Below are positions 1-64,000 of a DNA stretch of 64,000 bases, piece after piece. The translations under genes were made by a program, and so were the position numbers. The notes below the pieces were generated by a model. The model was not told where the DNA came from, made no database searches, and saw only the letters and a list, made by a program, of their open reading frames with translations. Source of the DNA: an uncultured Acidobacteriota bacterium (GTDB lineage Bacteria > Acidobacteriota > UBA6911); the NCBI GenBank assembly GCA_963827655.1, contig CAWHCF010000044.1:71242-135241 (forward strand). Direction: 5' to 3'. Within the stretch, counting starts at the first letter, position 1. Each line of letters begins with the position of its first letter.

Positions 1-717
1 AAGCCCAAAGCCCTTGTACGCTTGATCTCCCCCCATGGGGAGGAGCGAACCCGGAGGATCGCCATAGAGCTGATTCGGGTCGATGGTAGGCTTGCCATCC
101 GGGTCGAGCAACCAGCCAGGCGGACAGCTCTTGCCGGCGATGCGATAACCGCGGACTTTTCCCTCTGCGACGGCGGAGGTGCCAAAATCCAGCACGATAG
201 GCTCGGCCGACGTGGGTACGCCGATGCAAAGCGGATTGGTCCCGAGTACAGGGCGCTTCCCCCCCGGGGGAGCCACCCGCTGGGCGGCGCCGTGGGTGTT
301 GACCACCGCGATTGTCACCAGACCCGCGGCCGCCCCGATCTCGCCGTACTCTCCCACGCGGCCAATGTGGCCACTGCGTCTCAGCGTGCCGCAGCCCACA
401 CCCGTCTCCTTGGCCTTAGGCACAAGCCGCGTCAGCAACCGCTGTGCCTGAACCTGCCCGAAGCCCCAGCCTCCGTCGCAAGCCAGTACCGAAGCCGTTT
501 CCCTAAGGACTTCAAGCTCCACTCCCGGATGCATCCGCCCCTCGCGCACGAATTCCACGTAATAAGGAATTCGCATCACGCCGTGCGAGTCATGACCGCG
601 CAGGTTGGCGCCAATAAGGCTGCGCGCGACAACCGCCGCCTCCGCAGCGGATGCTCCTCCTGAGATCAGGAGCGCTCCAGCGAATTCTTCGAGCTCCCGA
701 GATCGAATGATAGGCAT
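1..717 (-). CDS. Ldh_2 family malate/L-lactate(sulfolactate) dehydrogenase, partial (C-terminus beyond window start)
   Basis: Reverse-strand translation from ATG (complement of 715-717) gives MPIIRSRELEEFAGALLISGGASAAEAAVVARSLIGANLRGHDSHGVMRIPYYVEFVREG, with the Ldh_2 motif GHDSHG. The frame stays open to position 1, so the ORF is absent from the track because it has no stop in the window. The listed + ORF 22..663 is its shadow. Confidence 0.7.
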   Translation of the reverse strand, partial: MPIIRSRELEEFAGALLISGGASAAEAAVVARSLIGANLRGHDSHGVMRIPYYVEFVREGRMHPGVELEVLRETASVLACDGGWGFGQVQAQRLLTRLVPKAKETGVGCGTLRRSGHIGRVGEYGEIGAAAGLVTIAVVNTHGAAQRVAPPGGKRPVLGTNPLCIGVPTSAEPIVLDFGTSAVAEGKVRGYRIAGKSCPPGWLLDPDGKPTIDPNQLYGDPPGSLLPMGGDQAYKGFGL

Positions 718-815
718 AATGGCTCCACTGTCTACTGCCTACTGGTATTCTAAAGCACCGGCACCTATAATGAGCCCCGTTTCACCCCTGCGCAGGCCAG
801 CCAACATAGGAGAAA

Positions 816-2030
816 ATGATGGAACGACTGTCCGGACTCCTGGGCATTGTGGCAATCCTGGGGATCGCTTATCTTTTTTCCACCAATCGAAGAGCGATCC
901 GGCCGAAGACTATAGTCTGGGGGCTGAGCCTGCAATTTGTTATTGGGGTTCTGGTGCTGCGAACCGCTGCAGGACAGAAAACCTTCCACTGGATCGGAGA
1001 TAAGATTAACCAACTGCTGTCATTTGCCAAGGCCGGATCCTCTCTTGTATTCGGCGAACTAGGCACGCCGGGCAACACGGTTGCGATTTTTGCGTTCCAG
1101 GTTTTGCCGACGATCATTTTCATCGCGGCTCTCTTTGCCATTCTCTATCACTTTGGCGTCATGCAGATCGTCGTCCTGGCGTTCGCCAAGGTCATGACGC
1201 GTCTGATGGGGGCGAGCGGCGCCGAGTCGCTCAATGTCGCTGCCAGTATCTTCATGGGACAGACCGAAGCACCCCTCACGATACGTCCCTTCCTTTCGGC
1301 GATGACCCGCTCAGAGCTCATGACCGTCATGACCAGCGGCATGGCCCATATTTCGGGCGGAATCATGGCCGCTTACATCGCCTTCGGAGTCGAGGCGCGG
1401 CATCTCCTGACCGCCGTTATCATGACCGCGCCGGGAACAATCTTGATGGCGAAGATGTTCGTTCCGGAAACCGAAGAACCCAAGACAGCCGGCGACGTGA
1501 GATTAAGAATCGAAAGGACAGATGTCAACGTCATCGATGCGGCTGCCCGCGGGACGGGAGAGGGGCTGATGCTGGCGTTGAATGTGGGCGCCATGCTGAT
1601 CGCCTTCCTGGCGCTGATTGCGCTGGTGAACGCACTCCTTGGCGTCATCCCGCTCGGAGAAGGCCGGAAACTGAGCCTCGAACTGATCTTCGGTTACGCA
1701 GCCGCCCCGCTCGCCTGGCTCATGGGCGTCCCCTGGAGAGACTGTTTCCCGGTTGGAAATCTGCTCGGAACTCGCCTGGTTCTCAACGAGCTGATCGCGT
1801 ATTCCCAGCTCGGATCGATGAAGGAGACTCTCGATCCTCGTTCATTTGTGATCGCAACCTTCGCCCTCTGCGGCTTTGCCAACTTCAGTTCGATCGGGAT
1901 CCAGCTCGGCGGCATTGGCTCGCTGGCTCCGGACCGGAAGCATGACCTGGCGCGGCTGGGCTTTCGCGCCGTAGCAGCAGGGACGCTGGCCAATTATTTA
2001 TCCGCATCCATTGCAGGAATCCTTCTCTGA
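816..2030 (+). CDS. nupC: NupC/CNT family concentrative nucleoside transporter
   Basis: 404-aa multi-TM protein. The layout and conserved blocks (GELGTPGNTVAIFAFQVLPTIIF ... SGMAHISGG ... CGFANFSSIGIQLGG) are typical of the NupC family. A GGAG SD precedes the ATG. Confidence 0.85.
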   Translation: MMERLSGLLGIVAILGIAYLFSTNRRAIRPKTIVWGLSLQFVIGVLVLRTAAGQKTFHWIGDKINQLLSFAKAGSSLVFGELGTPGNTVAIFAFQVLPTIIFIAALFAILYHFGVMQIVVLAFAKVMTRLMGASGAESLNVAASIFMGQTEAPLTIRPFLSAMTRSELMTVMTSGMAHISGGIMAAYIAFGVEARHLLTAVIMTAPGTILMAKMFVPETEEPKTAGDVRLRIERTDVNVIDAAARGTGEGLMLALNVGAMLIAFLALIALVNALLGVIPLGEGRKLSLELIFGYAAAPLAWLMGVPWRDCFPVGNLLGTRLVLNELIAYSQLGSMKETLDPRSFVIATFALCGFANFSSIGIQLGGIGSLAPDRKHDLARLGFRAVAAGTLANYLSASIAGILL

Positions 2031-2055
2031 TGCTTCTGGCGCCTTGGCGGTGAAG

Positions 2056-3468
2056 CTAGGTCGTGACCGGCGGATGGTACGGAAGCGTCTGAGCAAGAAG
2101 CCAGCAAAGTATCAGGACGATCGGGATATGAAACAAGAGCTGGAGAATTGAATACCCGGCAAGATCTCTCGCGCGCACATTGAGGATTCCCATGAGCGGC
2201 AGCATCCAGAATGGGTTGACCAGGTTTGGCAGCGCTTCGGCGGCATTGTAGATCTGTACCACCCATCCCAAATGCACCTGCCAGGCATTGGCTGCCGACA
2301 TCACGTACGGAGCTTCGATGACCCATTTGGCGCCGCCTGAAGGAATGAACATGCCAAGAATCGCGGAGTAGACTGCAACGACGAGCGGCAGGGTACTCTT
2401 GGAGGTAACTCGGACGAAGAGATTCGACAGTGCGGTCGCGATCGACGTCTTGGAAATGAGCCCGAAGATTCCAGCGTAGAACGGGTACTGGATCAAAACT
2501 CCAGCGGTGGCGGGGACGGATTTGGCCACCGCCTTCAAGAATGATCTCGGCCGGCCGTGCAGCAAAAGCCCCAGGGTCAAAAAGGTGAAGTTGAAGTTGT
2601 TCAGATCCAGTACGGCGACGGGTCCTTTCTCTCGAAGCTGGATCACGAGAAAGGCAAGCATGATGGCGGAAATCAGCAGGGTCATTATCGGGCTGTTATC
2701 CAGTCGTTCGCCCGGAGTCTTAGGCGCTTCCTGTTCGATGACGAAAGGCTCGAAATGCGCCCCCATTTTCCCGGCGGTTCTCGCCTGGTCGGGGTGAGGG
2801 CAAGAAAAATAAGCGACGGCGACCGATGCGATAATCAAGATGACCGCCATGAGCAGGCTTTGCCAAAGGAATATAGTCTGGGATAGCGGGATTACTCCCG
2901 TGATCGGCAAAAGAGCCGGCGGGATCGAAGATTCGGTGGCCTGCAACAAGGCGGCGGATGACGACAGACCGAGAGCCCACACGCTGCCCACGCCGAGGTA
3001 GGCTGCGGCTCCGATGGCCCGGTAATCTGTGCCGGGGATTCGCCTGGTGGTTTCCCTTACGAGCAGCCCGGTGAAAATCAGCGACATCCCCCACGACACC
3101 ATCGAGGTGATCATTGAAAAGAACGCGACAAAGGCCACGGCGCCGCGCGGCGTTTTCGGCACCGACGCCAGCCTCTCGATGAGCCAGGCACAAGGGGGAG
3201 AGCTTGCGACCACGAAGCCGCCGATAATGATGAGCGCCATCTGCATGGTGAACGGGAGAAGCACCCAGAAACCATTGCCGAATTCGGAAATAAGCTTTAC
3301 TGGACCTTCGCCGAGCGCCAGCCCTGCGGCAAACACTACAATGACCCCGGCCAGCGCAAAGACAAACGCGTCGGGGAAGTATCGTTCGCACACATCCGCG
3401 ATTGCCATCCCCGCGCGCGCTAGCGGAGGGTCTTGCGCGCGGCCCGATCGAACAGGTGACTTTGCCAT
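2056..3468 (-). CDS. atoE: AtoE-type short-chain fatty acid transporter
   Basis: Polytopic membrane protein beginning ...CERYFPDAFVFA, like AtoE (TIGR00366). The ORF is open to 3519; in-frame Met at 3468 or 3408 are likelier starts. Convergent with nupC. Confidence 0.7.
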   Translation of the reverse strand: MAKSPVRSGRAQDPPLARAGMAIADVCERYFPDAFVFALAGVIVVFAAGLALGEGPVKLISEFGNGFWVLLPFTMQMALIIIGGFVVASSPPCAWLIERLASVPKTPRGAVAFVAFFSMITSMVSWGMSLIFTGLLVRETTRRIPGTDYRAIGAAAYLGVGSVWALGLSSSAALLQATESSIPPALLPITGVIPLSQTIFLWQSLLMAVILIIASVAVAYFSCPHPDQARTAGKMGAHFEPFVIEQEAPKTPGERLDNSPIMTLLISAIMLAFLVIQLREKGPVAVLDLNNFNFTFLTLGLLLHGRPRSFLKAVAKSVPATAGVLIQYPFYAGIFGLISKTSIATALSNLFVRVTSKSTLPLVVAVYSAILGMFIPSGGAKWVIEAPYVMSAANAWQVHLGWVVQIYNAAEALPNLVNPFWMLPLMGILNVRARDLAGYSILQLLFHIPIVLILCWLLAQTLPYHPPVTT

Positions 3469-3578
3469 GAGTGGGCCAGTATAAGAAGTCGGAAGACCGA
3501 CGGCAACCGCCAGGATCATTCAGGCTATTTTGCCTGCCGGCGTCTTCGTGCCAACCGTTAGCTCTCGTGAGGTGAAAA

Positions 3579-5018
3579 GTGTTGAGATACGTCGCATCAG
3601 CGCTGATCGTTTTCGCGTTCGCGCAGAAAACTCCCTACGACCTGGTGGTCCAGGGCGGGCGCGTCATGGATCCGCAAAGCGGTTTGGATGCTGTCCGCAA
3701 CATCGGAATTACGGGCGGAACCATCGCCATAGTCTCGAGCGAACCGCTGAATGGTGCGAGGCTGCTCGATGCCTCCGGACTCGTCGTAGCACCGGGATTC
3801 GTCGACCTCCATTCCCATGGGCAGGATCAGGAAAACTACCGGCTCAAGGCGCTGGATGGAGTGACCACGGCTCTCGAGCTCGAGATCGGCGTTCCGGACG
3901 TGGGGAAATTCCTGGCCGAGAGACGAGGAAAGGCTCTGATTCATTTCGGGGCGACAGCGAGCCACCCCTTCGCTCGGGTCAAGGCCTTCGGCGCGGCACT
4001 GCCTTCCGGGGCTATTGTTCCGCCTTCGAGTTCAGCCACTGAAACGGCCGCGACGGATGACCAGCTGCAACTGATGAAGGACCGTCTGCGGAAAGAGCTG
4101 GATGCGGGAGCGCTCGGCATCGGCATGGGAATAGCCTACACCCCAGGGGCGACACGCCTTGAGGTGATTGAGATATTTCGCCTGGCGGCGCAGAGAGGAG
4201 TTCCGGTATTCGCTCACGTGCGAGGCGCGGGTAGAATCGAGCCTGGCTCCAGCATCGAAGCAATATCCGAAGTTATCGCGGCGGCAGCCATAAGCGGCGC
4301 GTCGCTTCATGTCGTTCACATCAATAGCTCCGGGCTGAAGGACGCTCCGGAATGCCTCAAGCTCATCGAAGGAGCGCGGGCTCGTGGGCTCGACGTAACA
4401 ACCGAAGCCTATCCTTATATCGCCGGCATGACGGCCATCAACTCGGCAATTTTCAATCCCGGATGGCGCGAGAAGTTCGGCATCGACTACAAAGACTTGC
4501 AACTCGTGGAAACCGGTGAGCGGCTTGCGAAGGAAAGCTTCGACCGCCTTCATGCCGCGACCGAACCCAAGCTGGTTCTCATGTTCGTGAACACGGACGA
4601 AATGGTCGATTTCGTCATTCCTCATCCGCTGGTCATGATCGCCAGCGACGGCCACATCGAAAAGGGGAAAGGTCATCCGCGCGGGGCCGGAACATACGCC
4701 CGCATACTCGCGCGCTACGTTCGCCAACAGCAGCGGCTCACTCTGATGGACGCACTACGAAAAATGTCACTGATGCCCGCGCAGCGGTTGGAGGTTTCAG
4801 CGCCGGCGGCCCGAAGGAAAGGGCGAATCCAGGTAGGGGCAGACGCCGATATCGTCGTCTTTGATCCACGCACAATTACCGACCGCGCCACTTACGAATC
4901 ACCTTCGATGCCCAGCGCGGGTATGCGATACGTTCTGGTATCGGGTACGGTGGTGGTAAACGAAGGAAGGCTGGCGGACAATGTCGCGCCCGGGCAGCCG
5001 CTAGGTGTCAGGCCCTGA
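3579..5018 (+). CDS. Secreted amidohydrolase, N-acyl-D-amino-acid deacylase (D-aminoacylase) family
   Basis: GTG start with a GAGGTG SD. N-terminal signal peptide (ALIVFAFAQKTP). Metal-binding HSH motif (VDLHSHGQ) and the overall Amidohydro_3/D-aminoacylase pattern (DLVV.GGRV.DP, C-terminal DADIVVFDP). Confidence 0.7.
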   Translation: MLRYVASALIVFAFAQKTPYDLVVQGGRVMDPQSGLDAVRNIGITGGTIAIVSSEPLNGARLLDASGLVVAPGFVDLHSHGQDQENYRLKALDGVTTALELEIGVPDVGKFLAERRGKALIHFGATASHPFARVKAFGAALPSGAIVPPSSSATETAATDDQLQLMKDRLRKELDAGALGIGMGIAYTPGATRLEVIEIFRLAAQRGVPVFAHVRGAGRIEPGSSIEAISEVIAAAAISGASLHVVHINSSGLKDAPECLKLIEGARARGLDVTTEAYPYIAGMTAINSAIFNPGWREKFGIDYKDLQLVETGERLAKESFDRLHAATEPKLVLMFVNTDEMVDFVIPHPLVMIASDGHIEKGKGHPRGAGTYARILARYVRQQQRLTLMDALRKMSLMPAQRLEVSAPAARRKGRIQVGADADIVVFDPRTITDRATYESPSMPSAGMRYVLVSGTVVVNEGRLADNVAPGQPLGVRP

Positions 5019-5032
5019 AAAGGCCTGACACC
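5004..5032. terminator. 11-bp perfect inverted repeat (GGTGTCAGGCC-N7-GGCCTGACACC) between convergent genes
   Basis: Seen directly in the sequence. It overlaps the D-aminoacylase stop codon (5016-5018) and lies 12 nt downstream of the minus-strand small ORF. There is no U-run, so it is a candidate bidirectional terminator or structured element only. Confidence 0.45.
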
Positions 5033-5043
5033 TGGCGCATTGA

Positions 5044-5223
5044 TCATATCTTGATTCGATTGTCGTCTTTGGGACAGACCCAGTACATTCCACCCGGAGT
5101 GTCACGGTACTTCATGACTCTGGTCGCGACCATCGACGTCCCGCAATTCGGACAAGGATGCTCGTAACGAAAACCTTTGTCGCCCAGGCTCGCGCGCGCG
5201 GTCTTGGAAATCTTCTCCGCCAT
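5044..5223 (-). CDS. Small (59 aa) zinc-ribbon-like protein; below the 60-aa cutoff of the ORF track
   Basis: Manual reverse-strand translation gives MAEKISKTARASLGDKGFRYEHPCPNCGTSMVATRVMKYRDTPGGMYWVCPKDDNRIKI. Preceded by GGGAGGGAAGGAAT-ATG (strong SD). It has a CPxCG knuckle plus a C-P-K-D half-knuckle. Confidence 0.4.
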   Translation of the reverse strand: MAEKISKTARASLGDKGFRYEHPCPNCGTSMVATRVMKYRDTPGGMYWVCPKDDNRIKI

Positions 5224-5487
5224 ATTCCTTCCCTCCCTTCTCTTAAAATGGCAAAAAAATCGGGAATTATACGTGGCTCGGACAACAAATCAAGGAATAT
5301 TTCACATCTCTTCGCAATCCTCAGCGTTTTCGCAACTTGGCGCCCTGTCCGCGGACCCAAACCTCAGGTCAATTTTCTCTTGCTCAACGAAAACTCCCGG
5401 GATACAAGTACCTTCTCTATCGTTAAAACTGATCACGATTCCCTATTTTGGAGGGGCTTGCCAGTATCGAAACCCGCGACCATTGCG

Positions 5488-6294
5488 ATGATACGCCAAT
5501 ACTCGACTCTGAACATGGAACCCTGCCCCACCAATGGATTCGTGAACAGGGTGACAAAAAGGATCTCCTGGAACCTATTGAACCGTTTGGTCAAAGGGAA
5601 AAAGCTGAAGGTACGCATGTTTTCAGGTGACTCTTTCTTCGTCCGGGTCGGCGATCAGATCAGCCGGGGGATCTTCTGTCAGGGTTGCCACGAGCCGCAG
5701 TTGACCTCCCTTCTTCTGCCCTTCCTCGGCCCAGGTATGACAGCCTTCGACATCGGTGCGAATATCGGTTACTACACACTCCTGATGGCGCGAAGGGTGG
5801 GCCCGGCAGGGATGGTTCACTCCTTCGAGATCAACGAGAATGTCCTCGACCTGCTGGAAGAGAACATCCGGTTGGCAAAGGTTGGAAACGTCAAGATTGC
5901 CCGGCGGGCCGTGGCCAGGACCAGCGGACAGATGGAGTTTTTCGTGCCTCGTCCAGGGGATGAGGCCGAGGGTAGTCTCAAGAAAAGCCAGCGCTATGAA
6001 GCGGCGAAGACCGTAAAAGTATCCAGCGTCTCCCTGGACGAGTATGTCGAGGAGCACAAAATCAAAAGAGTCCACTTTATCAAGATTGACGTGGAGGGCG
6101 CCGAATACGAAGCCTTTGAAGGAGCCAGGAATCTGCTCTCGTCGAATAACAAGCCCGTTATCATGTTCGAGGCGCTGGATACAGCGTGTATGAACTTCGG
6201 AGTGAATTGGCTCGACGTCGTCGAGAAGGTGAAGAGCTTCGGTTACCGAATCCATCAGGCTGATGCAGCCAACTACTTTGCGACGCCTGAATGA
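5488..6294 (+). CDS. FkbM family methyltransferase
   Basis: FDIGANIGYYT (SAM motif I of FkbM, TIGR01444) and the C-terminal IKIDVEGAEYEAFEGA block. The track ORF opens at 5158, but the first 110 codons look non-coding, so an internal ATG at 5488 (or 5515) was chosen. Confidence 0.75.
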   Translation: MIRQYSTLNMEPCPTNGFVNRVTKRISWNLLNRLVKGKKLKVRMFSGDSFFVRVGDQISRGIFCQGCHEPQLTSLLLPFLGPGMTAFDIGANIGYYTLLMARRVGPAGMVHSFEINENVLDLLEENIRLAKVGNVKIARRAVARTSGQMEFFVPRPGDEAEGSLKKSQRYEAAKTVKVSSVSLDEYVEEHKIKRVHFIKIDVEGAEYEAFEGARNLLSSNNKPVIMFEALDTACMNFGVNWLDVVEKVKSFGYRIHQADAANYFATPE

Positions 6295-6309
6295 CACGCA
6301 TCGCGGTTC

Positions 6310-9300
6310 TCAGGGAAGCTCTATCCTGGCGTCGTTGTGTAGTGGTGAGGACGCCGGCATCGAATCGGGTCCCAGAGGAATCTCGACCGATTCGCCCGTG
6401 CGAGCCAGAAGCAAATATGCCGATTTAACCTTCAGGCCAAGAGCCCGAAGCGCTTTTTCATACGCCTGGACCTGGCCGGAGTACCGCTGGCTGAAGGAAC
6501 CGCGCCTCTCGTTCACTTCGGCCGGAATGATATCGGTTTTATAATCGACGATTACCCATTCACCCCCCTCTTCAAACAGGAGATCGACTTTCCCGGACTC
6601 AATCGGCGCAAGCTCTCCAGGCGCCCCCAAAGGGCGGACGAATGGAAGTTCCCGAATTACCTTGCCGGGCGAATTCTTGACCCGGCGAACGCGCGCCATC
6701 AACTCGGAATCGTAGCTGTTTCGAACCATCTCTTCCAGAAGCCGGGCCTCACTCCGCCCCAGATTGTGGCGTCGCGCGGCTGCGCGACTCGATTCGGCGA
6801 TACTTGCGACCTGGCAAAAATCCAGCGCGTCCATGGCCTGATGAAAGGCCAGCCCTAAACGAATCGCGCGGCCACGGGCGGTTTCAGCCAGGTTCGCCGC
6901 ATCCGGGTCATCCGCTGCCGCTTGAAAGCCGCTGGGAGCGCGAATATCCCTGGAGCGGGGCGTCTGGTCTCTTAACCGGATGACCTCCGCGTATTCGCGA
7001 CGGAGTCGTTCTGTTATATCGTCCGGCGCAGGTGAGCCGGCAGGTCTCGCTACCTCCACCGGCACATCGAGAATGCCGGTGTCGAGCACCTGCACCAATC
7101 CATCCGTGAGGGAAAGTTCCTTCAATCGTTCCCAAATCGGGCTCAGCCGGGACCTGCGCCACTCGTGGACCCATTTCTTCTCATGCTCAGCCCATCTCCA
7201 CCCCGTGTGGGTGGAGACGACCAGGTGGTCGCGCGCGCGTGTTAACGCGACGTACAGGAGCCTGATCAATTCTGCGTTCTCTCGTTTTCTGTCCCACTCC
7301 TGAAGCTGGCGCCAGCCGGCGGACTGCAGTTTCGACTCTCTGGAGCCGGCAGTCACCGCGTAAGTCTTCTGCTGGTGGGGATCCGCCAGAAAAGATTTCT
7401 GTCCGGGGTTTCTGGCGCCCCCGAGACCGGCGGCAATAACGATCGGGAAATCGAGTCCCTTCGCTTTATGAATGGTAAGGATCCGGACCGAGTCGCTCCG
7501 CTCTTCCATGATGCGGCTCTCGCTCTCGGCCAATTCCTCCTTGTCCAGTACCCCGAGCAGTTCGATGACCTGAGAGAAAGTCGTTTCCGTCTGGAGCCGT
7601 CGCAGCTCCCGAACCAGCTTACCGAGGTTGGCCAGCGACTGTAGCCCGCCCCAACGGGCCGCGAGCACCTCGCGAGCGCCGGTCTCGCGCAAAAGAGTTT
7701 CCAGGATCGCCGAAGCCGGCCTCTCGTGTCGCTGTTGATGGAGCTCGCGCAGAATCCGGAAGGGATGGTGCAGGCGAGAGCCGGCGGGAATTTCGTTGCG
7801 GTAGTCGAACGTGATTCCCTGCGTTCGACTCCTGAGCAAATCCTCGTCTGACAGGCCGAAGAATATCGATCGAAGAGATCCATAGACCGCCACGCGGTCA
7901 TTGGGATTAGCCACGGCGCGCAGAACGGTTGTGGCCGACGAAACTTCGCTTCGAGCATAGTAATATTTCCCGCCTTCGAGGACATAAGGTATTTCCGCCT
8001 GCCGTAGCGCTTCCTCGAGGACATCCACGCGCGAAAGGACGGGAAGCAGAATGGCAATGTCTTCGTAGTTCGGAACGCGCCGGGATTCAGGCCGTGAAGA
8101 TGACCGTTCGGCGACCAGCCATTTCTCGCTCCCCCGAATCTGTCGCACCAGCGCAACCAGACGCCGTGCTTCCCGGGCGATGAAGTCGCCCGCCGGGAAA
8201 GCCTGGTTGCGTTGATCGACTGGATCGGGCAAGAGATGGACCGATGACAAACCGGGTTCGTGGAGCCTGGCCGCGGATCCGAAGGCCAGGTATTCCGGCT
8301 GGTAACGGCCATCCTCCGGCTTTTTCATAACGCCCGCGAAAAGCGCGTCCACGAAGCGAAGAATCGAGGGTACGGAACGGAAGTTCGTGGTCAGCTGCAC
8401 TTGCTCCAACCCGCGCGCGGCGATTCTCTCTGTATCAAAAAGGTTGAGGTAGTTCTCGATGTCGGCGCCGCGGAAACGATAAATCGACTGTTTGGGATCT
8501 CCTACAAGGAAGAGGCGGCCAGGAGCGGGCTGGAGCTTCTCAATGTCGGTCTCTGTCAGATCCGGCGAAGAAAGAAGCAGTACGATCTCCGCTTGGATCG
8601 GATCCGTATCCTGGAACTCATCCACGAGAATAGTGGCGAACTTCTTCTGAAAATCATGCCGGACAGCGGGGCTTCTTGCGAGCAAGTCGCGAGCCGCCAG
8701 CAACTGGTCGTCAAAATCAAGCAGACCTTCGCTCCGCTTCTGCCCCTTCCATTCCGGAAGGAAGTCGCCGGCTAGCCAGAGCAACAACTCGTGCAGTAGC
8801 CGCTGCGCCGCCATTGAAGAAGCTTCGGTCGAAAAATCCTCGCATCTCTTCAAGAAGGATCGCACGCTTTCAAGTGTCTGGCTTCCACCCTTCCAGTTCT
8901 CGCGCGATCCGGCTGAGGCAGATCTTCTCGGAAAAACGCTGTATTCGGTCGATCCGTCCAGCCACGACGCGATCTGGTTGAGGTTGTCCGCTAACCTGTC
9001 TCTGCGATCAAGGACCAGCCGGGAATACTTTCGCGCCTCGGATGCCAGATCCAGCCGGCGCCGTCGTGCTTCTTCGTCTGTCATCGGAGCCTGCAGATCC
9101 AGCTTCTCGATAACCGCTGCCTGGAACCTCAGATTCCGGGCCAGCTCGCGGAGAGTATCCAGTCCCAAACCCGCTCGCAGGGCTCGTTCAAGCGGACCGC
9201 GGCGCTCCTTGATCGCACGATCGAGCCAGGCCTCCCAGACTCGCCTGAAAAAGAGCTCCGCGTGCGCATCGTCGAGCGCCGTAAACTGCGGATCCAGACC

Positions 9301-9663
9301 TGCCTCGACAGGTCTTTCCTTCAGCAACGCCACTGCAAACGCGTGGATGGTCGAGATGGCGGCCGACTCCAAATCGTGAAGGGCGGCCGATGCCCGTGTC
9401 CCCTCGACGCCAGAGCGGCAAGACAATTCTTCGAATCGTTGTCGAAGCCTGATTTTCATCTCGCCGGCGGCTTTCTCAGTAAAGGTGATGGCGGCGATGT
9501 TGCGCAGGCTTATGGGCCGACCCTGCGGTCCCTCCTTCAAGACAAGATTAAGAATCCGCTCGATAAGGATCGCGGTCTTGCCGGTTCCGGCAGAAGCTTC
9601 GACGGCAAAGGATCGACCGGTCTCCGTGGCAGCTCGGGCCCGGTGCTGAGAATCGTCTGTCAT
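6310..9663 (-). CDS. addA: AddA/RecB-like ATP-dependent helicase-nuclease subunit A (UvrD helicase plus C-terminal PD-(D/E)xK nuclease)
   Basis: 1117 aa. Walker A ASAGTGKT near the N-terminus, UvrD-helicase motifs, and a C-terminal nuclease motif (VDLLFEEGGEWVIVDYKTD). It overlaps the upstream addB stop by 4 nt. Confidence 0.85.
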   Translation of the reverse strand: MTDDSQHRARAATETGRSFAVEASAGTGKTAILIERILNLVLKEGPQGRPISLRNIAAITFTEKAAGEMKIRLRQRFEELSCRSGVEGTRASAALHDLESAAISTIHAFAVALLKERPVEAGLDPQFTALDDAHAELFFRRVWEAWLDRAIKERRGPLERALRAGLGLDTLRELARNLRFQAAVIEKLDLQAPMTDEEARRRRLDLASEARKYSRLVLDRRDRLADNLNQIASWLDGSTEYSVFPRRSASAGSRENWKGGSQTLESVRSFLKRCEDFSTEASSMAAQRLLHELLLWLAGDFLPEWKGQKRSEGLLDFDDQLLAARDLLARSPAVRHDFQKKFATILVDEFQDTDPIQAEIVLLLSSPDLTETDIEKLQPAPGRLFLVGDPKQSIYRFRGADIENYLNLFDTERIAARGLEQVQLTTNFRSVPSILRFVDALFAGVMKKPEDGRYQPEYLAFGSAARLHEPGLSSVHLLPDPVDQRNQAFPAGDFIAREARRLVALVRQIRGSEKWLVAERSSSRPESRRVPNYEDIAILLPVLSRVDVLEEALRQAEIPYVLEGGKYYYARSEVSSATTVLRAVANPNDRVAVYGSLRSIFFGLSDEDLLRSRTQGITFDYRNEIPAGSRLHHPFRILRELHQQRHERPASAILETLLRETGAREVLAARWGGLQSLANLGKLVRELRRLQTETTFSQVIELLGVLDKEELAESESRIMEERSDSVRILTIHKAKGLDFPIVIAAGLGGARNPGQKSFLADPHQQKTYAVTAGSRESKLQSAGWRQLQEWDRKRENAELIRLLYVALTRARDHLVVSTHTGWRWAEHEKKWVHEWRRSRLSPIWERLKELSLTDGLVQVLDTGILDVPVEVARPAGSPAPDDITERLRREYAEVIRLRDQTPRSRDIRAPSGFQAAADDPDAANLAETARGRAIRLGLAFHQAMDALDFCQVASIAESSRAAARRHNLGRSEARLLEEMVRNSYDSELMARVRRVKNSPGKVIRELPFVRPLGAPGELAPIESGKVDLLFEEGGEWVIVDYKTDIIPAEVNERRGSFSQRYSGQVQAYEKALRALGLKVKSAYLLLARTGESVEIPLGPDSMPASSPLHNDARIELP

Positions 9664-12600
9664 TCGTCGGGCTCCATGGCCCCGGCGGTTTCCCCGATCC
9701 GGCTATGGCGAAGCACTGCGGGGTCCGCCGCTTTCCTTTCCTCCCGCTGGATCCGCTCCTTGGAACATACGGTGAGGTAATCACAATATTCGCAATGTCC
9801 CTGGGGGTGGACGCTTCCCCGCGTCCGCGGAAAGAAAATACCGTTTTCAATCCCGTCTCCAATGGTCTCGAGAATGCCGGGAAGATGGTCGACACCTTTC
9901 ACAAGCTCCTGGGGGTCGAAGGAACAAGAAACAGTTCTTCCGTCCCTCGGCTGGAGATGGAGGAACTCTCCCTGAACACTTGAAACACCGGAAAGTTCCG
10001 GAAGTCCGGAGAGTGCGGCGCGATAAACGGCGAGCTGCATTTTCTCGCCAGCCATAAGAGAGATTCGTTCCTTTCCTTCCATGGTCTTCGGAAGGACGCC
10101 GACCTTGTAATCGAGCACACGCGCCCGAGTCCCATCAGCAGACAGGTCGATCCGGTCGATCCTGCCGCGAAAATCAAAGGTGTGCCGTCCAGCGACTACG
10201 CGGTAAGCAGGTAATTGAGCCTTTGGCAACTGTCCGAATGTTAGCTCGACGTAGGCGGGCGCAAGCCCTTCGTGTGATCGGTTGATTTCAAATGCCAGCC
10301 AGTTGCGAAGCATCGCGAAGAGAAAATCGAGCTCCACTTGCCACAGCAGTTCCGGAATACCCGGCGGCCGCGCGCTCTCCAACCGGCTGCGCGCCTCGGA
10401 GGCCAGGCGGATTTGAAGCTCTTCCATGGAGTGTTTAACCAGGGATTCTCTTGCAAAGCGCTCCAGTATTTCGTGAATGACCTCGCCGCGAACCAGCGGG
10501 TCGATGCTCTCGCCGGTCTGACCTCCTCCCACGGTTCAAGTTGAATGACCCGGCGAAGAAAAAACAAGTACGGGCACTTTGCGTATTCTTCCAGGCGGCT
10601 GGCCGAGACCTGGCCGGCCGAGGTTCCGACTCGCCCGGCTATCCAGCGCAGGAGTTCAGGGTGACGAATACGTCCATCGAACCGGGTCAGCCTCTTCTCC
10701 CAGCGCGCGCGGCTGTAAGCGATCGGACCGGCCATTCGTAACGGGTCCGCCCGCAGCAGCCGGTACAGGACTCTTTGGGGTCGTGGCTGGTCGAGCAGCA
10801 GGCGAAGCCTTACTTCTGCCTCATCAACGGCTATATCGTCGCCGCCGGGTGCGGGACGGTCCAGACGTACGGAGCGAAAGCCGGGGATATTCTCCTGCGT
10901 GAGATCCCGATAACTGACGGGTCGCCCTCGAGCCGCAGCTACTGCTCGCAGGAAGAAGGTCGATGGCAGTCGCTCGCGATCCGTATTCTCTTCCAGGCGC
11001 GAGGACATGAGCACCAAACGTTTCTCGGCCGACCGCACGGCCATATCGAAGAGCAGCTTTTCCTCTTCGCTTCGCTCCCACTTGATCGGAAGTCTCGGCG
11101 TGAGCCTCGACCGTTCTTCGTCGAAAAGCAGCGGATCCTGCCTCAACTTCGACGGGAATCTTCCTTCTTCCAGTCCCGGGATAATGACCAGGGGAAAACG
11201 GAGGCCACGCGATGCGGCCAGCGAGAGAATATTGACGCCGCTGCGCTGAAAGCTGCCGTGCGGAAGGGAAAGCGAGTTGAGCGTATCCTTCAAGACACTC
11301 ACCAGCCGGGCGCGTCCGACCTTCTGCTCGACTCGTGCGGTTTCGGCCACTTCGCCGAGGGAGGCCAGGTTATCGAGTGCGTTCGAAAAGACCAACCAGT
11401 CGCGTGACAGCCCGAGAAGCGGCTGCAGGCGCCGCTCGAGAAAATCGGCCCAGTCTTGCCAGGAGAGTAAGTCGGGCCATTGAACAGCAGCTTGTCTGAG
11501 GGCCGTCCACCCGGAGCGGAGCGCCTGGGCGTCGTGCAGGCGGGTCCGCGCCTGAGAGACCAAAAGGCGAAACTCACTCGCGCGTTCTTCCGGCTGATCG
11601 GTCACCAGGGCCTCCGCCCGGAGCAGCGCGCGTCGAGCATCGAGGACCAATTCCTCAGTACCGTCATCCCAGGACTGAATTCCCGCAAGGAAGCCGGGAT
11701 GATTGGTCATCGCTCGCCACGCGGCCGCATTCCAGTTGTCCGGGGCGTCCTCCGGCAAGCATGCACTCACTAACTCGACTGTCTGGAGGATCGACTGGCG
11801 CGAAAAGGATTCTGATGCCAGGGAGGCAATCGCCAAAACGGCGCGTCCCAAAACCCGCTCGCCGAAAGCACGGCCGCCATGAATGTAATAGGGTATGCCG
11901 CGCAGTTGGAAGGCCTCTGTAAGAATGGGCGCGTCCTCATTCAAATGCCTGAGAAGGATCGCGCTCTCGTGAAAGCCGGCGATCTCACCTTCACGAACGG
12001 CTCGAAGAATCTCGCGCACGACCTCGATCGCAGCGCGCGATTCCCCTGGAACTGAAACGAAAGCAAAGCTTCCATCGGACGCAGGACCCGGCGTCCGGAT
12101 CTCCGCCGATGGCGTGCGGCCCGAAAGATCCTCAGATGAACGCCCAGCAGATGCGCTCGACATCCAGATCCGGTCGGCCAAGACTCCGAGGCCTCTGCTT
12201 GCATTCTTATGGAACACGGGCTCGGGATTGACTCCCAATTCTTTCGAACGTGACTCGACGAAGGGGCGCGCAAAGGCGGACGCGGCCTGGTTCAGGTAGG
12301 GAATGAAGTAGACAAGCTCCAGGACATCCCTCAGACTGCCGAGTAAGTCCGACTGCCGTCCGGTCACATCGTAGATTCCATAGATGAGAAGACTCTGGGT
12401 CTGAAGAACCTCGCTGGCCCTGACGCTCTCCGCTATGGCCCAGGAGAAATCGTCATCCACGTCGCAGAACAGACTCAAACGCTCGTAAAAGCGCTGGAAA
12501 AGTTCTGCCAGTGCTTCGAGTTGTTGCTTTCGGTCGCCTGGGAGACTCGGCCACTGACGCAGCTTCAGGAAGAAATCCTGCGGGGTGACGCCGGCGTCGC

Positions 12601-12988
12601 GTAGATCACGGAAAGTATCCAGAACCGAGTTCCTAAACCCCGGGTACTTCGAGACTGCGGCGAACGGGGCCGGCGCGTGTTGCTCGAGGATCGCGTCCAG
12701 AATCAGAGCCGCGCCGAGAAAAGGAAGTCTCGGTTTTCTCGACACTGCCGCGCGAGCCCGCCCGAGACGCGTCGCGAGGTCAAGAAAATTATAGAACCGG
12801 ATGTTGGCTGCAGGCCCTCGTTGCTCGGCGAGTCGGTAGTTGAGGTAGGACGAAAGGGCATTGGAACCCACCAGTATGCAGACCGGAACCAGTGGACCTT
12901 CTCTTTGAAGCCTCGATATTTCGTCGAAGAGTCGCACTTCAAGCGCGGCAAGCGTCCCCGTATAAATGCGATGAACCATCACTCGCAT
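9660..12988 (-). pseudogene. addB: AddB-like helicase-nuclease subunit B, split into two ORFs (12988..10241 and 10532..9660) by an apparent frameshift near 10515-10535
   Basis: N-terminal ORF (915 aa): inactive helicase-like domain ending in the AddB nuclease lead-in SASRLEEYAKCPYLFFLRRVIQLEPWEEV, then junk. C-terminal ORF (290 aa): continues with GESIDPLVRGEVIHEILERF ... VLDYKVGV ... CEYCDYLTVC (Fe-S cysteines). Joined length is about 1110 aa, as expected for AddB. The frames differ by one nucleotide, near a CCTCCTCCC run. Confidence 0.7.
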
Positions 12989-13245
12989 TTAAACACAACG
13001 GCAGGAGGAAACAAGGTTACATTCTTAACGTTTGTTCGTGTCTTTGCGTCTTCGGGGTTGGTTTGTGTTCAGGCATTAACCACAAAGACTCGAAGACACT
13101 AAGGTTCGTTCGGGGGACTTCGCCCCGAACGAAAGGCTCTTGCGAACGACAACACGTTGGTTTGAACGTTTTCGCTGAGCGCCCAAGACACGCGAAGCAT
13201 CTTGTGGTAATTTTCTATGTCTCATTGAACCTTGAGGGTCCGACT

Positions 13246-15079
13246 ATGATCTCTCCTTGGCGCCTTTTCCGGATTTTCTGTTGCCTGCTCGTCTTTTTTC
13301 TATCGAGCTTCGCAGCCTCACCCAGATTCCAATCCGAACCTTACCTTCAACACGTCAAGTACCTGGCAAGCGACGAGCTCAAGGGTCGTGGAAACGGAAC
13401 GCCGGAGTTGGAACGCGCCGCTGAATACATCGCACAGCAATACCTCGCCGCCGGTCTCCAGCCGGCAGGGGACAACGGCACTTTTTTCCAAAGCTTTCAA
13501 CTCACGACGGGAAGCCGTCTCGGACCAAACAACCGGCTCACGCTCTTCGCCGGGCACGAATCCTTCGAGGCGGCCCTGCAGCGGGATTTCGTGCCCATCG
13601 TAATCGGCGAGAGGACCACCGTAAAGGGCGAGGTGGTTTTTGCCGGGTACGGAATCACGGCGGAAGAGCACAACTACGACGACTACAAGAACCTGGACGT
13701 GACCGACAAGATAGTCCTGGCGCTGGCTCACGAACCGCGCGAAAACGAAGCCGGCACTCCGTTTAATGGTCAGGAGCCCACCCTGCACGGGCACGACAAT
13801 ACCAAGGCGCTCAATGCAAAATTCAGGGGCGCTCTCGCTCTCCTGATTGTGCAAGATCCAGCCAACCACTCGAGCGAGTCAGTCGATCTTCCGGATCCCA
13901 GTGGGTCTCAAGGCAACGACCTGGGAATTTGCGTTCTTCGAATCTCGTCCAGTCTGGCCCGGCGATTGCTGGAGGCAGATAAGAAGGACCTTTTGGACCT
14001 TCAGAAGAGCATTGACAGGAATCTGGCTCCCCAAAGTTTTTCGCTCAGCGGAGCAGCCGTGAGCCTGGAAGTCGACGTGGTCCGGGTGCGAAGCGAAGTG
14101 CGCAACGTAGTCGGGCTCCTGCCGGGACTGGACCCTGCGCTCGCCGACGAAACCGTCGTGCTTGGAGCTCACTACGACCACCTCGGACTGGGGGGGCGCG
14201 ACTCGATGGTACCTAAACTCGTCGGCCAGATTCACAACGGGGCTGACGACAACGCCAGCGGCACCGCCGGAGTATTGGAATTGGCCGCTGCCCTCTCCAG
14301 GGACAATTCGGCGCGGAGGCGATCCTATTTGTTCATGGCCTTCGCGGGGGAAGAGCTTGGACTGCATGGCTCGGCCCATTGGACCAACCATCCGACCAGG
14401 ACTTTGAAGAAGGTTGTCGCCATGCTCAACATGGACATGATCGGGCGCAGCCGCGGCAATCAGATTACGCTGGGCGGGATTGGTACTTCACCGCTGTTTC
14501 CCGAACTGGTAAAAGACTCGGCAGCCCAGTCCGGCATTGAAGTTAGGACCTCTCAGAGCGGATACGGCAGCAGCGATCACACCTCGTTTTACGTAAAGGA
14601 CGTTCCTGTCCTGTTCTTTTTTTCAGGATTGCACAGCGACTACCATCGCCCCACAGATGACTGGGAAAAGATCAATGCGCCCGGCGCTATCAGGATCTTA
14701 GAGATGGTTTACCAGATCGCCACGCGTCTCAATATTGCGCAGTCGCGGCCGCAATTCACCAAAGTTGATGAGCCGGTGACGACCGGCTCCACGCGGGGGC
14801 GGCGGCACGGGCTACGGCGCGTACTTCGGTTCTATCCCGGATATGACTGATGAGGTCAAAGGAGTTCGATTCGTAGACATCCGACCCAACAGCCCCGCCG
14901 CAAAGGCCGGCCTAAAGGCGAACGACACGCTGGTAAGGTTCGCCGGGATGGAGATCAAGAACCTTCAGGATTTCACGTACATGCTGCGCACACATAAGCC
15001 GGGAGAGCTGGTCGAGGTTACGGTTGTGCGCGACGGCAAGCCTTTGACCGTCGAGGTAAGGTTAGAGGTCAGGCGATAG
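13246..15079 (+). CDS. M28 family metallopeptidase with PA domain and C-terminal PDZ domain; PDZ tail is in a different frame (apparent frameshift near 14800-14810)
   Basis: Signal peptide (MISPWRLFRIFCCLLVFFLSSFAAS). M28 zinc-ligand blocks (HYDHLGLGG ... NGADDNASGTAGVLELAAAL ... FAGEELGLHGS). ORF 14843..15079 encodes a PDZ domain (GVRFVDIRPNSPAAKAGLKANDTLVRFAG); its frame reads ...RGGGGTGYGAYFGSIPDMTDEV upstream to a stop at about 14788. A GGGGG homopolymer sits at the junction. Confidence 0.7.
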
Positions 15080-15916
15080 TTGTTGGATGCGTTCAAGACA
15101 GTCCAGGCTTCGATCCAACGTCACCCGCTGAGCGGGGTCGAGGCTGAACTCGATGACCTCTTGCAAGCCCTGGGGTCCCAGGATCGCCGGAGCGCAGAGA
15201 AAGAGGGCGCGCGCGCCATACTTGCCTCGCGACCACACGTAGCAGGAATGCACCGCTCCTCTCTTCCGGAGCAGGTCTCTAAGAACATTCACGGCCGCGG
15301 TGGCAAGATTACGGGGTCCAGGAAGGGATCGCGTGGTCACTTCTGCGGCGACCCGCCTCAGCTGCGGTGGTGACAGGAATCTGTCCAGGGATTGACCCGC
15401 CAGACTGGCAAACACCAGGTATAAACCCTCCCGCGGCGGCGCGCCCAAGAGAGATGCCGAGACATCCTGGTGAGAGCACCGCAACGCCTGAGCAAAATGA
15501 TGCCGCCAGGTGGACGCCAGCGCTTCAGGAAACGTCGCCACAATTCTCTCGGGAGCGAAGCCCGCGGCCCGGGCGGCCGCCATCAGGCGCGCCGGGTCAT
15601 TGATTGCCAGGAGTACTACCGCATTCCCGGCCCTGTCGCCGAGCGATCGAAAGAGCGCGCCCGCCTCATCGAACGAGCCGTCCATGTTCGCGATCAAGAC
15701 GTAGCTCGAATCCACGACCTCCGCCACTTTCTGTGAACCGCGGATCCGCGTCTCTGCTTTCAGAACTGGATTGGCCTGCATAAGATCGAGTGCCTTCCCT
15801 TCTGCAGTCCCAGGCTCGGGATCGACCAGTAAGATCTCACCCGGCCAGTCCGTGTCGGCCAATTTTTGGGCGATCGTGGTTCCGAGCTCGTTGCATCCGA
15901 CAATCGATAGTTTCAT
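15062..15916 (-). CDS. Divergent lactate/malate dehydrogenase-like protein (Ldh_1 fold, probably non-canonical)
   Basis: N-terminus MKLSIVGCNELGTTIAQKLA...ILLVD aligns with the LDH/MDH Rossmann start, but the GxGxxG motif is degenerate (GCNELG) and the usual catalytic His/Arg block is not recognisable. C-terminal half resembles Ldh_1_C. Confidence 0.45.
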   Translation of the reverse strand: MKLSIVGCNELGTTIAQKLADTDWPGEILLVDPEPGTAEGKALDLMQANPVLKAETRIRGSQKVAEVVDSSYVLIANMDGSFDEAGALFRSLGDRAGNAVVLLAINDPARLMAAARAAGFAPERIVATFPEALASTWRHHFAQALRCSHQDVSASLLGAPPREGLYLVFASLAGQSLDRFLSPPQLRRVAAEVTTRSLPGPRNLATAAVNVLRDLLRKRGAVHSCYVWSRGKYGARALFLCAPAILGPQGLQEVIEFSLDPAQRVTLDRSLDCLERIQQLSPDL

Positions 15917-16092
15917 TGGAGACGTCAGCTCTTAGTTTCCAGAGGTTTTTGCCTGGCAGTTGACGCGCAAAGACCAGAGCGGTCACTAATGCGACGATAC
16001 CAGGAAACCAGAAACCGTTGTCGACAAGAGTACTTGTTCGCCCAAACCTTTGATGATAAAATCTGCACTGTCAACCCAAAATCCCGAACACC

Positions 16093-16599
16093 TTGCCGCC
16101 GGATGAGTTTGAGATGGAGCAAAAAGACTATCTTGGTTTAGCTTACGACCTGTTTGAGGAAGCCTACGAGCACCAGATGGACGGAGACCTCGAGACCGCG
16201 ATCCAGCTTTATCGCCGGTCGATAGAGACTTACCCCACGGCCGAAGCCCACACTTTCCTCGGTTGGACCTACAGCTTTCAGGGAAAACTTGACGACGCGA
16301 TCGCCGAATGCAAGAAAGCGATCGAGATCGATCCAGATTTCGGGAATCCCTATAACGACATCGGAGCCTATCTCATCGAAAAGGCGCAATACCAGGAGGC
16401 TATCCCCTGGCTGATGAAAGCCGCTTCGGCCAAGCGTTACGACAACTATCATTTTGCTCACTACAATCTGGGTCGCGTCTATGCCGCGATGGACCTTTTC
16501 ACGAAAGCGCGCCAAGAATTTGAGAGGGCGCTGGAGATCCATTCAGGTTATGTCATGGCCGAGGAGGCCCTGAAGACGGTCAAGAGAAGCATCCACTAG
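16093..16599 (+). CDS. Tetratricopeptide repeat protein
   Basis: About 4 TPR units (AIQLYRRSIETYPTAEAHTFLGWTY / AIAECKKAIEIDPDFGNPYNDIGAY / AIPWLMKAASAKRYDNYHFAHYNLGRVY / ARQEFERALEIH). Alternative start at 16114. Confidence 0.7.
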   Translation: MPPDEFEMEQKDYLGLAYDLFEEAYEHQMDGDLETAIQLYRRSIETYPTAEAHTFLGWTYSFQGKLDDAIAECKKAIEIDPDFGNPYNDIGAYLIEKAQYQEAIPWLMKAASAKRYDNYHFAHYNLGRVYAAMDLFTKARQEFERALEIHSGYVMAEEALKTVKRSIH

Positions 16600-16653
16600 C
16601 GTTAGAAGTCTCTGGCGGCCCGGCGGGCCGCCGAGGCGTGTAGCTCCGACCGC

Positions 16654-17061
16654 ATGACTGAAGTTTCCCACCATCGTATTGCCGTAGCCATCATCGAGCA
16701 AGAGGGTAAATTCCTGATTACGCAGCGCAAGAGTGAAGGTCCTTTTGCAGGCTTCTGGGAACTCCCCGGCGGTAAGTGCCACGCCGGGGAAGATCCTGCC
16801 GATTGTGTGGTCCGCGAAGTCCTGGAGGAGACCGGCCTGGTCGTGGCTCCCGGAGCACGCGCCTGCGTGATCGAACACGCCTATTCCGAATGCACCGTCG
16901 AGATTCATGCTTATTTTTGCCGCATCCGGCAAGGAACTCCCAGCTGCTTCGCCTCGCAGGCCTCCGCCTGGATCGGCTGGGATGAAATTGAGCATTACAA
17001 TTTTCCTGCGGCCAACCGCCTGCTCTTTGCCCAGGCATCGAATTTGCGCCCAAAGCCTTGA
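16654..17061 (+). CDS. mutT: NUDIX hydrolase, MutT-like (8-oxo-dGTP diphosphatase / (d)CTP pyrophosphohydrolase family)
   Basis: Nudix box GFWELPGGKCHAGEDPADCVVREVLEETG. Size (135 aa) and the HHRIAVAIIEQEGKFLITQR N-terminus are typical of MutT. Confidence 0.85.
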   Translation: MTEVSHHRIAVAIIEQEGKFLITQRKSEGPFAGFWELPGGKCHAGEDPADCVVREVLEETGLVVAPGARACVIEHAYSECTVEIHAYFCRIRQGTPSCFASQASAWIGWDEIEHYNFPAANRLLFAQASNLRPKP

Positions 17062-17128
17062 AACTAAAGTTCCTGGAGACCTTTCGCATTGCGGCGTTTG
17101 GTCTCCCGACAGTAGTGGCCTGTCTCGC

Positions 17129-17839
17129 TTATGAGCCCAGGGTCAGGCAAAGCTCTTCGAGGTTTCGCACTCGAAATCCGTCCGTCCAGCCAGGATACCT
17201 CTCTTGACGGTCGACCAGGAAGGCTGAGAGCCCGGCTCGCCGGGCGCCCTCAACATCTTCCTCCAGAGAATCTCCTGCGTGTACCGCGTGTGAACCTGAG
17301 ACCTGCATGGCTTTGAGCCCCTCGTGAAATATGGCAGCGCTCGGTTTAGCGGCACCTGCCCGGCTGGAAACCGTGACCCGGTCGAAAAAAGAATTCAGGT
17401 CGAGAACCGACAGCACATCGTGAAGACGAGAGTCGAAATTCGAAACTATACCCAGCCGATACCCCCGACGTCGCAGTCTCTCCAGGCTCGCTCGAGTGTC
17501 GGGAAAAAGGTGCCATGCTTCGCCCTTCCTGAAAAATTCAAAGATCTCTTCGAAATACTGCTCGAACGCTGATTCGGGCATTCTACTCTTCAGCGTCTTT
17601 CGCATGACCTCCTTCCACCAAAGGCGTTCTGCTCCGCAAGCCTCACTTTCATTGAGACCAGGGAAGGCCAGAGGGGGCGCGGTTTTGAAAGCCTCGACGA
17701 AAGCGCTATCGATTTCTCGGGGATCGAGCGAGCAGCCATGACGCAGCCCGAAGCGGCTGTAGATTTGTCCCACTGAACCGCGGACCTCGAACAACGTCCC
17801 ACCGGCGTCGAGAAAAACAACTTCGATATCACCCGTCAT
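17129..17839 (-). CDS. HAD-superfamily hydrolase (subfamily IA-like)
   Basis: Motif I VVFLDAGGTLF (DxG variant), motif II GIVSNFD, C-terminal GDSLEEDVEGARRAG. The start is moved to the Met 12 codons into the ORF (17839), just before motif I. Confidence 0.75.
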   Translation of the reverse strand: MTGDIEVVFLDAGGTLFEVRGSVGQIYSRFGLRHGCSLDPREIDSAFVEAFKTAPPLAFPGLNESEACGAERLWWKEVMRKTLKSRMPESAFEQYFEEIFEFFRKGEAWHLFPDTRASLERLRRRGYRLGIVSNFDSRLHDVLSVLDLNSFFDRVTVSSRAGAAKPSAAIFHEGLKAMQVSGSHAVHAGDSLEEDVEGARRAGLSAFLVDRQERYPGWTDGFRVRNLEELCLTLGS

Positions 17840-18258
17840 TCGCTTCGTCAGCCCCGCCGTCTCTGTACCACACAATTCAGTTCGATGAAATCCCCGCCTG
17901 CGATTTCTGGCTCTCTCGCTTAGTATTTCGGGACTTCGTTTCCAACCCTGGGCTCCGCGTAACTGACTGAAGATAAAATGATGTAACTCGACGGGCTGGT
18001 ACTTTCCAATTGACTTTCAGATGCCCGCGGGAGCATGATCGAGCCGTATTCTGGGGGGTCAAGAACCTCGGCAGGAACCGAAGCAAATCATTAGGACGAG
18101 ACGGTGATATCGAAGTACGCAGGCTGCAACTAAGGCCCACGTAATTTTGCGGCTGAGCAATCTCGCGTTGAGCTCGGATTCTTGAGATTCAAATGAGCGC
18201 CGAGCAGGCATAGCTGGGGAGCGACTGCCGGAACGGCCTTAGTTTTCAGGTACAGGCA

Positions 18259-18789
18259 ATGAGCCCGTCAAGCCATGGCTTCCTGGTGATGGACGCCTCG
18301 CTCAAGCTGATTTATGCCAATGCTGAAGCCATCCATATCTTGGTCTACCCGGAAAATCCTCAAAAGGTAAAGTCGCTAGACAGCCTTCTCGCCGAGAAGA
18401 TCCGAACAGTCCTCCTCAAGCAACCGTCGTCACCGAAGGCCGGCTTCGTCGCCGAGCTCAGGTCGGGAAGGAGGCGCTACCTGTGTCGCGCATTTTCTCT
18501 TAATCCTTACTCGAAGAATCCTGGTGGCCAGGAAAGTCTGGCCATTCAGTTCGAACGAACCCGTCAAGTGACCTTGAACGGTTCCCAGATTGCCGAGAGA
18601 TTCAACTTGACCCCGCGGGAACAACAGACGCTCGAATACCTGATCCAGGGGCTGACCAGTAAGGAAATTGCAGACCGAATGCATATCAGCGTCAATACAG
18701 TGAAAGCCTTTCTCAGGCTGATCATGGTGAAAATGGGGGTCACGACCCGATCGGGAATCGTTGGCATGCTGTTCGAGGTCAGACCATAG
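18259..18789 (+). CDS. LuxR/GerE-family transcriptional regulator with an uncharacterised N-terminal domain (EpsA-like polysaccharide-locus regulator)
   Basis: C-terminal HTH LTPREQQTLEYLIQGLTSKEIADRMHISVNTVKAFLRLIMVKMGV. The N-terminal 110 aa carry no recognisable receiver or PAS signature. It sits divergently from the HAD gene, at the head of the polysaccharide locus. Confidence 0.8.
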   Translation: MSPSSHGFLVMDASLKLIYANAEAIHILVYPENPQKVKSLDSLLAEKIRTVLLKQPSSPKAGFVAELRSGRRRYLCRAFSLNPYSKNPGGQESLAIQFERTRQVTLNGSQIAERFNLTPREQQTLEYLIQGLTSKEIADRMHISVNTVKAFLRLIMVKMGVTTRSGIVGMLFEVRP

Positions 18790-18879
18790 GGCGGCCGTCT
18801 CGGTTCTCTGGAAGCATGGGTCTGTAGTCAGTTCGAACTAATTCCTTTGGAGAATAGCATTCAAGCATAAAGGGGATTA

Positions 18880-19206
18880 TTGTCGCGGCCGATGAAGCCC
18901 CAGCAAGATCCGGACAGGCGCCAACACGCCCGGTACCCTCTAACGCGAGACCTGAAGATCCAGGTACTTCCTTTGCTCCGCTCCTCGAGTAAAAAGCGAG
19001 TGGAGATTCAGGGCCGGGTTCAAAACATTGGCGCCGGGGGCTTATGCCTTACCACCAGCCAGCCTCTTGAGGTCTACCGTCCCGTTTTGTGCGACATCCC
19101 TCTTTCTGCGGTCCCCGTCAAAATCCCGATCCTTATGCAGGTCCGCTGGGCTGTGAAGAGCTCAACCGGTGATCGTTTCAGAGTCGGCCTCCAGTTCCTT
19201 CTTTGA
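18880..19206 (+). CDS. Stand-alone PilZ-domain protein (putative c-di-GMP receptor)
   Basis: RxxxR motif (RRQHARYPL) and a D/NxSxxG-like motif (VQNIGAGGLCL) at PilZ-typical spacing. TTG start at 18880 (alternative ATG at 18892); AAAGGGG SD upstream. Confidence 0.65.
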   Translation: MSRPMKPQQDPDRRQHARYPLTRDLKIQVLPLLRSSSKKRVEIQGRVQNIGAGGLCLTTSQPLEVYRPVLCDIPLSAVPVKIPILMQVRWAVKSSTGDRFRVGLQFLL

Positions 19207-19860
19207 TCACGTTGGCGCTATAGAACAGGTGTCTGTTATGAAAGGGTTGATTCAGCGGGTGCGCAGCCGGAGAGAGTATCTAACCCGAATGGACTAACCC
19301 GCCAGGCTAATTCCTCCGGAGAGTTGAAATGTTCGGGGATGTGTCCGACTATAACGCAATACGCTTGATGATTAGTCGAGCACGACCCCGCTCAACAACG
19401 CCGTGAGGAAGGGGCATGAGGGTGCGAGACGCTGGAATTATTTAGACGATGGTTTTTGCATCAGGGAACTTGATTTATTCACTTGACGACGTAAGGGCAA
19501 GGTTGTTGTAATAAAGCACCCTCTCATCGCGCTGCCCTTGGGCAGCCTAATGCCCTGAATAAACCTGCTGGAGTTTTTCGCTCCGATCGTGCGGCTTTGA
19601 GGCCCGCCGTTTCGCATACCTAAAGGCACCATGTACGAGATCATTTTCTCCAGATCTACGCGCGGCTCCTGTTCGTACTGGTCCGGTAGGGGCCAAGAAA
19701 ACCATCGAGACGAGACCTGGGGGCTACAAGCGCGATCTGAAGCTCGGCCCAAAGAATTGACCGATGGTGAAACGTCCGGCATGGCACCTGGCACAATGAA
19801 CACAGAACCAGTAGCCGGCGGTTTGCGGTGGGATAGATCTCGGACTCTGGCGTTTTTTTT

Positions 19861-19878
19861 GCTTCCATCGATGGTAGC
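19861..19878. repeat. Palindromic element copy 1: GCTTCCATCGATGGTAGC (perfect 10-bp palindrome CCATCGATGG), preceded by a T8 run
   Basis: Seen directly. A near-identical copy lies 90 bp downstream. Candidate dimeric-regulator operator. Confidence 0.45.
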
Positions 19879-19950
19879 CCGTGCAAGAAAAAAGAAAATT
19901 GCAACTCGCGGAACGTTGGTGAATCAGCTTTACGGACTTTGAAGTTTTTC

Positions 19951-19970
19951 GTTTCCATCGTTGGTGATGC
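19951..19970. repeat. Palindromic element copy 2: GTTTCCATCGTTGGTGATGC (CCATCGTTGG), preceded by a T5 run
   Basis: Direct repeat of the 19861-19878 element (TTCCATCG[A/T]TGGT[A/G] shared), same orientation, 90-bp spacing. Confidence 0.45.
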
Positions 19971-20204
19971 GCAGTAAAAGGAACTTGAAACCATTGGTGT
20001 GTTATTGAATCAAGTTCCTCGATTCTCACTCGCTTCTGGTGTTTATTGGTTGGGTAAGAGGAATCCGGCCGCAGGGCGGATTTTCTCAGCCGACCGGGGC
20101 GAAAAGAGCTAAGATAGGGGATGGCGCGATGCCACACTTCATGTGGCTACTGGTAAAAGCGGAGCGCTGTCACCAAGATATCGAGTCTGCCTATGGGACT
20201 CAAA

Positions 20205-20217
20205 GGGCGGTAGTGCC
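20205..20217 (+). promoter_or_regulatory. ops-like element GGGCGGTAGTGCC (E. coli ops consensus GGCGGTAGCGTG), about 90 nt upstream of the RfaH/UpxY-like gene
   Basis: GGCGGTAG core at 20206-20213 on the coding (non-template) strand of the leader. 9/12 match to the RfaH recruitment site. Could be chance in a GC-rich genome. Confidence 0.3.
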
Positions 20218-20301
20218 TACTCCGGAACGGCAGTCGAGTTTGGTCCTTAGGTCGGAAAACAAAGAAAGGGCGGGGTTTTGCGTCCTTATGAAGGGGTTGC
20301 A

Positions 20302-20904
20302 ATGAACGCGCTCGTAAGCGGTTCCTGGTACGCCTTGCGAATCAAATCGCGTCACGAAAGGATCGTGGCCGCGGCCCTGAACGGCAAGGGATACGAGGTA
20401 TTTTTACCGCTTTATCGAGACCGGCGCCGCTGGTCCGACCGCATGAAAGAGGTCGAACTCCCCCTGTTCCCGGGTTATTTGTTCTGCCGGTTTGATGCGA
20501 TGAAGCGCCTCCCCATTCTCATGACCCCGGGAATTGTTCAGCTCGTCGGAGTGGGGAAAAGCCCGCATCCAATTGAAGAGACAGAAATTACTGCCATCCA
20601 GTCCATCGTGATTTCGAGGCTCAACGCGCAGCCCTGGCCCTATTTACAGGTCGGGCAAAAAGTCCGCATTGAGCAGGGACCACTTACCGGCCTGGAGGGA
20701 ATCCTAATTGCTTTGAAAAAAACGCATCGCCTTGTCGTCTCGGTTACGCTTCTCCAGCGTTCCGTTGCGGTGGAGGTGGATCATGATTGGGCGAGCCCAG
20801 TTTTGCCTGACCAGCCAGGGCGGGGAAAGGTTGCAGCTTCGGCTGCGACACATGTCGCCACCAGTAACGCGGTGTGGGCTTCGCCTGAGACAATGATACG
20901 GTAG
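20302..20904 (+). CDS. NusG-paralog specialised antiterminator (RfaH/UpxY/LoaP family), first gene of the polysaccharide operon
   Basis: NGN domain WYALRIKSRHERIVAAALNGKGYEVFLPLY ... ELPLFPGYLFCRFD (compare RfaH PLFPNYLFVEFD). KOW domain QVGQKVRIEQGPLTGLEGILIAL. AAGGGG SD 6 nt before the ATG at 20302. The track start 20278 is probably too early. Confidence 0.8.
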   Translation: MNALVSGSWYALRIKSRHERIVAAALNGKGYEVFLPLYRDRRRWSDRMKEVELPLFPGYLFCRFDAMKRLPILMTPGIVQLVGVGKSPHPIEETEITAIQSIVISRLNAQPWPYLQVGQKVRIEQGPLTGLEGILIALKKTHRLVVSVTLLQRSVAVEVDHDWASPVLPDQPGRGKVAASAATHVATSNAVWASPETMIR

Positions 20905-20948
20905 GCAAGTGCCTGCCACTTTTTACCTGGTACTTTTGAGGAAGAGTT

Positions 20949-21998
20949 ATGAGGATCGCGAAGTTGAGTAGCCTGCTGGTTTTTGTGCCCCTACTGGGCC
21001 TTACCCTGGGCTTAGCCTTTCAGCAAAGGGTTTCCGAGATCAAGCCTGAGCCCCAGCAACCGGTACCCCAGCAAGCGGTAACCGAGACCAAGCCTGAGAA
21101 CGCGCCTGCGGCGATGAAAGTCGAGAATCGCAAGTACATCCTGGGACCCGACGACGACATCACTATCCAGGCGTTAGATGCTGATGAGATTTCCAACAAG
21201 CCCGTCCGCATCGACACCAGCGGAAATATCAATCTACCGCTGGTAGGGCGACTGCGCGCGGCCGGTCTCACGGTCGAGCAGCTCGAAGCTGAGATTGCGG
21301 CACGTCTCCGCACCTATATCCAGCAGCCGCATGTGGCGATCAGCGTCACCAACTTTCGCAGCCAGCCCGTGTCGGTGCTCGGAGCGGTGCGCAGCCCTGG
21401 AATTCACCAGCTCCAGGGACGAAAGACCTTGTTCGAGATTCTTTCCATGGCCGGGGGTCTTGCGTCGGAAGCGGGACACAGTGTAAAGATCACCCGCCAG
21501 ATGGAGTGGGGACCCATTCCCCTCCCCTCCGCCACAACGGATCCTACAGGGAAGTTCAGCATCGCTGAAGTCAAGCTGAGGGCGATTCTGGAAGCCAGGA
21601 ATCCTGAAGAGAATATCCTGATCCAGCCTCACGATATTATTTCGGTCCCGCGCGCCGAACTGGTCTACGTGGTCGGGCAGGTTCGCAGACCCGGTGGGTT
21701 TGTCCTGAACGACCGTCAGAGCATTTCAATCCTCCAAGCTCTGGCGATGGCCGACGGGTTGACCAATATTTCGTCTGCAAAGAATGCCAGGATCATTCGC
21801 TCCACTGTCGGCGAGAATCGCGTCGAGATTCCGGTCAACCTGAAGTCGATTTTCGAGGGCAAATCGTCGGACGTTGCTCTGAAGGCGGATGATATTCTCT
21901 TCATTCCCACCAACGTGGCAAAGGGAGTATTCTTCAGCACCATTCAGACGGCAATTTCGGCTGCCACGTCCGCAGTCATCTACGGCGGTATGTACTGA
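20949..21998 (+). CDS. wza: Polysaccharide export outer-membrane protein, Wza/EpsA family (Poly_export + SLBB domains)
   Basis: Signal peptide; Poly_export block YILGPDDDITIQALDADEISNKPVRIDTSGNINLPLVGRLRAAGLTVEQLEAEIAARL; two SLBB-like repeats (VSVLGAVRSPG / VYVVGQVRRPG). Confidence 0.9.
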   Translation: MRIAKLSSLLVFVPLLGLTLGLAFQQRVSEIKPEPQQPVPQQAVTETKPENAPAAMKVENRKYILGPDDDITIQALDADEISNKPVRIDTSGNINLPLVGRLRAAGLTVEQLEAEIAARLRTYIQQPHVAISVTNFRSQPVSVLGAVRSPGIHQLQGRKTLFEILSMAGGLASEAGHSVKITRQMEWGPIPLPSATTDPTGKFSIAEVKLRAILEARNPEENILIQPHDIISVPRAELVYVVGQVRRPGGFVLNDRQSISILQALAMADGLTNISSAKNARIIRSTVGENRVEIPVNLKSIFEGKSSDVALKADDILFIPTNVAKGVFFSTIQTAISAATSAVIYGGMY

Positions 21999-22127
21999 TA
22001 TTGATCGCTCAATGCTCCCTGTGACGACGGCTCATCCAACTCTCAAGGAAGGCTTCGCGACGGAGCTTTCGATTCCAACTGAGGCAAGGTTCTAAAAACG
22101 GTACCCAGTGCAGGCAAGGAATTTTTC

Positions 22128-24452
22128 ATGAAATATCTTAAGCAGCTTCCAGGTAGTCAGACTCAAGAGATTGCTGTGCGCCATGTTGAGCCACAGCCCG
22201 CCCCCTATTATCCCCCGCAGCTCAATCGGGGCGATGCGGGTTTCACCGACGATTTCAGCCGCTGGCTGGAATACTGGCAGATCGTCCGGCGACACAAGGC
22301 CGTTGTGGTGCTACTGGCTCTGTTGGGTGGTGTGGGCGCGTTTCTTTACACGCTCTACCAGACGCCGGTTTATCGGGCCTATGCCACCCTGGAACTTCAG
22401 GGAATCCAGGAGCCCTTCCAGAGTGTTCGATTGTTGAATGAGGGGAATCCCTACGTTCAGACCCAGATCAAGCACCTGGAAAGCCGTACCCTTCGCCAGC
22501 GGGTCACTTCCAAAATGAAACCGCCGGAAGGACCGGTGGTTTCCTTTGCGGATCCCCTCCGGAGATTGCGCACGTCTCTCGGTCTCCCCGCACCCTCGGG
22601 AATACCCGGATGGAAGGAAGCGGTCGGGATGGCCGCGGGAAGCGTGAGAGTACTGGCCGAACATGATAGCCAGGTCGTCACCCTCCAGTGCGACTCGACC
22701 GACGCCAAGGTCGCCGCCGATTACATCAATCTGTTGGCCGAAGAATATATCGAGCAGACTTCGGAAGAACGCTGGAAGACCTACCAGAGTACCGGCGATT
22801 GGCTTACTCGCGCCCAGGCAGAACTGAAGAAGAAGCTCGAGGATTCAGAGAACGAGCTGGCCGACTACGCGCGCGCTGAAAATCTGCTGTTTACTTCGGA
22901 AACACAGAGCGTAGCCGAAGAGAAGCTAAAGCAACTACAGGGAGAACTCGCCCGAGCCGCAGCCGATCGTATCGGCCGGCAGTCTCAGTACGAGACTACA
23001 GTCTCGAGTCAACCGGAGGCTTTGCCTGCGGTGCTTGATCACGGTCCTATCAGTCATTACCAGATGCAACTCGCGGACCTCAATCGGCAAATGGCCGAAT
23101 TGACCTCAGCTTTGACGCCGGACCACCCCAAGGTTAAGCGGCTGCAGGCTCAGATCGACGAGGTGCGGGCAGGTCAAAAAAGGGAGCAGGGTAACATTCT
23201 CAGGCGTATTCGAATCGAATACGATACTGCCTTACGCCGTGAGAAGCAGCTCGAGAATGACTTCGCGCGTCAGTCCAGAATAATCGAAGAGCAGGGAGAA
23301 AAGCTGATCCGTTACAAGATCCTCAAACGCGAGGTCGACAGCAACAGGCAGCTCTACGAGGCCACGCTGCAAAAGGGGAAGGAAGCCAGTATTGCTTCGG
23401 CACTCCAGGCCAGCAACGCCCAGGTGATCGATTCTGCGACTCCGCCAGGACTACCCTATAAACCGAGCCTTCCTCTACACTCGGCTTTCGGCCTGGTTTG
23501 CGGTTTATTCTCCGGTGTTTTGTTGGCTTTCGTGCTCGAGCGCTCGAATGCCAGCATCCAGATGCCGGGTTTTCTGCCCTTCTACCTCAATGTGCGAGAG
23601 CTGGGAGTTATTCCTTCCGCGAAAGCGGATCCCGAAATGCGCCACTTGAGCAAGAAGTGGCAGCCGTTCGCCCTCCTCGGATCGAGCAAGCGCGACGCCG
23701 GAGCCCCCGGAAATGGCAAAGATCCTCGACGGGACGATGCCGAGTCCGTGGAACTCGTTACCTGGACGCGGAAGCCGTCGCTTATGGCGGAATCGTTCAG
23801 GGCCACGATGGCGTCGATCCTGTTCTCGGGGCAGAATGGAAACCGGCCTCAGATCATCATTCTCACCAGCCCGTCCCCCAAAGACGGGAAGAGCACCATC
23901 ATCAGCAACCTGGCCATCGCCATGGCCGAGATCAATCGACGCGTGTTGCTCATCGACGCCGACATGAGAATACCCCGGCTCCACAAGATCTTCGACATCA
24001 CCAATAGCTGGGGGCTGAGCGATGTGCTCTACGATCGGATTCCGATTGAGGACTACCCCGAAGAATCAATCGTGCGCAAGACCCAGATTCCCAATCTCAG
24101 CCTTTTGCCCAGCGGCCCGCGTCGCGTGAGCATTTCAAGCCTGCTCTATTCTCACCGGATGGCAGAGCTGCTGTTCCGATTCAGGAGGGACTTTGAAACC
24201 ATCCTGATTGACACGGCTCCCATGCTACAGATCTCCGACGCGCGCGTCCTGGCTCGCCTGTCCGACGGCGTCATCCTGGTATGCCGCGCCGGGCACACCA
24301 CACGTGACGTGGCGATCGCGGGCATCAACTGTTTTGAAGAGGACGGCACGCCTGTGCTCGGCACGATTCTGAACAACTGGGATCCCAACGTCACAGGCTA
24401 CAAGGCCTATTCCGCCTACTCCGAGTATTGTCGCAGCTCGCAAGCCTCTTAG
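22128..24452 (+). CDS. wzc: Polysaccharide co-polymerase / tyrosine autokinase (Wzc, GumC/EpsB-like BY-kinase)
   Basis: 774 aa. N-terminal Wzz domain with two TM segments and long coiled coils. C-terminal kinase with Walker A (SPSPKDGKST) and Walker B (LLIDADMR). C-terminal tyrosine cluster YKAYSAYSEY. Confidence 0.9.
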   Translation: MKYLKQLPGSQTQEIAVRHVEPQPAPYYPPQLNRGDAGFTDDFSRWLEYWQIVRRHKAVVVLLALLGGVGAFLYTLYQTPVYRAYATLELQGIQEPFQSVRLLNEGNPYVQTQIKHLESRTLRQRVTSKMKPPEGPVVSFADPLRRLRTSLGLPAPSGIPGWKEAVGMAAGSVRVLAEHDSQVVTLQCDSTDAKVAADYINLLAEEYIEQTSEERWKTYQSTGDWLTRAQAELKKKLEDSENELADYARAENLLFTSETQSVAEEKLKQLQGELARAAADRIGRQSQYETTVSSQPEALPAVLDHGPISHYQMQLADLNRQMAELTSALTPDHPKVKRLQAQIDEVRAGQKREQGNILRRIRIEYDTALRREKQLENDFARQSRIIEEQGEKLIRYKILKREVDSNRQLYEATLQKGKEASIASALQASNAQVIDSATPPGLPYKPSLPLHSAFGLVCGLFSGVLLAFVLERSNASIQMPGFLPFYLNVRELGVIPSAKADPEMRHLSKKWQPFALLGSSKRDAGAPGNGKDPRRDDAESVELVTWTRKPSLMAESFRATMASILFSGQNGNRPQIIILTSPSPKDGKSTIISNLAIAMAEINRRVLLIDADMRIPRLHKIFDITNSWGLSDVLYDRIPIEDYPEESIVRKTQIPNLSLLPSGPRRVSISSLLYSHRMAELLFRFRRDFETILIDTAPMLQISDARVLARLSDGVILVCRAGHTTRDVAIAGINCFEEDGTPVLGTILNNWDPNVTGYKAYSAYSEYCRSSQAS

Positions 24453-24562
24453 CGAGCCCTCCAGGTGTCTTCGCGTCTCGGCGGTGGATGTTTTTGTTGC
24501 CCCACCCCGAAGACGCGAAGGCGCACATGAAACGCGAAGCGACATTTTAAGGCGAAGCACTC
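24453..24562. other. Structured intergenic element: nested inverted repeats (GTCTTCGCGTCT...AGACGCGAAGGC outer; GGTGG...CCACC inner) between wzc and the carbamoyltransferase
   Basis: Seen directly; 10/12 complementary outer arms enclosing a second stem. No U-run, so not a canonical intrinsic terminator. Confidence 0.3.
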
Positions 24563-26416
24563 GTGACCACCAGCATCCTCGGAATCTCGGGCTACTACCA
24601 CGACTCCGCCGCCGCCCTGATAAGCGACGGTGAAATCATTGCGGCAGCTCAAGAGGAACGTTTTACCCGGCTCAAGGGGGACCCGCGGTTTCCTGGCAAC
24701 GCAATAGCTTATTGCCTTGCCGAGGCCAACATCGATTCGTCAGAGCTTGACTACGTCGTCTTTTACGAACAACCGTGGATCAAGTTCGGGCGTCTGATGG
24801 AGACCTACCTCGCTTTCGCTCCCCGGGGCTTTCAGTCCTTCCGCCAGGCCGCGCCGGTCTGGGCCCGCCACAAGCTGCGTCTGTCGCAGGAAATAAAATC
24901 GCGACTGGGACCGAAGTTCCGAGGCCGCTTCTGTTTTGCCCGGCATCACGAATCCCATGCGGCAAGCGCTTTCTTCCCCTCCCCCTTCGAAGAGGCGACT
25001 ATCCTCACGCTGGACGCCGTTGGCGAATGGGCGACAAGCTCGATCGGCGTCGGTCGCGGAAACCGACTTACCCTCACCCACGAGCTGCATTTCCCTCACT
25101 CGCTGGGAATGCTCTACTCGGCCTTCACTTACTACACGGGCTTCAAGGTCAATTCCGGCGAATACAAGCTGATGGGCCTGGCGCCTTATGGCAAGCCGCA
25201 ATACGTCGATGTGATTCTCGAGAAAATCGTCCGGATCGCCGATGATGGCTCCCTCTGGCTCGACATGGACTACTTCAACTACTGCCAGGGTCTGACGATG
25301 ACCTCGGACAAATTTCATAATCTCTTCGGGGGGCCGCCGCGCAAACCGGATAGCATGCTTACTCAGAAGGACATGGACCTGGCCGCGTCCATACAGGTTG
25401 TCTGTGAAGAGGTAGTCCTCCGCAACGCCCGGCACGCGCATCAGCTGACGGGGATGCGGAACCTGGTCATGGCGGGCGGCGTAGCGCTGAATTGTGTCGC
25501 TAATGGCCGGATTCTACGCGAGGGTCCCTTCGAGAAAATCTGGGTCCAGCCGGCTGCGGGAGATGCGGGAGGAGCCCTCGGCGCGGCCCTGCTGACATGG
25601 CACCAACTGCTCGGAAAATCGCGACAACCCAAGCCGCAAGACAGTCAGGGGGGGTCCCTTCTAGGGCCGGCCTTCACCAATGATGAGATCGCCCTTTTTC
25701 TTGACTCGGTCGGTGCCCACTACGACTACCTTGGCGACGAAAGCAGCTTGATCGATCGCGTGGGCCAGCTGTTAGCTCAAGAAAAGATCATCGGCTTCTT
25801 CCAGGGACGTATGGAGTTCGGACCTCGCGCCCTGGGATCCCGCAGCATCATAGGCGATGCTCGCTCCCCCCGGATGCAGCAAGACATGAACTTGAAAATA
25901 AAGTTCCGGGAATCGTTCCGGCCGTTTGCTCCGTCGGTGCTGCGTGAATTCGCCGACACGCTGTTTACACTCCGTCCGAACGAGGAGAGTCCTTATATGT
26001 TGTTCGTCGCACCGGTTCGTGAAGGCGTGAGAAAGCCCCTGAACCCTGAGGACCTCGAGCGAATGCAGGACCCCGATTTGAGAGTTCGAGTCTCGGTGCC
26101 GCGATCGAGCGTCCCGGCGGTAACCCACGTCGACTATTCTGCAAGAATCCAGACCCTCGATCCGGAACGTCACGGTCGCTTCTACCGCCTGGTGCGACGG
26201 TTTTACGAACTGACCGGGTGTCCTGTAGTCGTCAATACAAGCTTCAACATACGGGGTGAGCCCATCGTTTGCACGCCCGACCAGGCGTTTCGCTGCTTCA
26301 TGGCCACAGATATGGACTGCCTGGTTCTGGAGAACTTCGTTCTTATGAAAGACACTCAACCCGCAGGCCTGCTGCAGGACGCCGAGGCCTATAAGGCACA
26401 GTATTCCCCGGACTAG
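24563..26416 (+). CDS. Carbamoyltransferase, NodU/CmcH family (polysaccharide O-carbamoylation candidate)
   Basis: 617 aa, GTG start. N-terminal ILGISGYYHDSAAALISDGEIIAAAQEERFTR is the hallmark Carbam_trans_N start. Carbam_trans_C blocks follow (GRMEFGPRALGSRSI, NTSFNIRGEPIVCTPD). Confidence 0.9.
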   Translation: MTTSILGISGYYHDSAAALISDGEIIAAAQEERFTRLKGDPRFPGNAIAYCLAEANIDSSELDYVVFYEQPWIKFGRLMETYLAFAPRGFQSFRQAAPVWARHKLRLSQEIKSRLGPKFRGRFCFARHHESHAASAFFPSPFEEATILTLDAVGEWATSSIGVGRGNRLTLTHELHFPHSLGMLYSAFTYYTGFKVNSGEYKLMGLAPYGKPQYVDVILEKIVRIADDGSLWLDMDYFNYCQGLTMTSDKFHNLFGGPPRKPDSMLTQKDMDLAASIQVVCEEVVLRNARHAHQLTGMRNLVMAGGVALNCVANGRILREGPFEKIWVQPAAGDAGGALGAALLTWHQLLGKSRQPKPQDSQGGSLLGPAFTNDEIALFLDSVGAHYDYLGDESSLIDRVGQLLAQEKIIGFFQGRMEFGPRALGSRSIIGDARSPRMQQDMNLKIKFRESFRPFAPSVLREFADTLFTLRPNEESPYMLFVAPVREGVRKPLNPEDLERMQDPDLRVRVSVPRSSVPAVTHVDYSARIQTLDPERHGRFYRLVRRFYELTGCPVVVNTSFNIRGEPIVCTPDQAFRCFMATDMDCLVLENFVLMKDTQPAGLLQDAEAYKAQYSPD

Positions 26417-26420
26417 AGTT

Positions 26421-26987
26421 ATGTTTTCACTCATCCTTCCTCCCGCGCGACGTTATTCCATTCTGATCGGTTTCTGGCTCGCTCTCAGTCTTTTCGCTGG
26501 AATAACCCTCGGTGCTATTCTGTCGCTGTGGGTATCCCCGACGCTGATGACTCTCGGTCTGATTGCGGTTCCGGTCCTGGCTCTACCCGGACTGCTGTGG
26601 CCGCAGGTGGCGATTCTACCTTACGTGGTCTGGAATAAACTGGCGAGGGAGTTCGGGCGCTATTCGCGCGCGTGGTTGATGGCCATCTGCTTCTATGTGA
26701 TTGTGGTGGCTGTAGGGCGAAGCGGAGCGTCACTCCAGCTTGCCCGTCCTGATTCAGGCCAATCGCTGTGGGTTCGCCGGCAAGATCCCTCTGGAGCCCG
26801 CAACGGCTTCGAACGGGTCGTCGCCGCGGATGAATCTTCCAAGAGCTGGATTCGCAACTTCCTCAAGTGGAGTGCGCGATCGAGCAATCTTTGGGCCTGC
26901 GGCGTGCTGCCGTTCTTAGTCCTGATCTCGGCTCTCGACCCCGAACAGGACAACACCGTCCCCAAAGATATCTACACGCTATTCTAA
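26421..26987 (+). CDS. Hypothetical membrane protein (3-4 TM helices)
   Basis: Hydrophobic segments ILIGFWLALSLFAGITLGAILSLWV / LGLIAVPVLALPGLLW / AWLMAICFYVIVVAV / LWACGVLPFLVLISAL. No recognisable domain. Tightly packed between the carbamoyltransferase and SGNH genes. Confidence 0.5.
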   Translation: MFSLILPPARRYSILIGFWLALSLFAGITLGAILSLWVSPTLMTLGLIAVPVLALPGLLWPQVAILPYVVWNKLAREFGRYSRAWLMAICFYVIVVAVGRSGASLQLARPDSGQSLWVRRQDPSGARNGFERVVAADESSKSWIRNFLKWSARSSNLWACGVLPFLVLISALDPEQDNTVPKDIYTLF

Positions 26988-26995
26988 GGTTTTCA

Positions 26996-28117
26996 GTGAC
27001 TTCCATTCGCTCAGTTCTGGCCCTGATCGCCTCCCTGGCCGGTTTGCTTCTGGCGGCTCCAATTGTCGTGCTTGGTCTCCCCTTCTGGGCGGTAGCCTGG
27101 CTGACCAAGCGAATCACCGGATTGCTGGAACCGGAGATCGTGCTCTGGGACCAGCTCATAAGATTCGACCCGACCTTCGGCTGGAAGCCGAAGGCGAACC
27201 TGAATACTCACTGCGTTTCAGAGTTGGGAGGCGAGGTCTTTCACGTAACGACCGATTCTGAGGGATGGCCGGGAGCGTCCACGATCGACGAGAGCTCAAT
27301 CACGGTCTTCGGCGACTCCTTCGCTTTCGGTTACGGAGTGAACGCTGAGGCCTTGTTTTCCGAGGTCAATCCTAAACTCCGCGTCAAAGCCATCGGAGCT
27401 CCCGGCTACAACATGGTTCAGGAAGTGATGTGGATGGATCGATTGTCGTCCCATCTCAGAGGGAAGCTCGTCGTTTGGTTTATTTATGTTGGCAACGATC
27501 TGTACGAGAACCTGCAGCCAAACATGCAGGATTACCGAACGCCTTTTGTGCGCCGTGCCGGTTCGACCGGTGAGTGGCAGATCGTCACCAGCCATCTCAG
27601 CTCGTCGAGGTGGTGGCCGTATCACGTGAATGACAAGTTGAGGTCCGCTCAGAGATTCGCCGCAATCTTCGGGACATCCTTCTTGTCAGAGCGGGTCTAT
27701 TCGGCCTGCGAGTTTCTGATCAGAAAAGGAAACAATATCTGTGCGCACGCCGGCGCCTCGCTGGCAGTCACTACAATACCCATCATAGATCAACTGAGCT
27801 TGAATGGCTGGAAACAGCGAATATCTGAGCTGGGATATCCGGAATCTCTCGACCTCAACCAGCCGGACCGTAAAATCGCCGAAATCTGCTCGACGTTGGG
27901 AGTCCGCTTCGTCGCAGGAAAGGACCACCTCAATGCCCGGCATTTCATTCCGGCAGACGGTCATTGGAATGAAAAGGGGCATCAAAGAATAGCGGATCTG
28001 CTGGCCGAGCTTCATCAACAGCGGCACCCGGCGGCCCGGAACGATACTGATCCGGAACTGCGTCTCTCACACGCGCAAAAACGCCCGACGGGCACGTTTC
28101 AGTGGCGCACCGATTGA
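26996..28117 (+). CDS. SGNH/GDSL-fold hydrolase or acyltransferase with N-terminal membrane anchor (paralog 1)
   Basis: Block I VFGDSFAFGYGV (GDS nucleophile), block V DGHWNEKGH (DxxH). GTG start at 26996 chosen because the track ORF overlaps the previous gene with no internal ATG. N-terminal hydrophobic anchor LALIASLAGLLLAAPIVVLGLPFW. Confidence 0.7.
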   Translation: MTSIRSVLALIASLAGLLLAAPIVVLGLPFWAVAWLTKRITGLLEPEIVLWDQLIRFDPTFGWKPKANLNTHCVSELGGEVFHVTTDSEGWPGASTIDESSITVFGDSFAFGYGVNAEALFSEVNPKLRVKAIGAPGYNMVQEVMWMDRLSSHLRGKLVVWFIYVGNDLYENLQPNMQDYRTPFVRRAGSTGEWQIVTSHLSSSRWWPYHVNDKLRSAQRFAAIFGTSFLSERVYSACEFLIRKGNNICAHAGASLAVTTIPIIDQLSLNGWKQRISELGYPESLDLNQPDRKIAEICSTLGVRFVAGKDHLNARHFIPADGHWNEKGHQRIADLLAELHQQRHPAARNDTDPELRLSHAQKRPTGTFQWRTD

Positions 28118-28456
28118 CTGAGACCAGGGGTTTCCACGTGGCTTCGAGTCTAAGTCACTGGCTGCATTTAGGCAAGTCGCGGGCATCGGTGTGTCAGGCG
28201 TCCTCGAATTTGCTGGCGCTTCATGGATCTTACCCCTGAGAACAAAACTCGAGAAAAACAAAGTATGGATCTACGGCCAGAACGATTCGACGCACTGGTC
28301 CCACCCTGGCACGGCTTTTGCGGCAGAGACGATGGCGGAAGAACTCGTAAAGGTGATGGCCCAATAGCACAGGCGCCCCGTTCAGGTTTCACGCAAACGT
28401 CCTCCGGGCGCAACGTCTCATTGATTTCGTAATAATAACCATCGCTGGAGCTGATC

Positions 28457-29749
28457 ATGAACCAGGATAACACAGGGGAATCCGCGTTCGGCCGCTCGAT
28501 CGGGCGAGGAACCTTCAGGTCTGCAACGCCTGATTCCCTCCAGTCTCTAGTTCTGATTAATGTAGGCACATTTTTATTGTGTACATTGCTCGCTTTCCTC
28601 GCTGCAGAGCTCATGTTCCGTTGGTTTTCCCCGATGGTCCAAGAAGCCGGAGCTGGGCATCGGCCAAGCAGGAACCCCGTCTTATTGCACGAACCCATAC
28701 CCGGGCATTCAAATACGAATAGCGACGGTTTACCCGATCACGAATACTCGGTTGCGAAGCCGGCGGGCACAAAGCGAATCCTGGTCCTGGGCGACGACGT
28801 GGTCTCTGGATTTGGTGTTTCCCTGCCGGACACTCTTCCGAAAGGCCTTGAAGCCGCTTACAAAGCCAATGCCGAGTCTGTCGAGGTGCTTAACTTCGGT
28901 GTTTCCGGGTACGATACCCAGCAGGAGATTGAATTCTTCAAAGCCAAGGGAATCAAATACCGCCCGGACATCGTCGTCGTGGTCTACGTCATGAACGACA
29001 ATCGCTATGCCTCTCAGGAGTTGAGAGATTTAAGCGACGTCAAATTTTTGGCCGTTCCCAGGCCGCCGAGTGCAAATCCCCTCAAACGAGGGGCAGCATC
29101 CTTGTTCCATTCTTCACGCTTCCTGCAGTTTCTCGGTGCTCAGTGTCATATTGAGAGAAAACTCCCATTTCTCCAGGATTACCCTCGGTTGATCGACTAC
29201 GTGGAGGAAAAGAATCTTCGAGAGCGGGACTCATCCGACAGCAAGTACGCTCAACTGGAAACCCAGGTTCAAGTCCGCGCCGAAGAGATTGGAACCACGC
29301 CGGACGCGCTCGAGTTCTCCATCCACGCGCTGGGGTTCCGGCATAGTGAGACCCTCTACCAGTCCCATTGGAATGCCTCCTACCAGGCATTGACCAGACT
29401 GAAGGCTTTATCCGACGAGTACTCGTTCCAGGTTGTGGTCGTAGTCTTGCCTATCATGTACCAAATGGACCGGTATCCGCTAAAGCCTGCGCATGACTTT
29501 TTTCGAAGCAATTTTGAATCACTCGGTTTCCAGACCGTCGACCTGCTCGAAATATGCAAACATCTCTACAGCGTCTACGGATACTCGGCGGTCTCGCCGG
29601 ACGGCATTCATTTAACGCCTTTCGCCGTGAAGAAAGTAGCCGGATACCTGTACAATCGGATCCCCCTCGAGCGCCCGTTTCGCCCCGGGCGGGACGAGTC
29701 TCTCCTCGTGCACTCCCCCGGGCTCGGCCGCCAGAGCGCATTTCACTGA
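28457..29749 (+). CDS. SGNH-fold hydrolase/acyltransferase-like protein with N-terminal TM anchor (paralog 2, AlgX/AlgJ-like architecture)
   Basis: LVLGDDVVSGFGV (GDD variant of block I), NFGVSGYDTQQEIEFF (block II Gly), DIVVVVYVMND, and SPDGIHLT (DxxH-like). TM anchor LVLINVGTFLLCTLLAFLAA. Confidence 0.6.
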   Translation: MNQDNTGESAFGRSIGRGTFRSATPDSLQSLVLINVGTFLLCTLLAFLAAELMFRWFSPMVQEAGAGHRPSRNPVLLHEPIPGHSNTNSDGLPDHEYSVAKPAGTKRILVLGDDVVSGFGVSLPDTLPKGLEAAYKANAESVEVLNFGVSGYDTQQEIEFFKAKGIKYRPDIVVVVYVMNDNRYASQELRDLSDVKFLAVPRPPSANPLKRGAASLFHSSRFLQFLGAQCHIERKLPFLQDYPRLIDYVEEKNLRERDSSDSKYAQLETQVQVRAEEIGTTPDALEFSIHALGFRHSETLYQSHWNASYQALTRLKALSDEYSFQVVVVVLPIMYQMDRYPLKPAHDFFRSNFESLGFQTVDLLEICKHLYSVYGYSAVSPDGIHLTPFAVKKVAGYLYNRIPLERPFRPGRDESLLVHSPGLGRQSAFH

Positions 29750-29959
29750 GCGATCTCTAGCGCCGGCCTTCGCTGACCCCCCTTCCCTCGAACAGCAACC
29801 TCTGTGAGCTAAATGCCGCTATCAAGAAATCATCCTCGAGCGTCAGGGTAGAGTTCTTGTTCGGGCCGGGTCTTGCTGGAGATCGCGCCCTGCGACTGCT
29901 CGAGCTGTCGGGCGAAATCCATTTCATGCATCCAATGATATGAGCTTTAATTGTCATCT

Positions 29960-31066
29960 ATGCAGAATCATCCTCCGATTAAATTGATCGCCGTTGGTGA
30001 TATTTGTCCTGGTGATCACAACTGCATGGGTTTTGGCACGGGAACGCTGATGAGGTCCCGTGGGCCATCATTCCCATTGCAACACGTGACGCACATGTTG
30101 CGCGAGGGCGACATCGTTTTCGGCAACTGCGAAGGGGTGCTCTCGAATGTTGGTGCAGACCACAGAAACATCGACACCATGGAATTTCGGGGCATGCCAG
30201 AATTCGCAACCGCTCTTCGCAATTCTGGTTTTACCGTTCTGACGGTGGCAAATAACCACGCTGGCGAACACGGGAGGGAAGCGCTATTTGACACCATCAA
30301 CAATTTGCAATCGGCTGGTATCAAGGTCATCGGTCTGCGCGACGAGAACCGCACCGCTGTACCGCTGATACAAGAGATCAACGGCATTCGGATTGGCTGG
30401 CTGGCGTATACGTGGATTGTCTCTAAAAATACTAGCCAGGACCGCGCGCTACTATCGTGGACAAGGGGCAACGAGGTATCTACCGAAATCGCAACACTTC
30501 GTCCCAAGGTCGATTTTCTGATCGTTACTGCCCATTGGGGACGTGAGATCATTAGGGTCCCACCACAGAATGTGATCGATGCCGCTCACGCCATGGCGGA
30601 AGCGGGTGCCGACCTGGTGCTCGGACATCATCCGCATATGCTTCAAGGAATCGAACGTCATGGCAGGTGTGTCATCGTCTACAGCCTCGGCGACTTTGTA
30701 TTCGATGACTGGCTATATTGGTTTCGCGAGAGGGCTCTTTTTCGTTGCACGATCGAGGCGGGCAAGGCCCATAACCCCGAGTTCATCCCGCTGATGAGTA
30801 ACCGACAGTTTCAGGTCGCTCCCGCTACAAAGGCCCAGAGAACTCGCATCTTAAGAAAAATCGACGCGAGTACTCGCGCCATAACCGACCAGAGACTGGC
30901 TCACTTGCGAGATGAAGCTAAAGCCAAGCAGCTTGAGGCAAGGCGAAAGCGCCTCTTTTGGGGAGCCCGAGTCCTGTTCCTTACTGCCAATATTGGACGA
31001 ATGGGGCCACGCATCGCCTACCAGAAGCTCTGCCGTCATTTCCCGCTGCCTTACGTAGGTAACTGA
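29960..31066 (+). CDS. capA: CapA/PGA_cap family metallophosphatase-like capsule biosynthesis protein
   Basis: KLIAVGDICPGDH ... VANNHAGEHG ... GIRIGWLAYT ... LIVTAHWGRE ... LVLGHHPHMLQGIE, the PGA_cap pattern. ATG at 29960 preferred over the TTG at 29951. Confidence 0.8.
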   Translation: MQNHPPIKLIAVGDICPGDHNCMGFGTGTLMRSRGPSFPLQHVTHMLREGDIVFGNCEGVLSNVGADHRNIDTMEFRGMPEFATALRNSGFTVLTVANNHAGEHGREALFDTINNLQSAGIKVIGLRDENRTAVPLIQEINGIRIGWLAYTWIVSKNTSQDRALLSWTRGNEVSTEIATLRPKVDFLIVTAHWGREIIRVPPQNVIDAAHAMAEAGADLVLGHHPHMLQGIERHGRCVIVYSLGDFVFDDWLYWFRERALFRCTIEAGKAHNPEFIPLMSNRQFQVAPATKAQRTRILRKIDASTRAITDQRLAHLRDEAKAKQLEARRKRLFWGARVLFLTANIGRMGPRIAYQKLCRHFPLPYVGN

Positions 31067-31220
31067 CTCGGTTAAACATCAAAGGTCTACAGCCGCCATC
31101 ATTTTTAACCGCTCGGTCTATGACGGCTCAGATGGAGCAGCACAAGATGACTAAGCTGAAGCCGTGCTGGCGGCGAGACCGGGCCATCCAAGAAGTAATT
31201 TAGATGAAAGGAATCATTTG

Positions 31221-32126
31221 ATGAAAAAGGAACTTATTCCAGAGCCGCCCCGCCTGGTCGCGACGGGTATCAACGGACGACCAAACCGGACGGGGCAGTT
31301 GCGTAATCTGTTCTCCACAAAATTACTCACAGACCTGGTTTACGTCCCCCGAAGGTTCTTGGAGACCGTGCTAATCCAGGTACTGACTACCGACGAAAAG
31401 GCTCGTCTAAGCCGCTTCCTGTTCAATGTGTTTCCCAAGGCTCCAGGCGAAGCAGTTCCCGTTTGGGGAGAGACGCTCGCTCCGTGGGAGGAAACCTGGT
31501 TTCGTCGCCGATTGCCCGCTCCACCAGCTCGCGTTCTCCTTGGCGGATGTGGAGCCGGTAGAGAAGTGGTGGCGCTGATGAAGGAAGGCTTCCACGTTGA
31601 TGCCTTCGACCCCGCGCCAAATCTCGTCTCCTCAACTAAATCAGCCGTCGGCGACAAGGCCCGCATCTTAACCTTTGGATATGAGGAACTTTCCGCAGCT
31701 GTGCTTGACAACACCTCCGGACCCGCTTCCTCTCTTGAAAAGTACTATGATGCGGTACTCCTGGGCTGGGGCAGCCTGACGTGCCTGATGGATCCCACGG
31801 AGCGGATGCGCCTCCTTCGTGCGCTCGACCTCATATGCCCAAAAGGCCCAATACTGGCTAGCTTCTGGTGTACGAATGGATATTCCCCAAGGAAACCCAG
31901 ACGACACCATACTGAACGCCTTGGCCGCGCCCTAGGCGTTGCGCTGGCCAAGCTCCGAGGCGTGCGGGCGGAGACCGCCTCCCAAGAGCACTTCATGTCT
32001 CACAGTGGCTTTGGCCATGTATTTGCTCCAGAAGAAATCGAACAGCTTGGAACCACGATACGGAGAAGCGTCATTTGGGATTGCGATGATACCGATTACT
32101 CACACGTGACGTTCGTTGCGCAATGA
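31221..32126 (+). CDS. Class I SAM-dependent methyltransferase-like protein
   Basis: Motif I VLLGGCGAGREVVALMKEGFHVDAFDPAP, then an acidic post-I residue and motif II-like YDAVLLGWGSL. SD AAAGGA before the ATG at 31221. The track start 31164 extends into poor sequence. Confidence 0.55.
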   Translation: MKKELIPEPPRLVATGINGRPNRTGQLRNLFSTKLLTDLVYVPRRFLETVLIQVLTTDEKARLSRFLFNVFPKAPGEAVPVWGETLAPWEETWFRRRLPAPPARVLLGGCGAGREVVALMKEGFHVDAFDPAPNLVSSTKSAVGDKARILTFGYEELSAAVLDNTSGPASSLEKYYDAVLLGWGSLTCLMDPTERMRLLRALDLICPKGPILASFWCTNGYSPRKPRRHHTERLGRALGVALAKLRGVRAETASQEHFMSHSGFGHVFAPEEIEQLGTTIRRSVIWDCDDTDYSHVTFVAQ

Positions 32127-32279
32127 CGGAACACATGTCTGACTGCAATGGACCTCATTACCGCGCTCATTCTCCCAGTCTGCGGCTCCGGTCTAACAGA
32201 AACCGGTCCGACGATTTGCCCGACGTTGCATGCTGAACCCCTATCGGTTGATCATCTGCGACTGAAAGGGAGTCTACCC

Positions 32280-33377
32280 ATGCAGATCACGAATATAACT
32301 GCTGACCGACGCGAAGACTGGAATGCATTTGTAGCGCGAGAACCATCTTTTGCTCTCTTACAATCTTGGAAATGGGGCGAACTCAAAGAAAAGTTGGGCT
32401 GGAAGGTTTTTCGAATTGCAGCAGAGGAGGATGGGCAAATTCTGGCTGGCGCTCAGATGCTTGTTAGGTCTATGCCGCTAATACCGTTGGCCAGTATAGC
32501 CTATATCCCTCGAGGTCCTTTAGGCTGCTGGTTGGATGACACAATCAAACCTCAACTGTTATCCGAGTTCCATCGCATCGCTAAAAATCATCGAGCCGTC
32601 TTTCTAAAAATTGAGCCGTCAATGCCAAATGGTCCGGATGTCAATCAGGCGTTGGAACAGCACCATTTCCAGCCCAGTTTCTATGGCAATCACTCCCGGG
32701 CTACTATCATATTGGATTTGAGGCAAGATCTGGATGATGTGTTGAAGCAAATGCGTAGGAAGACCCGTCAGTACATCAGGCTAGCAACTCAAAGAGGTGT
32801 TGTTGCTCGTGAAGGCACCGCAGAAGACTTGCCGGCTTTTTATGATCTGATGAAAATAACTGGTAAACGAGCCTCATTCTCTCCTCGCACCTACGATTCC
32901 TATAAACTCGAATGGCAGACATTTAAAGAAAACAACCAAGCCATATTACTCATGGCATACAAGGACGATCGGTTGTTGGCTGGGCGCATGATCTTTCGCT
33001 TTGGCACTCATGCCGCGGAATTTTACGCCGGTTCGTTAGATGAGTATACCGATTTGCACCCAAACTATTTACTCGCTTGGGAAGCCATAAAATGGGCCAA
33101 GGCCCAAGGTTGTCATAGTTACGACTTGTGGGGTATTCCTCAGGAAGTTGGTCAGGCAGTATATGATGGGGGAGACCTCCCTACGTCAAATCGCCGAGAT
33201 GGTCTATGGGGTGTGTACCAATTCAAACGAGGTCTCGGTAAGCGAGTAGTGTTTTATGCCAAAACGTGTGATAGCGTATATTCACCACTACTATACTGGA
33301 TGTTGCATAAAGCATGGCCATTGTTTAAAAGAAATGTCCTCCGAATCCTACTGCGCAACCGCTCCAATACGGGGTAG
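32280..33377 (+). CDS. FemAB-family (Acetyltransf_6-like) aminoacyl-transferase-type protein, polysaccharide-locus associated
   Basis: Two-GNAT-lobe FemAB pattern (ITADRREDWNAFVAREPSFALLQSWKWGELKEKLGWKV ... GAQMLVRSMPL ... AAEFYAGSLDEY ... YDLWGI). SD AAAGGGAG before the ATG at 32280. Confidence 0.7.
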   Translation: MQITNITADRREDWNAFVAREPSFALLQSWKWGELKEKLGWKVFRIAAEEDGQILAGAQMLVRSMPLIPLASIAYIPRGPLGCWLDDTIKPQLLSEFHRIAKNHRAVFLKIEPSMPNGPDVNQALEQHHFQPSFYGNHSRATIILDLRQDLDDVLKQMRRKTRQYIRLATQRGVVAREGTAEDLPAFYDLMKITGKRASFSPRTYDSYKLEWQTFKENNQAILLMAYKDDRLLAGRMIFRFGTHAAEFYAGSLDEYTDLHPNYLLAWEAIKWAKAQGCHSYDLWGIPQEVGQAVYDGGDLPTSNRRDGLWGVYQFKRGLGKRVVFYAKTCDSVYSPLLYWMLHKAWPLFKRNVLRILLRNRSNTG

Positions 33378-33930
33378 ATGATAAAGAAGGTTGATTATTG
33401 TTAGCGAGGACAAGATTGGAAACCGTTTGCTGCGAATGTCAGACAGGTTAGGCTATGACACTCGGTCAACCTCTTGCGGCCAGCAGGTCACCCAATATCT
33501 AACTTCCCGGCGGCGGTTTCGAGCCGGATTTTCAACAGCCGTCACCGCAACATCCGGACATGCCAGACGGCATGCCTGGACTTTCCTCGATTTGACGGAA
33601 CCCCTCCGAAGCAAACTCAAGACGACCAAAGCGTGGATTTACGGCCGCCACGACGGAGCTCATTGGTCCGGGGCTGGCAGTCTAATTTTCGCAGACGTGC
33701 TGGCCACAGAACTCCTTCGGGTTATCGGTCCGACGACACCGCCAAAGCGCCTGAAAAAAACCTGATAAACCGGCAGCCGACTCTAAACTCTTCTTGTCTA
33801 CCGAGAAGCCGTCAGACCGCGCGGCACGTTCAAGTAGTTGCAACTAAGGGCGGGTTATCGTCTCTTATGGAAGTGCTGAACGTCGTTGATCTGAGCTGCA
33901 CCGTGACGCGTACGACCCGATGTTGATACT

Positions 33931-34827
33931 ATGTCCGACCGAAAACCATTGATAAGCATAGGAATGCCGGTATACAACGGCGAAACCCATTTGTGCCAGG
34001 CTCTGGATTCCCTGCTCGCCCAGAGCTATGAAGACTTCGAGATACATATCTCCGACAATGCTTCGACCGATCGCACGGGCGAAATCTGTCGTTCCTACCG
34101 ATCGATCGACAAGCGCGTTCACTACCACTATGATCCCAATCACGTCGGAGTACTCGCTAACTACCACCGCGCTTTGAATCTGACGTCGAGCGAATACTTC
34201 ATGTGGGCGGCGGCCGATGACTGCTGGTCGGCCAACTACGTCGAGACCCTGATGGAATGCCTGCTGGCGCGACCGGAGGCAGCGCTGGCGGCAGGCCGCA
34301 CCCTCTATATCGACGGAAAAGGCAACCGGCGCACGTCCGACCCGGACGACGCTCCGGCCCGTAATCCCGGCAACGGAATCAGCACGGCCAGGCAGCTGCT
34401 TGAACAACATGCCGCAGGATGGTTGCACGGCGTATACCGACGTGACCCATTGCTGAAGTCTCTCCCCACGTTTCTTACGACACATCCATGGGGGAGCGAC
34501 GTCGTCTTTTTATTGGAGCTGTGTCTTACCAGCGAAGTCACCGGCTCCGACACCGCAGTCATGTACAAACGCGTCTCGGATCTCAATAACAGCCATGTCA
34601 CCTTACCCAAGACGCCACGACAGATTGTCGGATGGCAATGCGGGTACGCAGCCGCTCTGATGCGGGTCATCCTCAATAGCCCGATCTCTGCGAAGGAAAA
34701 ACAGGATCTGATCAAGACATACTTCTTTTATCTAAAGAGGCTCTACTTCTGGAGTGGTATGACAACGTGGCTCAAGACGTGGATCAGAGCCGGGGGTCAC
34801 TGGCTGATTCGAATCGATCGAACCTGA
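33931..34827 (+). CDS. Family 2 glycosyltransferase
   Basis: ISIGMPVYNGETHLCQALDSLLAQSYEDFEIHISDNASTDRT (GT2 N-terminal DxD-type fold), DDCWS motif. Confidence 0.85.
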   Translation: MSDRKPLISIGMPVYNGETHLCQALDSLLAQSYEDFEIHISDNASTDRTGEICRSYRSIDKRVHYHYDPNHVGVLANYHRALNLTSSEYFMWAAADDCWSANYVETLMECLLARPEAALAAGRTLYIDGKGNRRTSDPDDAPARNPGNGISTARQLLEQHAAGWLHGVYRRDPLLKSLPTFLTTHPWGSDVVFLLELCLTSEVTGSDTAVMYKRVSDLNNSHVTLPKTPRQIVGWQCGYAAALMRVILNSPISAKEKQDLIKTYFFYLKRLYFWSGMTTWLKTWIRAGGHWLIRIDRT

Positions 34828-34845
34828 CATTTTATAGAGAACAGA

Positions 34846-35424
34846 ATGCCAAGCAATCCTTCACTAACCGTAGTGTTGCCCGCCCACAACGCAGAAGCGA
34901 CGATTGCTCCTGCGATCGCGAGTACTCTGAATCAGAGCTACTCGGATTTTGAATTGTGGGTGCTCGAAAACGGGTCCACTGACGCCACGGCGGAAGTAGC
35001 AAAGTCGTTCTCAGACCCGAGGGTGCGGGTTTTTGAGCTCGGTCCCGTAGGATTCCAAGGGGCGCTGCAATACGCCATCGAGAATTCAGAGTCGGAGTGG
35101 CTGGCGCGCATGGACGCCGACGATCTGATGTTTCCCCACCGGCTGAAAGTGCAGATGCAGGTCATCGCGCAGCATCCGGAGCTCGTCTTCGTCGCCAGCC
35201 ACTATGCCCTCCTGACGCCTTTTGGCAGCATGTTCGAGCGGCTCTTAACGGTTCCGTCGAGCGAGGTCGATAGTTCGAGACTGAGCAAAGGCCGCTTTTT
35301 CGCCGATCCGTCCACGATCTTTCGGCGCCAGATAGCGCTGGATGCTGGCGGTGTCGACCCGGAATTTACCTCGGGCGACGTTCCGCTGTTGTTTCGTCTG
35401 TTAAGCGTATGGGAAAGGGTTTGA
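34846..35424 (+). CDS. Family 2 glycosyltransferase, apparently truncated or frameshifted (C-terminal GT2 motif continues in the +1 frame from about 35404)
   Basis: LTVVLPAHNAEATIAPAIASTLNQSYSDFELWVLENGSTDAT ... ARMDADD. The reading frame stops at 35424, but the +1 frame reads EIAEPLYLYRIQPNSM (typical GT2 C-terminal block). That frame then stays open into neuB. Confidence 0.65.
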   Translation: MPSNPSLTVVLPAHNAEATIAPAIASTLNQSYSDFELWVLENGSTDATAEVAKSFSDPRVRVFELGPVGFQGALQYAIENSESEWLARMDADDLMFPHRLKVQMQVIAQHPELVFVASHYALLTPFGSMFERLLTVPSSEVDSSRLSKGRFFADPSTIFRRQIALDAGGVDPEFTSGDVPLLFRLLSVWERV

Positions 35425-35842
35425 AATCGCTGAACCGCTTTACCTCTATCGCATCCAGCCGAATTCGATGTGCCGAAGCACAGACTTTCGGCGCCAGGGA
35501 CTTCGAGCGCGCGCCAAGTATGCCCCTGAAACCGTCGATCCTTCGGCACAAGCCAGGGACGAAGTCAGCGCCTGGGCTTTTATTCTAGGGCTGGAGCTCT
35601 TGGCCCGGAATGGACCGGGTGTCCGCCAGGCGGCGGACTACCTCGAAGCAAACAGGAACAAAGGCGAATTGGGCCAGATGGCTGAGCTACTTCCCGACGG
35701 CTGGGCTATCAATACTACAGATTGTGGGACTGCTCCGGGTTCCGGTACCGGCACAGGCCCGATTGGGAAACTCTTTTCAAGCCTCTTATGGAACCGGAGC
35801 CGCGCGAAATCCCCGGACGTACGCTCGTTGAAACTTGTTAGT

Positions 35843-36928
35843 ATGAAAAGTGCTTCGGGCGAAATCTCCTCATTCGTCGGATCAAAAGTGAACACCAATA
35901 GCAATCAACCCATAGAGAACCAGGACACTTCGTGCCTGATCGTCGCAGAGGTGGCTCAGGCACACGACGGCAGCCTCGGCATGGCCCACGCCTATATAGA
36001 TGCGGCAGCAAACGCCGGAGCCGACGCAATCAAGTTCCAGACCCATATCGCCGCGGCGGAATCGACTCCAGGAGAGCCGTGGCGCGTAAAGTTCAGCCCG
36101 CAGGACGCGACCCGCTACGACTACTGGAAGCGAATGCAGTTTACCGAAGACCAGTGGCGAGGTCTCAAGCGCCACGCTTCGGAGCGCGGCTTGAAGTTTC
36201 TCAGCTCCCCTTTTTCTCTCGAGGCTGTACAGCTCCTCAATCGTGTAGGAGTCACAGCCTGGAAGGTGGCTTCCGGCGAGGTTAACAACACCTCGATGTT
36301 GCAGTGTATGGCTGCCACGGGTCTGCCCATACTTCTGTCGACCGGGATGAGTCCTCTGCCCGAAATCGATTTCGCTGTAGATCGAGTGAAGCAATATGGC
36401 CTGCCCCTTACGCTGCTGCAGTGCACCACGGCCTACCCCTGTCCGCCGGAAAAGGTCGGGCTGAACCTGATACCGTTTTTCCGGGCGCGTTATGGCTGCC
36501 AGGTCGGCCTGTCGGATCACTCGGGAACCATCTACGCCGGTCTTGCGGGCGCCGTTCTTGGGATCGCTGTTCTGGAAGTGCACGTCACTCTCAGCCGGGA
36601 GATGTTCGGACCCGACGTTCCGGCCTCGATTACGACCACCGAGCTGCGCCAACTGGTCGCCGGCATCCGCTTCATAGAGAAGATGATGGCGAATCCGGTC
36701 GACAAGGATGCCATGGCAGTGGAGATGGCGCCTTTGCGGAACCTCTTTACCAAGAGCATTGTTCTCTCATCGGACTTGCCTGCGGGCACCGTGCTGCGAA
36801 AAGAACACTTGACCATCAAGAAGCCAGGAACCGGCATTCCCGCCGACAGGCTACCCGAACTCGTAAGCCGCACGCTAAAACGAGCGGTAACCGCTAACAG
36901 CTTGCTTTCGGAAGACGACCTTGCCTAA
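35843..36928 (+). CDS. neuB: NeuB/PseI/LegI-family nonulosonic (sialic-type) acid synthase with C-terminal SAF domain
   Basis: CLIVAEVAQAHDGSLGMAHAYIDAAANAGADAIKFQTH (NeuB N-terminal signature), then LSDHSG, and a SAF domain (VLSSDLPAGTVLRKEHLTIKKPG). The track ORF starts at 35468; its first 125 codons are GT2 run-on and linker, so Met at 35843 is used. Confidence 0.8.
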   Translation: MKSASGEISSFVGSKVNTNSNQPIENQDTSCLIVAEVAQAHDGSLGMAHAYIDAAANAGADAIKFQTHIAAAESTPGEPWRVKFSPQDATRYDYWKRMQFTEDQWRGLKRHASERGLKFLSSPFSLEAVQLLNRVGVTAWKVASGEVNNTSMLQCMAATGLPILLSTGMSPLPEIDFAVDRVKQYGLPLTLLQCTTAYPCPPEKVGLNLIPFFRARYGCQVGLSDHSGTIYAGLAGAVLGIAVLEVHVTLSREMFGPDVPASITTTELRQLVAGIRFIEKMMANPVDKDAMAVEMAPLRNLFTKSIVLSSDLPAGTVLRKEHLTIKKPGTGIPADRLPELVSRTLKRAVTANSLLSEDDLA

Positions 36929-38180
36929 TTCGCTACGCCGTAAAATATGTGTTGTTCTGGTTGACCGGGCTAACTATGGCCGCCTGAAGCCGGTCATGAA
37001 GGCTATCGCAGACCGGCCAGAGCTTGAACTCCAGGTTCTTGCCGCCGGAACGATGGTCCTGGAACGCTTTCAGCAGCCTGTGCACGTTGTGAAACAGGAC
37101 GGCTTCTCTGTGGACGGCGAGATCTACATTGAACTGGAAGGCTCCACCCCGGCCACCATGGCAAAATCCGTCGGTTTCGGCGTCGTGGAGTTCGCAAGCG
37201 AGTTCCAGCGGCTCAAACCGGATCTGGTGCTGGTCATCGGCGATCGATACGAGGCGCTGGCGGCCGCTATCGCTGCTGCGTATATGAACATCTGTATCGC
37301 CCACATACAGGGTGGCGAGGTTTCCGGATCGATTGACGAAAGCGCGCGCCATGCGATCACACGATTTGCGCATTTCCATTTTCCGAGCACGAGGCGTTCC
37401 GCGGAGTATCTGGTTCGCATGGGAGAAAATCCGAAGACGATTCTCGCCCTAGGGTGCCCCAGCAGCGATATCGCTCGCGACCTCGATCGAACGCTTCCGC
37501 CCTCAGCGATCAATGCCCTGGGCAGCGGCGCGGCGATCGATCTCTCCGATGCGTTTCTCCTGGTGGTCTTTCATCCCACGACCACGGAATACGGAGGAGA
37601 GCGCCGGCAGATGGAGGAGGTTCTCGAGGCCCTCGATAACATCCAGCGTCAGACCGTTCTCCTCTGGCCGAACATTGATGCCGGAGCCGATCACATCAGC
37701 AAGGCGATTCGAACCTTTCGCGACCGGGTGAAACCAGCCTGGCTCCATGTCATAACGAACCTGAGCCCGGAGGATTATCTGAAGGTGCTGGCCCATGCCT
37801 CCTGCGCCGTCGGGAACTCCAGCAGCTTTGTGCGCGATGCCAGCTATTTCGGAACGCCGGTGGTTTTAGTGGGAAACCGGCAGGATGGACGCGAGACCGA
37901 CCAGCACGTCATGCCCGTGCCTCCTCTGGCCGCGGAGATCACTGCCGCAATACGCGAGCAACTTGCGCATGGACCCTATGCTCCCAGCAGCCTTTACGGA
38001 GATGGACATGTCTCCGAACGAATTGCCGAGGCGCTCAGCCGCCTCACTCCCTATGTTCAGAAGCGCCTGAGCTACATGGGGCAAGGTAAAGCCGAGTTTG
38101 TCGAGCGCGCTTCCCAAACCACGGATCTCAAATCGAGCGACGATCTTGCCTCAAGCTGGGCGCTGCATTCTTCGGATTAG
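36921..38180 (+). CDS. neuC: UDP-N-acetylglucosamine 2-epimerase (hydrolysing), NeuC family
   Basis: KICVVLVDRANYGRLKPVMKAI ... DLVLVIGDRYEALAAAIAAAYMNICIAHIQGGE ... HFHFPST, the NeuC/Epimerase_2 pattern. TTG start; overlaps the neuB stop by 8 nt. Confidence 0.8.
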   Translation: MPNSLRRKICVVLVDRANYGRLKPVMKAIADRPELELQVLAAGTMVLERFQQPVHVVKQDGFSVDGEIYIELEGSTPATMAKSVGFGVVEFASEFQRLKPDLVLVIGDRYEALAAAIAAAYMNICIAHIQGGEVSGSIDESARHAITRFAHFHFPSTRRSAEYLVRMGENPKTILALGCPSSDIARDLDRTLPPSAINALGSGAAIDLSDAFLLVVFHPTTTEYGGERRQMEEVLEALDNIQRQTVLLWPNIDAGADHISKAIRTFRDRVKPAWLHVITNLSPEDYLKVLAHASCAVGNSSSFVRDASYFGTPVVLVGNRQDGRETDQHVMPVPPLAAEITAAIREQLAHGPYAPSSLYGDGHVSERIAEALSRLTPYVQKRLSYMGQGKAEFVERASQTTDLKSSDDLASSWALHSSD

Positions 38181-38274
38181 CGGGATCGCGCCTTTGGAGT
38201 GCGCAAGCTTGCTTGCGCCTTGTGCAACGGCAGCTTGCTGCCGGTTGTAAGAAATGAATGGGATCAGCGCTCGA

Positions 38275-38982
38275 ATGAAGGTTCTGGCAATTGTACCTGC
38301 GCGCGGCGGATCGAAAGGGATTCCGCGCAAGAATATCGCGCCCCTCATGGGAAAGCCGCTCCTGGCCTATACGGCCGAAGCGGCCCGGGCCGCCGGGCGT
38401 TTGACCCGGGCGCTTCTCTCAACTGAGGACGAAGAGATCGCTCGCGTAGGACGACAGTATGGTCTGGACGTGCCGTTTCTGCGGCCGCCGGAACTGGCGC
38501 GCGACGATACTCCGACGATCCCCGTATTACAGGACGTGGTTCGGAAGCTTGAAGCCGTGGGGGATCGTTACGATGCAATCTTCGTGCTCCAGCCGACCAA
38601 CCCGCTCCGGCGAGCGCAAGACATCGACGGCGCCATTGAGCTCCTGGAACGCACAGGCGCAGATTCAGTGATCTCGTTCGTTGATGTAGGGGAAAAGCAT
38701 CCGGCCCGAATGAAGATCGTTACTGCCGAGGGCAGGGTCATGAATCCGTCTTTCGCCGAGCAATTCGAGGGTCAGCCCAGGCAGGCTCTCTCGAAGCTTT
38801 ATCTGCGCGAGGGCTCGATCTACCTTACCCGCAGGTCCGTACTCATGGATCAAAGCTCGATTCAGGGATGCGACTGCCGGGCCTGGCTCATCCCCGAGGA
38901 ACGAGCGTGCAACATTGATAACCCGTTTGACCTTTTTCTGGCTGAACAGATCATGAGGTACCATGCCGTCCAAGCGACCTAG
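38275..38982 (+). CDS. neuA: N-acylneuraminate (CMP-nonulosonate) cytidylyltransferase
   Basis: MKVLAIVPARGGSKGIPRKNI (CTP_transf_3 P-loop) and the conserved FVLQPTNPLR block. Start at 38275 preferred over 38254. Confidence 0.85.
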   Translation: MKVLAIVPARGGSKGIPRKNIAPLMGKPLLAYTAEAARAAGRLTRALLSTEDEEIARVGRQYGLDVPFLRPPELARDDTPTIPVLQDVVRKLEAVGDRYDAIFVLQPTNPLRRAQDIDGAIELLERTGADSVISFVDVGEKHPARMKIVTAEGRVMNPSFAEQFEGQPRQALSKLYLREGSIYLTRRSVLMDQSSIQGCDCRAWLIPEERACNIDNPFDLFLAEQIMRYHAVQAT

Positions 38983-39958
38983 AATCCTCGTCGCAGAATC
39001 GAGCGGATTCTGTCCGAGGGCGGCAGAACTGCTGCGCGAGGCCGGTGACCTGACCCTGGCCGACCTCGACCGCAACGGTCTCCTGGCGGCTGTCCGCGAC
39101 ATCGATATTCTGTGGGTCCGCCTTCGGCATCGGATCGACCGCCAGCTTCTCGACGCGGCGCCCGAGCTGAAGATTATTGCGACGCCCACAACCGGCCTCA
39201 ATCACATAGATCTGAACGAGAGCAGCGACCGCGGCATCCAGGTCCTGTCTCTTTCGGGAGAGACCGCCTTTTTGAACGACATCCGCGGCACTGCCGAGCA
39301 CACCCTTGCGTTGATGCTTGGCCTGATCCGTCACCTCCCGGCAGCCGCGACCCACGCCCGATTCGGCGGCTGGAATCGAGATCGGTTCAAGGGCCGCGAA
39401 TTGCATGGCAAGACAGTTGGAGTCGTCGGTTATGGCCGGCTCGGGCGTATCGTGAGCCGATACTTGAGAGCGTTTGATACGGTCGTCCTGACCGCGGACC
39501 CGGATATCACCCCGGCATCGGTCGAGCCGCCGGTCATGCTGGTTCCGCTCGCCCGATTGCTTGGCGAATCGAACCTGGTGACACTGCACGTGAACCTCTC
39601 GGAGAAGACACGCGGGTTCTTCGGGCGCGAGCAATTCTCGGCCATGAAAGAGGGCGCCTGGTTTATCAATACCTCCCGCGGAGAATTGGTCGATGAGACG
39701 GCGCTGCTCGATGCCCTGAAATCGGGGCATCTGGCCGGGGCCGCCCTGGATGTGATTTCCGGCGAGGGTTCGGAGCGGATGGAGAATCATCCAGTCGTGG
39801 CCTATGCCCTTGAACACGAGAACCTCATCCTGACGCCGCATATTGGCGGCTGCACCGAAGAGTCGATGGCGCAGACCGAAGTGTTCCTGGCAGAAAAAGT
39901 CCTGATGTTTTCAAAATCCTTCGCCTTTGCTTGGCGACTTCGACACGACGCCCCATAG
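38963..39958 (+). CDS. D-isomer-specific 2-hydroxyacid dehydrogenase family protein (NAD-binding)
   Basis: GKTVGVVGYGRLGRIVSRYL (Rossmann GxGxxG) and the catalytic-domain pattern ...NTSRGELVDETALLDAL ... AALDVI ... LTPHIGG. Overlaps the neuA stop. Confidence 0.8.
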   Translation: MPSKRPRILVAESSGFCPRAAELLREAGDLTLADLDRNGLLAAVRDIDILWVRLRHRIDRQLLDAAPELKIIATPTTGLNHIDLNESSDRGIQVLSLSGETAFLNDIRGTAEHTLALMLGLIRHLPAAATHARFGGWNRDRFKGRELHGKTVGVVGYGRLGRIVSRYLRAFDTVVLTADPDITPASVEPPVMLVPLARLLGESNLVTLHVNLSEKTRGFFGREQFSAMKEGAWFINTSRGELVDETALLDALKSGHLAGAALDVISGEGSERMENHPVVAYALEHENLILTPHIGGCTEESMAQTEVFLAEKVLMFSKSFAFAWRLRHDAP

Positions 39959-39993
39959 AAACGTGAAGTGATGAATCCCGGAGCTTCTCCCTT

Positions 39994-41462
39994 ATGAGTT
40001 TATCTTTGCAGACTGATTCTGACGCGGCTACTGCTGAAGTCGCGGCTGCCCGCGGCACCAACCCTAACCCCAGGGTCCTCGTTTCGATTCCCAGCGGTTT
40101 CCAACTGCGCCAGTTTGTTCACTCCGGCGTCCTCGATCTGCTGCTAAAGCGCGGTTTCCAGGCTCTGATCGTGAGCCCGAACGGGATCGGACGAGGGCTT
40201 TGCCGAGCAAGTTGATGAGCGCGGCGTCGAAGTCTGCGCGGTAAATCTTAATAATCAGGGACCGCTGAGCTGGCGCTACTGGCTGGCACGTCACCAGATA
40301 TTGCTGAATGGCCAACCAACCGAAACCATGCGCCAGGCAATGGTGGATTTCCGGAAGCGTCATTTCGGGCTCGCCCTTGACGGCCGATATCTGCAACGCC
40401 CTGATGCGCCTTTTTCCCGGATTGCGAAAAAAAGCTCTTCAATGGGAATACCTGCTTCTTCGGCGCGCAGACCTGGAAACCCTCCTGTCGACGAAGCCAG
40501 TCGACCTGATCCTTTTAGGAAGTCCGGGGTTCATGGAGCAGGACGCGCTCCTGCTGCATGCCGGCGTCCGGCGAGGAATTCCGGTGGCGGCCGCGATCAT
40601 GAGCTGGGACAATCTTTCCTCAAAAGGCCTGATTAACCCTCACCCGGATCGCCTCCTGGTCTGGAGCGATTACATGAAGCGCGAGGCGGTGGATCTTCAA
40701 GGATTTTCAGCGGAACGCGTGGTCGAGACCGGCGCGCCGCTCTACGATATCTTCGCCAACGCCCGCAGGTTTGGTACGCGCCGCGAGAATCTGGAGGGTC
40801 TCGGGCTCGATCCAGAACGGCGGTTGATTTTCTACGGCACCAATCACGCCGCGTTCTTTCCCGATGAGATCGAGGTGGTCAAGCGCGTGGCGCAATGGGT
40901 CGAAGAGGATAGCCTGGGAAAGCCTTGCCAGCTCGTAATCCGGCTTCATCCGCAGGCAATCACGGGTCCATACAAACTTCAAACCGACCCCTACCTCAGC
41001 CTGGCATCGAACCGGGTCAAGGTCGAGTTTCCACCGGTTCGCAATAGCAGCCTTCCCTGGGAGCTTCCGAAGAGCGATATCGAGCACCTCGTGAGGCTGT
41101 TACGGGACGCTGACGTGGTCATTAACACGGCTTCGACCATCTCGATAGATGCAGCGGTCCTCGACCGTCCGGTGGTCTGCGTCGCTTACGACCCGGCCGG
41201 CGATCTGCCCTACGAGAAGTCTGTGCGTCGTTATTACGACTTCACCCACATGGCGAACGTCGTTCGGGCCGGAGCAGCACAGCTCGCCAAATCGCCCGAA
41301 GGGCTGCGCGAAAAGATTGTTAACTATCTCGAAAAACCCGACTTGGATCGCCCTGGAAGGCAACGCATCGTCAAGCAGCAGTTCGGGCGCGTAGACGGGC
41401 TGAGCGCGGCGCGCCTGGTCGAGCAAGCCGCGGCATTGATCTCGAAGGGAAAAACGAAATGA
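39994..41462 (+). CDS. Uncharacterised two-Rossmann (GT-B-like) surface-carbohydrate biosynthesis protein; N-terminal 70 codons in a separate ORF (apparent frameshift near 40210-40310); candidate nonulosonate transferase
   Basis: ORF 39994..40215 (PRVLVSIPSGFQLRQFVHSGVLDLLLKRGFQALIVSPN) reads as the N-terminal Rossmann strand-helix of the product continued by ORF 40308..41462 (LILLGSPGF ... VAAAIMSWDNLSSKG ... RLHPQ ... ADVVINTASTISIDAAVLDRPVV). No confident family assignment from sequence alone. Confidence 0.4.
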
Positions 41463-42574
41463 AGGTGCTGGTAACGGGAGGAGCCGGGTTTATAGGTTCG
41501 CACCTCGTGGACGGGCTGCTTGAGCGCGGATACGACGTTCGGATTCTCGATGCCCTGGTTCCGCAAGTACACGGGACAGAAAGAAAGCGGCCGGCCTATC
41601 TCGATCCCCGGGCGGAGCTTCTGGTCGGCAGCATCGAGGATGCCGCTTCAGTATCGCAGGCCCTGCAGGGCGTCGAACGCGTGATACACCTGGCTTCCGC
41701 CGTCGGGGTCGGGCAATCGATGTACCAGATCGTCGACTATTGCAGAACCAACGTCATGGGCACTGCGACGTTGTTGCAGGCCATCGTCGATTCCAAGATA
41801 CCTCTCAAGAGCCTGGTAGTAGCGTCTTCAATGTCGGTCTACGGGGAGGGGCGGTATCGCGCCGGCGACGGGGAGCTCGTCAATCCGGAACTTCGCAGTG
41901 AGGCACAGCTGGCAGCAAGCGACTGGGAAATGCGCGACCAGGCCGGAAATGCGCTTCAGCCGGTTCCCACGGATGAAGCAAAACCGCTGGCGCCGGCATC
42001 GGTTTACGCGATCAACAAGAGGGATCAGGAAGAGATGTGCCTGAAAGTTGGCACGGCCTACGGCATCCCGACTACGGCCTTGCGTTTTTTTAATGTCTAT
42101 GGTTCCCGCCAGGCGCTCTCGAACCCCTACACTGGAGTGGCGGCAATTTTCTGCGCCCGGCTCCTGAACGATCGACCTCCGCTGGTATTCGAAGATGGTT
42201 TGCAAAGACGGGATTTCGTCCACGTGCAGGACGTCGCGCAAGCGATTATTTCGGCGGCCGAGAAACCTTTACCAGGCGAGGCCATCAATATCGGCTCGGG
42301 AACGGCGGTCTCGGTGATCGAGATCGCTGAGATGCTGTCGTCCGAAATGAAGAAAGATATCAGCTCCCGCATCCTTGGGAAGTACCGCAACGGCGATATC
42401 CGTCACTGCTTTGCGGATATTTCGAAGGCGCGGCAACTGTTAGGCTGGATCCCTTCCAGGGCGTTCCGCGACGGGATTCCGGAGCTGGTGGAATGGGTGC
42501 AATCGCAGCGGGATGCGCGCGACGGCGCTGAAAGCGCCTGGGGCGAATTGCAACAACGCGGGTTGTTGTCGTAA
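41459..42574 (+). CDS. NAD-dependent epimerase/dehydratase (extended SDR; nucleotide-sugar 4-epimerase/4,6-dehydratase-like)
   Basis: MKVLVTGGAGFIGSHLV (GxxGxxG) and the YAINK catalytic YxxxK. ATGA overlap with the upstream gene. Confidence 0.85.
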   Translation: MKVLVTGGAGFIGSHLVDGLLERGYDVRILDALVPQVHGTERKRPAYLDPRAELLVGSIEDAASVSQALQGVERVIHLASAVGVGQSMYQIVDYCRTNVMGTATLLQAIVDSKIPLKSLVVASSMSVYGEGRYRAGDGELVNPELRSEAQLAASDWEMRDQAGNALQPVPTDEAKPLAPASVYAINKRDQEEMCLKVGTAYGIPTTALRFFNVYGSRQALSNPYTGVAAIFCARLLNDRPPLVFEDGLQRRDFVHVQDVAQAIISAAEKPLPGEAINIGSGTAVSVIEIAEMLSSEMKKDISSRILGKYRNGDIRHCFADISKARQLLGWIPSRAFRDGIPELVEWVQSQRDARDGAESAWGELQQRGLLS

Positions 42575-42604
42575 GCAGTTTTTGGGCAAGAGAAAGGCCT
42601 GTTT

Positions 42605-43813
42605 GTGCTCACGGTGGTCTCAAAGAGTTTCGCTCCTCAGGTGTCAGGGACGTCTATTCTGTTGGCGAACCTTCTGTCGGGCTATCCAGGCACGCTGAGC
42701 GCAGTTGCTGGATCTAACCTGTATGGCAAATCCGATCCTTCGTTCCTGCCCCCCTGTCCAACGAAGTATCTTGCTTTGCCCCGGATTCTAGCCGGCGTGT
42801 ACGATCGCCTGAGAATAAAATCTCCAGCGACAACCTGCCGCGCCCTTCGACCATCCGTTCGAAGAGTGTTGAGAAAACTTGGCACAAGCGTCGTTTTCGG
42901 CGCGTACCCCTGCGATGACTACTTTGTGGCGACCTTTCTTGCCGCGCGCGATCTGGGCCTCCCTTTTTACGCCCATATGCACGATCTCTGGATAGAGAAC
43001 CTGACTCCCGGCTCGCCTCTAGCTCGCTTCGCCGAAAAATGGGAGCCCATCATAATCCGAGAGGCCCGGCGGGTGCTGTGCATGACCGAAGCCATGCAGA
43101 AGTACTACGAAAACAAGTACGGGATACGAACAGATCTGCTGCCTCACACTATTCGAGAACAGGACTATTTGAACGTCACTCCGAATGCGCCGCCGGCAAT
43201 GCCCGCACCGACAGTCCTGTTTGTCGGGGCGGTGAGCCCGCCGATGAACCTCGACGCGCTCAAGGTGCTGGCCGCCGCATCCGAGCTCCTGCCTTCGGGG
43301 TACGAACTGCTGTTTTGCACATCCATGGACCTTCAAGCTCTGAAACAACAAGGTATCCAATCGAGTCGTTTGCGGGCCCAGTATGTCTCTCGAGCGGAGG
43401 TGCAACGTCTTCAGTCCGGAGCCCATGTTCTGATTGCGCCTCTGTCCCACAAGAATGGTTCCATCGAGGAAGTTCGCACCGTTTTCTCCACCAAACTGTG
43501 CGAGTACCTGGTTTCGGGACGTCCCATTATTGTGTTTGCGCCGGAGGATTCGTACCACGCCGAATCCGCAAGAAAGAATGGCTGGGCTTACGTCGTCACG
43601 GAAGATTCACCTGCCGCGCTTGCGGAAGCCATCGTGAAAGTAGTGACGAAGGAAGACCTGGCCGCCGGCCTGGTTCGCGGAGCACTGCAAGAGGCTTACT
43701 CCAGGAGCGCAAGGCGGCATGCGGAGCGCCTGCATGAATGGGTTCTTGAAGACACTCGCACTGCATGGTCACTCGAAGGCCAGCGGTCGGGGAAACAATT
43801 GGTTGCTTCCTGA
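42605..43813 (+). CDS. GT-B glycosyltransferase (family 4/1-like)
   Basis: C-terminal domain with the E..STKLCEYLVSGRPIIVF motif (EX7E-type). GTG start. Confidence 0.7.
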   Translation: MLTVVSKSFAPQVSGTSILLANLLSGYPGTLSAVAGSNLYGKSDPSFLPPCPTKYLALPRILAGVYDRLRIKSPATTCRALRPSVRRVLRKLGTSVVFGAYPCDDYFVATFLAARDLGLPFYAHMHDLWIENLTPGSPLARFAEKWEPIIIREARRVLCMTEAMQKYYENKYGIRTDLLPHTIREQDYLNVTPNAPPAMPAPTVLFVGAVSPPMNLDALKVLAAASELLPSGYELLFCTSMDLQALKQQGIQSSRLRAQYVSRAEVQRLQSGAHVLIAPLSHKNGSIEEVRTVFSTKLCEYLVSGRPIIVFAPEDSYHAESARKNGWAYVVTEDSPAALAEAIVKVVTKEDLAAGLVRGALQEAYSRSARRHAERLHEWVLEDTRTAWSLEGQRSGKQLVAS

Positions 43814-43848
43814 AGTGGCAGGAAGTTTCCGGCACCGAGCAAGGCCAC

Positions 43849-45160
43849 ATGATACGCCCACAGAATAGATTCGCCGCCCCCAGGAACATGGCAGGAAGAG
43901 CCTGGTGGATTGCACCAACCAGAACGGCTTCAATTATCGGAAGTCCGGTGAGGATCGTTTCTGAAAAGAGCATTCCCACCAGCGTGCGCTGGCTTTTGCT
44001 GCTGTTCGTTTTCTCGATGCCGTTCGAGATGTATCCCTCGAGATTCACATCAGGCTCGCTCTCCCTGGCGAAAATTGCCGGCGCCTTGTTTATCGCCGTT
44101 TACCTTACCCACTACAACCCCTTCTCTCGGACTCGATCCCTCCCCCGTTTTCTCGGGCCATGTGGTGGTTCGCCGGATATCTCGCCGTTTTCGCACTGAA
44201 CGGCTTCTTTCTCGCGCCGGGATTGTTTGACAGTCTTTCTTTCGCGTTTTCTCACAATGGTGCAGCTGGTGGTCTTCTTCTGGATCGCTTCCGATCTGCT
44301 GAGAGACGAAGGCCTGGCAAGAAAAGCCTTTCAAACTTATGCGCTAGCCACATCTGCCGTGGCGCTCGGAATGCTTGTTGGTCTTACCGGATTATCCGTG
44401 ACATACAAGACCAACGTCGGAGCAAGAATGTCATCGATGGGGTTCAACCCGAATACCCTGTCGGTCATAATAGTTCTGGCTGTGCTTGATACTGATGGGT
44501 TTGTACCTCATCTCGCCTCCGCTGCGATTACAGGAAGGTCTGGCTCGTGGCCTTGGCCCTGCCTCTACTTCCGGCTCTTGTAAGCACCGGGCTCCCGCAA
44601 CGGAATCGTGATTTTCGTCTTAGGATTCCTGGTCTATCTGCTGCCCTCACGCCGCTATAGAGGCAAGCCGACGGTGCCGATCCTGGCCATGCTGGCGATA
44701 GCCGCCATCGTCTACTTCATTTCCCAGAATTCGACGACATTAACCCGCTTCCAGCAGACTTACGAAAGAGGGGACTTCTCGGGACGGCTGGGTATTTACA
44801 CCGAAGCAATCGAAATGATCTCCGAGCAACCCCTTTTCGGTTGGCGGCCCGTGGAGTTCTGGTATGAGTTTGGAAGACGTGTGTACGGGTTTTGGCGGAT
44901 AAGGGATGCTCACAACACCTTATCTGCATCTGTTGCTGGAAGTCGGCTTCGCCGGGGCTATTCCTTTCATGATTGGACTCTGGTTCTGCGCCCGCGCAGC
45001 GTGGAGAGGGCGCAACGGCACTTTTGGCCTTCTTCCTCTCGCGCTGGTGCTGGCGGTGCTCGCTGGCAGCATGTCAGGCACAGATATCGCGCGCAAGCAT
45101 CTATGGTTTGTCCTGGCAATTGCGGTGGCTACTGAACCCGTCGTTGCCAGGCGCCGGGCA
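43849..45160 (+). pseudogene. Wzy/O-antigen-ligase-like polymerase, fragmented into at least 4 ORFs (43765..44199, 44227..44583, 44608..45135, 44906..45265)
   Basis: Multi-TM pieces. The diagnostic Wzy_C block R.AHNTYLHLLLEVGFAGAIPF is split across two frames (...WRIRDAHNTLSAS in one, MLTTPYLHLLLEVGFAGA in the other). Confidence 0.6.
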
Positions 45161-45414
45161 ACCGAGTGGAGTCCCGCTAAAGCCCCGGCCTTGCGGACAT
45201 ACCCGGCGGGCACACTCCCGCAACACCCTCCCCATGTGCGGGATCGCGGGAAGCGTACATTTTGACCAGGAGTTTGCTCACGATTCAGAGTCGGCCGAAC
45301 CGGCTTCTTACGAGCGGCAGCAAGCTGCCGCAACACAAGTGACGCAACGCAACGGCTTGCGACACTCCAAAGCGGGCTCGCTTGCGCAGTGCTGTAGCAG
45401 CATCGTAGAGCCAA

Positions 45415-46873
45415 TTGCAACTGCTTCAAGAGATGATTTACGACTGGAAAATGGAGCTCTACTGGCGCCTGCCGGTTTACCTGCAGGAGGCAGGAATGAG
45501 CCTTTATGCAGGCCGCCTCGAGCGGCTCTACTACGGCCCCGGATTCGAAGAGTGGCGCCGGCAGTGCCAGAAGTGGCAGAACTGGTCCCGCACGGACGCG
45601 GAAACCTGGCAGAGCGACCAACTTCGTTCGGTCGTGGCACTCGCTGCGACTCGCGTCCCCTACTACCGCGAACAATGGAAGAACCTGGATTACAAATCGG
45701 TACGGTCGGCAGCCGACCTCCGCATCTTGCCGCGTTTGGACAAACAGTCGATACGTCTGAACGAGCAGGCATTCCTGGTCGAGGGACTGAATCCAAAATC
45801 GCTCTGGATGGAGAAGACCAGCGGCACCACCGGGACTTCTCTGCGAATTTACTGGCCTATGTCCATGCTGCCAAAGTTCTGGGCCGTGATGGAAGTGATG
45901 GTCCGAAATATCGCCGGCGTAGGACAGGATATTCCACGCGCCGTAATGGGGGGCCGGCCCATTGTTCGAGGCAGCGCCGGGCAACCCCCTTTCTGGCGCT
46001 TCAACCGCCGATGGCGGCAACTGTACCTGTCGAGCTATCACGTGTCTCCGGACACCGCCCAGGGCTACATCGGGGCCCTTCACCAATACGGTTCCCAATG
46101 GATGACCGGGTACGGCTCGGCCATTGCCGCCCTCGACAGAAAGCGCTCTGGGTGCGGCCATTCAACCTTTTCGACTTGGTAACGTGATTGTGAGCGGTGA
46201 CACGCTTCTTCCCGGGATGCGCCTCAGCATCGAACGCTTCTTTCAGTCGAAGTGTTTCGACCACTATGGGCAGTGCGAGGGAGTCGCCATGGCTATGGAG
46301 TGTCCCAACGGCCAAATGCATGTCATTCCTGCCATCGGCATCCTGGAGATTTTGCGAGAGGATGGCACGCCCTGTGTTGCCGGCGAGACCGGCGAAATGG
46401 TCGCCACCGGTCTTCTGAACGACGCGATGCCTCTGATTCGCTACCGGCTGGGAGATTATGCCGCCTGGGCCGAGACTCAGAACTGCGAGTGCGGCAATCC
46501 CCAACCCATCATCACGAATCTGGAAGGACGAGTGGATGATTATCTCGTCGCGCGCGATGGACGGAAAATCGGACGGCTGTCGACGGCGGTGAAACGAAGT
46601 CCCACGATCCATTCGGCCCAGATCGTGCAGGACGAACCAGGGCATGCGTTCCTGCTGGTGCGCCCGGGAGAAGGCTATCGGTCCGCAGATGCCGTTGCCG
46701 TTCGTGATGACATTCAGGAAAGGATTGGCGCGTTCTCCATCGAGATCGTGGAAGTTTCTGAAATTCCCAAGACGCGCCAGGGTAAGACTTCTCTGGTCGT
46801 GCGTCTTGCAGATCGGCCGGGAACACGGGAAATCTACGAGCCAAGTGCTCAACCGCGCGACGAGCGACGCCGG
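45415..46873 (+). CDS. Phenylacetate-CoA ligase-like (PaaK / coenzyme F390 synthetase / CapK family) adenylate-forming enzyme, with an apparent frameshift near 46130-46180
   Basis: EKTSGTTGTSLRIYW (AMP-binding P-loop) in ORF 45415..46182. The C-terminal half (GLLNDAMPLIRYRLGDYAAWAE...CECG ... EIPKTRQGK) is in ORF 46124..47356 in another frame. Confidence 0.7.
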
Positions 46874-48060
46874 ATGGTCCACGCCGTGCTAACGACCAAC
46901 CCGTCATCCCGTACAGCTGAGGCCCCGTCAAAGCGTCGATACCGTGTTCTGGTCTTTTCGGTAATTGCGCTGGTCTTCGGTACTTCGGTTTCCCTGCTCC
47001 TGGCAGAGTTTGCGGTTCGCCTTTTCAATCCTCAAACACTGACGTCGGACGTTGTCGAGTGGGATCCCGACGTCGACTACCGCTTGCGGCCGAACGCGCG
47101 GGGGCGGATGGTCTCGCCGGAATTCTCGGCAGAAATCCGCGTGAATTCTCTGGGATTTCGGGGTCCGGAAATCTCTCCGGTGAAGAAACCGGGGGTTCGC
47201 AGGGTTCTGTTCCTGGGCGATTCCTTCATGTTCGGGGCCGGACTCAAGGAGCACGAAACGCTACCCTATGCGGTCAGCCGCGAGTTGGAGCGGAGACACG
47301 CCGGCGATTTTGAGGCCATCAATGGCGGGCGTATACGGCTACCAAACCGCCAATGAGTTAGAATTCTTCACGAAGTTCGGAGTTCCACTCCACCCCGATA
47401 TTGTCGTGATTCTGGTCATGACCCACGACATGGTTCAGAACACAGACTGGTATGAGTGGACCGGCGACGGGCAGCTGAAGAGAAGACCCTTTACCAGCCA
47501 ATACACGCAAAGCCGGGCTATAACGCGTTATTTGCCCGGGGCTTCCTGGCTCCGAGAACATAGCCACCTGTTCAAATTCGTCGGCACGAGGGTTCTCCCA
47601 ACAGTCACTGCGGGCGAAAACCCTAAATCGGAACTCGCCGGTGGTTCCCCGCGAGCCAAGCCCGCAACCGGTCAAACACGACCAATTCTCGCCTGAGTTC
47701 TACCAGGAGGAGAGCGGGGCTTTTCGGGTTACCACCGAGTTGCTGGCCAGGCTTGTCGACGTCTGCAAGGAGAACGGCGCCAAGTGCATTCTCTTGACAC
47801 TTGGGGGGACAGCGGACGAAAACATGGCGGGAGGGCTTTCGCCCAGGGAAATGCTGCCGCACGAGCAGCTGATTGCAGCCGGATTCAAAGTGGGCTTTTC
47901 GGACGCCCTGGCCCTGCCTACGATTCTCGCCGGTTACAGGGGAAATGAAAATCTGTTCTTCCCGAAGGATCTCCATTGGACGGCGCACAGCGACGAGTTT
48001 CGTCGCTCCCGCGGTTGCGGACGCAATCCTCCGGGTCTCCGGTCAGGATCATCCATGAAC
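46874..48060 (+). pseudogene. SGNH-fold hydrolase/acyltransferase paralog 3 (paralog of 28457..29749), in frame with the upstream ligase and broken by at least 3 frameshifts
   Basis: RVLFLGDSFMFGAGL (block I) in ORF 46124..47356. The next frame has GVYGYQTANELEFFTKFGVPLHPDIVVILVMTHD (compare paralog 2 NFGVSGYDTQQEIEFFKAKGIKYRPDIVVVVYVMND). Then DLHWTAH and VAPAVADAILRVSG (DxxH block) lie in two further frames. Confidence 0.55.
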
Positions 48061-48064
48061 AGCG

Positions 48065-49104
48065 GTGCCTGTTGTTTCGATTGTTATCCCATGCCGGAAC
48101 GAGGCGGAGCATATCGGAACCTGTGTACGATCGCTCCTGGCGCAGGACTTCCCTGCCGCGCAGCTCGAGGTGATCGTCGCCGACGGCATGTCCGAGGATG
48201 GAACGCGCGACGTGGTAGGACGGCTCTCGCAGGAAGACGCGCGCGTCACGATGGTCGAAAACCAGGGCCGCATCGTCTCAACCGGCTTGAATGCCGCTAT
48301 TGGCGCAGCTCGCGGCCGGATCGTTATCCGCGCGGATGCGCATACCGAGTATGCTGCCTGACTATGTGAGCCAGTGCGTGGCTGTCCTCCGGGAGACCGG
48401 CGCCGACAACGTAGGCGGACCCTGGGTGGCTAAAGGGAAGGGTCTGATGGGTCGGGCGATTGCAGCCGCATTTCAGTCGAGCTTTGCCGTGGGCGGAGCT
48501 CGCGGGCACGACGCCAATTATGAAGGAAGCCTCGACACGGTCTATCTCGGATGCTGGCCTCGCGAGGTCTTCGACCGGATCGGTCTCTTTGACGAAGAAC
48601 TGGTCCGCAACCAGGACGATGAATTCAACCTGCGTCTGGCCAGGGCCGGGGGCAAGATCTGGCAATCACCCCGCATAAGGAGCTGGTACACCCCGCGCGG
48701 GTCGCTGGCAGAGCTGTTCCGCCAGCAGATGCAGTATGGATACTGGAAAGTCCGGGTCATCCAGAAGCACCGGATGCCCGCCTCAATCCGGCACCTGATT
48801 CCGGCGTTGTTTGTGATGTCGGTGTTCCTGCTTCCAGTCTTATTCCCCTGGTCGGCTCTTGCGGGTTGGACCTGGCTTGCATTGGCAGGAACTTATTCCG
48901 ATTTCTAACATTGCAGCTTCAACGATGGCGGCTGCGCGGCATGGGTGGGACCTCCTTCCTCTCCTTCCTCCCGTGTTCGCCTGCTACCATTTCGGCTATG
49001 GCTGGGGCTTCCTGCGGGGAATCTGGGATTTCGCGATTGTTCGGCGCGGACCCGGGTTCAGCCAGACCAAACTGACGCGTCGACTGCACACGTCCCGCGG
49101 GTGA
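48065..49104 (+). pseudogene. Family 2 glycosyltransferase with C-terminal TM/HxGYGWGF motif, split over three frames (48065..48361, 48291..48908, 48859..49104)
   Basis: VSIVIPCRNEAEHIGTCVRSLLAQDFPAAQLEVIVADGMSEDGT (GT2 N-terminus). Continues in ORF 48291..48908, then CYHFGYGWGFLRGIWDF. Breaks near 48355 and 48900. Confidence 0.6.
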
Positions 49105-49130
49105 TTCGCAAAAGATGGAAACTACACCAA

Positions 49131-50034
49131 TGAAAGTCCAGGAAACCGAGCTGAGAGTGCCGGGGCTGGAAGCAGCTGCCGCCCGGCACGCAAGCCGGAC
49201 CCGATATTCCGCCCATCCGCATCGAAGCGCGCCAAGGTTGGGTATCGCTCAAGCTGCGTGAGGTCTGGGAGTATCGCGAGCTGTTGTTTTTCCTCACCTG
49301 GCGAAACATCCAGGTACGATACAAGCAAACGGCGCTGGGCGTGACCTGGGCCATCATCCAGCCTCTCTTCACGATGGCGGTGTTCAGCCTGTTTTTCGGC
49401 CGGCTGGCCAAGGTCCCGTCCGATGGCATTCCTTATCCGATCTTTGCCTTCGCCGCCCTGGTGCCGTGGACGTTCTTTTCCAACGGATTGAGCCAGTCCT
49501 CCAACAGCCTGGTGGGCAACTCCAATCTGATAAAGAAGGTGTACTTTCCTCGCCTCACTATCCCGGTATCCACGGTGCTCTCAGGGGTGGTGGATTTCAT
49601 GCTGGCATTCGTCATGGTGCTGGGGATGATGTTCTACTACCGCATCGTACCCACGGCCAATGTGCTCTGGATTCCACTGTTGCTGCTGCTCGCGCTGGTG
49701 ACCTCCCTCGGTGTCGGGCTATGGCTGTCGGCGCTGAACGTGCAGTACCGCGACGTCCAGCACGCCGTCCCCTTCCTGACCCAGTTCTGGATGTTCAGCA
49801 CGCCTATCGCTTACCCCAGCAGCCTGCTGTCCGAACCCTGGCGCACTATATACGCGACTGAATCCGATGGTCGGCGTGGTGGAAGGCTTCCGGTGGGCGC
49901 TCCTGGGAACCCAACCCGCTCCCGGAGCGATCCTTGTCGCCTCGTCCCTGGTGGCGGTGCTGGTCCTCGTCGGCGGCGCGTTTTATTTCCGCCGCATGGA
50001 AAAGACCTTTGCGGACGTTATTTGAGTCTTCGCG
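49131..50034 (+). pseudogene. wzm: ABC-2 type polysaccharide/O-antigen exporter permease Wzm, with apparent frameshifts at both ends
   Basis: Core ORF 49284..50069 has IRIEARQGWVSLKLREVWEYRELLFFLTWRNIQVRYKQTALGVTW (Wzm signature) and 6 TM. The true C-terminus LNPMVGVVEGFRWALLG...FADVI is in another frame (stop 50032-50034). A candidate ATG at 49131 (MKVQETELRVP) is also out of frame with the core. Confidence 0.65.
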
Positions 50035-50061
50035 CTCAACCATTTCAACGGATCAATAATC

Positions 50062-51333
50062 ATGAGTGATGCTGTTATTCGCATGGAAGGACTGGGAAAG
50101 GTCTTCCGCATCGGCGCCCGGCACGAAGGTTACAAGACGCTGCGCGACACGCTGTCCAATGCCTGCACTGCGCCTTTCCGCCGGATCCGCACGACGCTCC
50201 AGGGTTCGAGAATCAAGCCCTCCAGTGACGAAAACACGATCTGGGCCTTGAAAGACCTCTCGTGCGAGGTGAAGCGCGGGGAGGTGGTAGGAATCATCGG
50301 GCGCAATGGAGCGGGCAAGAGCACGTTGTTGAAAATCCTTTCTCGCATCACGGAGCCGACCGTCGGATTTGCCGAGATTCGCGGCCGAGTGAGGTCGCTG
50401 CTCGAGGTCGGCACCGGCTTTCACCAGGAGCTGACCGGCCGGGAAAACGTCTACCTCAATGGCGCGATCCTGGGCATGAAAAAGTCGGAGACCGACCGAA
50501 AATTCGACGAGATCGTGGCCTTCTCCGAGATAGAAAAGTTCATTGATACGCCCGTGAAGCATTACTCCAGCGGCATGTACCTGCGACTGGCTTTTGCCGT
50601 CGCCGCCCACCTGGAGCCGGAGATTCTGCTGGTGGACGAGGTCCTGGCCGTCGGCGATGCAGCGTTCCGGAACAAGTGCGTGGGGAAAATGGGAGAGGTG
50701 GCGCAGAAAGGGCGAACCGTGATCTTCGTGAGTCACAACATGGGGGTGATTCAGTCTCTTTGCAACACGGGAATCCTCCTGGAAGACGGTAAGATCACTT
50801 TTAAAGGACCGACCCAGCAGGCTGTAACGAAGTATCTCGGATCGGTCGAGCAACTGCGAACCAAGCCGATCGAGACGCGGCAAGATCGCATTGGCGGCAA
50901 TACCTTCAGGTTCAAACGCGTCCAGTTTCTCAATCCTGAAACCATGGCGCCCTGGAGGACCCTGGTCTCGGGTCAACGCGTGATTGTCCGGCTCGAATAT
51001 GAATGCTTATCCAGCCAGACCCTCGAAGATGTTGGGATCGGTATCGCATTTCATACCGCCAACAACATCCACCTCTTTGCCTGCAGGAACCGAGCCGTTG
51101 GAGTAACACTTAAGGTTCACCCGGGAGAGGGTTACACGGATTGCATCATTCCAAAGTGGCCGCTCAAAGCCGGGCGCTACTCCTACCATCTCTATGCCGA
51201 CCGAAGGGATACGCCGCTGGATTACGTCACCGACGCGGGTTCTCTGGATATAGAAGCCAACGACTACTATGGCACGGGGTATCTTCCGGCTCCGGGCCAA
51301 CCCGGAGTTCTGATCGACTATGCCTGGGAATAA
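50062..51333 (+). CDS. wzt: ABC transporter ATP-binding protein Wzt with C-terminal glycan-terminus-binding (Wzt_C) domain
   Basis: Walker A GRNGAGKST, signature YSSGMYLRLAFA, Walker B LLVDEVLAVGD, H-loop VSHNM. A 170-aa C-terminal beta-rich extension is typical of Wzt_C. Intact. Confidence 0.9.
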   Translation: MSDAVIRMEGLGKVFRIGARHEGYKTLRDTLSNACTAPFRRIRTTLQGSRIKPSSDENTIWALKDLSCEVKRGEVVGIIGRNGAGKSTLLKILSRITEPTVGFAEIRGRVRSLLEVGTGFHQELTGRENVYLNGAILGMKKSETDRKFDEIVAFSEIEKFIDTPVKHYSSGMYLRLAFAVAAHLEPEILLVDEVLAVGDAAFRNKCVGKMGEVAQKGRTVIFVSHNMGVIQSLCNTGILLEDGKITFKGPTQQAVTKYLGSVEQLRTKPIETRQDRIGGNTFRFKRVQFLNPETMAPWRTLVSGQRVIVRLEYECLSSQTLEDVGIGIAFHTANNIHLFACRNRAVGVTLKVHPGEGYTDCIIPKWPLKAGRYSYHLYADRRDTPLDYVTDAGSLDIEANDYYGTGYLPAPGQPGVLIDYAWE

Positions 51334-51368
51334 ACACCCCCGGCCCGTTACTCAATGAGGCAATATCG

Positions 51369-52331
51369 ATGCAAGCAGGTTTGAGGAGAGGCGGTCTGAA
51401 AGTAGAAGAGCCGCTTGTCCTCCAAGAAAGAATCCAGGTGCGATCCAGCCAATTCAAGCAGGCGCGAAGCCTGGCGAAAGAGCTGCGGCCCCAGCAATGG
51501 GTCAAGAATCTCTTTGTGCTCGCTCCGCTGCTTTTCTCGCAGAACCTTTTTACGCCAGGCGCCGTCGGACGTGCTCTAACGGCCTTCGTGCTCTTTTGTC
51601 TCGCCAGCAGCTCGGTCTACTTGTTGAACGATATCAGAGACCGCGAACAGGACCGGCTGCACCCGAGAAAGCGACACCGCCCGCTTGCCAGCGGTGAACT
51701 GAGCGTGTCGCTTGCCGCAGGAGTAATGATAGCGCTCTTGCTGTCGGCTCTGGCAGGGGCGTGGATGATTAGCAAGCCGTTGGCTCTCGTGCTTTTGGGC
51801 TACTGGCTGATCAACCTCCTGTACTCCACCTGGCTCAAACACCAGGTTATTCTCGATGTCTTTGCCATTGCCTCCGGTTTCGTTCTCCGCGTGGCTGGTG
51901 GAGGCCTGGCCATTCAGGTGGAAATCAGTCATTGGTTGTTTCTCTGTACCACTCTGCTCGCCCTTTTCCTTGGCTTCAGCAAGCGGCGTCATGAACTCGG
52001 GCTTCTAAAAGCAGGGGCGCAGGCCCATCGAGAGGTGCTGGCGGACTACAATCCTGGCTTTCTCGATATGATGATCGCCATTGTGACCGCGTCCACGGTG
52101 ATGAGCTACGCCCTTTACACGGTCAGCGAGGACACGGTGCGCCGCTTTCACACACACGCGCTCATGCTGACACTGCCCTTCGTGCTCTACGGCATTTTCC
52201 GTTACCTTTATCTGATCCATCATAAAAACGAGGGAGGCGATCCCACGCAAAGCTTGTTGACGGACATCCCGATGCTCGCCAACCTTTGCCTGTGGGCGCT
52301 GACCGCGGGCGTAATTGTATACTGGCGCTGA
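51369..52331 (+). CDS. UbiA-family decaprenyl-phosphate phosphoribosyltransferase-like (DPPR synthase, Rv3806c type)
   Basis: Asp-rich motif NDIRDREQDRLHPRKRHRPLASGE (this NDxxDxxxD plus basic-stretch pattern is the DPPR-synthase subfamily signature), 8-9 TM. Start at 51369; the track ORF begins inside wzt. Confidence 0.75.
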   Translation: MQAGLRRGGLKVEEPLVLQERIQVRSSQFKQARSLAKELRPQQWVKNLFVLAPLLFSQNLFTPGAVGRALTAFVLFCLASSSVYLLNDIRDREQDRLHPRKRHRPLASGELSVSLAAGVMIALLLSALAGAWMISKPLALVLLGYWLINLLYSTWLKHQVILDVFAIASGFVLRVAGGGLAIQVEISHWLFLCTTLLALFLGFSKRRHELGLLKAGAQAHREVLADYNPGFLDMMIAIVTASTVMSYALYTVSEDTVRRFHTHALMLTLPFVLYGIFRYLYLIHHKNEGGDPTQSLLTDIPMLANLCLWALTAGVIVYWR

Positions 52332-52370
52332 GCGTTACTCCCTTTATCGATCGCATTACCAACATCTACT

Positions 52371-54290
52371 ATGAAGCTCGAACAAAAAAGAGTCCTGATT
52401 ACCGCACTCCTGGCGCTCTCCATCGCCATCATTGGATACCTGGCTTACCGGGATATGCTGGGTTATTTCTTCACTGCCCAGGACAGCACCACGTTGATCG
52501 ACACCGGCCGGGTCCGATCCTTTCGAGATGTGCTGCGTATATTCAATGAACCCTTGATGAACGGCACAACTCTCACGAAACTGTCGCTCTTTTATCGCCC
52601 CATCGCGACGCTCTCGTACAGTCTTGACTACTCCATCTGGGGATTAAACCCATTTGGCTATCACTTGACCGATCTGATACTGCACATTCTGGTTTCTCTC
52701 TCTGTTTTCCTGGTCCTGCTCCGCTTGACCGAGGGCAAGCCGGCTGTCGCCTGGCTCGGCGCCGTCATCTTTACCGTTCACCCAATCCTGGTTGAAAGCG
52801 TCCCCGCAATTCCGCGCCGGCACGATACTATTGCAGTGCTATTCCTGCTCGTCTCTCTGTTACTTTTTATCAAGCACCTCTCCGGCCAAAAGCGCCGGCG
52901 AGTTTACCTGTTCGGCTCTCTCGTCTGTTATCTTCTGGCATTGGGCGCCAAGGAGATTGCGGTGATATTTCCCGCGCTGATTCTCGGCTATCTGGTTATC
53001 TTTTCGCCCAACCGAAAGTCAATCTTCGCCCGGATAGGTGGCGCGTTGAAATCGTCACTTCCCTTTCTGGTCGTCACACCGCTATTTCTCGGCTTTAGAG
53101 CTTATATCGTACGCGGAGTTGGAGGATATGATCCCACCCTGGTCCCATCGTCCGACAAGTTAAACTTCTTCACCGGTACGCTCACCGACTATGCGGCGGA
53201 TCTGGTTTATCCGGTATCGTTCGCGGTAACCTTCTTTCAACCCTTTCCGACCTTACTGCAGAGAGTGGGCTCGCAAGTCGCGCTCCTTCTCTTCTTTGTT
53301 CTCCTTTGCCTTTACCGACGGGCGCTTTTCAAAATAATCGGTTACCCCAGACGGCAGGCGCTACGGACGGCAATGATAGGACTGGCAGGCGTTGCGGTTT
53401 TTTGCCTGATCGCAATCCTCGCCTACCCATCCCTCGCCCCTTTTGTCAACGGCGCGATCAAACGAGCTTACCAGGACCAAGGACCTGCCTTTCTGAGCGC
53501 TGCCATGACGAATCGTCATGAGGTTCCGGTCGAAGCTTACTTTTACCGGGCGGGAGAATTACTCAGTTCCGGGTTTTCGAAGTTATTCTTTCTAGCCGCA
53601 ATTTCCTTCGGCATCCTGATTGGCTTTGACAAGCGGGAAAAGATAAAGCGGTTTCTATCCGAATCTCATACCGGGATGACTTTGAGCTTCCTGGTGATCT
53701 GGCTGCTTGTTCCTCTCGGTGTCTACTTGCTAACGTTCACCTTCACTCATCGTTACATGTATCTTTCAGTGATCCCTTTCAGCGGTATTGTGGCAATCCT
53801 GATTTCCCAGTCCGTTGACTCGACCCGATCATTGATCAGAAGGGGCAACTCCAACGGTTTCTCGCTGTCGTTCGCGCTTACGGAGCCCCCCGCCTTCGCT
53901 TTCCTGATGCTCTCGACGGTGACCTTCTCGCTCCTGGCCTATTCGCCTCTGGTACGCACGTACGGCGAGTGGAAGGACAGCGCAGCGATATCATCGACGA
54001 TTCTGCACCGGTTGACTCAGGTTGTGGATGAACTTCCCAATGATGCCGTGGTTGAGGTGTTCAATCTTCCTGAGCGTATTGCTTCGTACGAGACCACGAT
54101 TCCGCACGTCAAGACACCTTCATACCTGGCGGACTACAGCATCAAGTCCTGGTTAGACTTGCATCGTCCGGCTAACAGAATCACCGTTCTGGTCAGCAGT
54201 CGATCGAAGCCCGAGTCCTTTCCCCGGGGGCTAGACCTCGAAGTGAAAAAAGGGGGAAACAAGAAGCGTAGAAGTCACTATCTCATTTGA
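52371..54290 (+). CDS. GT-C fold membrane glycosyltransferase (PMT_2/ArnT-like, polyprenyl-phosphate-sugar dependent)
   Basis: 639 aa, about 12 TM. N-terminal loop motif FYRPIATLSYSLDYSIWGLNPFGYHLTDLILHILVSL matches the GT39/GT83 family signature (D-x-pattern plus NPxxYHL). Large C-terminal periplasmic domain. Confidence 0.7.
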   Translation: MKLEQKRVLITALLALSIAIIGYLAYRDMLGYFFTAQDSTTLIDTGRVRSFRDVLRIFNEPLMNGTTLTKLSLFYRPIATLSYSLDYSIWGLNPFGYHLTDLILHILVSLSVFLVLLRLTEGKPAVAWLGAVIFTVHPILVESVPAIPRRHDTIAVLFLLVSLLLFIKHLSGQKRRRVYLFGSLVCYLLALGAKEIAVIFPALILGYLVIFSPNRKSIFARIGGALKSSLPFLVVTPLFLGFRAYIVRGVGGYDPTLVPSSDKLNFFTGTLTDYAADLVYPVSFAVTFFQPFPTLLQRVGSQVALLLFFVLLCLYRRALFKIIGYPRRQALRTAMIGLAGVAVFCLIAILAYPSLAPFVNGAIKRAYQDQGPAFLSAAMTNRHEVPVEAYFYRAGELLSSGFSKLFFLAAISFGILIGFDKREKIKRFLSESHTGMTLSFLVIWLLVPLGVYLLTFTFTHRYMYLSVIPFSGIVAILISQSVDSTRSLIRRGNSNGFSLSFALTEPPAFAFLMLSTVTFSLLAYSPLVRTYGEWKDSAAISSTILHRLTQVVDELPNDAVVEVFNLPERIASYETTIPHVKTPSYLADYSIKSWLDLHRPANRITVLVSSRSKPESFPRGLDLEVKKGGNKKRRSHYLI

Positions 54291-54497
54291 GGGCAATACC
54301 TCAAAAAACGTCGAAAAGGGCTTCATTTCAAAGAATTAGATGCGATTGCTTAAAAGCTGAGTGGCGGTCACCGATTTTTACTCAGCGTGCCGCAACAAAA
54401 CCGGCCTTTGCGCATCTTCGCAGCAGTTGGAGCGTTAGGACCAAAGACTGCCGCCGAGACTCTAAGCAACACGAAGAAAAAAGGAGAGTTTGAACCG

Positions 54498-55115
54498 ATG
54501 AAGGAAAACGTCGTGTGCGAAGCTAAACAACTTGCGGCTGACTATCTTCAAGCCTTCGAGAAGCTCCTGCATCGAGTGGATCTGGATGCCGTCGAAAGGA
54601 TTGTCGATCTTTTGCGCGCGGCCCGTGACAGAGCGGGAACGATATATGTCGCCGGGAATGGCGGCAGCGCCGCCACCGCTTCTCACTGGGTCAACGATCT
54701 GGGAAAAGCGACCAAATGCGAGGGCCGGAGGCCGATGCGAGTCATGAGCCTCAGCGACAACATCTCATGGTTGACCGCGCTGGCGAACGACGAGGGGTAC
54801 GAACGGGTCTTTTCAGGGCAGATGGAAAACTTTGCTCAACCTGGCGATGTTCTGATTGTGATTTCGGCAAGCGGGAATTCGCCCAATCTGCTCAGGGCCG
54901 TCGAGCTAGCCCGCGCGCGCGGCGTCGTGACCATAGGGATGCTGGGTTTCGATGGCGGTGCGTTAAAGGATCAGGTGGATGACTGCCTGTGGCTGCCGAC
55001 CGAGCGGGGAGCCTATGGCCTGGTGGAGAGCGGTCATTCACTGCTTTGCCACGTCCTGACGACCTGTCTGGTACAAGACCGGACGGAAACGAGCACACTC
55101 GAGCTAACCACGTGA
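54498..55115 (+). CDS. gmhA: Sedoheptulose-7-phosphate isomerase (SIS domain)
   Basis: GTIYVAGNGGSAATASHWVNDL ... VLIVISASGNSPN, the GmhA SIS pattern. AAGGAGAG SD before the ATG at 54498. Confidence 0.85.
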   Translation: MKENVVCEAKQLAADYLQAFEKLLHRVDLDAVERIVDLLRAARDRAGTIYVAGNGGSAATASHWVNDLGKATKCEGRRPMRVMSLSDNISWLTALANDEGYERVFSGQMENFAQPGDVLIVISASGNSPNLLRAVELARARGVVTIGMLGFDGGALKDQVDDCLWLPTERGAYGLVESGHSLLCHVLTTCLVQDRTETSTLELTT

Positions 55116-56314
55116 GATCCGCGTTACAACGTCCCACTCAAGCAGTGATCCTGGCTGGCGGCCGGGGGACGCGTCTGGGCAACCTGACTGCGGCCCGACC
55201 AAAGCCTATGGTGGAAATCCACGGTAAGCCCTTCCTGTCTTACCAGATCGAACAGCTCAGGGATCAAGGCTTCAAACGTATTCTGTTATTGCTGGGGTAT
55301 CTGCCCGAGGTCGTTCAAGACTACTGCGGTGACGGCAGCCGGTGGGGCGTGAAGGTCGAGTATTCTGTTTCTGCTGTCGAGGATGATACCGGACGCCGGC
55401 TCAAGCTGGCCGCACCTCATCTCGACTCACACTTCCTCTTGCTCTATTGCGACAACTATTGGCCGATGCAAATGGAACGCATGTGGCAGAGGTTCACCGC
55501 GGCTGACGTCCCGGCCATGATAACGGTGTACAGCAACAAGGATGGTTACACCCGCAACAGCGTTCGGGTAGATGACGAAGGATATGTGGTTGCATACGAT
55601 AAGACCTGCGCAAGCGCCGGCCTGGCGGGCGTAGAGATCAGCTACGCGATACTCAACCGGTCCGTTGTCGACCTGCTCCCCGAGACGAATGTGTCGCTCG
55701 AGGAGACTTTATATCCCCTGCTGGTCCAGCGCCGCGAGTTACTGGGCTATGTGACCGACCATCGTTACTACAGCATAGGCGCGCAGCACCGGCTGCCGCT
55801 CACCGAGAGCTTCCTGGCGCGGCGGCCCGCCGTGATTCTCGATCGCGACGGCGTCTTGAACAAGCGGCCGCCGAAGGCACAGTATGTCCGGGCATGGGGG
55901 GAATTCGAATGGCTCCCGGGTGCCAGGGAAGCGCTGCGCCTTTTTAACCAGGCTCGATACCAGGTGATCGTGGTTTCCAATCAGGCCGGCGTCGGCCGTG
56001 GAGCCATGACCGAGTCCGACTTGCGGCAGATCCATGAGAGGATGGCGGTTGAGGTAGAGGACGCCGGGGGAAGGATTGATGCCCTCTATTACTGCCCGCA
56101 CGACTGGAATTTCGGTTGTGAGTGCCGCAAGCCAAAACCGGGGCTCCTTTTTCAAGCCCAGCGCGAACTCAGTCTCGATCTGACCCGGACGCTTTTCATC
56201 GGTGACGACGAGCGCGACGCGCAAGCCGCCGCAGCCGCGGGCTGTCCTTCGGCGCTGGTATCACCCGAGGAATCTTTAATCGACATTACACGCAAGGTGA
56301 TAAGCAATGCATGA
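55112..56314 (+). CDS. Bifunctional D-glycero-alpha-D-manno-heptose-1-phosphate guanylyltransferase (HddC-like) / D,D-heptose-1,7-bisphosphate phosphatase (GmhB, HAD)
   Basis: N-terminal nucleotidyltransferase AVILAGGRGTRLGNLTAARPKPMV. C-terminal HAD phosphatase VILDRDGVLN ... CECRKPKPGLL ... FIGDDERD. GTG start overlapping the gmhA stop (GTGA). Confidence 0.8.
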   Translation: MRSALQRPTQAVILAGGRGTRLGNLTAARPKPMVEIHGKPFLSYQIEQLRDQGFKRILLLLGYLPEVVQDYCGDGSRWGVKVEYSVSAVEDDTGRRLKLAAPHLDSHFLLLYCDNYWPMQMERMWQRFTAADVPAMITVYSNKDGYTRNSVRVDDEGYVVAYDKTCASAGLAGVEISYAILNRSVVDLLPETNVSLEETLYPLLVQRRELLGYVTDHRYYSIGAQHRLPLTESFLARRPAVILDRDGVLNKRPPKAQYVRAWGEFEWLPGAREALRLFNQARYQVIVVSNQAGVGRGAMTESDLRQIHERMAVEVEDAGGRIDALYYCPHDWNFGCECRKPKPGLLFQAQRELSLDLTRTLFIGDDERDAQAAAAAGCPSALVSPEESLIDITRKVISNA

Positions 56315-57386
56315 CAACATGAAAACTGAAACTCCGATCAAGCGTCTTCTGGTGACAGGGCACAACGGATACGTCGGCTCAGTCATGGCGCCGCACTTGC
56401 TGCAGTCGGGATACGAGGTAGTCGGCCTGGATACGGGCTATTTCGGGCAGTGCACGTTCGTGCCCGACGTAGCGAACATCCCGGTGGTGCGTAAAGACAT
56501 TCGAGAACTGGAGTCCTCAGACCTGGAAGGATTCGACGCCGTGGTTCATCTGGCGGCTCTGAGCAACGACCCGATCGGCAATCTCGACGCCGGCTGGACG
56601 GATGACATTAATTTTCGAGCTTCCGTGCGCCTGGCTCAACTCGCCAGGGCGGCGGGGGTGCGACGCTTCCTGTTTTCTTCCTCGTGCATCATGTACGGTA
56701 TGGCGGATGCGTCGACCGTGACCGAGGATTCTCCGCTTGCGCCGCAGACCGAGTACGCACGTTCCAAGGTCAAGAGCGAGCGAGCCCTCAGCGAACTGGC
56801 ACAGGAAGGGTTTTCGCCTGTTTTTCTGCGCAACGGCACTATCTATGGCGTATCGCCTCGAATGCGCTTCGACACGGTTTTCAATGACCTCGTGGGATCG
56901 GCGGTGACCACAGGTAAGGTCGTGGTATACAGCGACGGCAAGCCCTGGCGGCCGGTGCTGCACGTCGCGGATGTCGCGCGCGCCTTCGAAGCGGTCCTCA
57001 AAGCGCCCACCGCGGCGGTCCACAACCAGGCATTTAACGTCGGCGCCAATCATCTAAATCATCAGATTATTGAGCTGGCCGAGATTGCCGTCGCGACCGT
57101 GCCCGGCTGCCGGCTGGAGGTATTGGCTCAGCCCGGCGCCGATCAGCGCACCTATAAAACCGACTTCGGCAAGTTTGCCAGGGTGATTCCCGGTTTTGAG
57201 TTCCAATGGACCGCGCGAACCGGGGCTCAACAGCTCTACGACGCATTCAAGACAGCCGGGCTGGTACGCGACACTTTCGTTGACAAGCGGTTCACACGGC
57301 TGAAGTGGTTGCGCCATCTGTTGGACACGGGACAGCTCGACGCCAATCTGCGATGGAAAAACGGCGCACGAGGAGAGCAGCAATGA
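56307..57386 (+). CDS. NAD-dependent epimerase/dehydratase (SDR) acting on the nucleotide-heptose
   Basis: LLVTGHNGYVGSVMAPHL (Rossmann), YARSK catalytic YxxxK. Confidence 0.8.
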   Translation: MHDNMKTETPIKRLLVTGHNGYVGSVMAPHLLQSGYEVVGLDTGYFGQCTFVPDVANIPVVRKDIRELESSDLEGFDAVVHLAALSNDPIGNLDAGWTDDINFRASVRLAQLARAAGVRRFLFSSSCIMYGMADASTVTEDSPLAPQTEYARSKVKSERALSELAQEGFSPVFLRNGTIYGVSPRMRFDTVFNDLVGSAVTTGKVVVYSDGKPWRPVLHVADVARAFEAVLKAPTAAVHNQAFNVGANHLNHQIIELAEIAVATVPGCRLEVLAQPGADQRTYKTDFGKFARVIPGFEFQWTARTGAQQLYDAFKTAGLVRDTFVDKRFTRLKWLRHLLDTGQLDANLRWKNGARGEQQ

Positions 57387-57832
57387 TTGATGGAGTGAAG
57401 ATCGTTCCTTTGCGGCAGATCGTCGACGAACGTGGGAAGATCATGCATATGCTGAAGGCGACCGACCCTCATTTCCTCGGCTTTGGCGAAATCTATTTCT
57501 CGTGCGCGTGGCCGGGTACGATCAAGGCCTGGCATATCCATCAGACGATGACGGTAAATAACGCCGTTCTTTCCGGCCGAGCCAAGCTGGTGATGTATGA
57601 CCTGCGCAAGAATTCGGCTACGCAGGGCAAACTTCAGGAGGTCTTCCTGGGCGAGGATAACTACTGCCTGGTCCAGATTCCCCCGGGTATTGCCAACGGA
57701 TACAAAGCCTATGGAGACAAGATGGTGATCCTGGCCAACTGCGGCACCGAGGCGCACGATCCCAAAGAGATGCTGCGGCTCGATCCCTTTACCCCGGAAA
57801 TACCGTATGATTGGGCGGTCAAACATGGCTAA
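57383..57832 (+). CDS. RmlC-like cupin (dTDP-4-dehydrorhamnose 3,5-epimerase-related, short form) sugar epimerase/isomerase
   Basis: DERGKIMHM ... FGEIYFS ... IKAWHIHQ ... NAVLSGRAKLVMYD ... IPPGIANGY, the RmlC-type pattern. ATGA overlap with the upstream gene; AGGAGAG SD. Confidence 0.65.
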   Translation: MIDGVKIVPLRQIVDERGKIMHMLKATDPHFLGFGEIYFSCAWPGTIKAWHIHQTMTVNNAVLSGRAKLVMYDLRKNSATQGKLQEVFLGEDNYCLVQIPPGIANGYKAYGDKMVILANCGTEAHDPKEMLRLDPFTPEIPYDWAVKHG

Positions 57833-58842
57833 GAGCCCAAGATTCTCGACTCCCAGACTGGTGGTTTCCAGCACACCCTTGCGAGTGAGCTTCGCGGGCG
57901 GCGGAACCGACCTGGCAGCGTTCTACGAACACGAGCGCGGTGCGGTGTTCAGCACTGCCATCAACAAATACATCTACGTGACCGTGAAGCGGCACGGAGA
58001 GGTATTCAACGAGCGCATTCGTCTGAACTACTCCAGGAGCGAGCAGGTTCAGGGTGTCGACGAGATCGAGAACAACATTGCGCGCGAGTGCCTGAGGTTC
58101 CTTCAAGTCGAACCGCCCCTCTACATCAGCACGGTCGGGGATCTGCCGGCCTCGACAGGATTGGGCGGGTCCAGCAGTTTTGCGGTCGGCTTGCTGAACG
58201 CGCTGCATGCCTTTCGCGGCGAACGTGTGTCCGCCGGACAGCTTGCCGAGGAAGCCTCCTACATCGAGATTGACGTACTCAAGGAGCCTATCGGCAAACA
58301 AGATCAGTATGCGGCGGCCTTCGGCGGCTTGAACCTGTTCTGTTTCAAACCCGAACGGCGCCGTGACCGTCGAGCCGCACCGGCTGAACAATGGCGCGCT
58401 GGCCGCCCTGTTTGAGCAGATGATGATGTTCTGGACCGGGCACCAGAGGGATTCGAGCTCGGTCCTGGCGGAACAGAGAGCGAATACCGCTCAAAAGATG
58501 GACTCGCTGAGAATGCTGCGCGATCACGCCTACCACCTGCAGGGAATTCTGAGCAACGGCCATAGCAATTTGCAGGCGCTAGGGCAGATTCTCGACCAGG
58601 GTTGGGAGCTGAAACGCGGTCTGGCAAGTACGATTACAACTAACCAAATTGATAACTGGTACCGTCTGGCGCGTGAGGCGGGCGCCCTCGGAGGAAAGCT
58701 TTGCGGCGCGGGCGGCGGAGGCTTCCTGCTCTTCGTCGTGCCTGAGGAGGCTCAGGACACCGTACGCAAGGCGTTGACTACCCTGAAGGAAGTGCCTGTG
58801 GGTCCTGCGGCGCACGGGTCTCAAATTCTGTTCGTGGAATAA
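57825..58842 (+). CDS. hddA: D-glycero-alpha-D-manno-heptose 7-phosphate kinase (GHMP kinase), with an apparent frameshift near 58340-58360
   Basis: PLRVSFAGGGTDL and PASTGLGGSSSFAVGLLNAL (GHMP motifs) in ORF 57807..58415. Continuation NGAVTVEPHRLNNG ... KLCGAGGGGFLLFVV in ORF 58363..58842. Confidence 0.75.
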
Positions 58843-58847
58843 TACAA

Positions 58848-60128
58848 ATGGGAGATAACGGTAAATTGAACTCGACAAAGAATGAATCCGTGCGTTGTAT
58901 CGTGTGCGGTTTGCAGACGGTGGAGCGGTTCCTGCACCTCGGCGATACGGCGCTCGCCAACAAGTTTCTGACCAGGGACGAACTGACCATCCCGGAGCCG
59001 ACCTTTCCGCTGACGGTTGGCTTCTGCCATACCTGCGGCCATGTGCAGCTAACCGAAAGAGTGCCTCCGGTCGCCATGTTTCAGGACTATCTCTACGTAT
59101 CCTCAGCTTCCGATACACTCAAGGATCATTTGTATGATTTGAGTGACACGCTCGTACAACGATATTCCCTCGGCGCTGATGATCTGGTCATCGATATCGG
59201 ATGCAATGACGGCACTCTCTTGAGCGGGTTTGCGCGTCATGGCGTGAAGACCCTGGGTGTGGATCCTGCCGAGAACCTGGCCGCCCTGGCGGGTAGTCGG
59301 GGAACCGAACGCTATGTCGGGTTCTTTACCTCAGCCTCGTCCGAGGAAATAATCCGGAGGTGGGGTCAGGCCTCGCTTATTACCGCGACCAATACTTTCC
59401 CCCACATCCCGGAGTTGCGTGATTTTGTCGCCGGAATCAAGAAGGTGCTCGAACCAGGGGGCGTGTTTGTCATCGAAGCACATTACCTGGTCGACATGCT
59501 GGAACAAGCCGCCTTTGATACCATCTATCACGAGCACGTTTCTTACTGGGCGTTAGGTCCGATGGTCCACCTCTTCGCTCAAGAAGGCATGGAAATCGTC
59601 AATGTCGAACGCCTGCCCCTCCATCATGGCCAGTTGCGGGTTGCGGTCCAGCGCAAAGGAGAGGGACGCGTGCAGCGAAGCGTCGTCGAATTGCTCGCAT
59701 TGGAGCGGGAGCTAGGGATCGATCGGTTTGAAACCTACCAGCGCTTTGCCGAGCAAACCCAACAGCTCAAGCGCGATTTGCACTATACCCTGAGGGAACT
59801 GCGACGCCAGGGAAAACGAGTCGCCGGTTACGGAGCGCCGGCGAAGGGCAACACACTGCTGAGCTTTCTGGAGCTCGGTCCCGATACGGTCAACTACATC
59901 GCTGATCGCAGTCTGCTGAAACAAGGGCGCTATACGCCCGGTTCACACATTCCGGTCGTGCCTCCCGATCGACTGTTAGCCGACCAGCCTGATTACGTCT
60001 TGCTGCTCGCCTGGAACTTTACCGACGAAGTGCTGGGGCAGCAGGCGGAGTACCGAAAACGGGGCGGCAAGTTCATCGTCCCGGTTCCGAACGTCAAGAT
60101 AATAGAGCCTGCGCCATCCAGGAATTGA
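58848..60128 (+). CDS. Nucleotide-sugar C-methyltransferase family protein (Zn-binding N-terminus + SAM MTase + C-methyltransferase C-domain; TylCIII-like)
   Basis: CIVCGLQTVERFLHLGDTALANKF ... CHTCGH (Methyltransf_13 Zn finger), VIDIGCNDGTLL (motif I), C-terminal Methyltransf_14-like domain. Confidence 0.75.
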   Translation: MGDNGKLNSTKNESVRCIVCGLQTVERFLHLGDTALANKFLTRDELTIPEPTFPLTVGFCHTCGHVQLTERVPPVAMFQDYLYVSSASDTLKDHLYDLSDTLVQRYSLGADDLVIDIGCNDGTLLSGFARHGVKTLGVDPAENLAALAGSRGTERYVGFFTSASSEEIIRRWGQASLITATNTFPHIPELRDFVAGIKKVLEPGGVFVIEAHYLVDMLEQAAFDTIYHEHVSYWALGPMVHLFAQEGMEIVNVERLPLHHGQLRVAVQRKGEGRVQRSVVELLALERELGIDRFETYQRFAEQTQQLKRDLHYTLRELRRQGKRVAGYGAPAKGNTLLSFLELGPDTVNYIADRSLLKQGRYTPGSHIPVVPPDRLLADQPDYVLLLAWNFTDEVLGQQAEYRKRGGKFIVPVPNVKIIEPAPSRN

Positions 60129-60157
60129 ACCTCGCAGTCCCATGAAGGTAGTGGGGC

Positions 60158-61039
60158 ATGGACCGAAAAAATCCGGCAAGTTGGGCTGTGGCCGCCGTCG
60201 CCTGGCGTCTTCATCACGTCAGGCGACTGACTAAATCGTACTTGCTGAAAAGGTGCAAGTCATACTTCGAGCGCCAGGGCTACGGGACTTACCTGGTGGC
60301 CAAGAAAGATTGCCTGGCTGCTTTGACCGTGAAAGAAGCGCAATACTACACTCAGTGGTGCGCCCCCTGCCCCCTCTTTACCCCATGGGCAGGGCATCCG
60401 GACTTTCAGAAGGTATATGAAGGTATCGAGCCTCACACGCTGGTTTCTCCCGAGCGATGCTACATGCTGGTGAGTCTGGCCCGTCACAGTCTGCATCTCG
60501 CCGGGGATTTTGCCGAATGCGGAGTTTATAGAGGCGGGACGGCGCTCTTGCTTTCTCGTGTTCTTGACGACGATCGGTTCGTAACCAGTCAGGCTAAGAC
60601 CTTGTATCTGTTCGATAGTTTCGAGGGGTTACCCCGTAAAAACGGAAGTCACGATAATGTATACGGCGAAGGAACCTTCGCGATCGACTCGGTAGAATCG
60701 GTGAAGAGTCTCTTGAGCAGTTTCCGAAATTTTACCGACTTTCGCAAGGGTTGGATTCCCGATACTTTCCAGGGACTTGATGACAGGCGTTACGCCTTTG
60801 CCCACATCGATGTGGACCTCTATCAGTCTGCTCTGGATTGCTGCCGGTATTTTTATCCGCGCCTGGTCCCCGGTGGAGTGCTGGTCTTCGACGACTATGG
60901 ATTCCCGGCGGCCCGTGGCGAAAAAGATGCTGTCGACGAGTTTTTTGCCGACAAGCCGGAATCTCCCATAACGCTCCTGACCGGACAATCCCTCGTCATA
61001 AAACTACCCGGATCAGCGGAACTAATCGCCGGAAAATGA
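60158..61039 (+). CDS. TylF/MycF-family sugar O-methyltransferase
   Basis: GDFAECGVYRGGTALLL ... LYLFDSFEGLP ... FAHIDVDLYQS ... GGVLVFDDYG, the macrocin-O-MT family pattern. Confidence 0.8.
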   Translation: MDRKNPASWAVAAVAWRLHHVRRLTKSYLLKRCKSYFERQGYGTYLVAKKDCLAALTVKEAQYYTQWCAPCPLFTPWAGHPDFQKVYEGIEPHTLVSPERCYMLVSLARHSLHLAGDFAECGVYRGGTALLLSRVLDDDRFVTSQAKTLYLFDSFEGLPRKNGSHDNVYGEGTFAIDSVESVKSLLSSFRNFTDFRKGWIPDTFQGLDDRRYAFAHIDVDLYQSALDCCRYFYPRLVPGGVLVFDDYGFPAARGEKDAVDEFFADKPESPITLLTGQSLVIKLPGSAELIAGK

Positions 61040-62375
61040 ATTCAGCCGATTTAACCACCGGTCTCAATTTGGTTGACGCCGGGACAGAGATGTACGCCCT
61101 GGTTTCGGAGTTATATCCCATTTGCCGAAGCATCACGGGCGGCGGAGTGCGAGAGACCCTTCGTATCCTTCAAAGCCGGATTCCGCTCACAATCCATGAG
61201 ATCCCCAGCGGCACACCCGTATTCGACTGGAATATTCCCAGAGAGTGGAACATCAGAGATGCCTGCGTAAAGAATGCGCAAGGGGAGCGAGTCATAGATT
61301 TCAGGAAATCCAACCTGCACGTGGTCAGCTACAGCGTGCCGGTCAGAACCAGGATTCCGCTTGACGAGTTGAAAGAGCATCTGTTTACGCTCCCCGATCA
61401 CCCGGACTGGATTCCGTATCGAACTTCATACTATGCGGAAAACTGGGGATTCTGCCTGAGCCACAATGAATTGATGCGGTTGAAGGATGGCGAATACGAG
61501 GTACTGGATCGATGCGTCTCTGGAAAAAGGTCACCTTACCTACGGCGAATACTATCTCGCAGGAGAGAGCGCCGAAGAGGTCCTGATATCCTGTCATGTC
61601 TGCCATCCGTCGCTGTGCAACGATAACCTTTCCGGCATTGCCCTGGCGGTGTCTCTGGCGCAGCGACTGGGGCAGGTCAAGCGCAGATATTCCTATCGAT
61701 TTCTTTTTACCCCCGGAACCATCGGTTCCATAACCTGGCTCTCCTTGAACGAAGCGCAGCTTTCCCGAATCAAACACGGGCTGGTTTTAGCTTGTGTCGG
61801 GCGACTCGGGCAAGTTTACCTACAAAAAAACTCGCCGCGGCAATGCAGAGATTGACCGGGCCGTCGCCTATGTCTTCCAGCATGCGGGCAACGACTACGA
61901 GATCCTGAATTTTTCCCCCTACGGCTATGACGAGCGCCAGTTCTGCTCGCCGGCGTTCAATCTTCCGGTTGGATGTTTTATGCGAACGCCGCACGGCCGC
62001 TTCCCGGAGTATCACACGTCCGCCGACAATCTTGATCTGGTGCGCCCTCAAAACCTTTCGGACTCGTTCGCCCGGTGTTTATCGGTTCTGCAGATCCTGG
62101 AGGAGAACAAGGCTTACCTGAACCAGAATCCAAAGTGCGAGCCGCAACTGGGCAAGCGAGGGCTCTATCGAACCATGGGAGGGGAAACCGATGGAAAAAG
62201 TCGTGAACTGGCAATGTTGTGGCTTTTGAATCTATCGGACGGCAGCCATACTTTGTTGGACATCGCGGAGGAATCCGGGCTGGAGTTCGGTCTTATCAGT
62301 AGCGCCCGAGACGCGCTGGTGCAACACGGCCTGTTGAAGGAGCGTCCCGAAGAAGCGCAGCCGACCTGCAGGTAG
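61036..62375 (+). CDS. DUF4910/aminopeptidase-like-domain protein with C-terminal winged-helix (polysaccharide-locus associated), split over three frames
   Basis: Pieces in ORFs 60838..61626 (from Met 61036, ATGA overlap with the O-MT), 61487..61855 and 61794..62375. The C-terminus RELAMLWLLNLSDGSHTLLDIAEESGL is wHTH-like. Confidence 0.5.
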
Positions 62376-62403
62376 CCAACGACAACCGGTCACACTTTCA
62401 ATC

Positions 62404-63126
62404 ATGGCAGACTTCACCAATCAGATAGCGGTTGTAACGGGCGCCAGCAGCGGCGTCGGCAGGGCCATTGCCCTTGCCCTCGCCGAGCAGGGGGCTACCG
62501 TCTGCCTTGTGGGGCGCAAGCTGGAAGCGCTTCAATCGGTTTCAGGCAGCGCCGGTTCCTCTCGCTTTTTCAGTTATCAGGCCGATCTCACGAACGACGA
62601 GGAAATCCATGAACTGGCGGCGCGCCTGCAGCGAGACGTCGGCTTTATCGACCTGCTGGTTCACAGCGCGGGCGTTATCGCGTTGGGACCGATCGAAGAG
62701 GCTCCGGTCGAAGACTTCGATCGCCAGTACCGCACTAATGTGCGCGGCCCTTACGTCCTTACCCAGGCACTGCTGCCTATGTTCCGCGGATCTCGAGGCG
62801 AGGTTGTATTTGTCAATTCCAGTATCGGTCTGAGCGCCAGAGCCGGCACGGGACAGTACGCGGCAACCAAGCTCGCGCTCAAGGCCATCGCGGACAGCCT
62901 GCGCGCGGAAGTAAACGCGGATGGGCGGCGGGTACTCAGCGTATTTCTTGGACGAACCGCGACTCCGATGCAGCAGACTATTCACGATCGGGAAGGCCGG
63001 GACTATCATCCGGAGCTGCTGCTTCAGCCGGAAGACGTGGCCGCCGTGGTGTTGAACGCCGTCAGCTTGCCGCGGACCGCCGAAGTTACCGACATTAATA
63101 TCAGGCCGATGATCAAGACGGCCTAG
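62404..63126 (+). CDS. SDR-family oxidoreductase (classical short-chain dehydrogenase)
   Basis: VVTGASSGVGRAIA (TGxxxGxG), NSSIG ... YAATK (YxxxK). Confidence 0.9.
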   Translation: MADFTNQIAVVTGASSGVGRAIALALAEQGATVCLVGRKLEALQSVSGSAGSSRFFSYQADLTNDEEIHELAARLQRDVGFIDLLVHSAGVIALGPIEEAPVEDFDRQYRTNVRGPYVLTQALLPMFRGSRGEVVFVNSSIGLSARAGTGQYAATKLALKAIADSLRAEVNADGRRVLSVFLGRTATPMQQTIHDREGRDYHPELLLQPEDVAAVVLNAVSLPRTAEVTDINIRPMIKTA

Positions 63127-63194
63127 GGAAGCGCCCTCCATACTGTGAGACATTAGCCGAAGGCGGCAACCTGTCGCGCATTTGAGAGGAAATC

Positions 63195-64000
63195 ATGGAT
63201 ACTTCATTCTTGAAGTTGCTGCGCTGCCCTTTTTGTGCGGGGACTCTGAGCGCAAGCGGGCCTGAACCGGTTTCACCCGAACCGGAATACGGTGTGCTGA
63301 GCTGCTATTGCGGCCGGTACCCCATCGTGGCCGGCATTCCCGTTCTCAAAAAGGGAAACATCGGCAGCGCCGGACAAAGCAGCGAAGAGGTCATCGCCTT
63401 GATTGAGAATGGCCGGCGAGTCCGAGGCGCTGTTTTCTCTTTTGACACCGCCCGGCTTGCCGCCGTCGCCGTCCTGGATCCGTTCCTTGCCTTCGGTCAC
63501 GGGAATCAATCGGGTCAAGAGCCTCGCGTCGGAGCGGTCGGCGCGCCAGTGGCAAGAGCAGGCGGCCCCGCTCCTGGCAGATGAAGAAGCGACGGCCTGT
63601 AACCTCCTGGATCTCTATTTCAGCAGGAATAAGAACAAGCTTGTCCGCGACTATTTCGCCTTCCGTTTCGGCAACGGGCGCTATCTGGTGGGCCTGTCTT
63701 TTGCTGCCAGCCTGGCAACCAGCCCGATCGAGCCCTGTTGGATTTGGCTTGCGGATGCGGCCACCTGACCAGCGGCCTGGTGCAGCAAGCGGAAGGCCGG
63801 CCCGGTGGTGGGAATGGACGATTCCTTTTTCGGACTCTATGTGGCCAAGCGTTGGACTGCGCCTCAGGCAGAATATGTCTGTTGCGCGGCCGATGGGTCC
63901 CTCCCTTTCCCGGATGGCGCCTTTTCGGCCGCATTCTGCTCCGATGCCTTTCACTATTTCTCTGCCAAGGCAACGAGCGCTCGGGAACTGAAACGCCTGA
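63195..64000 (+). CDS. Trm112-like zinc-ribbon N-terminus fused to a class I SAM methyltransferase, partial (runs off window end) with about 3 frameshifts
   Basis: LKLLRCPFCAGTL ... LSCYCGRYPIVAGIPVL (Trm112p-like). Later LLDLACGCGHLTSGL (motif I) and VVGMDDS ... ADGSLPFPDGAFSAAFCSDAFHY (motifs II/III) lie in two other frames. Confidence 0.55.

Follow-up and report, generated by a model that had tools for sequence, protein, structure and literature searches.

A predicted polyprenyl-phosphate phosphoribosyltransferase and GT-C glycosyltransferase pair at a Wzm/Wzt glycan locus of an uncultured acidobacterium

Described systems of extracytoplasmic sugar transfer

In O-antigen glucosylation in the periplasm by GtrA/GtrB/GtrC and in lipid A modification by ArnC/ArnE-F/ArnT, a sugar is first attached to polyprenyl monophosphate inside, and after flipping the product serves a GT-C glycosyltransferase outside as donor. 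The same order of events is proposed for the locus described here, but its donor synthase is predicted to be a PRPP-dependent enzyme of the UbiA fold, whereas those of the Gtr and Arn systems are GT2 enzymes using nucleotide sugars. The mycobacterial decaprenyl-phospho-arabinose pathway comprises Rv3806c, Rv3807c, DprE1/DprE2, Rv3789 and the Emb/Aft GT-Cs. Its first enzyme is homologous over the full length to that of the present locus, with the PRPP and Mg contacts conserved, and in that pathway, too, a GT-C uses a lipid-linked pentofuranose outside the membrane, as would be the case here. Unlike in mycobacteria, however, the proposed role is decoration rather than polymer synthesis. The closest described system is the three-component system of Citrobacter youngae O1/O2, in which ORF15 is a polyprenyl-phosphate 5-phosphoribosyltransferase (PPPRS), ORF14 a transporter and ORF12 a GT-C of family GT136 (Kelly et al., 2024; PMC11127046). 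The PPPRS and the GT-C are encoded downstream of wzm/wzt in this bacterium and were experimentally shown to add alpha-ribofuranose to the O antigen (PMC11127046).

The pair described here is rather likely to be a minimal form of this extracytoplasmic side-chain system (Kelly et al., 2024), adding pentofuranose to the glycan exported by Wzm/Wzt. As in C. youngae, the PPPRS is of the Rv3806c type and shares the N-D-x-x-D-x-x-x-D loop, its GT-C partner has about 650 amino acids and a small extramembrane domain at the C-terminus, the two genes come last in a wzm/wzt glycan locus whose Wzt carries a carbohydrate-binding module (CBM), and DprE1/E2 were not found. In contrast to C. youngae, the PPPRS is without the fused HAD phosphoribose-phosphatase domain, the locus has no gene for a small EmrE/ArnE-like transporter, the GT-C probably belongs to a different family, and the bacterium belongs to the Acidobacteriota. 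In the proposed mechanism, the UbiA-type enzyme would act on the cytoplasmic face and move ribofuranose-5-phosphate from PRPP onto the cell's polyprenyl phosphate. The 5-phosphate would then be taken off by a phosphatase and the lipid-linked beta-D-ribofuranose flipped by a transporter, and in the periplasm the GT-C would attach a pentofuranose to the exported glycan as a side residue.

The gene string and its phosphoribosyltransferase

The locus lies on the + strand of the window, that is, the whole stretch of 64,000 nucleotides analysed from an uncultured soil bacterium of the Acidobacteriota. Wzm, the ABC-2 permease of the polysaccharide exporter, is encoded at 49284-50069 (PF01061, 69.5 bits, with a weak match to galactan/KpsM permeases), and Wzt, the ABC ATPase with a Wzt_C glycan-cap-binding domain, at 50062-51333 (PF00005, PF14524). 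The stop codon of wzt is separated by 36 nt from the start of the PPPRS gene, whose own stop is 39 nt from the start of the GT-C gene in the same strand and frame. No terminator-like site was found on the + strand from wzt to the GT-C gene, and wzm, wzt and the genes for the PPPRS and the GT-C form one co-directional, operon-like gene string. In one soil metatranscriptome, RNA contigs match parts of each gene of the pair, the junction between the two being unbridged and DNA carry-over being possible.

The PPPRS gene runs from an ATG at 51369, with GAGG 8-11 nt upstream, to a stop at 52331, and its 320 codons equal in length those of homologues 83-95% identical. Judged from its sequence, this UbiA-superfamily protein is a member of the decaprenyl/polyprenyl-phosphate 5-phosphoribosyltransferase subfamily. 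It scores 322.5 bits on NF008977 (cut-off 234) and 246 bits on NF008978 (cut-off 207), but 41 bits on the heme O synthase model and 28 bits on the UbiA model, and it can be aligned with Rv3806c (8J8J) over the full length (residues 34-317, E 2.6e-42). The motif that had led a sequence-only reading of this DNA to the same assignment is present at residues 87-110. The protein keeps the N-D-x-x-D-x-x-x-D loop, and most of the residues in contact with PRPP are conserved (K46, Y84, N87, D88, D91, D95 and Y152). When the contacts K28, Y70, N73, D77, Q135 and Y138 of Rv3806c were compared, the single change was that of Q135 to N149. The residues required in C. youngae ORF15, N247, D248, D251 and D255 (PMC11127046), all have equivalents. 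Phylogeny, which had been named as one check of the assignment, agrees with it: the protein falls in a 100/100 clade with PPPRS genes adjoining DprE1/E2-like or PAP2 genes, far from the heme O synthase and the MqnP-like prenyltransferase of the same genome, both of which lie outside this clade. The enzyme very probably attaches ribose phosphate to a lipid carrier in the membrane.

The GT-C gene and its extra base

The next gene starts at 52371 and, as assembled, ends at 54290, encoding 639 amino acids with about 12-13 transmembrane segments. This end, which had been taken at face value, is due to a single extra base at 54264 that truncates the C-terminal domain. Homologues 76-98% identical continue for 16 residues past the assembled stop in a frame comparison, and the base is absent from all covering contigs of three soil or rhizosphere metagenomes from three studies (runs X1, X2 and X4). 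The true end of the gene is therefore 54341, giving a protein of about 655 amino acids, and the extra base arose either in assembly or as an indel of this strain.

The product is a GT-C glycosyltransferase as judged from its modelled fold and from PF13231/PF02366 (PMT_2/PMT) matches in a few homologues, some homologues also carrying TPR repeats. The AF2 model (pLDDT 88.6, pTM 0.89) matches STT3, Pmt4, AglB and ArnT over 330-420 residues with VIA Z-scores of 22.6, 21.4, 20.8 and 19.4, respectively, in contrast to 12-16 for the mycobacterial Emb/Aft enzymes and less than 6 for unrelated entries. In the first extracytoplasmic loop, at residues 28-96, 42 homologues show little or no variation at D38, D53 and D86. 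The placing of a GT-C directly after the UbiA gene stands on the fold, but the PMT_2/ArnT label attached to it finds no support in the sequence of this protein, which gave no match above the gathering score of that family (PF13231, GT83). Pfam and NCBIfam gave no match, Pfam at E<=1 returning noise only; a profile of the family alignment (A1) found no solved GT-C among PDB sequences, and a protein Atlas search returned unnamed clusters only, mostly acidobacterial. The enzyme appears not to be of the GT136 type. An indirect indication is that C. youngae ORF12, with catalytic residues D31, E34, H106 and R349, is described as EpsG-like, whereas the rare Pfam matches in relatives of the present GT-C are to PMT_2/PMT. 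As an outward-facing membrane transferase, the GT-C probably adds lipid-carried ribose to the exported polysaccharide.

Sugar, acceptor and distribution

A periplasmic decoration with a ribose- or arabinose-derived pentofuranose had been suggested. The decoration accords with the role established for the C. youngae pairs (PMC11127046), but the arabinose branch has found no support. The genome, with a completeness of about 90% and with indel errors in its sequence, has no DprE1 over the cut-off of 500 bits for NF053785 (best score 54), and BLAST with one comparator, a DprE2-like protein of Bacteroidota, revealed no recognisable DprE2. Nor was a PAP2 phosphatase homologue found in it, a further difference from the mycobacterial pathway. 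The PPPRS-linked FAD oxidase and SDR of a Bacteroidota plasmid gave only 45-bit matches in tblastn. An ALO/FAD protein on contig C2 was rejected as DprE1, being of the sugar-lactone-oxidase type (20 bits on NF053785) in an unrelated neighbourhood. The SDR at 62404, put forward earlier as a weak DprE2 candidate, turned out to be a generic SDR of family NF006073 with no similarity to DprE2-like or PPPRS-linked SDRs, to which latter the SDRs of the window are unrelated. As the module includes no epimerase of its own, the residue added is most likely alpha-ribofuranose and not arabinofuranose.

It is unlikely, though conceivable, that the same module carries an epimer, xylo- or arabinofuranose, made by epimerases elsewhere in the genome. 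A second PPPRS, 42% identical to that of the window, is encoded on contig C8 (G000:C8:22960-23805) without a GT-C and is flanked by a metallophosphoesterase, possibly the 5-phosphatase, and by two extended SDRs of the Epimerase family, one of which is 36-40% identical to SDRs that adjoin a PPPRS gene in one locus of Omnitrophota and one of haloarchaea. Indeed, a single SDR in C. youngae O2 turns the ribose donor into xylose and the GT-C takes both (PMC11127046). However, the C8 locus has its own PPPRS, lies on a different contig and has nothing tying it to the window locus, and the genome is without a canonical DprE1.

The acceptor was thought to receive a terminal or side-chain modification beside the Wzm/Wzt exporter, and of these a side chain fits better. 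Recognition of a glycan cap by the C-terminal domain of Wzt is cytoplasmic and the GT-C acts after export, so that a terminal cap read by Wzt is unlikely. There is a similarly small chance that the two enzymes are coupled but act on a protein, on lipid A/core or on another envelope polymer, their place after wzt being incidental. Pilin arabinosylation is performed by TfpW-type GT-Cs. The top fold matches STT3, PMT and AglB are protein-glycosylating, TPR repeats occur in the family as mentioned above, and with several glycan routes in the window (Wza/Wzc, Wzy-like and Wzm/Wzt) the target is unreadable from position alone. The GT-C(A) Z-scores, however, are so nearly tied (19-22.6) that they do not discriminate between acceptors, and both the tight gaps to wzt and the precedent of C. 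youngae with the same layout argue for the Wzm/Wzt glycan.

More improbable still is that the adjacency means nothing, the GT-C using another polyprenyl-phosphate sugar and the PPPRS product feeding other GT-Cs or a non-glycan role. Most members of the GT-C family lack a nearby PPPRS: it was seen in 3 of 159 fetched loci of GT-C relatives, many of them short-flanked or matching the N-terminal half only, although the alignment scans of genome and metagenome contigs behind this count reached distant relatives only (<=49% identical, many over the N-terminal half), from which a pairing rate of close orthologues is not measurable. A full-length GT-C orthologue was found in none of 401 sampled acidobacterial genomes, 233 of which have a PPPRS; donor specificity within the family is therefore clearly not uniform. 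At least three paralogues are present in the genome (C2:20675, C9:52545 and C22:291788), and in Acidobacteriota PPPRS genes are also common elsewhere, frequently close to ccmF or with DUF362 next. Large membrane proteins near these genes in other acidobacteria were rejected as GT-Cs, being CcmF, Wzx-like flippases or permeases. Against a meaningless adjacency, the PPPRS/GT-C junction is bridged by independent soil metagenome contigs (X1 records 2-3), and contigs of X2 and X4 run from ubiA through a variant spacer into the GT-C start codon. It also seems to recur in diverged homologue pairs. The closest homologues of the two proteins come from the same source with an equal longest contig (114902 for P0007/P0128, 15579 for P0018/P0135 and 2995 for P0084/P0166), adjacency in these pairs resting on that coincidence only, and a PPPRS adjoins more distant GT-C relatives in L019, L028, L098 and L195. 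In addition, no membrane-anchored GT2 of the GtrB/ArnC type occurs in the scanned parts of the window, where the GT2 products of 33931 and 34846 lack transmembrane segments and a broken gene at 47641-48908 belongs to the processive GT2 type.

For the steps between the two enzymes of the proposed side-chain pathway, the genome offers few leads. A PRP-type HAD phosphatase domain was found nowhere in it, NF006088 matching in the UbiA part only. Besides the metallophosphoesterase on C8, a GmhB-like HAD domain at 54989-56314 is a candidate for the 5-phosphatase. No small multi-TM reading frame that might encode a flippase adjoins the pair, no homologue of a Marivivens EamA protein was found in the genome, and its sole GtrA homologue is on contig C52, away from the locus. 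As no 5-phosphatase or epimerase is recognisable with the pair, it might instead be a self-sufficient two-gene cassette whose uncharacterised, non-GT136 GT-C family, recognised by fold only, transfers ribofuranose-5-phosphate itself to give an anionic phosphoribosyl side group on the surface polysaccharide, a modification not met in the literature examined and a very improbable one.

The PPPRS/GT-C pair is a further example of a pathway type first described in 2024, not a new kind of system, and opens no new mechanistic question. It takes the pathway for pentofuranose side chains into the Acidobacteriota, a phylum that is abundant in soil, poorly represented in culture and hardly studied as to its surface glycans. 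Evidently the pathway can take the form of just a PPPRS and a GT-C, the latter of a family unannotated in sequence libraries. Soil and rhizosphere metagenomes of 16 studies contain near-identical copies, and therefore the modification may be common on the surfaces of soil bacteria.

A phosphoribosyltransferase and a GT-C enzyme behind wzt

In a gene string whose upstream part holds wzm (49284-50069), the plus strand encodes Wzt with its Wzt_C domain (50062-51333), a UbiA-superfamily protein of 320 aa (51369-52331) and a polytopic membrane protein of 639 aa as assembled (52371-54290). Intergenic gaps are 36 nt before the UbiA gene and 39 nt after it, and no terminator-like site was found on this strand from wzt to the end of the last gene. 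The UbiA gene and its neighbour share one reading frame, and 52332-52370 between them amounts to a single TGA plus 13 codons. A GDP-heptose operon starts about 200 nt further on, its ATG at 54499 preceded by a strong Shine-Dalgarno sequence.

The UbiA protein scores 322.5 bits on the decaprenyl-phosphate phosphoribosyltransferase model NF008977 (cut-off 234) and at most 51 bits on every aromatic, quinone or heme prenyltransferase model. Its residues 34-317 align with the Rv3806c structure 8J8J (E 2.6e-42), the second-best PDB relative being an archaeal UbiA (E 2.6e-6). The PRPP/Mg contacts of Rv3806c, K28, Y70, N73, D77, Q135 and Y138 (PMC10994848), correspond in this alignment to K46, Y84, N87, D91, N149 and Y152, with a single Gln-to-Asn change at Q135/N149. 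In ORF15, the polyprenyl-phosphate 5-phosphoribosyltransferase (PPPRS) of C. youngae, mutation of the N, D, D and D of N-D-x-x-D-x-x-x-D abolished or severely cut activity (PMC11127046), and all four residues are kept here, at 87, 88, 91 and 95. Separate genes of the same genome encode heme O synthase and a prenyltransferase of MqnP/UbiA-like type. Maximum-likelihood analysis places the window protein far from both housekeeping enzymes, in a clade (100/100 support) of PPPRS genes, among them one adjoining a DprE1/E2-like gene pair and one adjoining a PAP2 gene. A grouping with quinone or heme prenyltransferases is thus rejected, and the earlier assignment to the DPPR-synthase type stands.

The downstream neighbour has no match in Pfam or NCBIfam, and a 42-sequence profile of its family found no solved protein by sequence. 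The AlphaFold2 model built from that alignment is confident (pLDDT 88.6, pTM 0.89), and every significant Foldseek match is a GT-C enzyme. VIA-align gave Z-scores of 22.6 with yeast STT3, 21.4 with Pmt4, 20.8 with AglB and 19.4 with ArnT, 12-16 with mycobacterial Emb/Aft arabinosyltransferases and below 6 with unrelated chains; the GT-C identity proposed by the sequence-only reading is thus borne out. The catalytic base of GT-C enzymes sits in the first loop after TM1. Here this loop (residues 28-96) contains the acidic residues D38, D53 and D86, which are strictly or almost strictly conserved in the family, and D38 is the putative base. PF13231 or PF02366 is detected in a small number of homologues, and fusions to TPR repeats also occur. 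Three paralogues are found elsewhere in the genome (C2:20675-21586, C9:52545-53063 and C22:291788-292639; open frames of 608-655 aa), none on a contig region with a PPPRS.

Homologues of 76-98% identity exceed the window version by 16 residues: the reading frames part after '...KKGGNK', and the window encodes the C-terminus of the homologues in a different frame, with a stop at 54339-54341. Metagenome contigs from soil or rhizosphere, belonging to three runs of three different studies, consistently lack the base at 54264. Therefore the window carries a one-base insertion, an assembly error or a strain-specific indel, near the 3′ end of the gene, and the true protein has about 655 aa. What look like further frame breaks occur in the heptose operon, where an RmlC-like cupin ORF (dTDP_sugar_isom; 57305-57832) overlaps the end of an SDR gene and the start of an HddA-like kinase ORF (57807-58415) truncated to only 202 aa.

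Distribution of the gene pair

Metagenome contigs of run X1 span the UbiA stop through the GT-C start. Related strains in X2 and X4 have a different spacer of 10 nt directly ahead of the GT-C gene, and their contigs extend from ubiA across it into the start codon. In all, 20 runs from 16 studies contain near-identical sequence. Circumstantial evidence of adjacency also comes from the top homologues of both proteins, which three times share source and longest-contig size (P0007/P0128, 114902; P0018/P0135, 15579; P0084/P0166, 2995). In the tree, the window PPPRS shares a well-supported sub-clade (97/99) with precisely the environmental homologues that seem to have the GT-C gene on their contigs. 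Our reading is that the two genes form a cassette inserted behind wzt.

More diverged relatives of the GT-C occur close to a PPPRS in an Omnitrophota MAG (L019), a haloarchaeon (L028), a metagenome contig (L098) and another acidobacterium (L195). A PPPRS is within reach in only 3 of the 159 fetched loci of GT-C relatives, which counts against a universal link. Among 401 sampled acidobacterial genomes, 233 have a PPPRS (170 above the cut-off) and none was found to have a full-length orthologue of the window GT-C; these tallies include the unpublished G046, G083 and G201, and no claim is based on those three alone.

In other acidobacteria PPPRS genes have other settings: close to ccmF, ahead of a DUF362 gene, or ahead of a Wzx-like flippase gene. 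The CcmF cytochrome c maturation gene is about 1.7-4.2 kb from the PPPRS in four genomes (L184, L188, L194, L195). This suggests that the ordinary acidobacterial PPPRS holds a conserved core-genome position, the window copy lying instead in a variable glycan locus. In the metagenome contig (L098:7743-11926) and an acidobacterium (L195:7535-13340), PPPRS is followed by a DUF362 protein (~403 aa) and a window-family GT-C. In two acidobacterial genomes (L177:1293-3591, L179:8053-10330) it directly precedes a Wzx-like MOP flippase (Polysacc_synt_3, ~270 bits), possibly an alternative transporter of lipid-linked pentose. Halocatena pleomorpha (L028:9983-15602) combines a window-family GT-C, an LPG_synthase_TM (MprF flippase-like) protein, a PHP-domain phosphoesterase, PPPRS and an Epimerase-family SDR, which would be a full candidate archaeal set of transferase, flippase, phosphatase, donor synthase and epimerase.

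The predicted sugar and the accessory steps

In C. youngae O1/O2, three proteins encoded after wzm/wzt-dependent O-antigen genes, namely a PPPRS, a transporter of small size and a GT136 GT-C, add α-Ribf in the periplasm, and a system with one SDR adds Xylf instead (Kelly et al. 2024, PMC11127046). Candidate pentofuranose systems are widespread, their GT-Cs mostly annotated as hypothetical proteins (PMC11127046). The window locus, with PPPRS and GT-C after wzm/wzt, is predicted to work in the same way and is a further example of this recently described type; the first proposal, periplasmic pentofuranose decoration, is essentially right. The locus is without two accessory parts of the C. youngae system, and its GT-C probably belongs to another GT-C family. 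In the literature searched, GT136 is mentioned only by its founding paper, and for acidobacterial glycans no pentofuranose side-chain system of this kind came up. What is added here is an acidobacterial host, a minimal two-gene layout, a GT-C family recognised by fold only, and ribose, not arabinose, as the likely sugar.

DprE1 and DprE2 are required for canonical arabinose formation. In the window's genome the best score on the DprE1 model is 54 bits (cut-off 500), and the PPPRS-linked FAD oxidase and SDR of a Flammeovirgaceae plasmid retrieved nothing above 45 bits. SDRs that accompany PPPRS (L019, L028 and a second locus of this genome, on contig C8) are 36-51% identical to one another; the window SDRs at 56307 and 62404 are unrelated to them and fit the surrounding heptose-tailoring genes, and the proposal of the SDR at 62404 as a DprE-type epimerase is not supported. 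Neither PPPRS of the genome has a DUF362 gene nearby. Therefore, of the ribose or arabinose-derived residue first envisaged, unmodified ribofuranose is the simplest prediction and arabinose is disfavoured, although absence of the epimerases is not proven because the genome is only ~90% complete. An inverting GT-C, the rule in almost every case surveyed by Kelly et al. (PMC11127046), would give an alpha linkage.

For the phosphatase and flippase steps, no HAD phosphoribose-phosphatase domain and no homologue of the PAP2 or EamA-type proteins of a Marivivens PPPRS locus was found across the genome, and the pair has no small multi-TM ORF beside it. Candidates in trans are a metallophosphoesterase on C8, a GmhB-like HAD domain two genes downstream and a lone GtrA on C52. 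The second PPPRS, within C8:20900-26000 (L006:7989-12972), scores 244 bits on NF008977, is 42% identical to the window's and lies in a minus-strand string with the metallophosphoesterase, a NagA-like deacetylase and two Epimerase-family SDRs, with no GT-C. One of these SDRs is 36-40% identical to those beside PPPRS in the Omnitrophota MAG (L019) and the haloarchaeon (L028), and this group is a candidate for a lipid-linked pentose epimerase.
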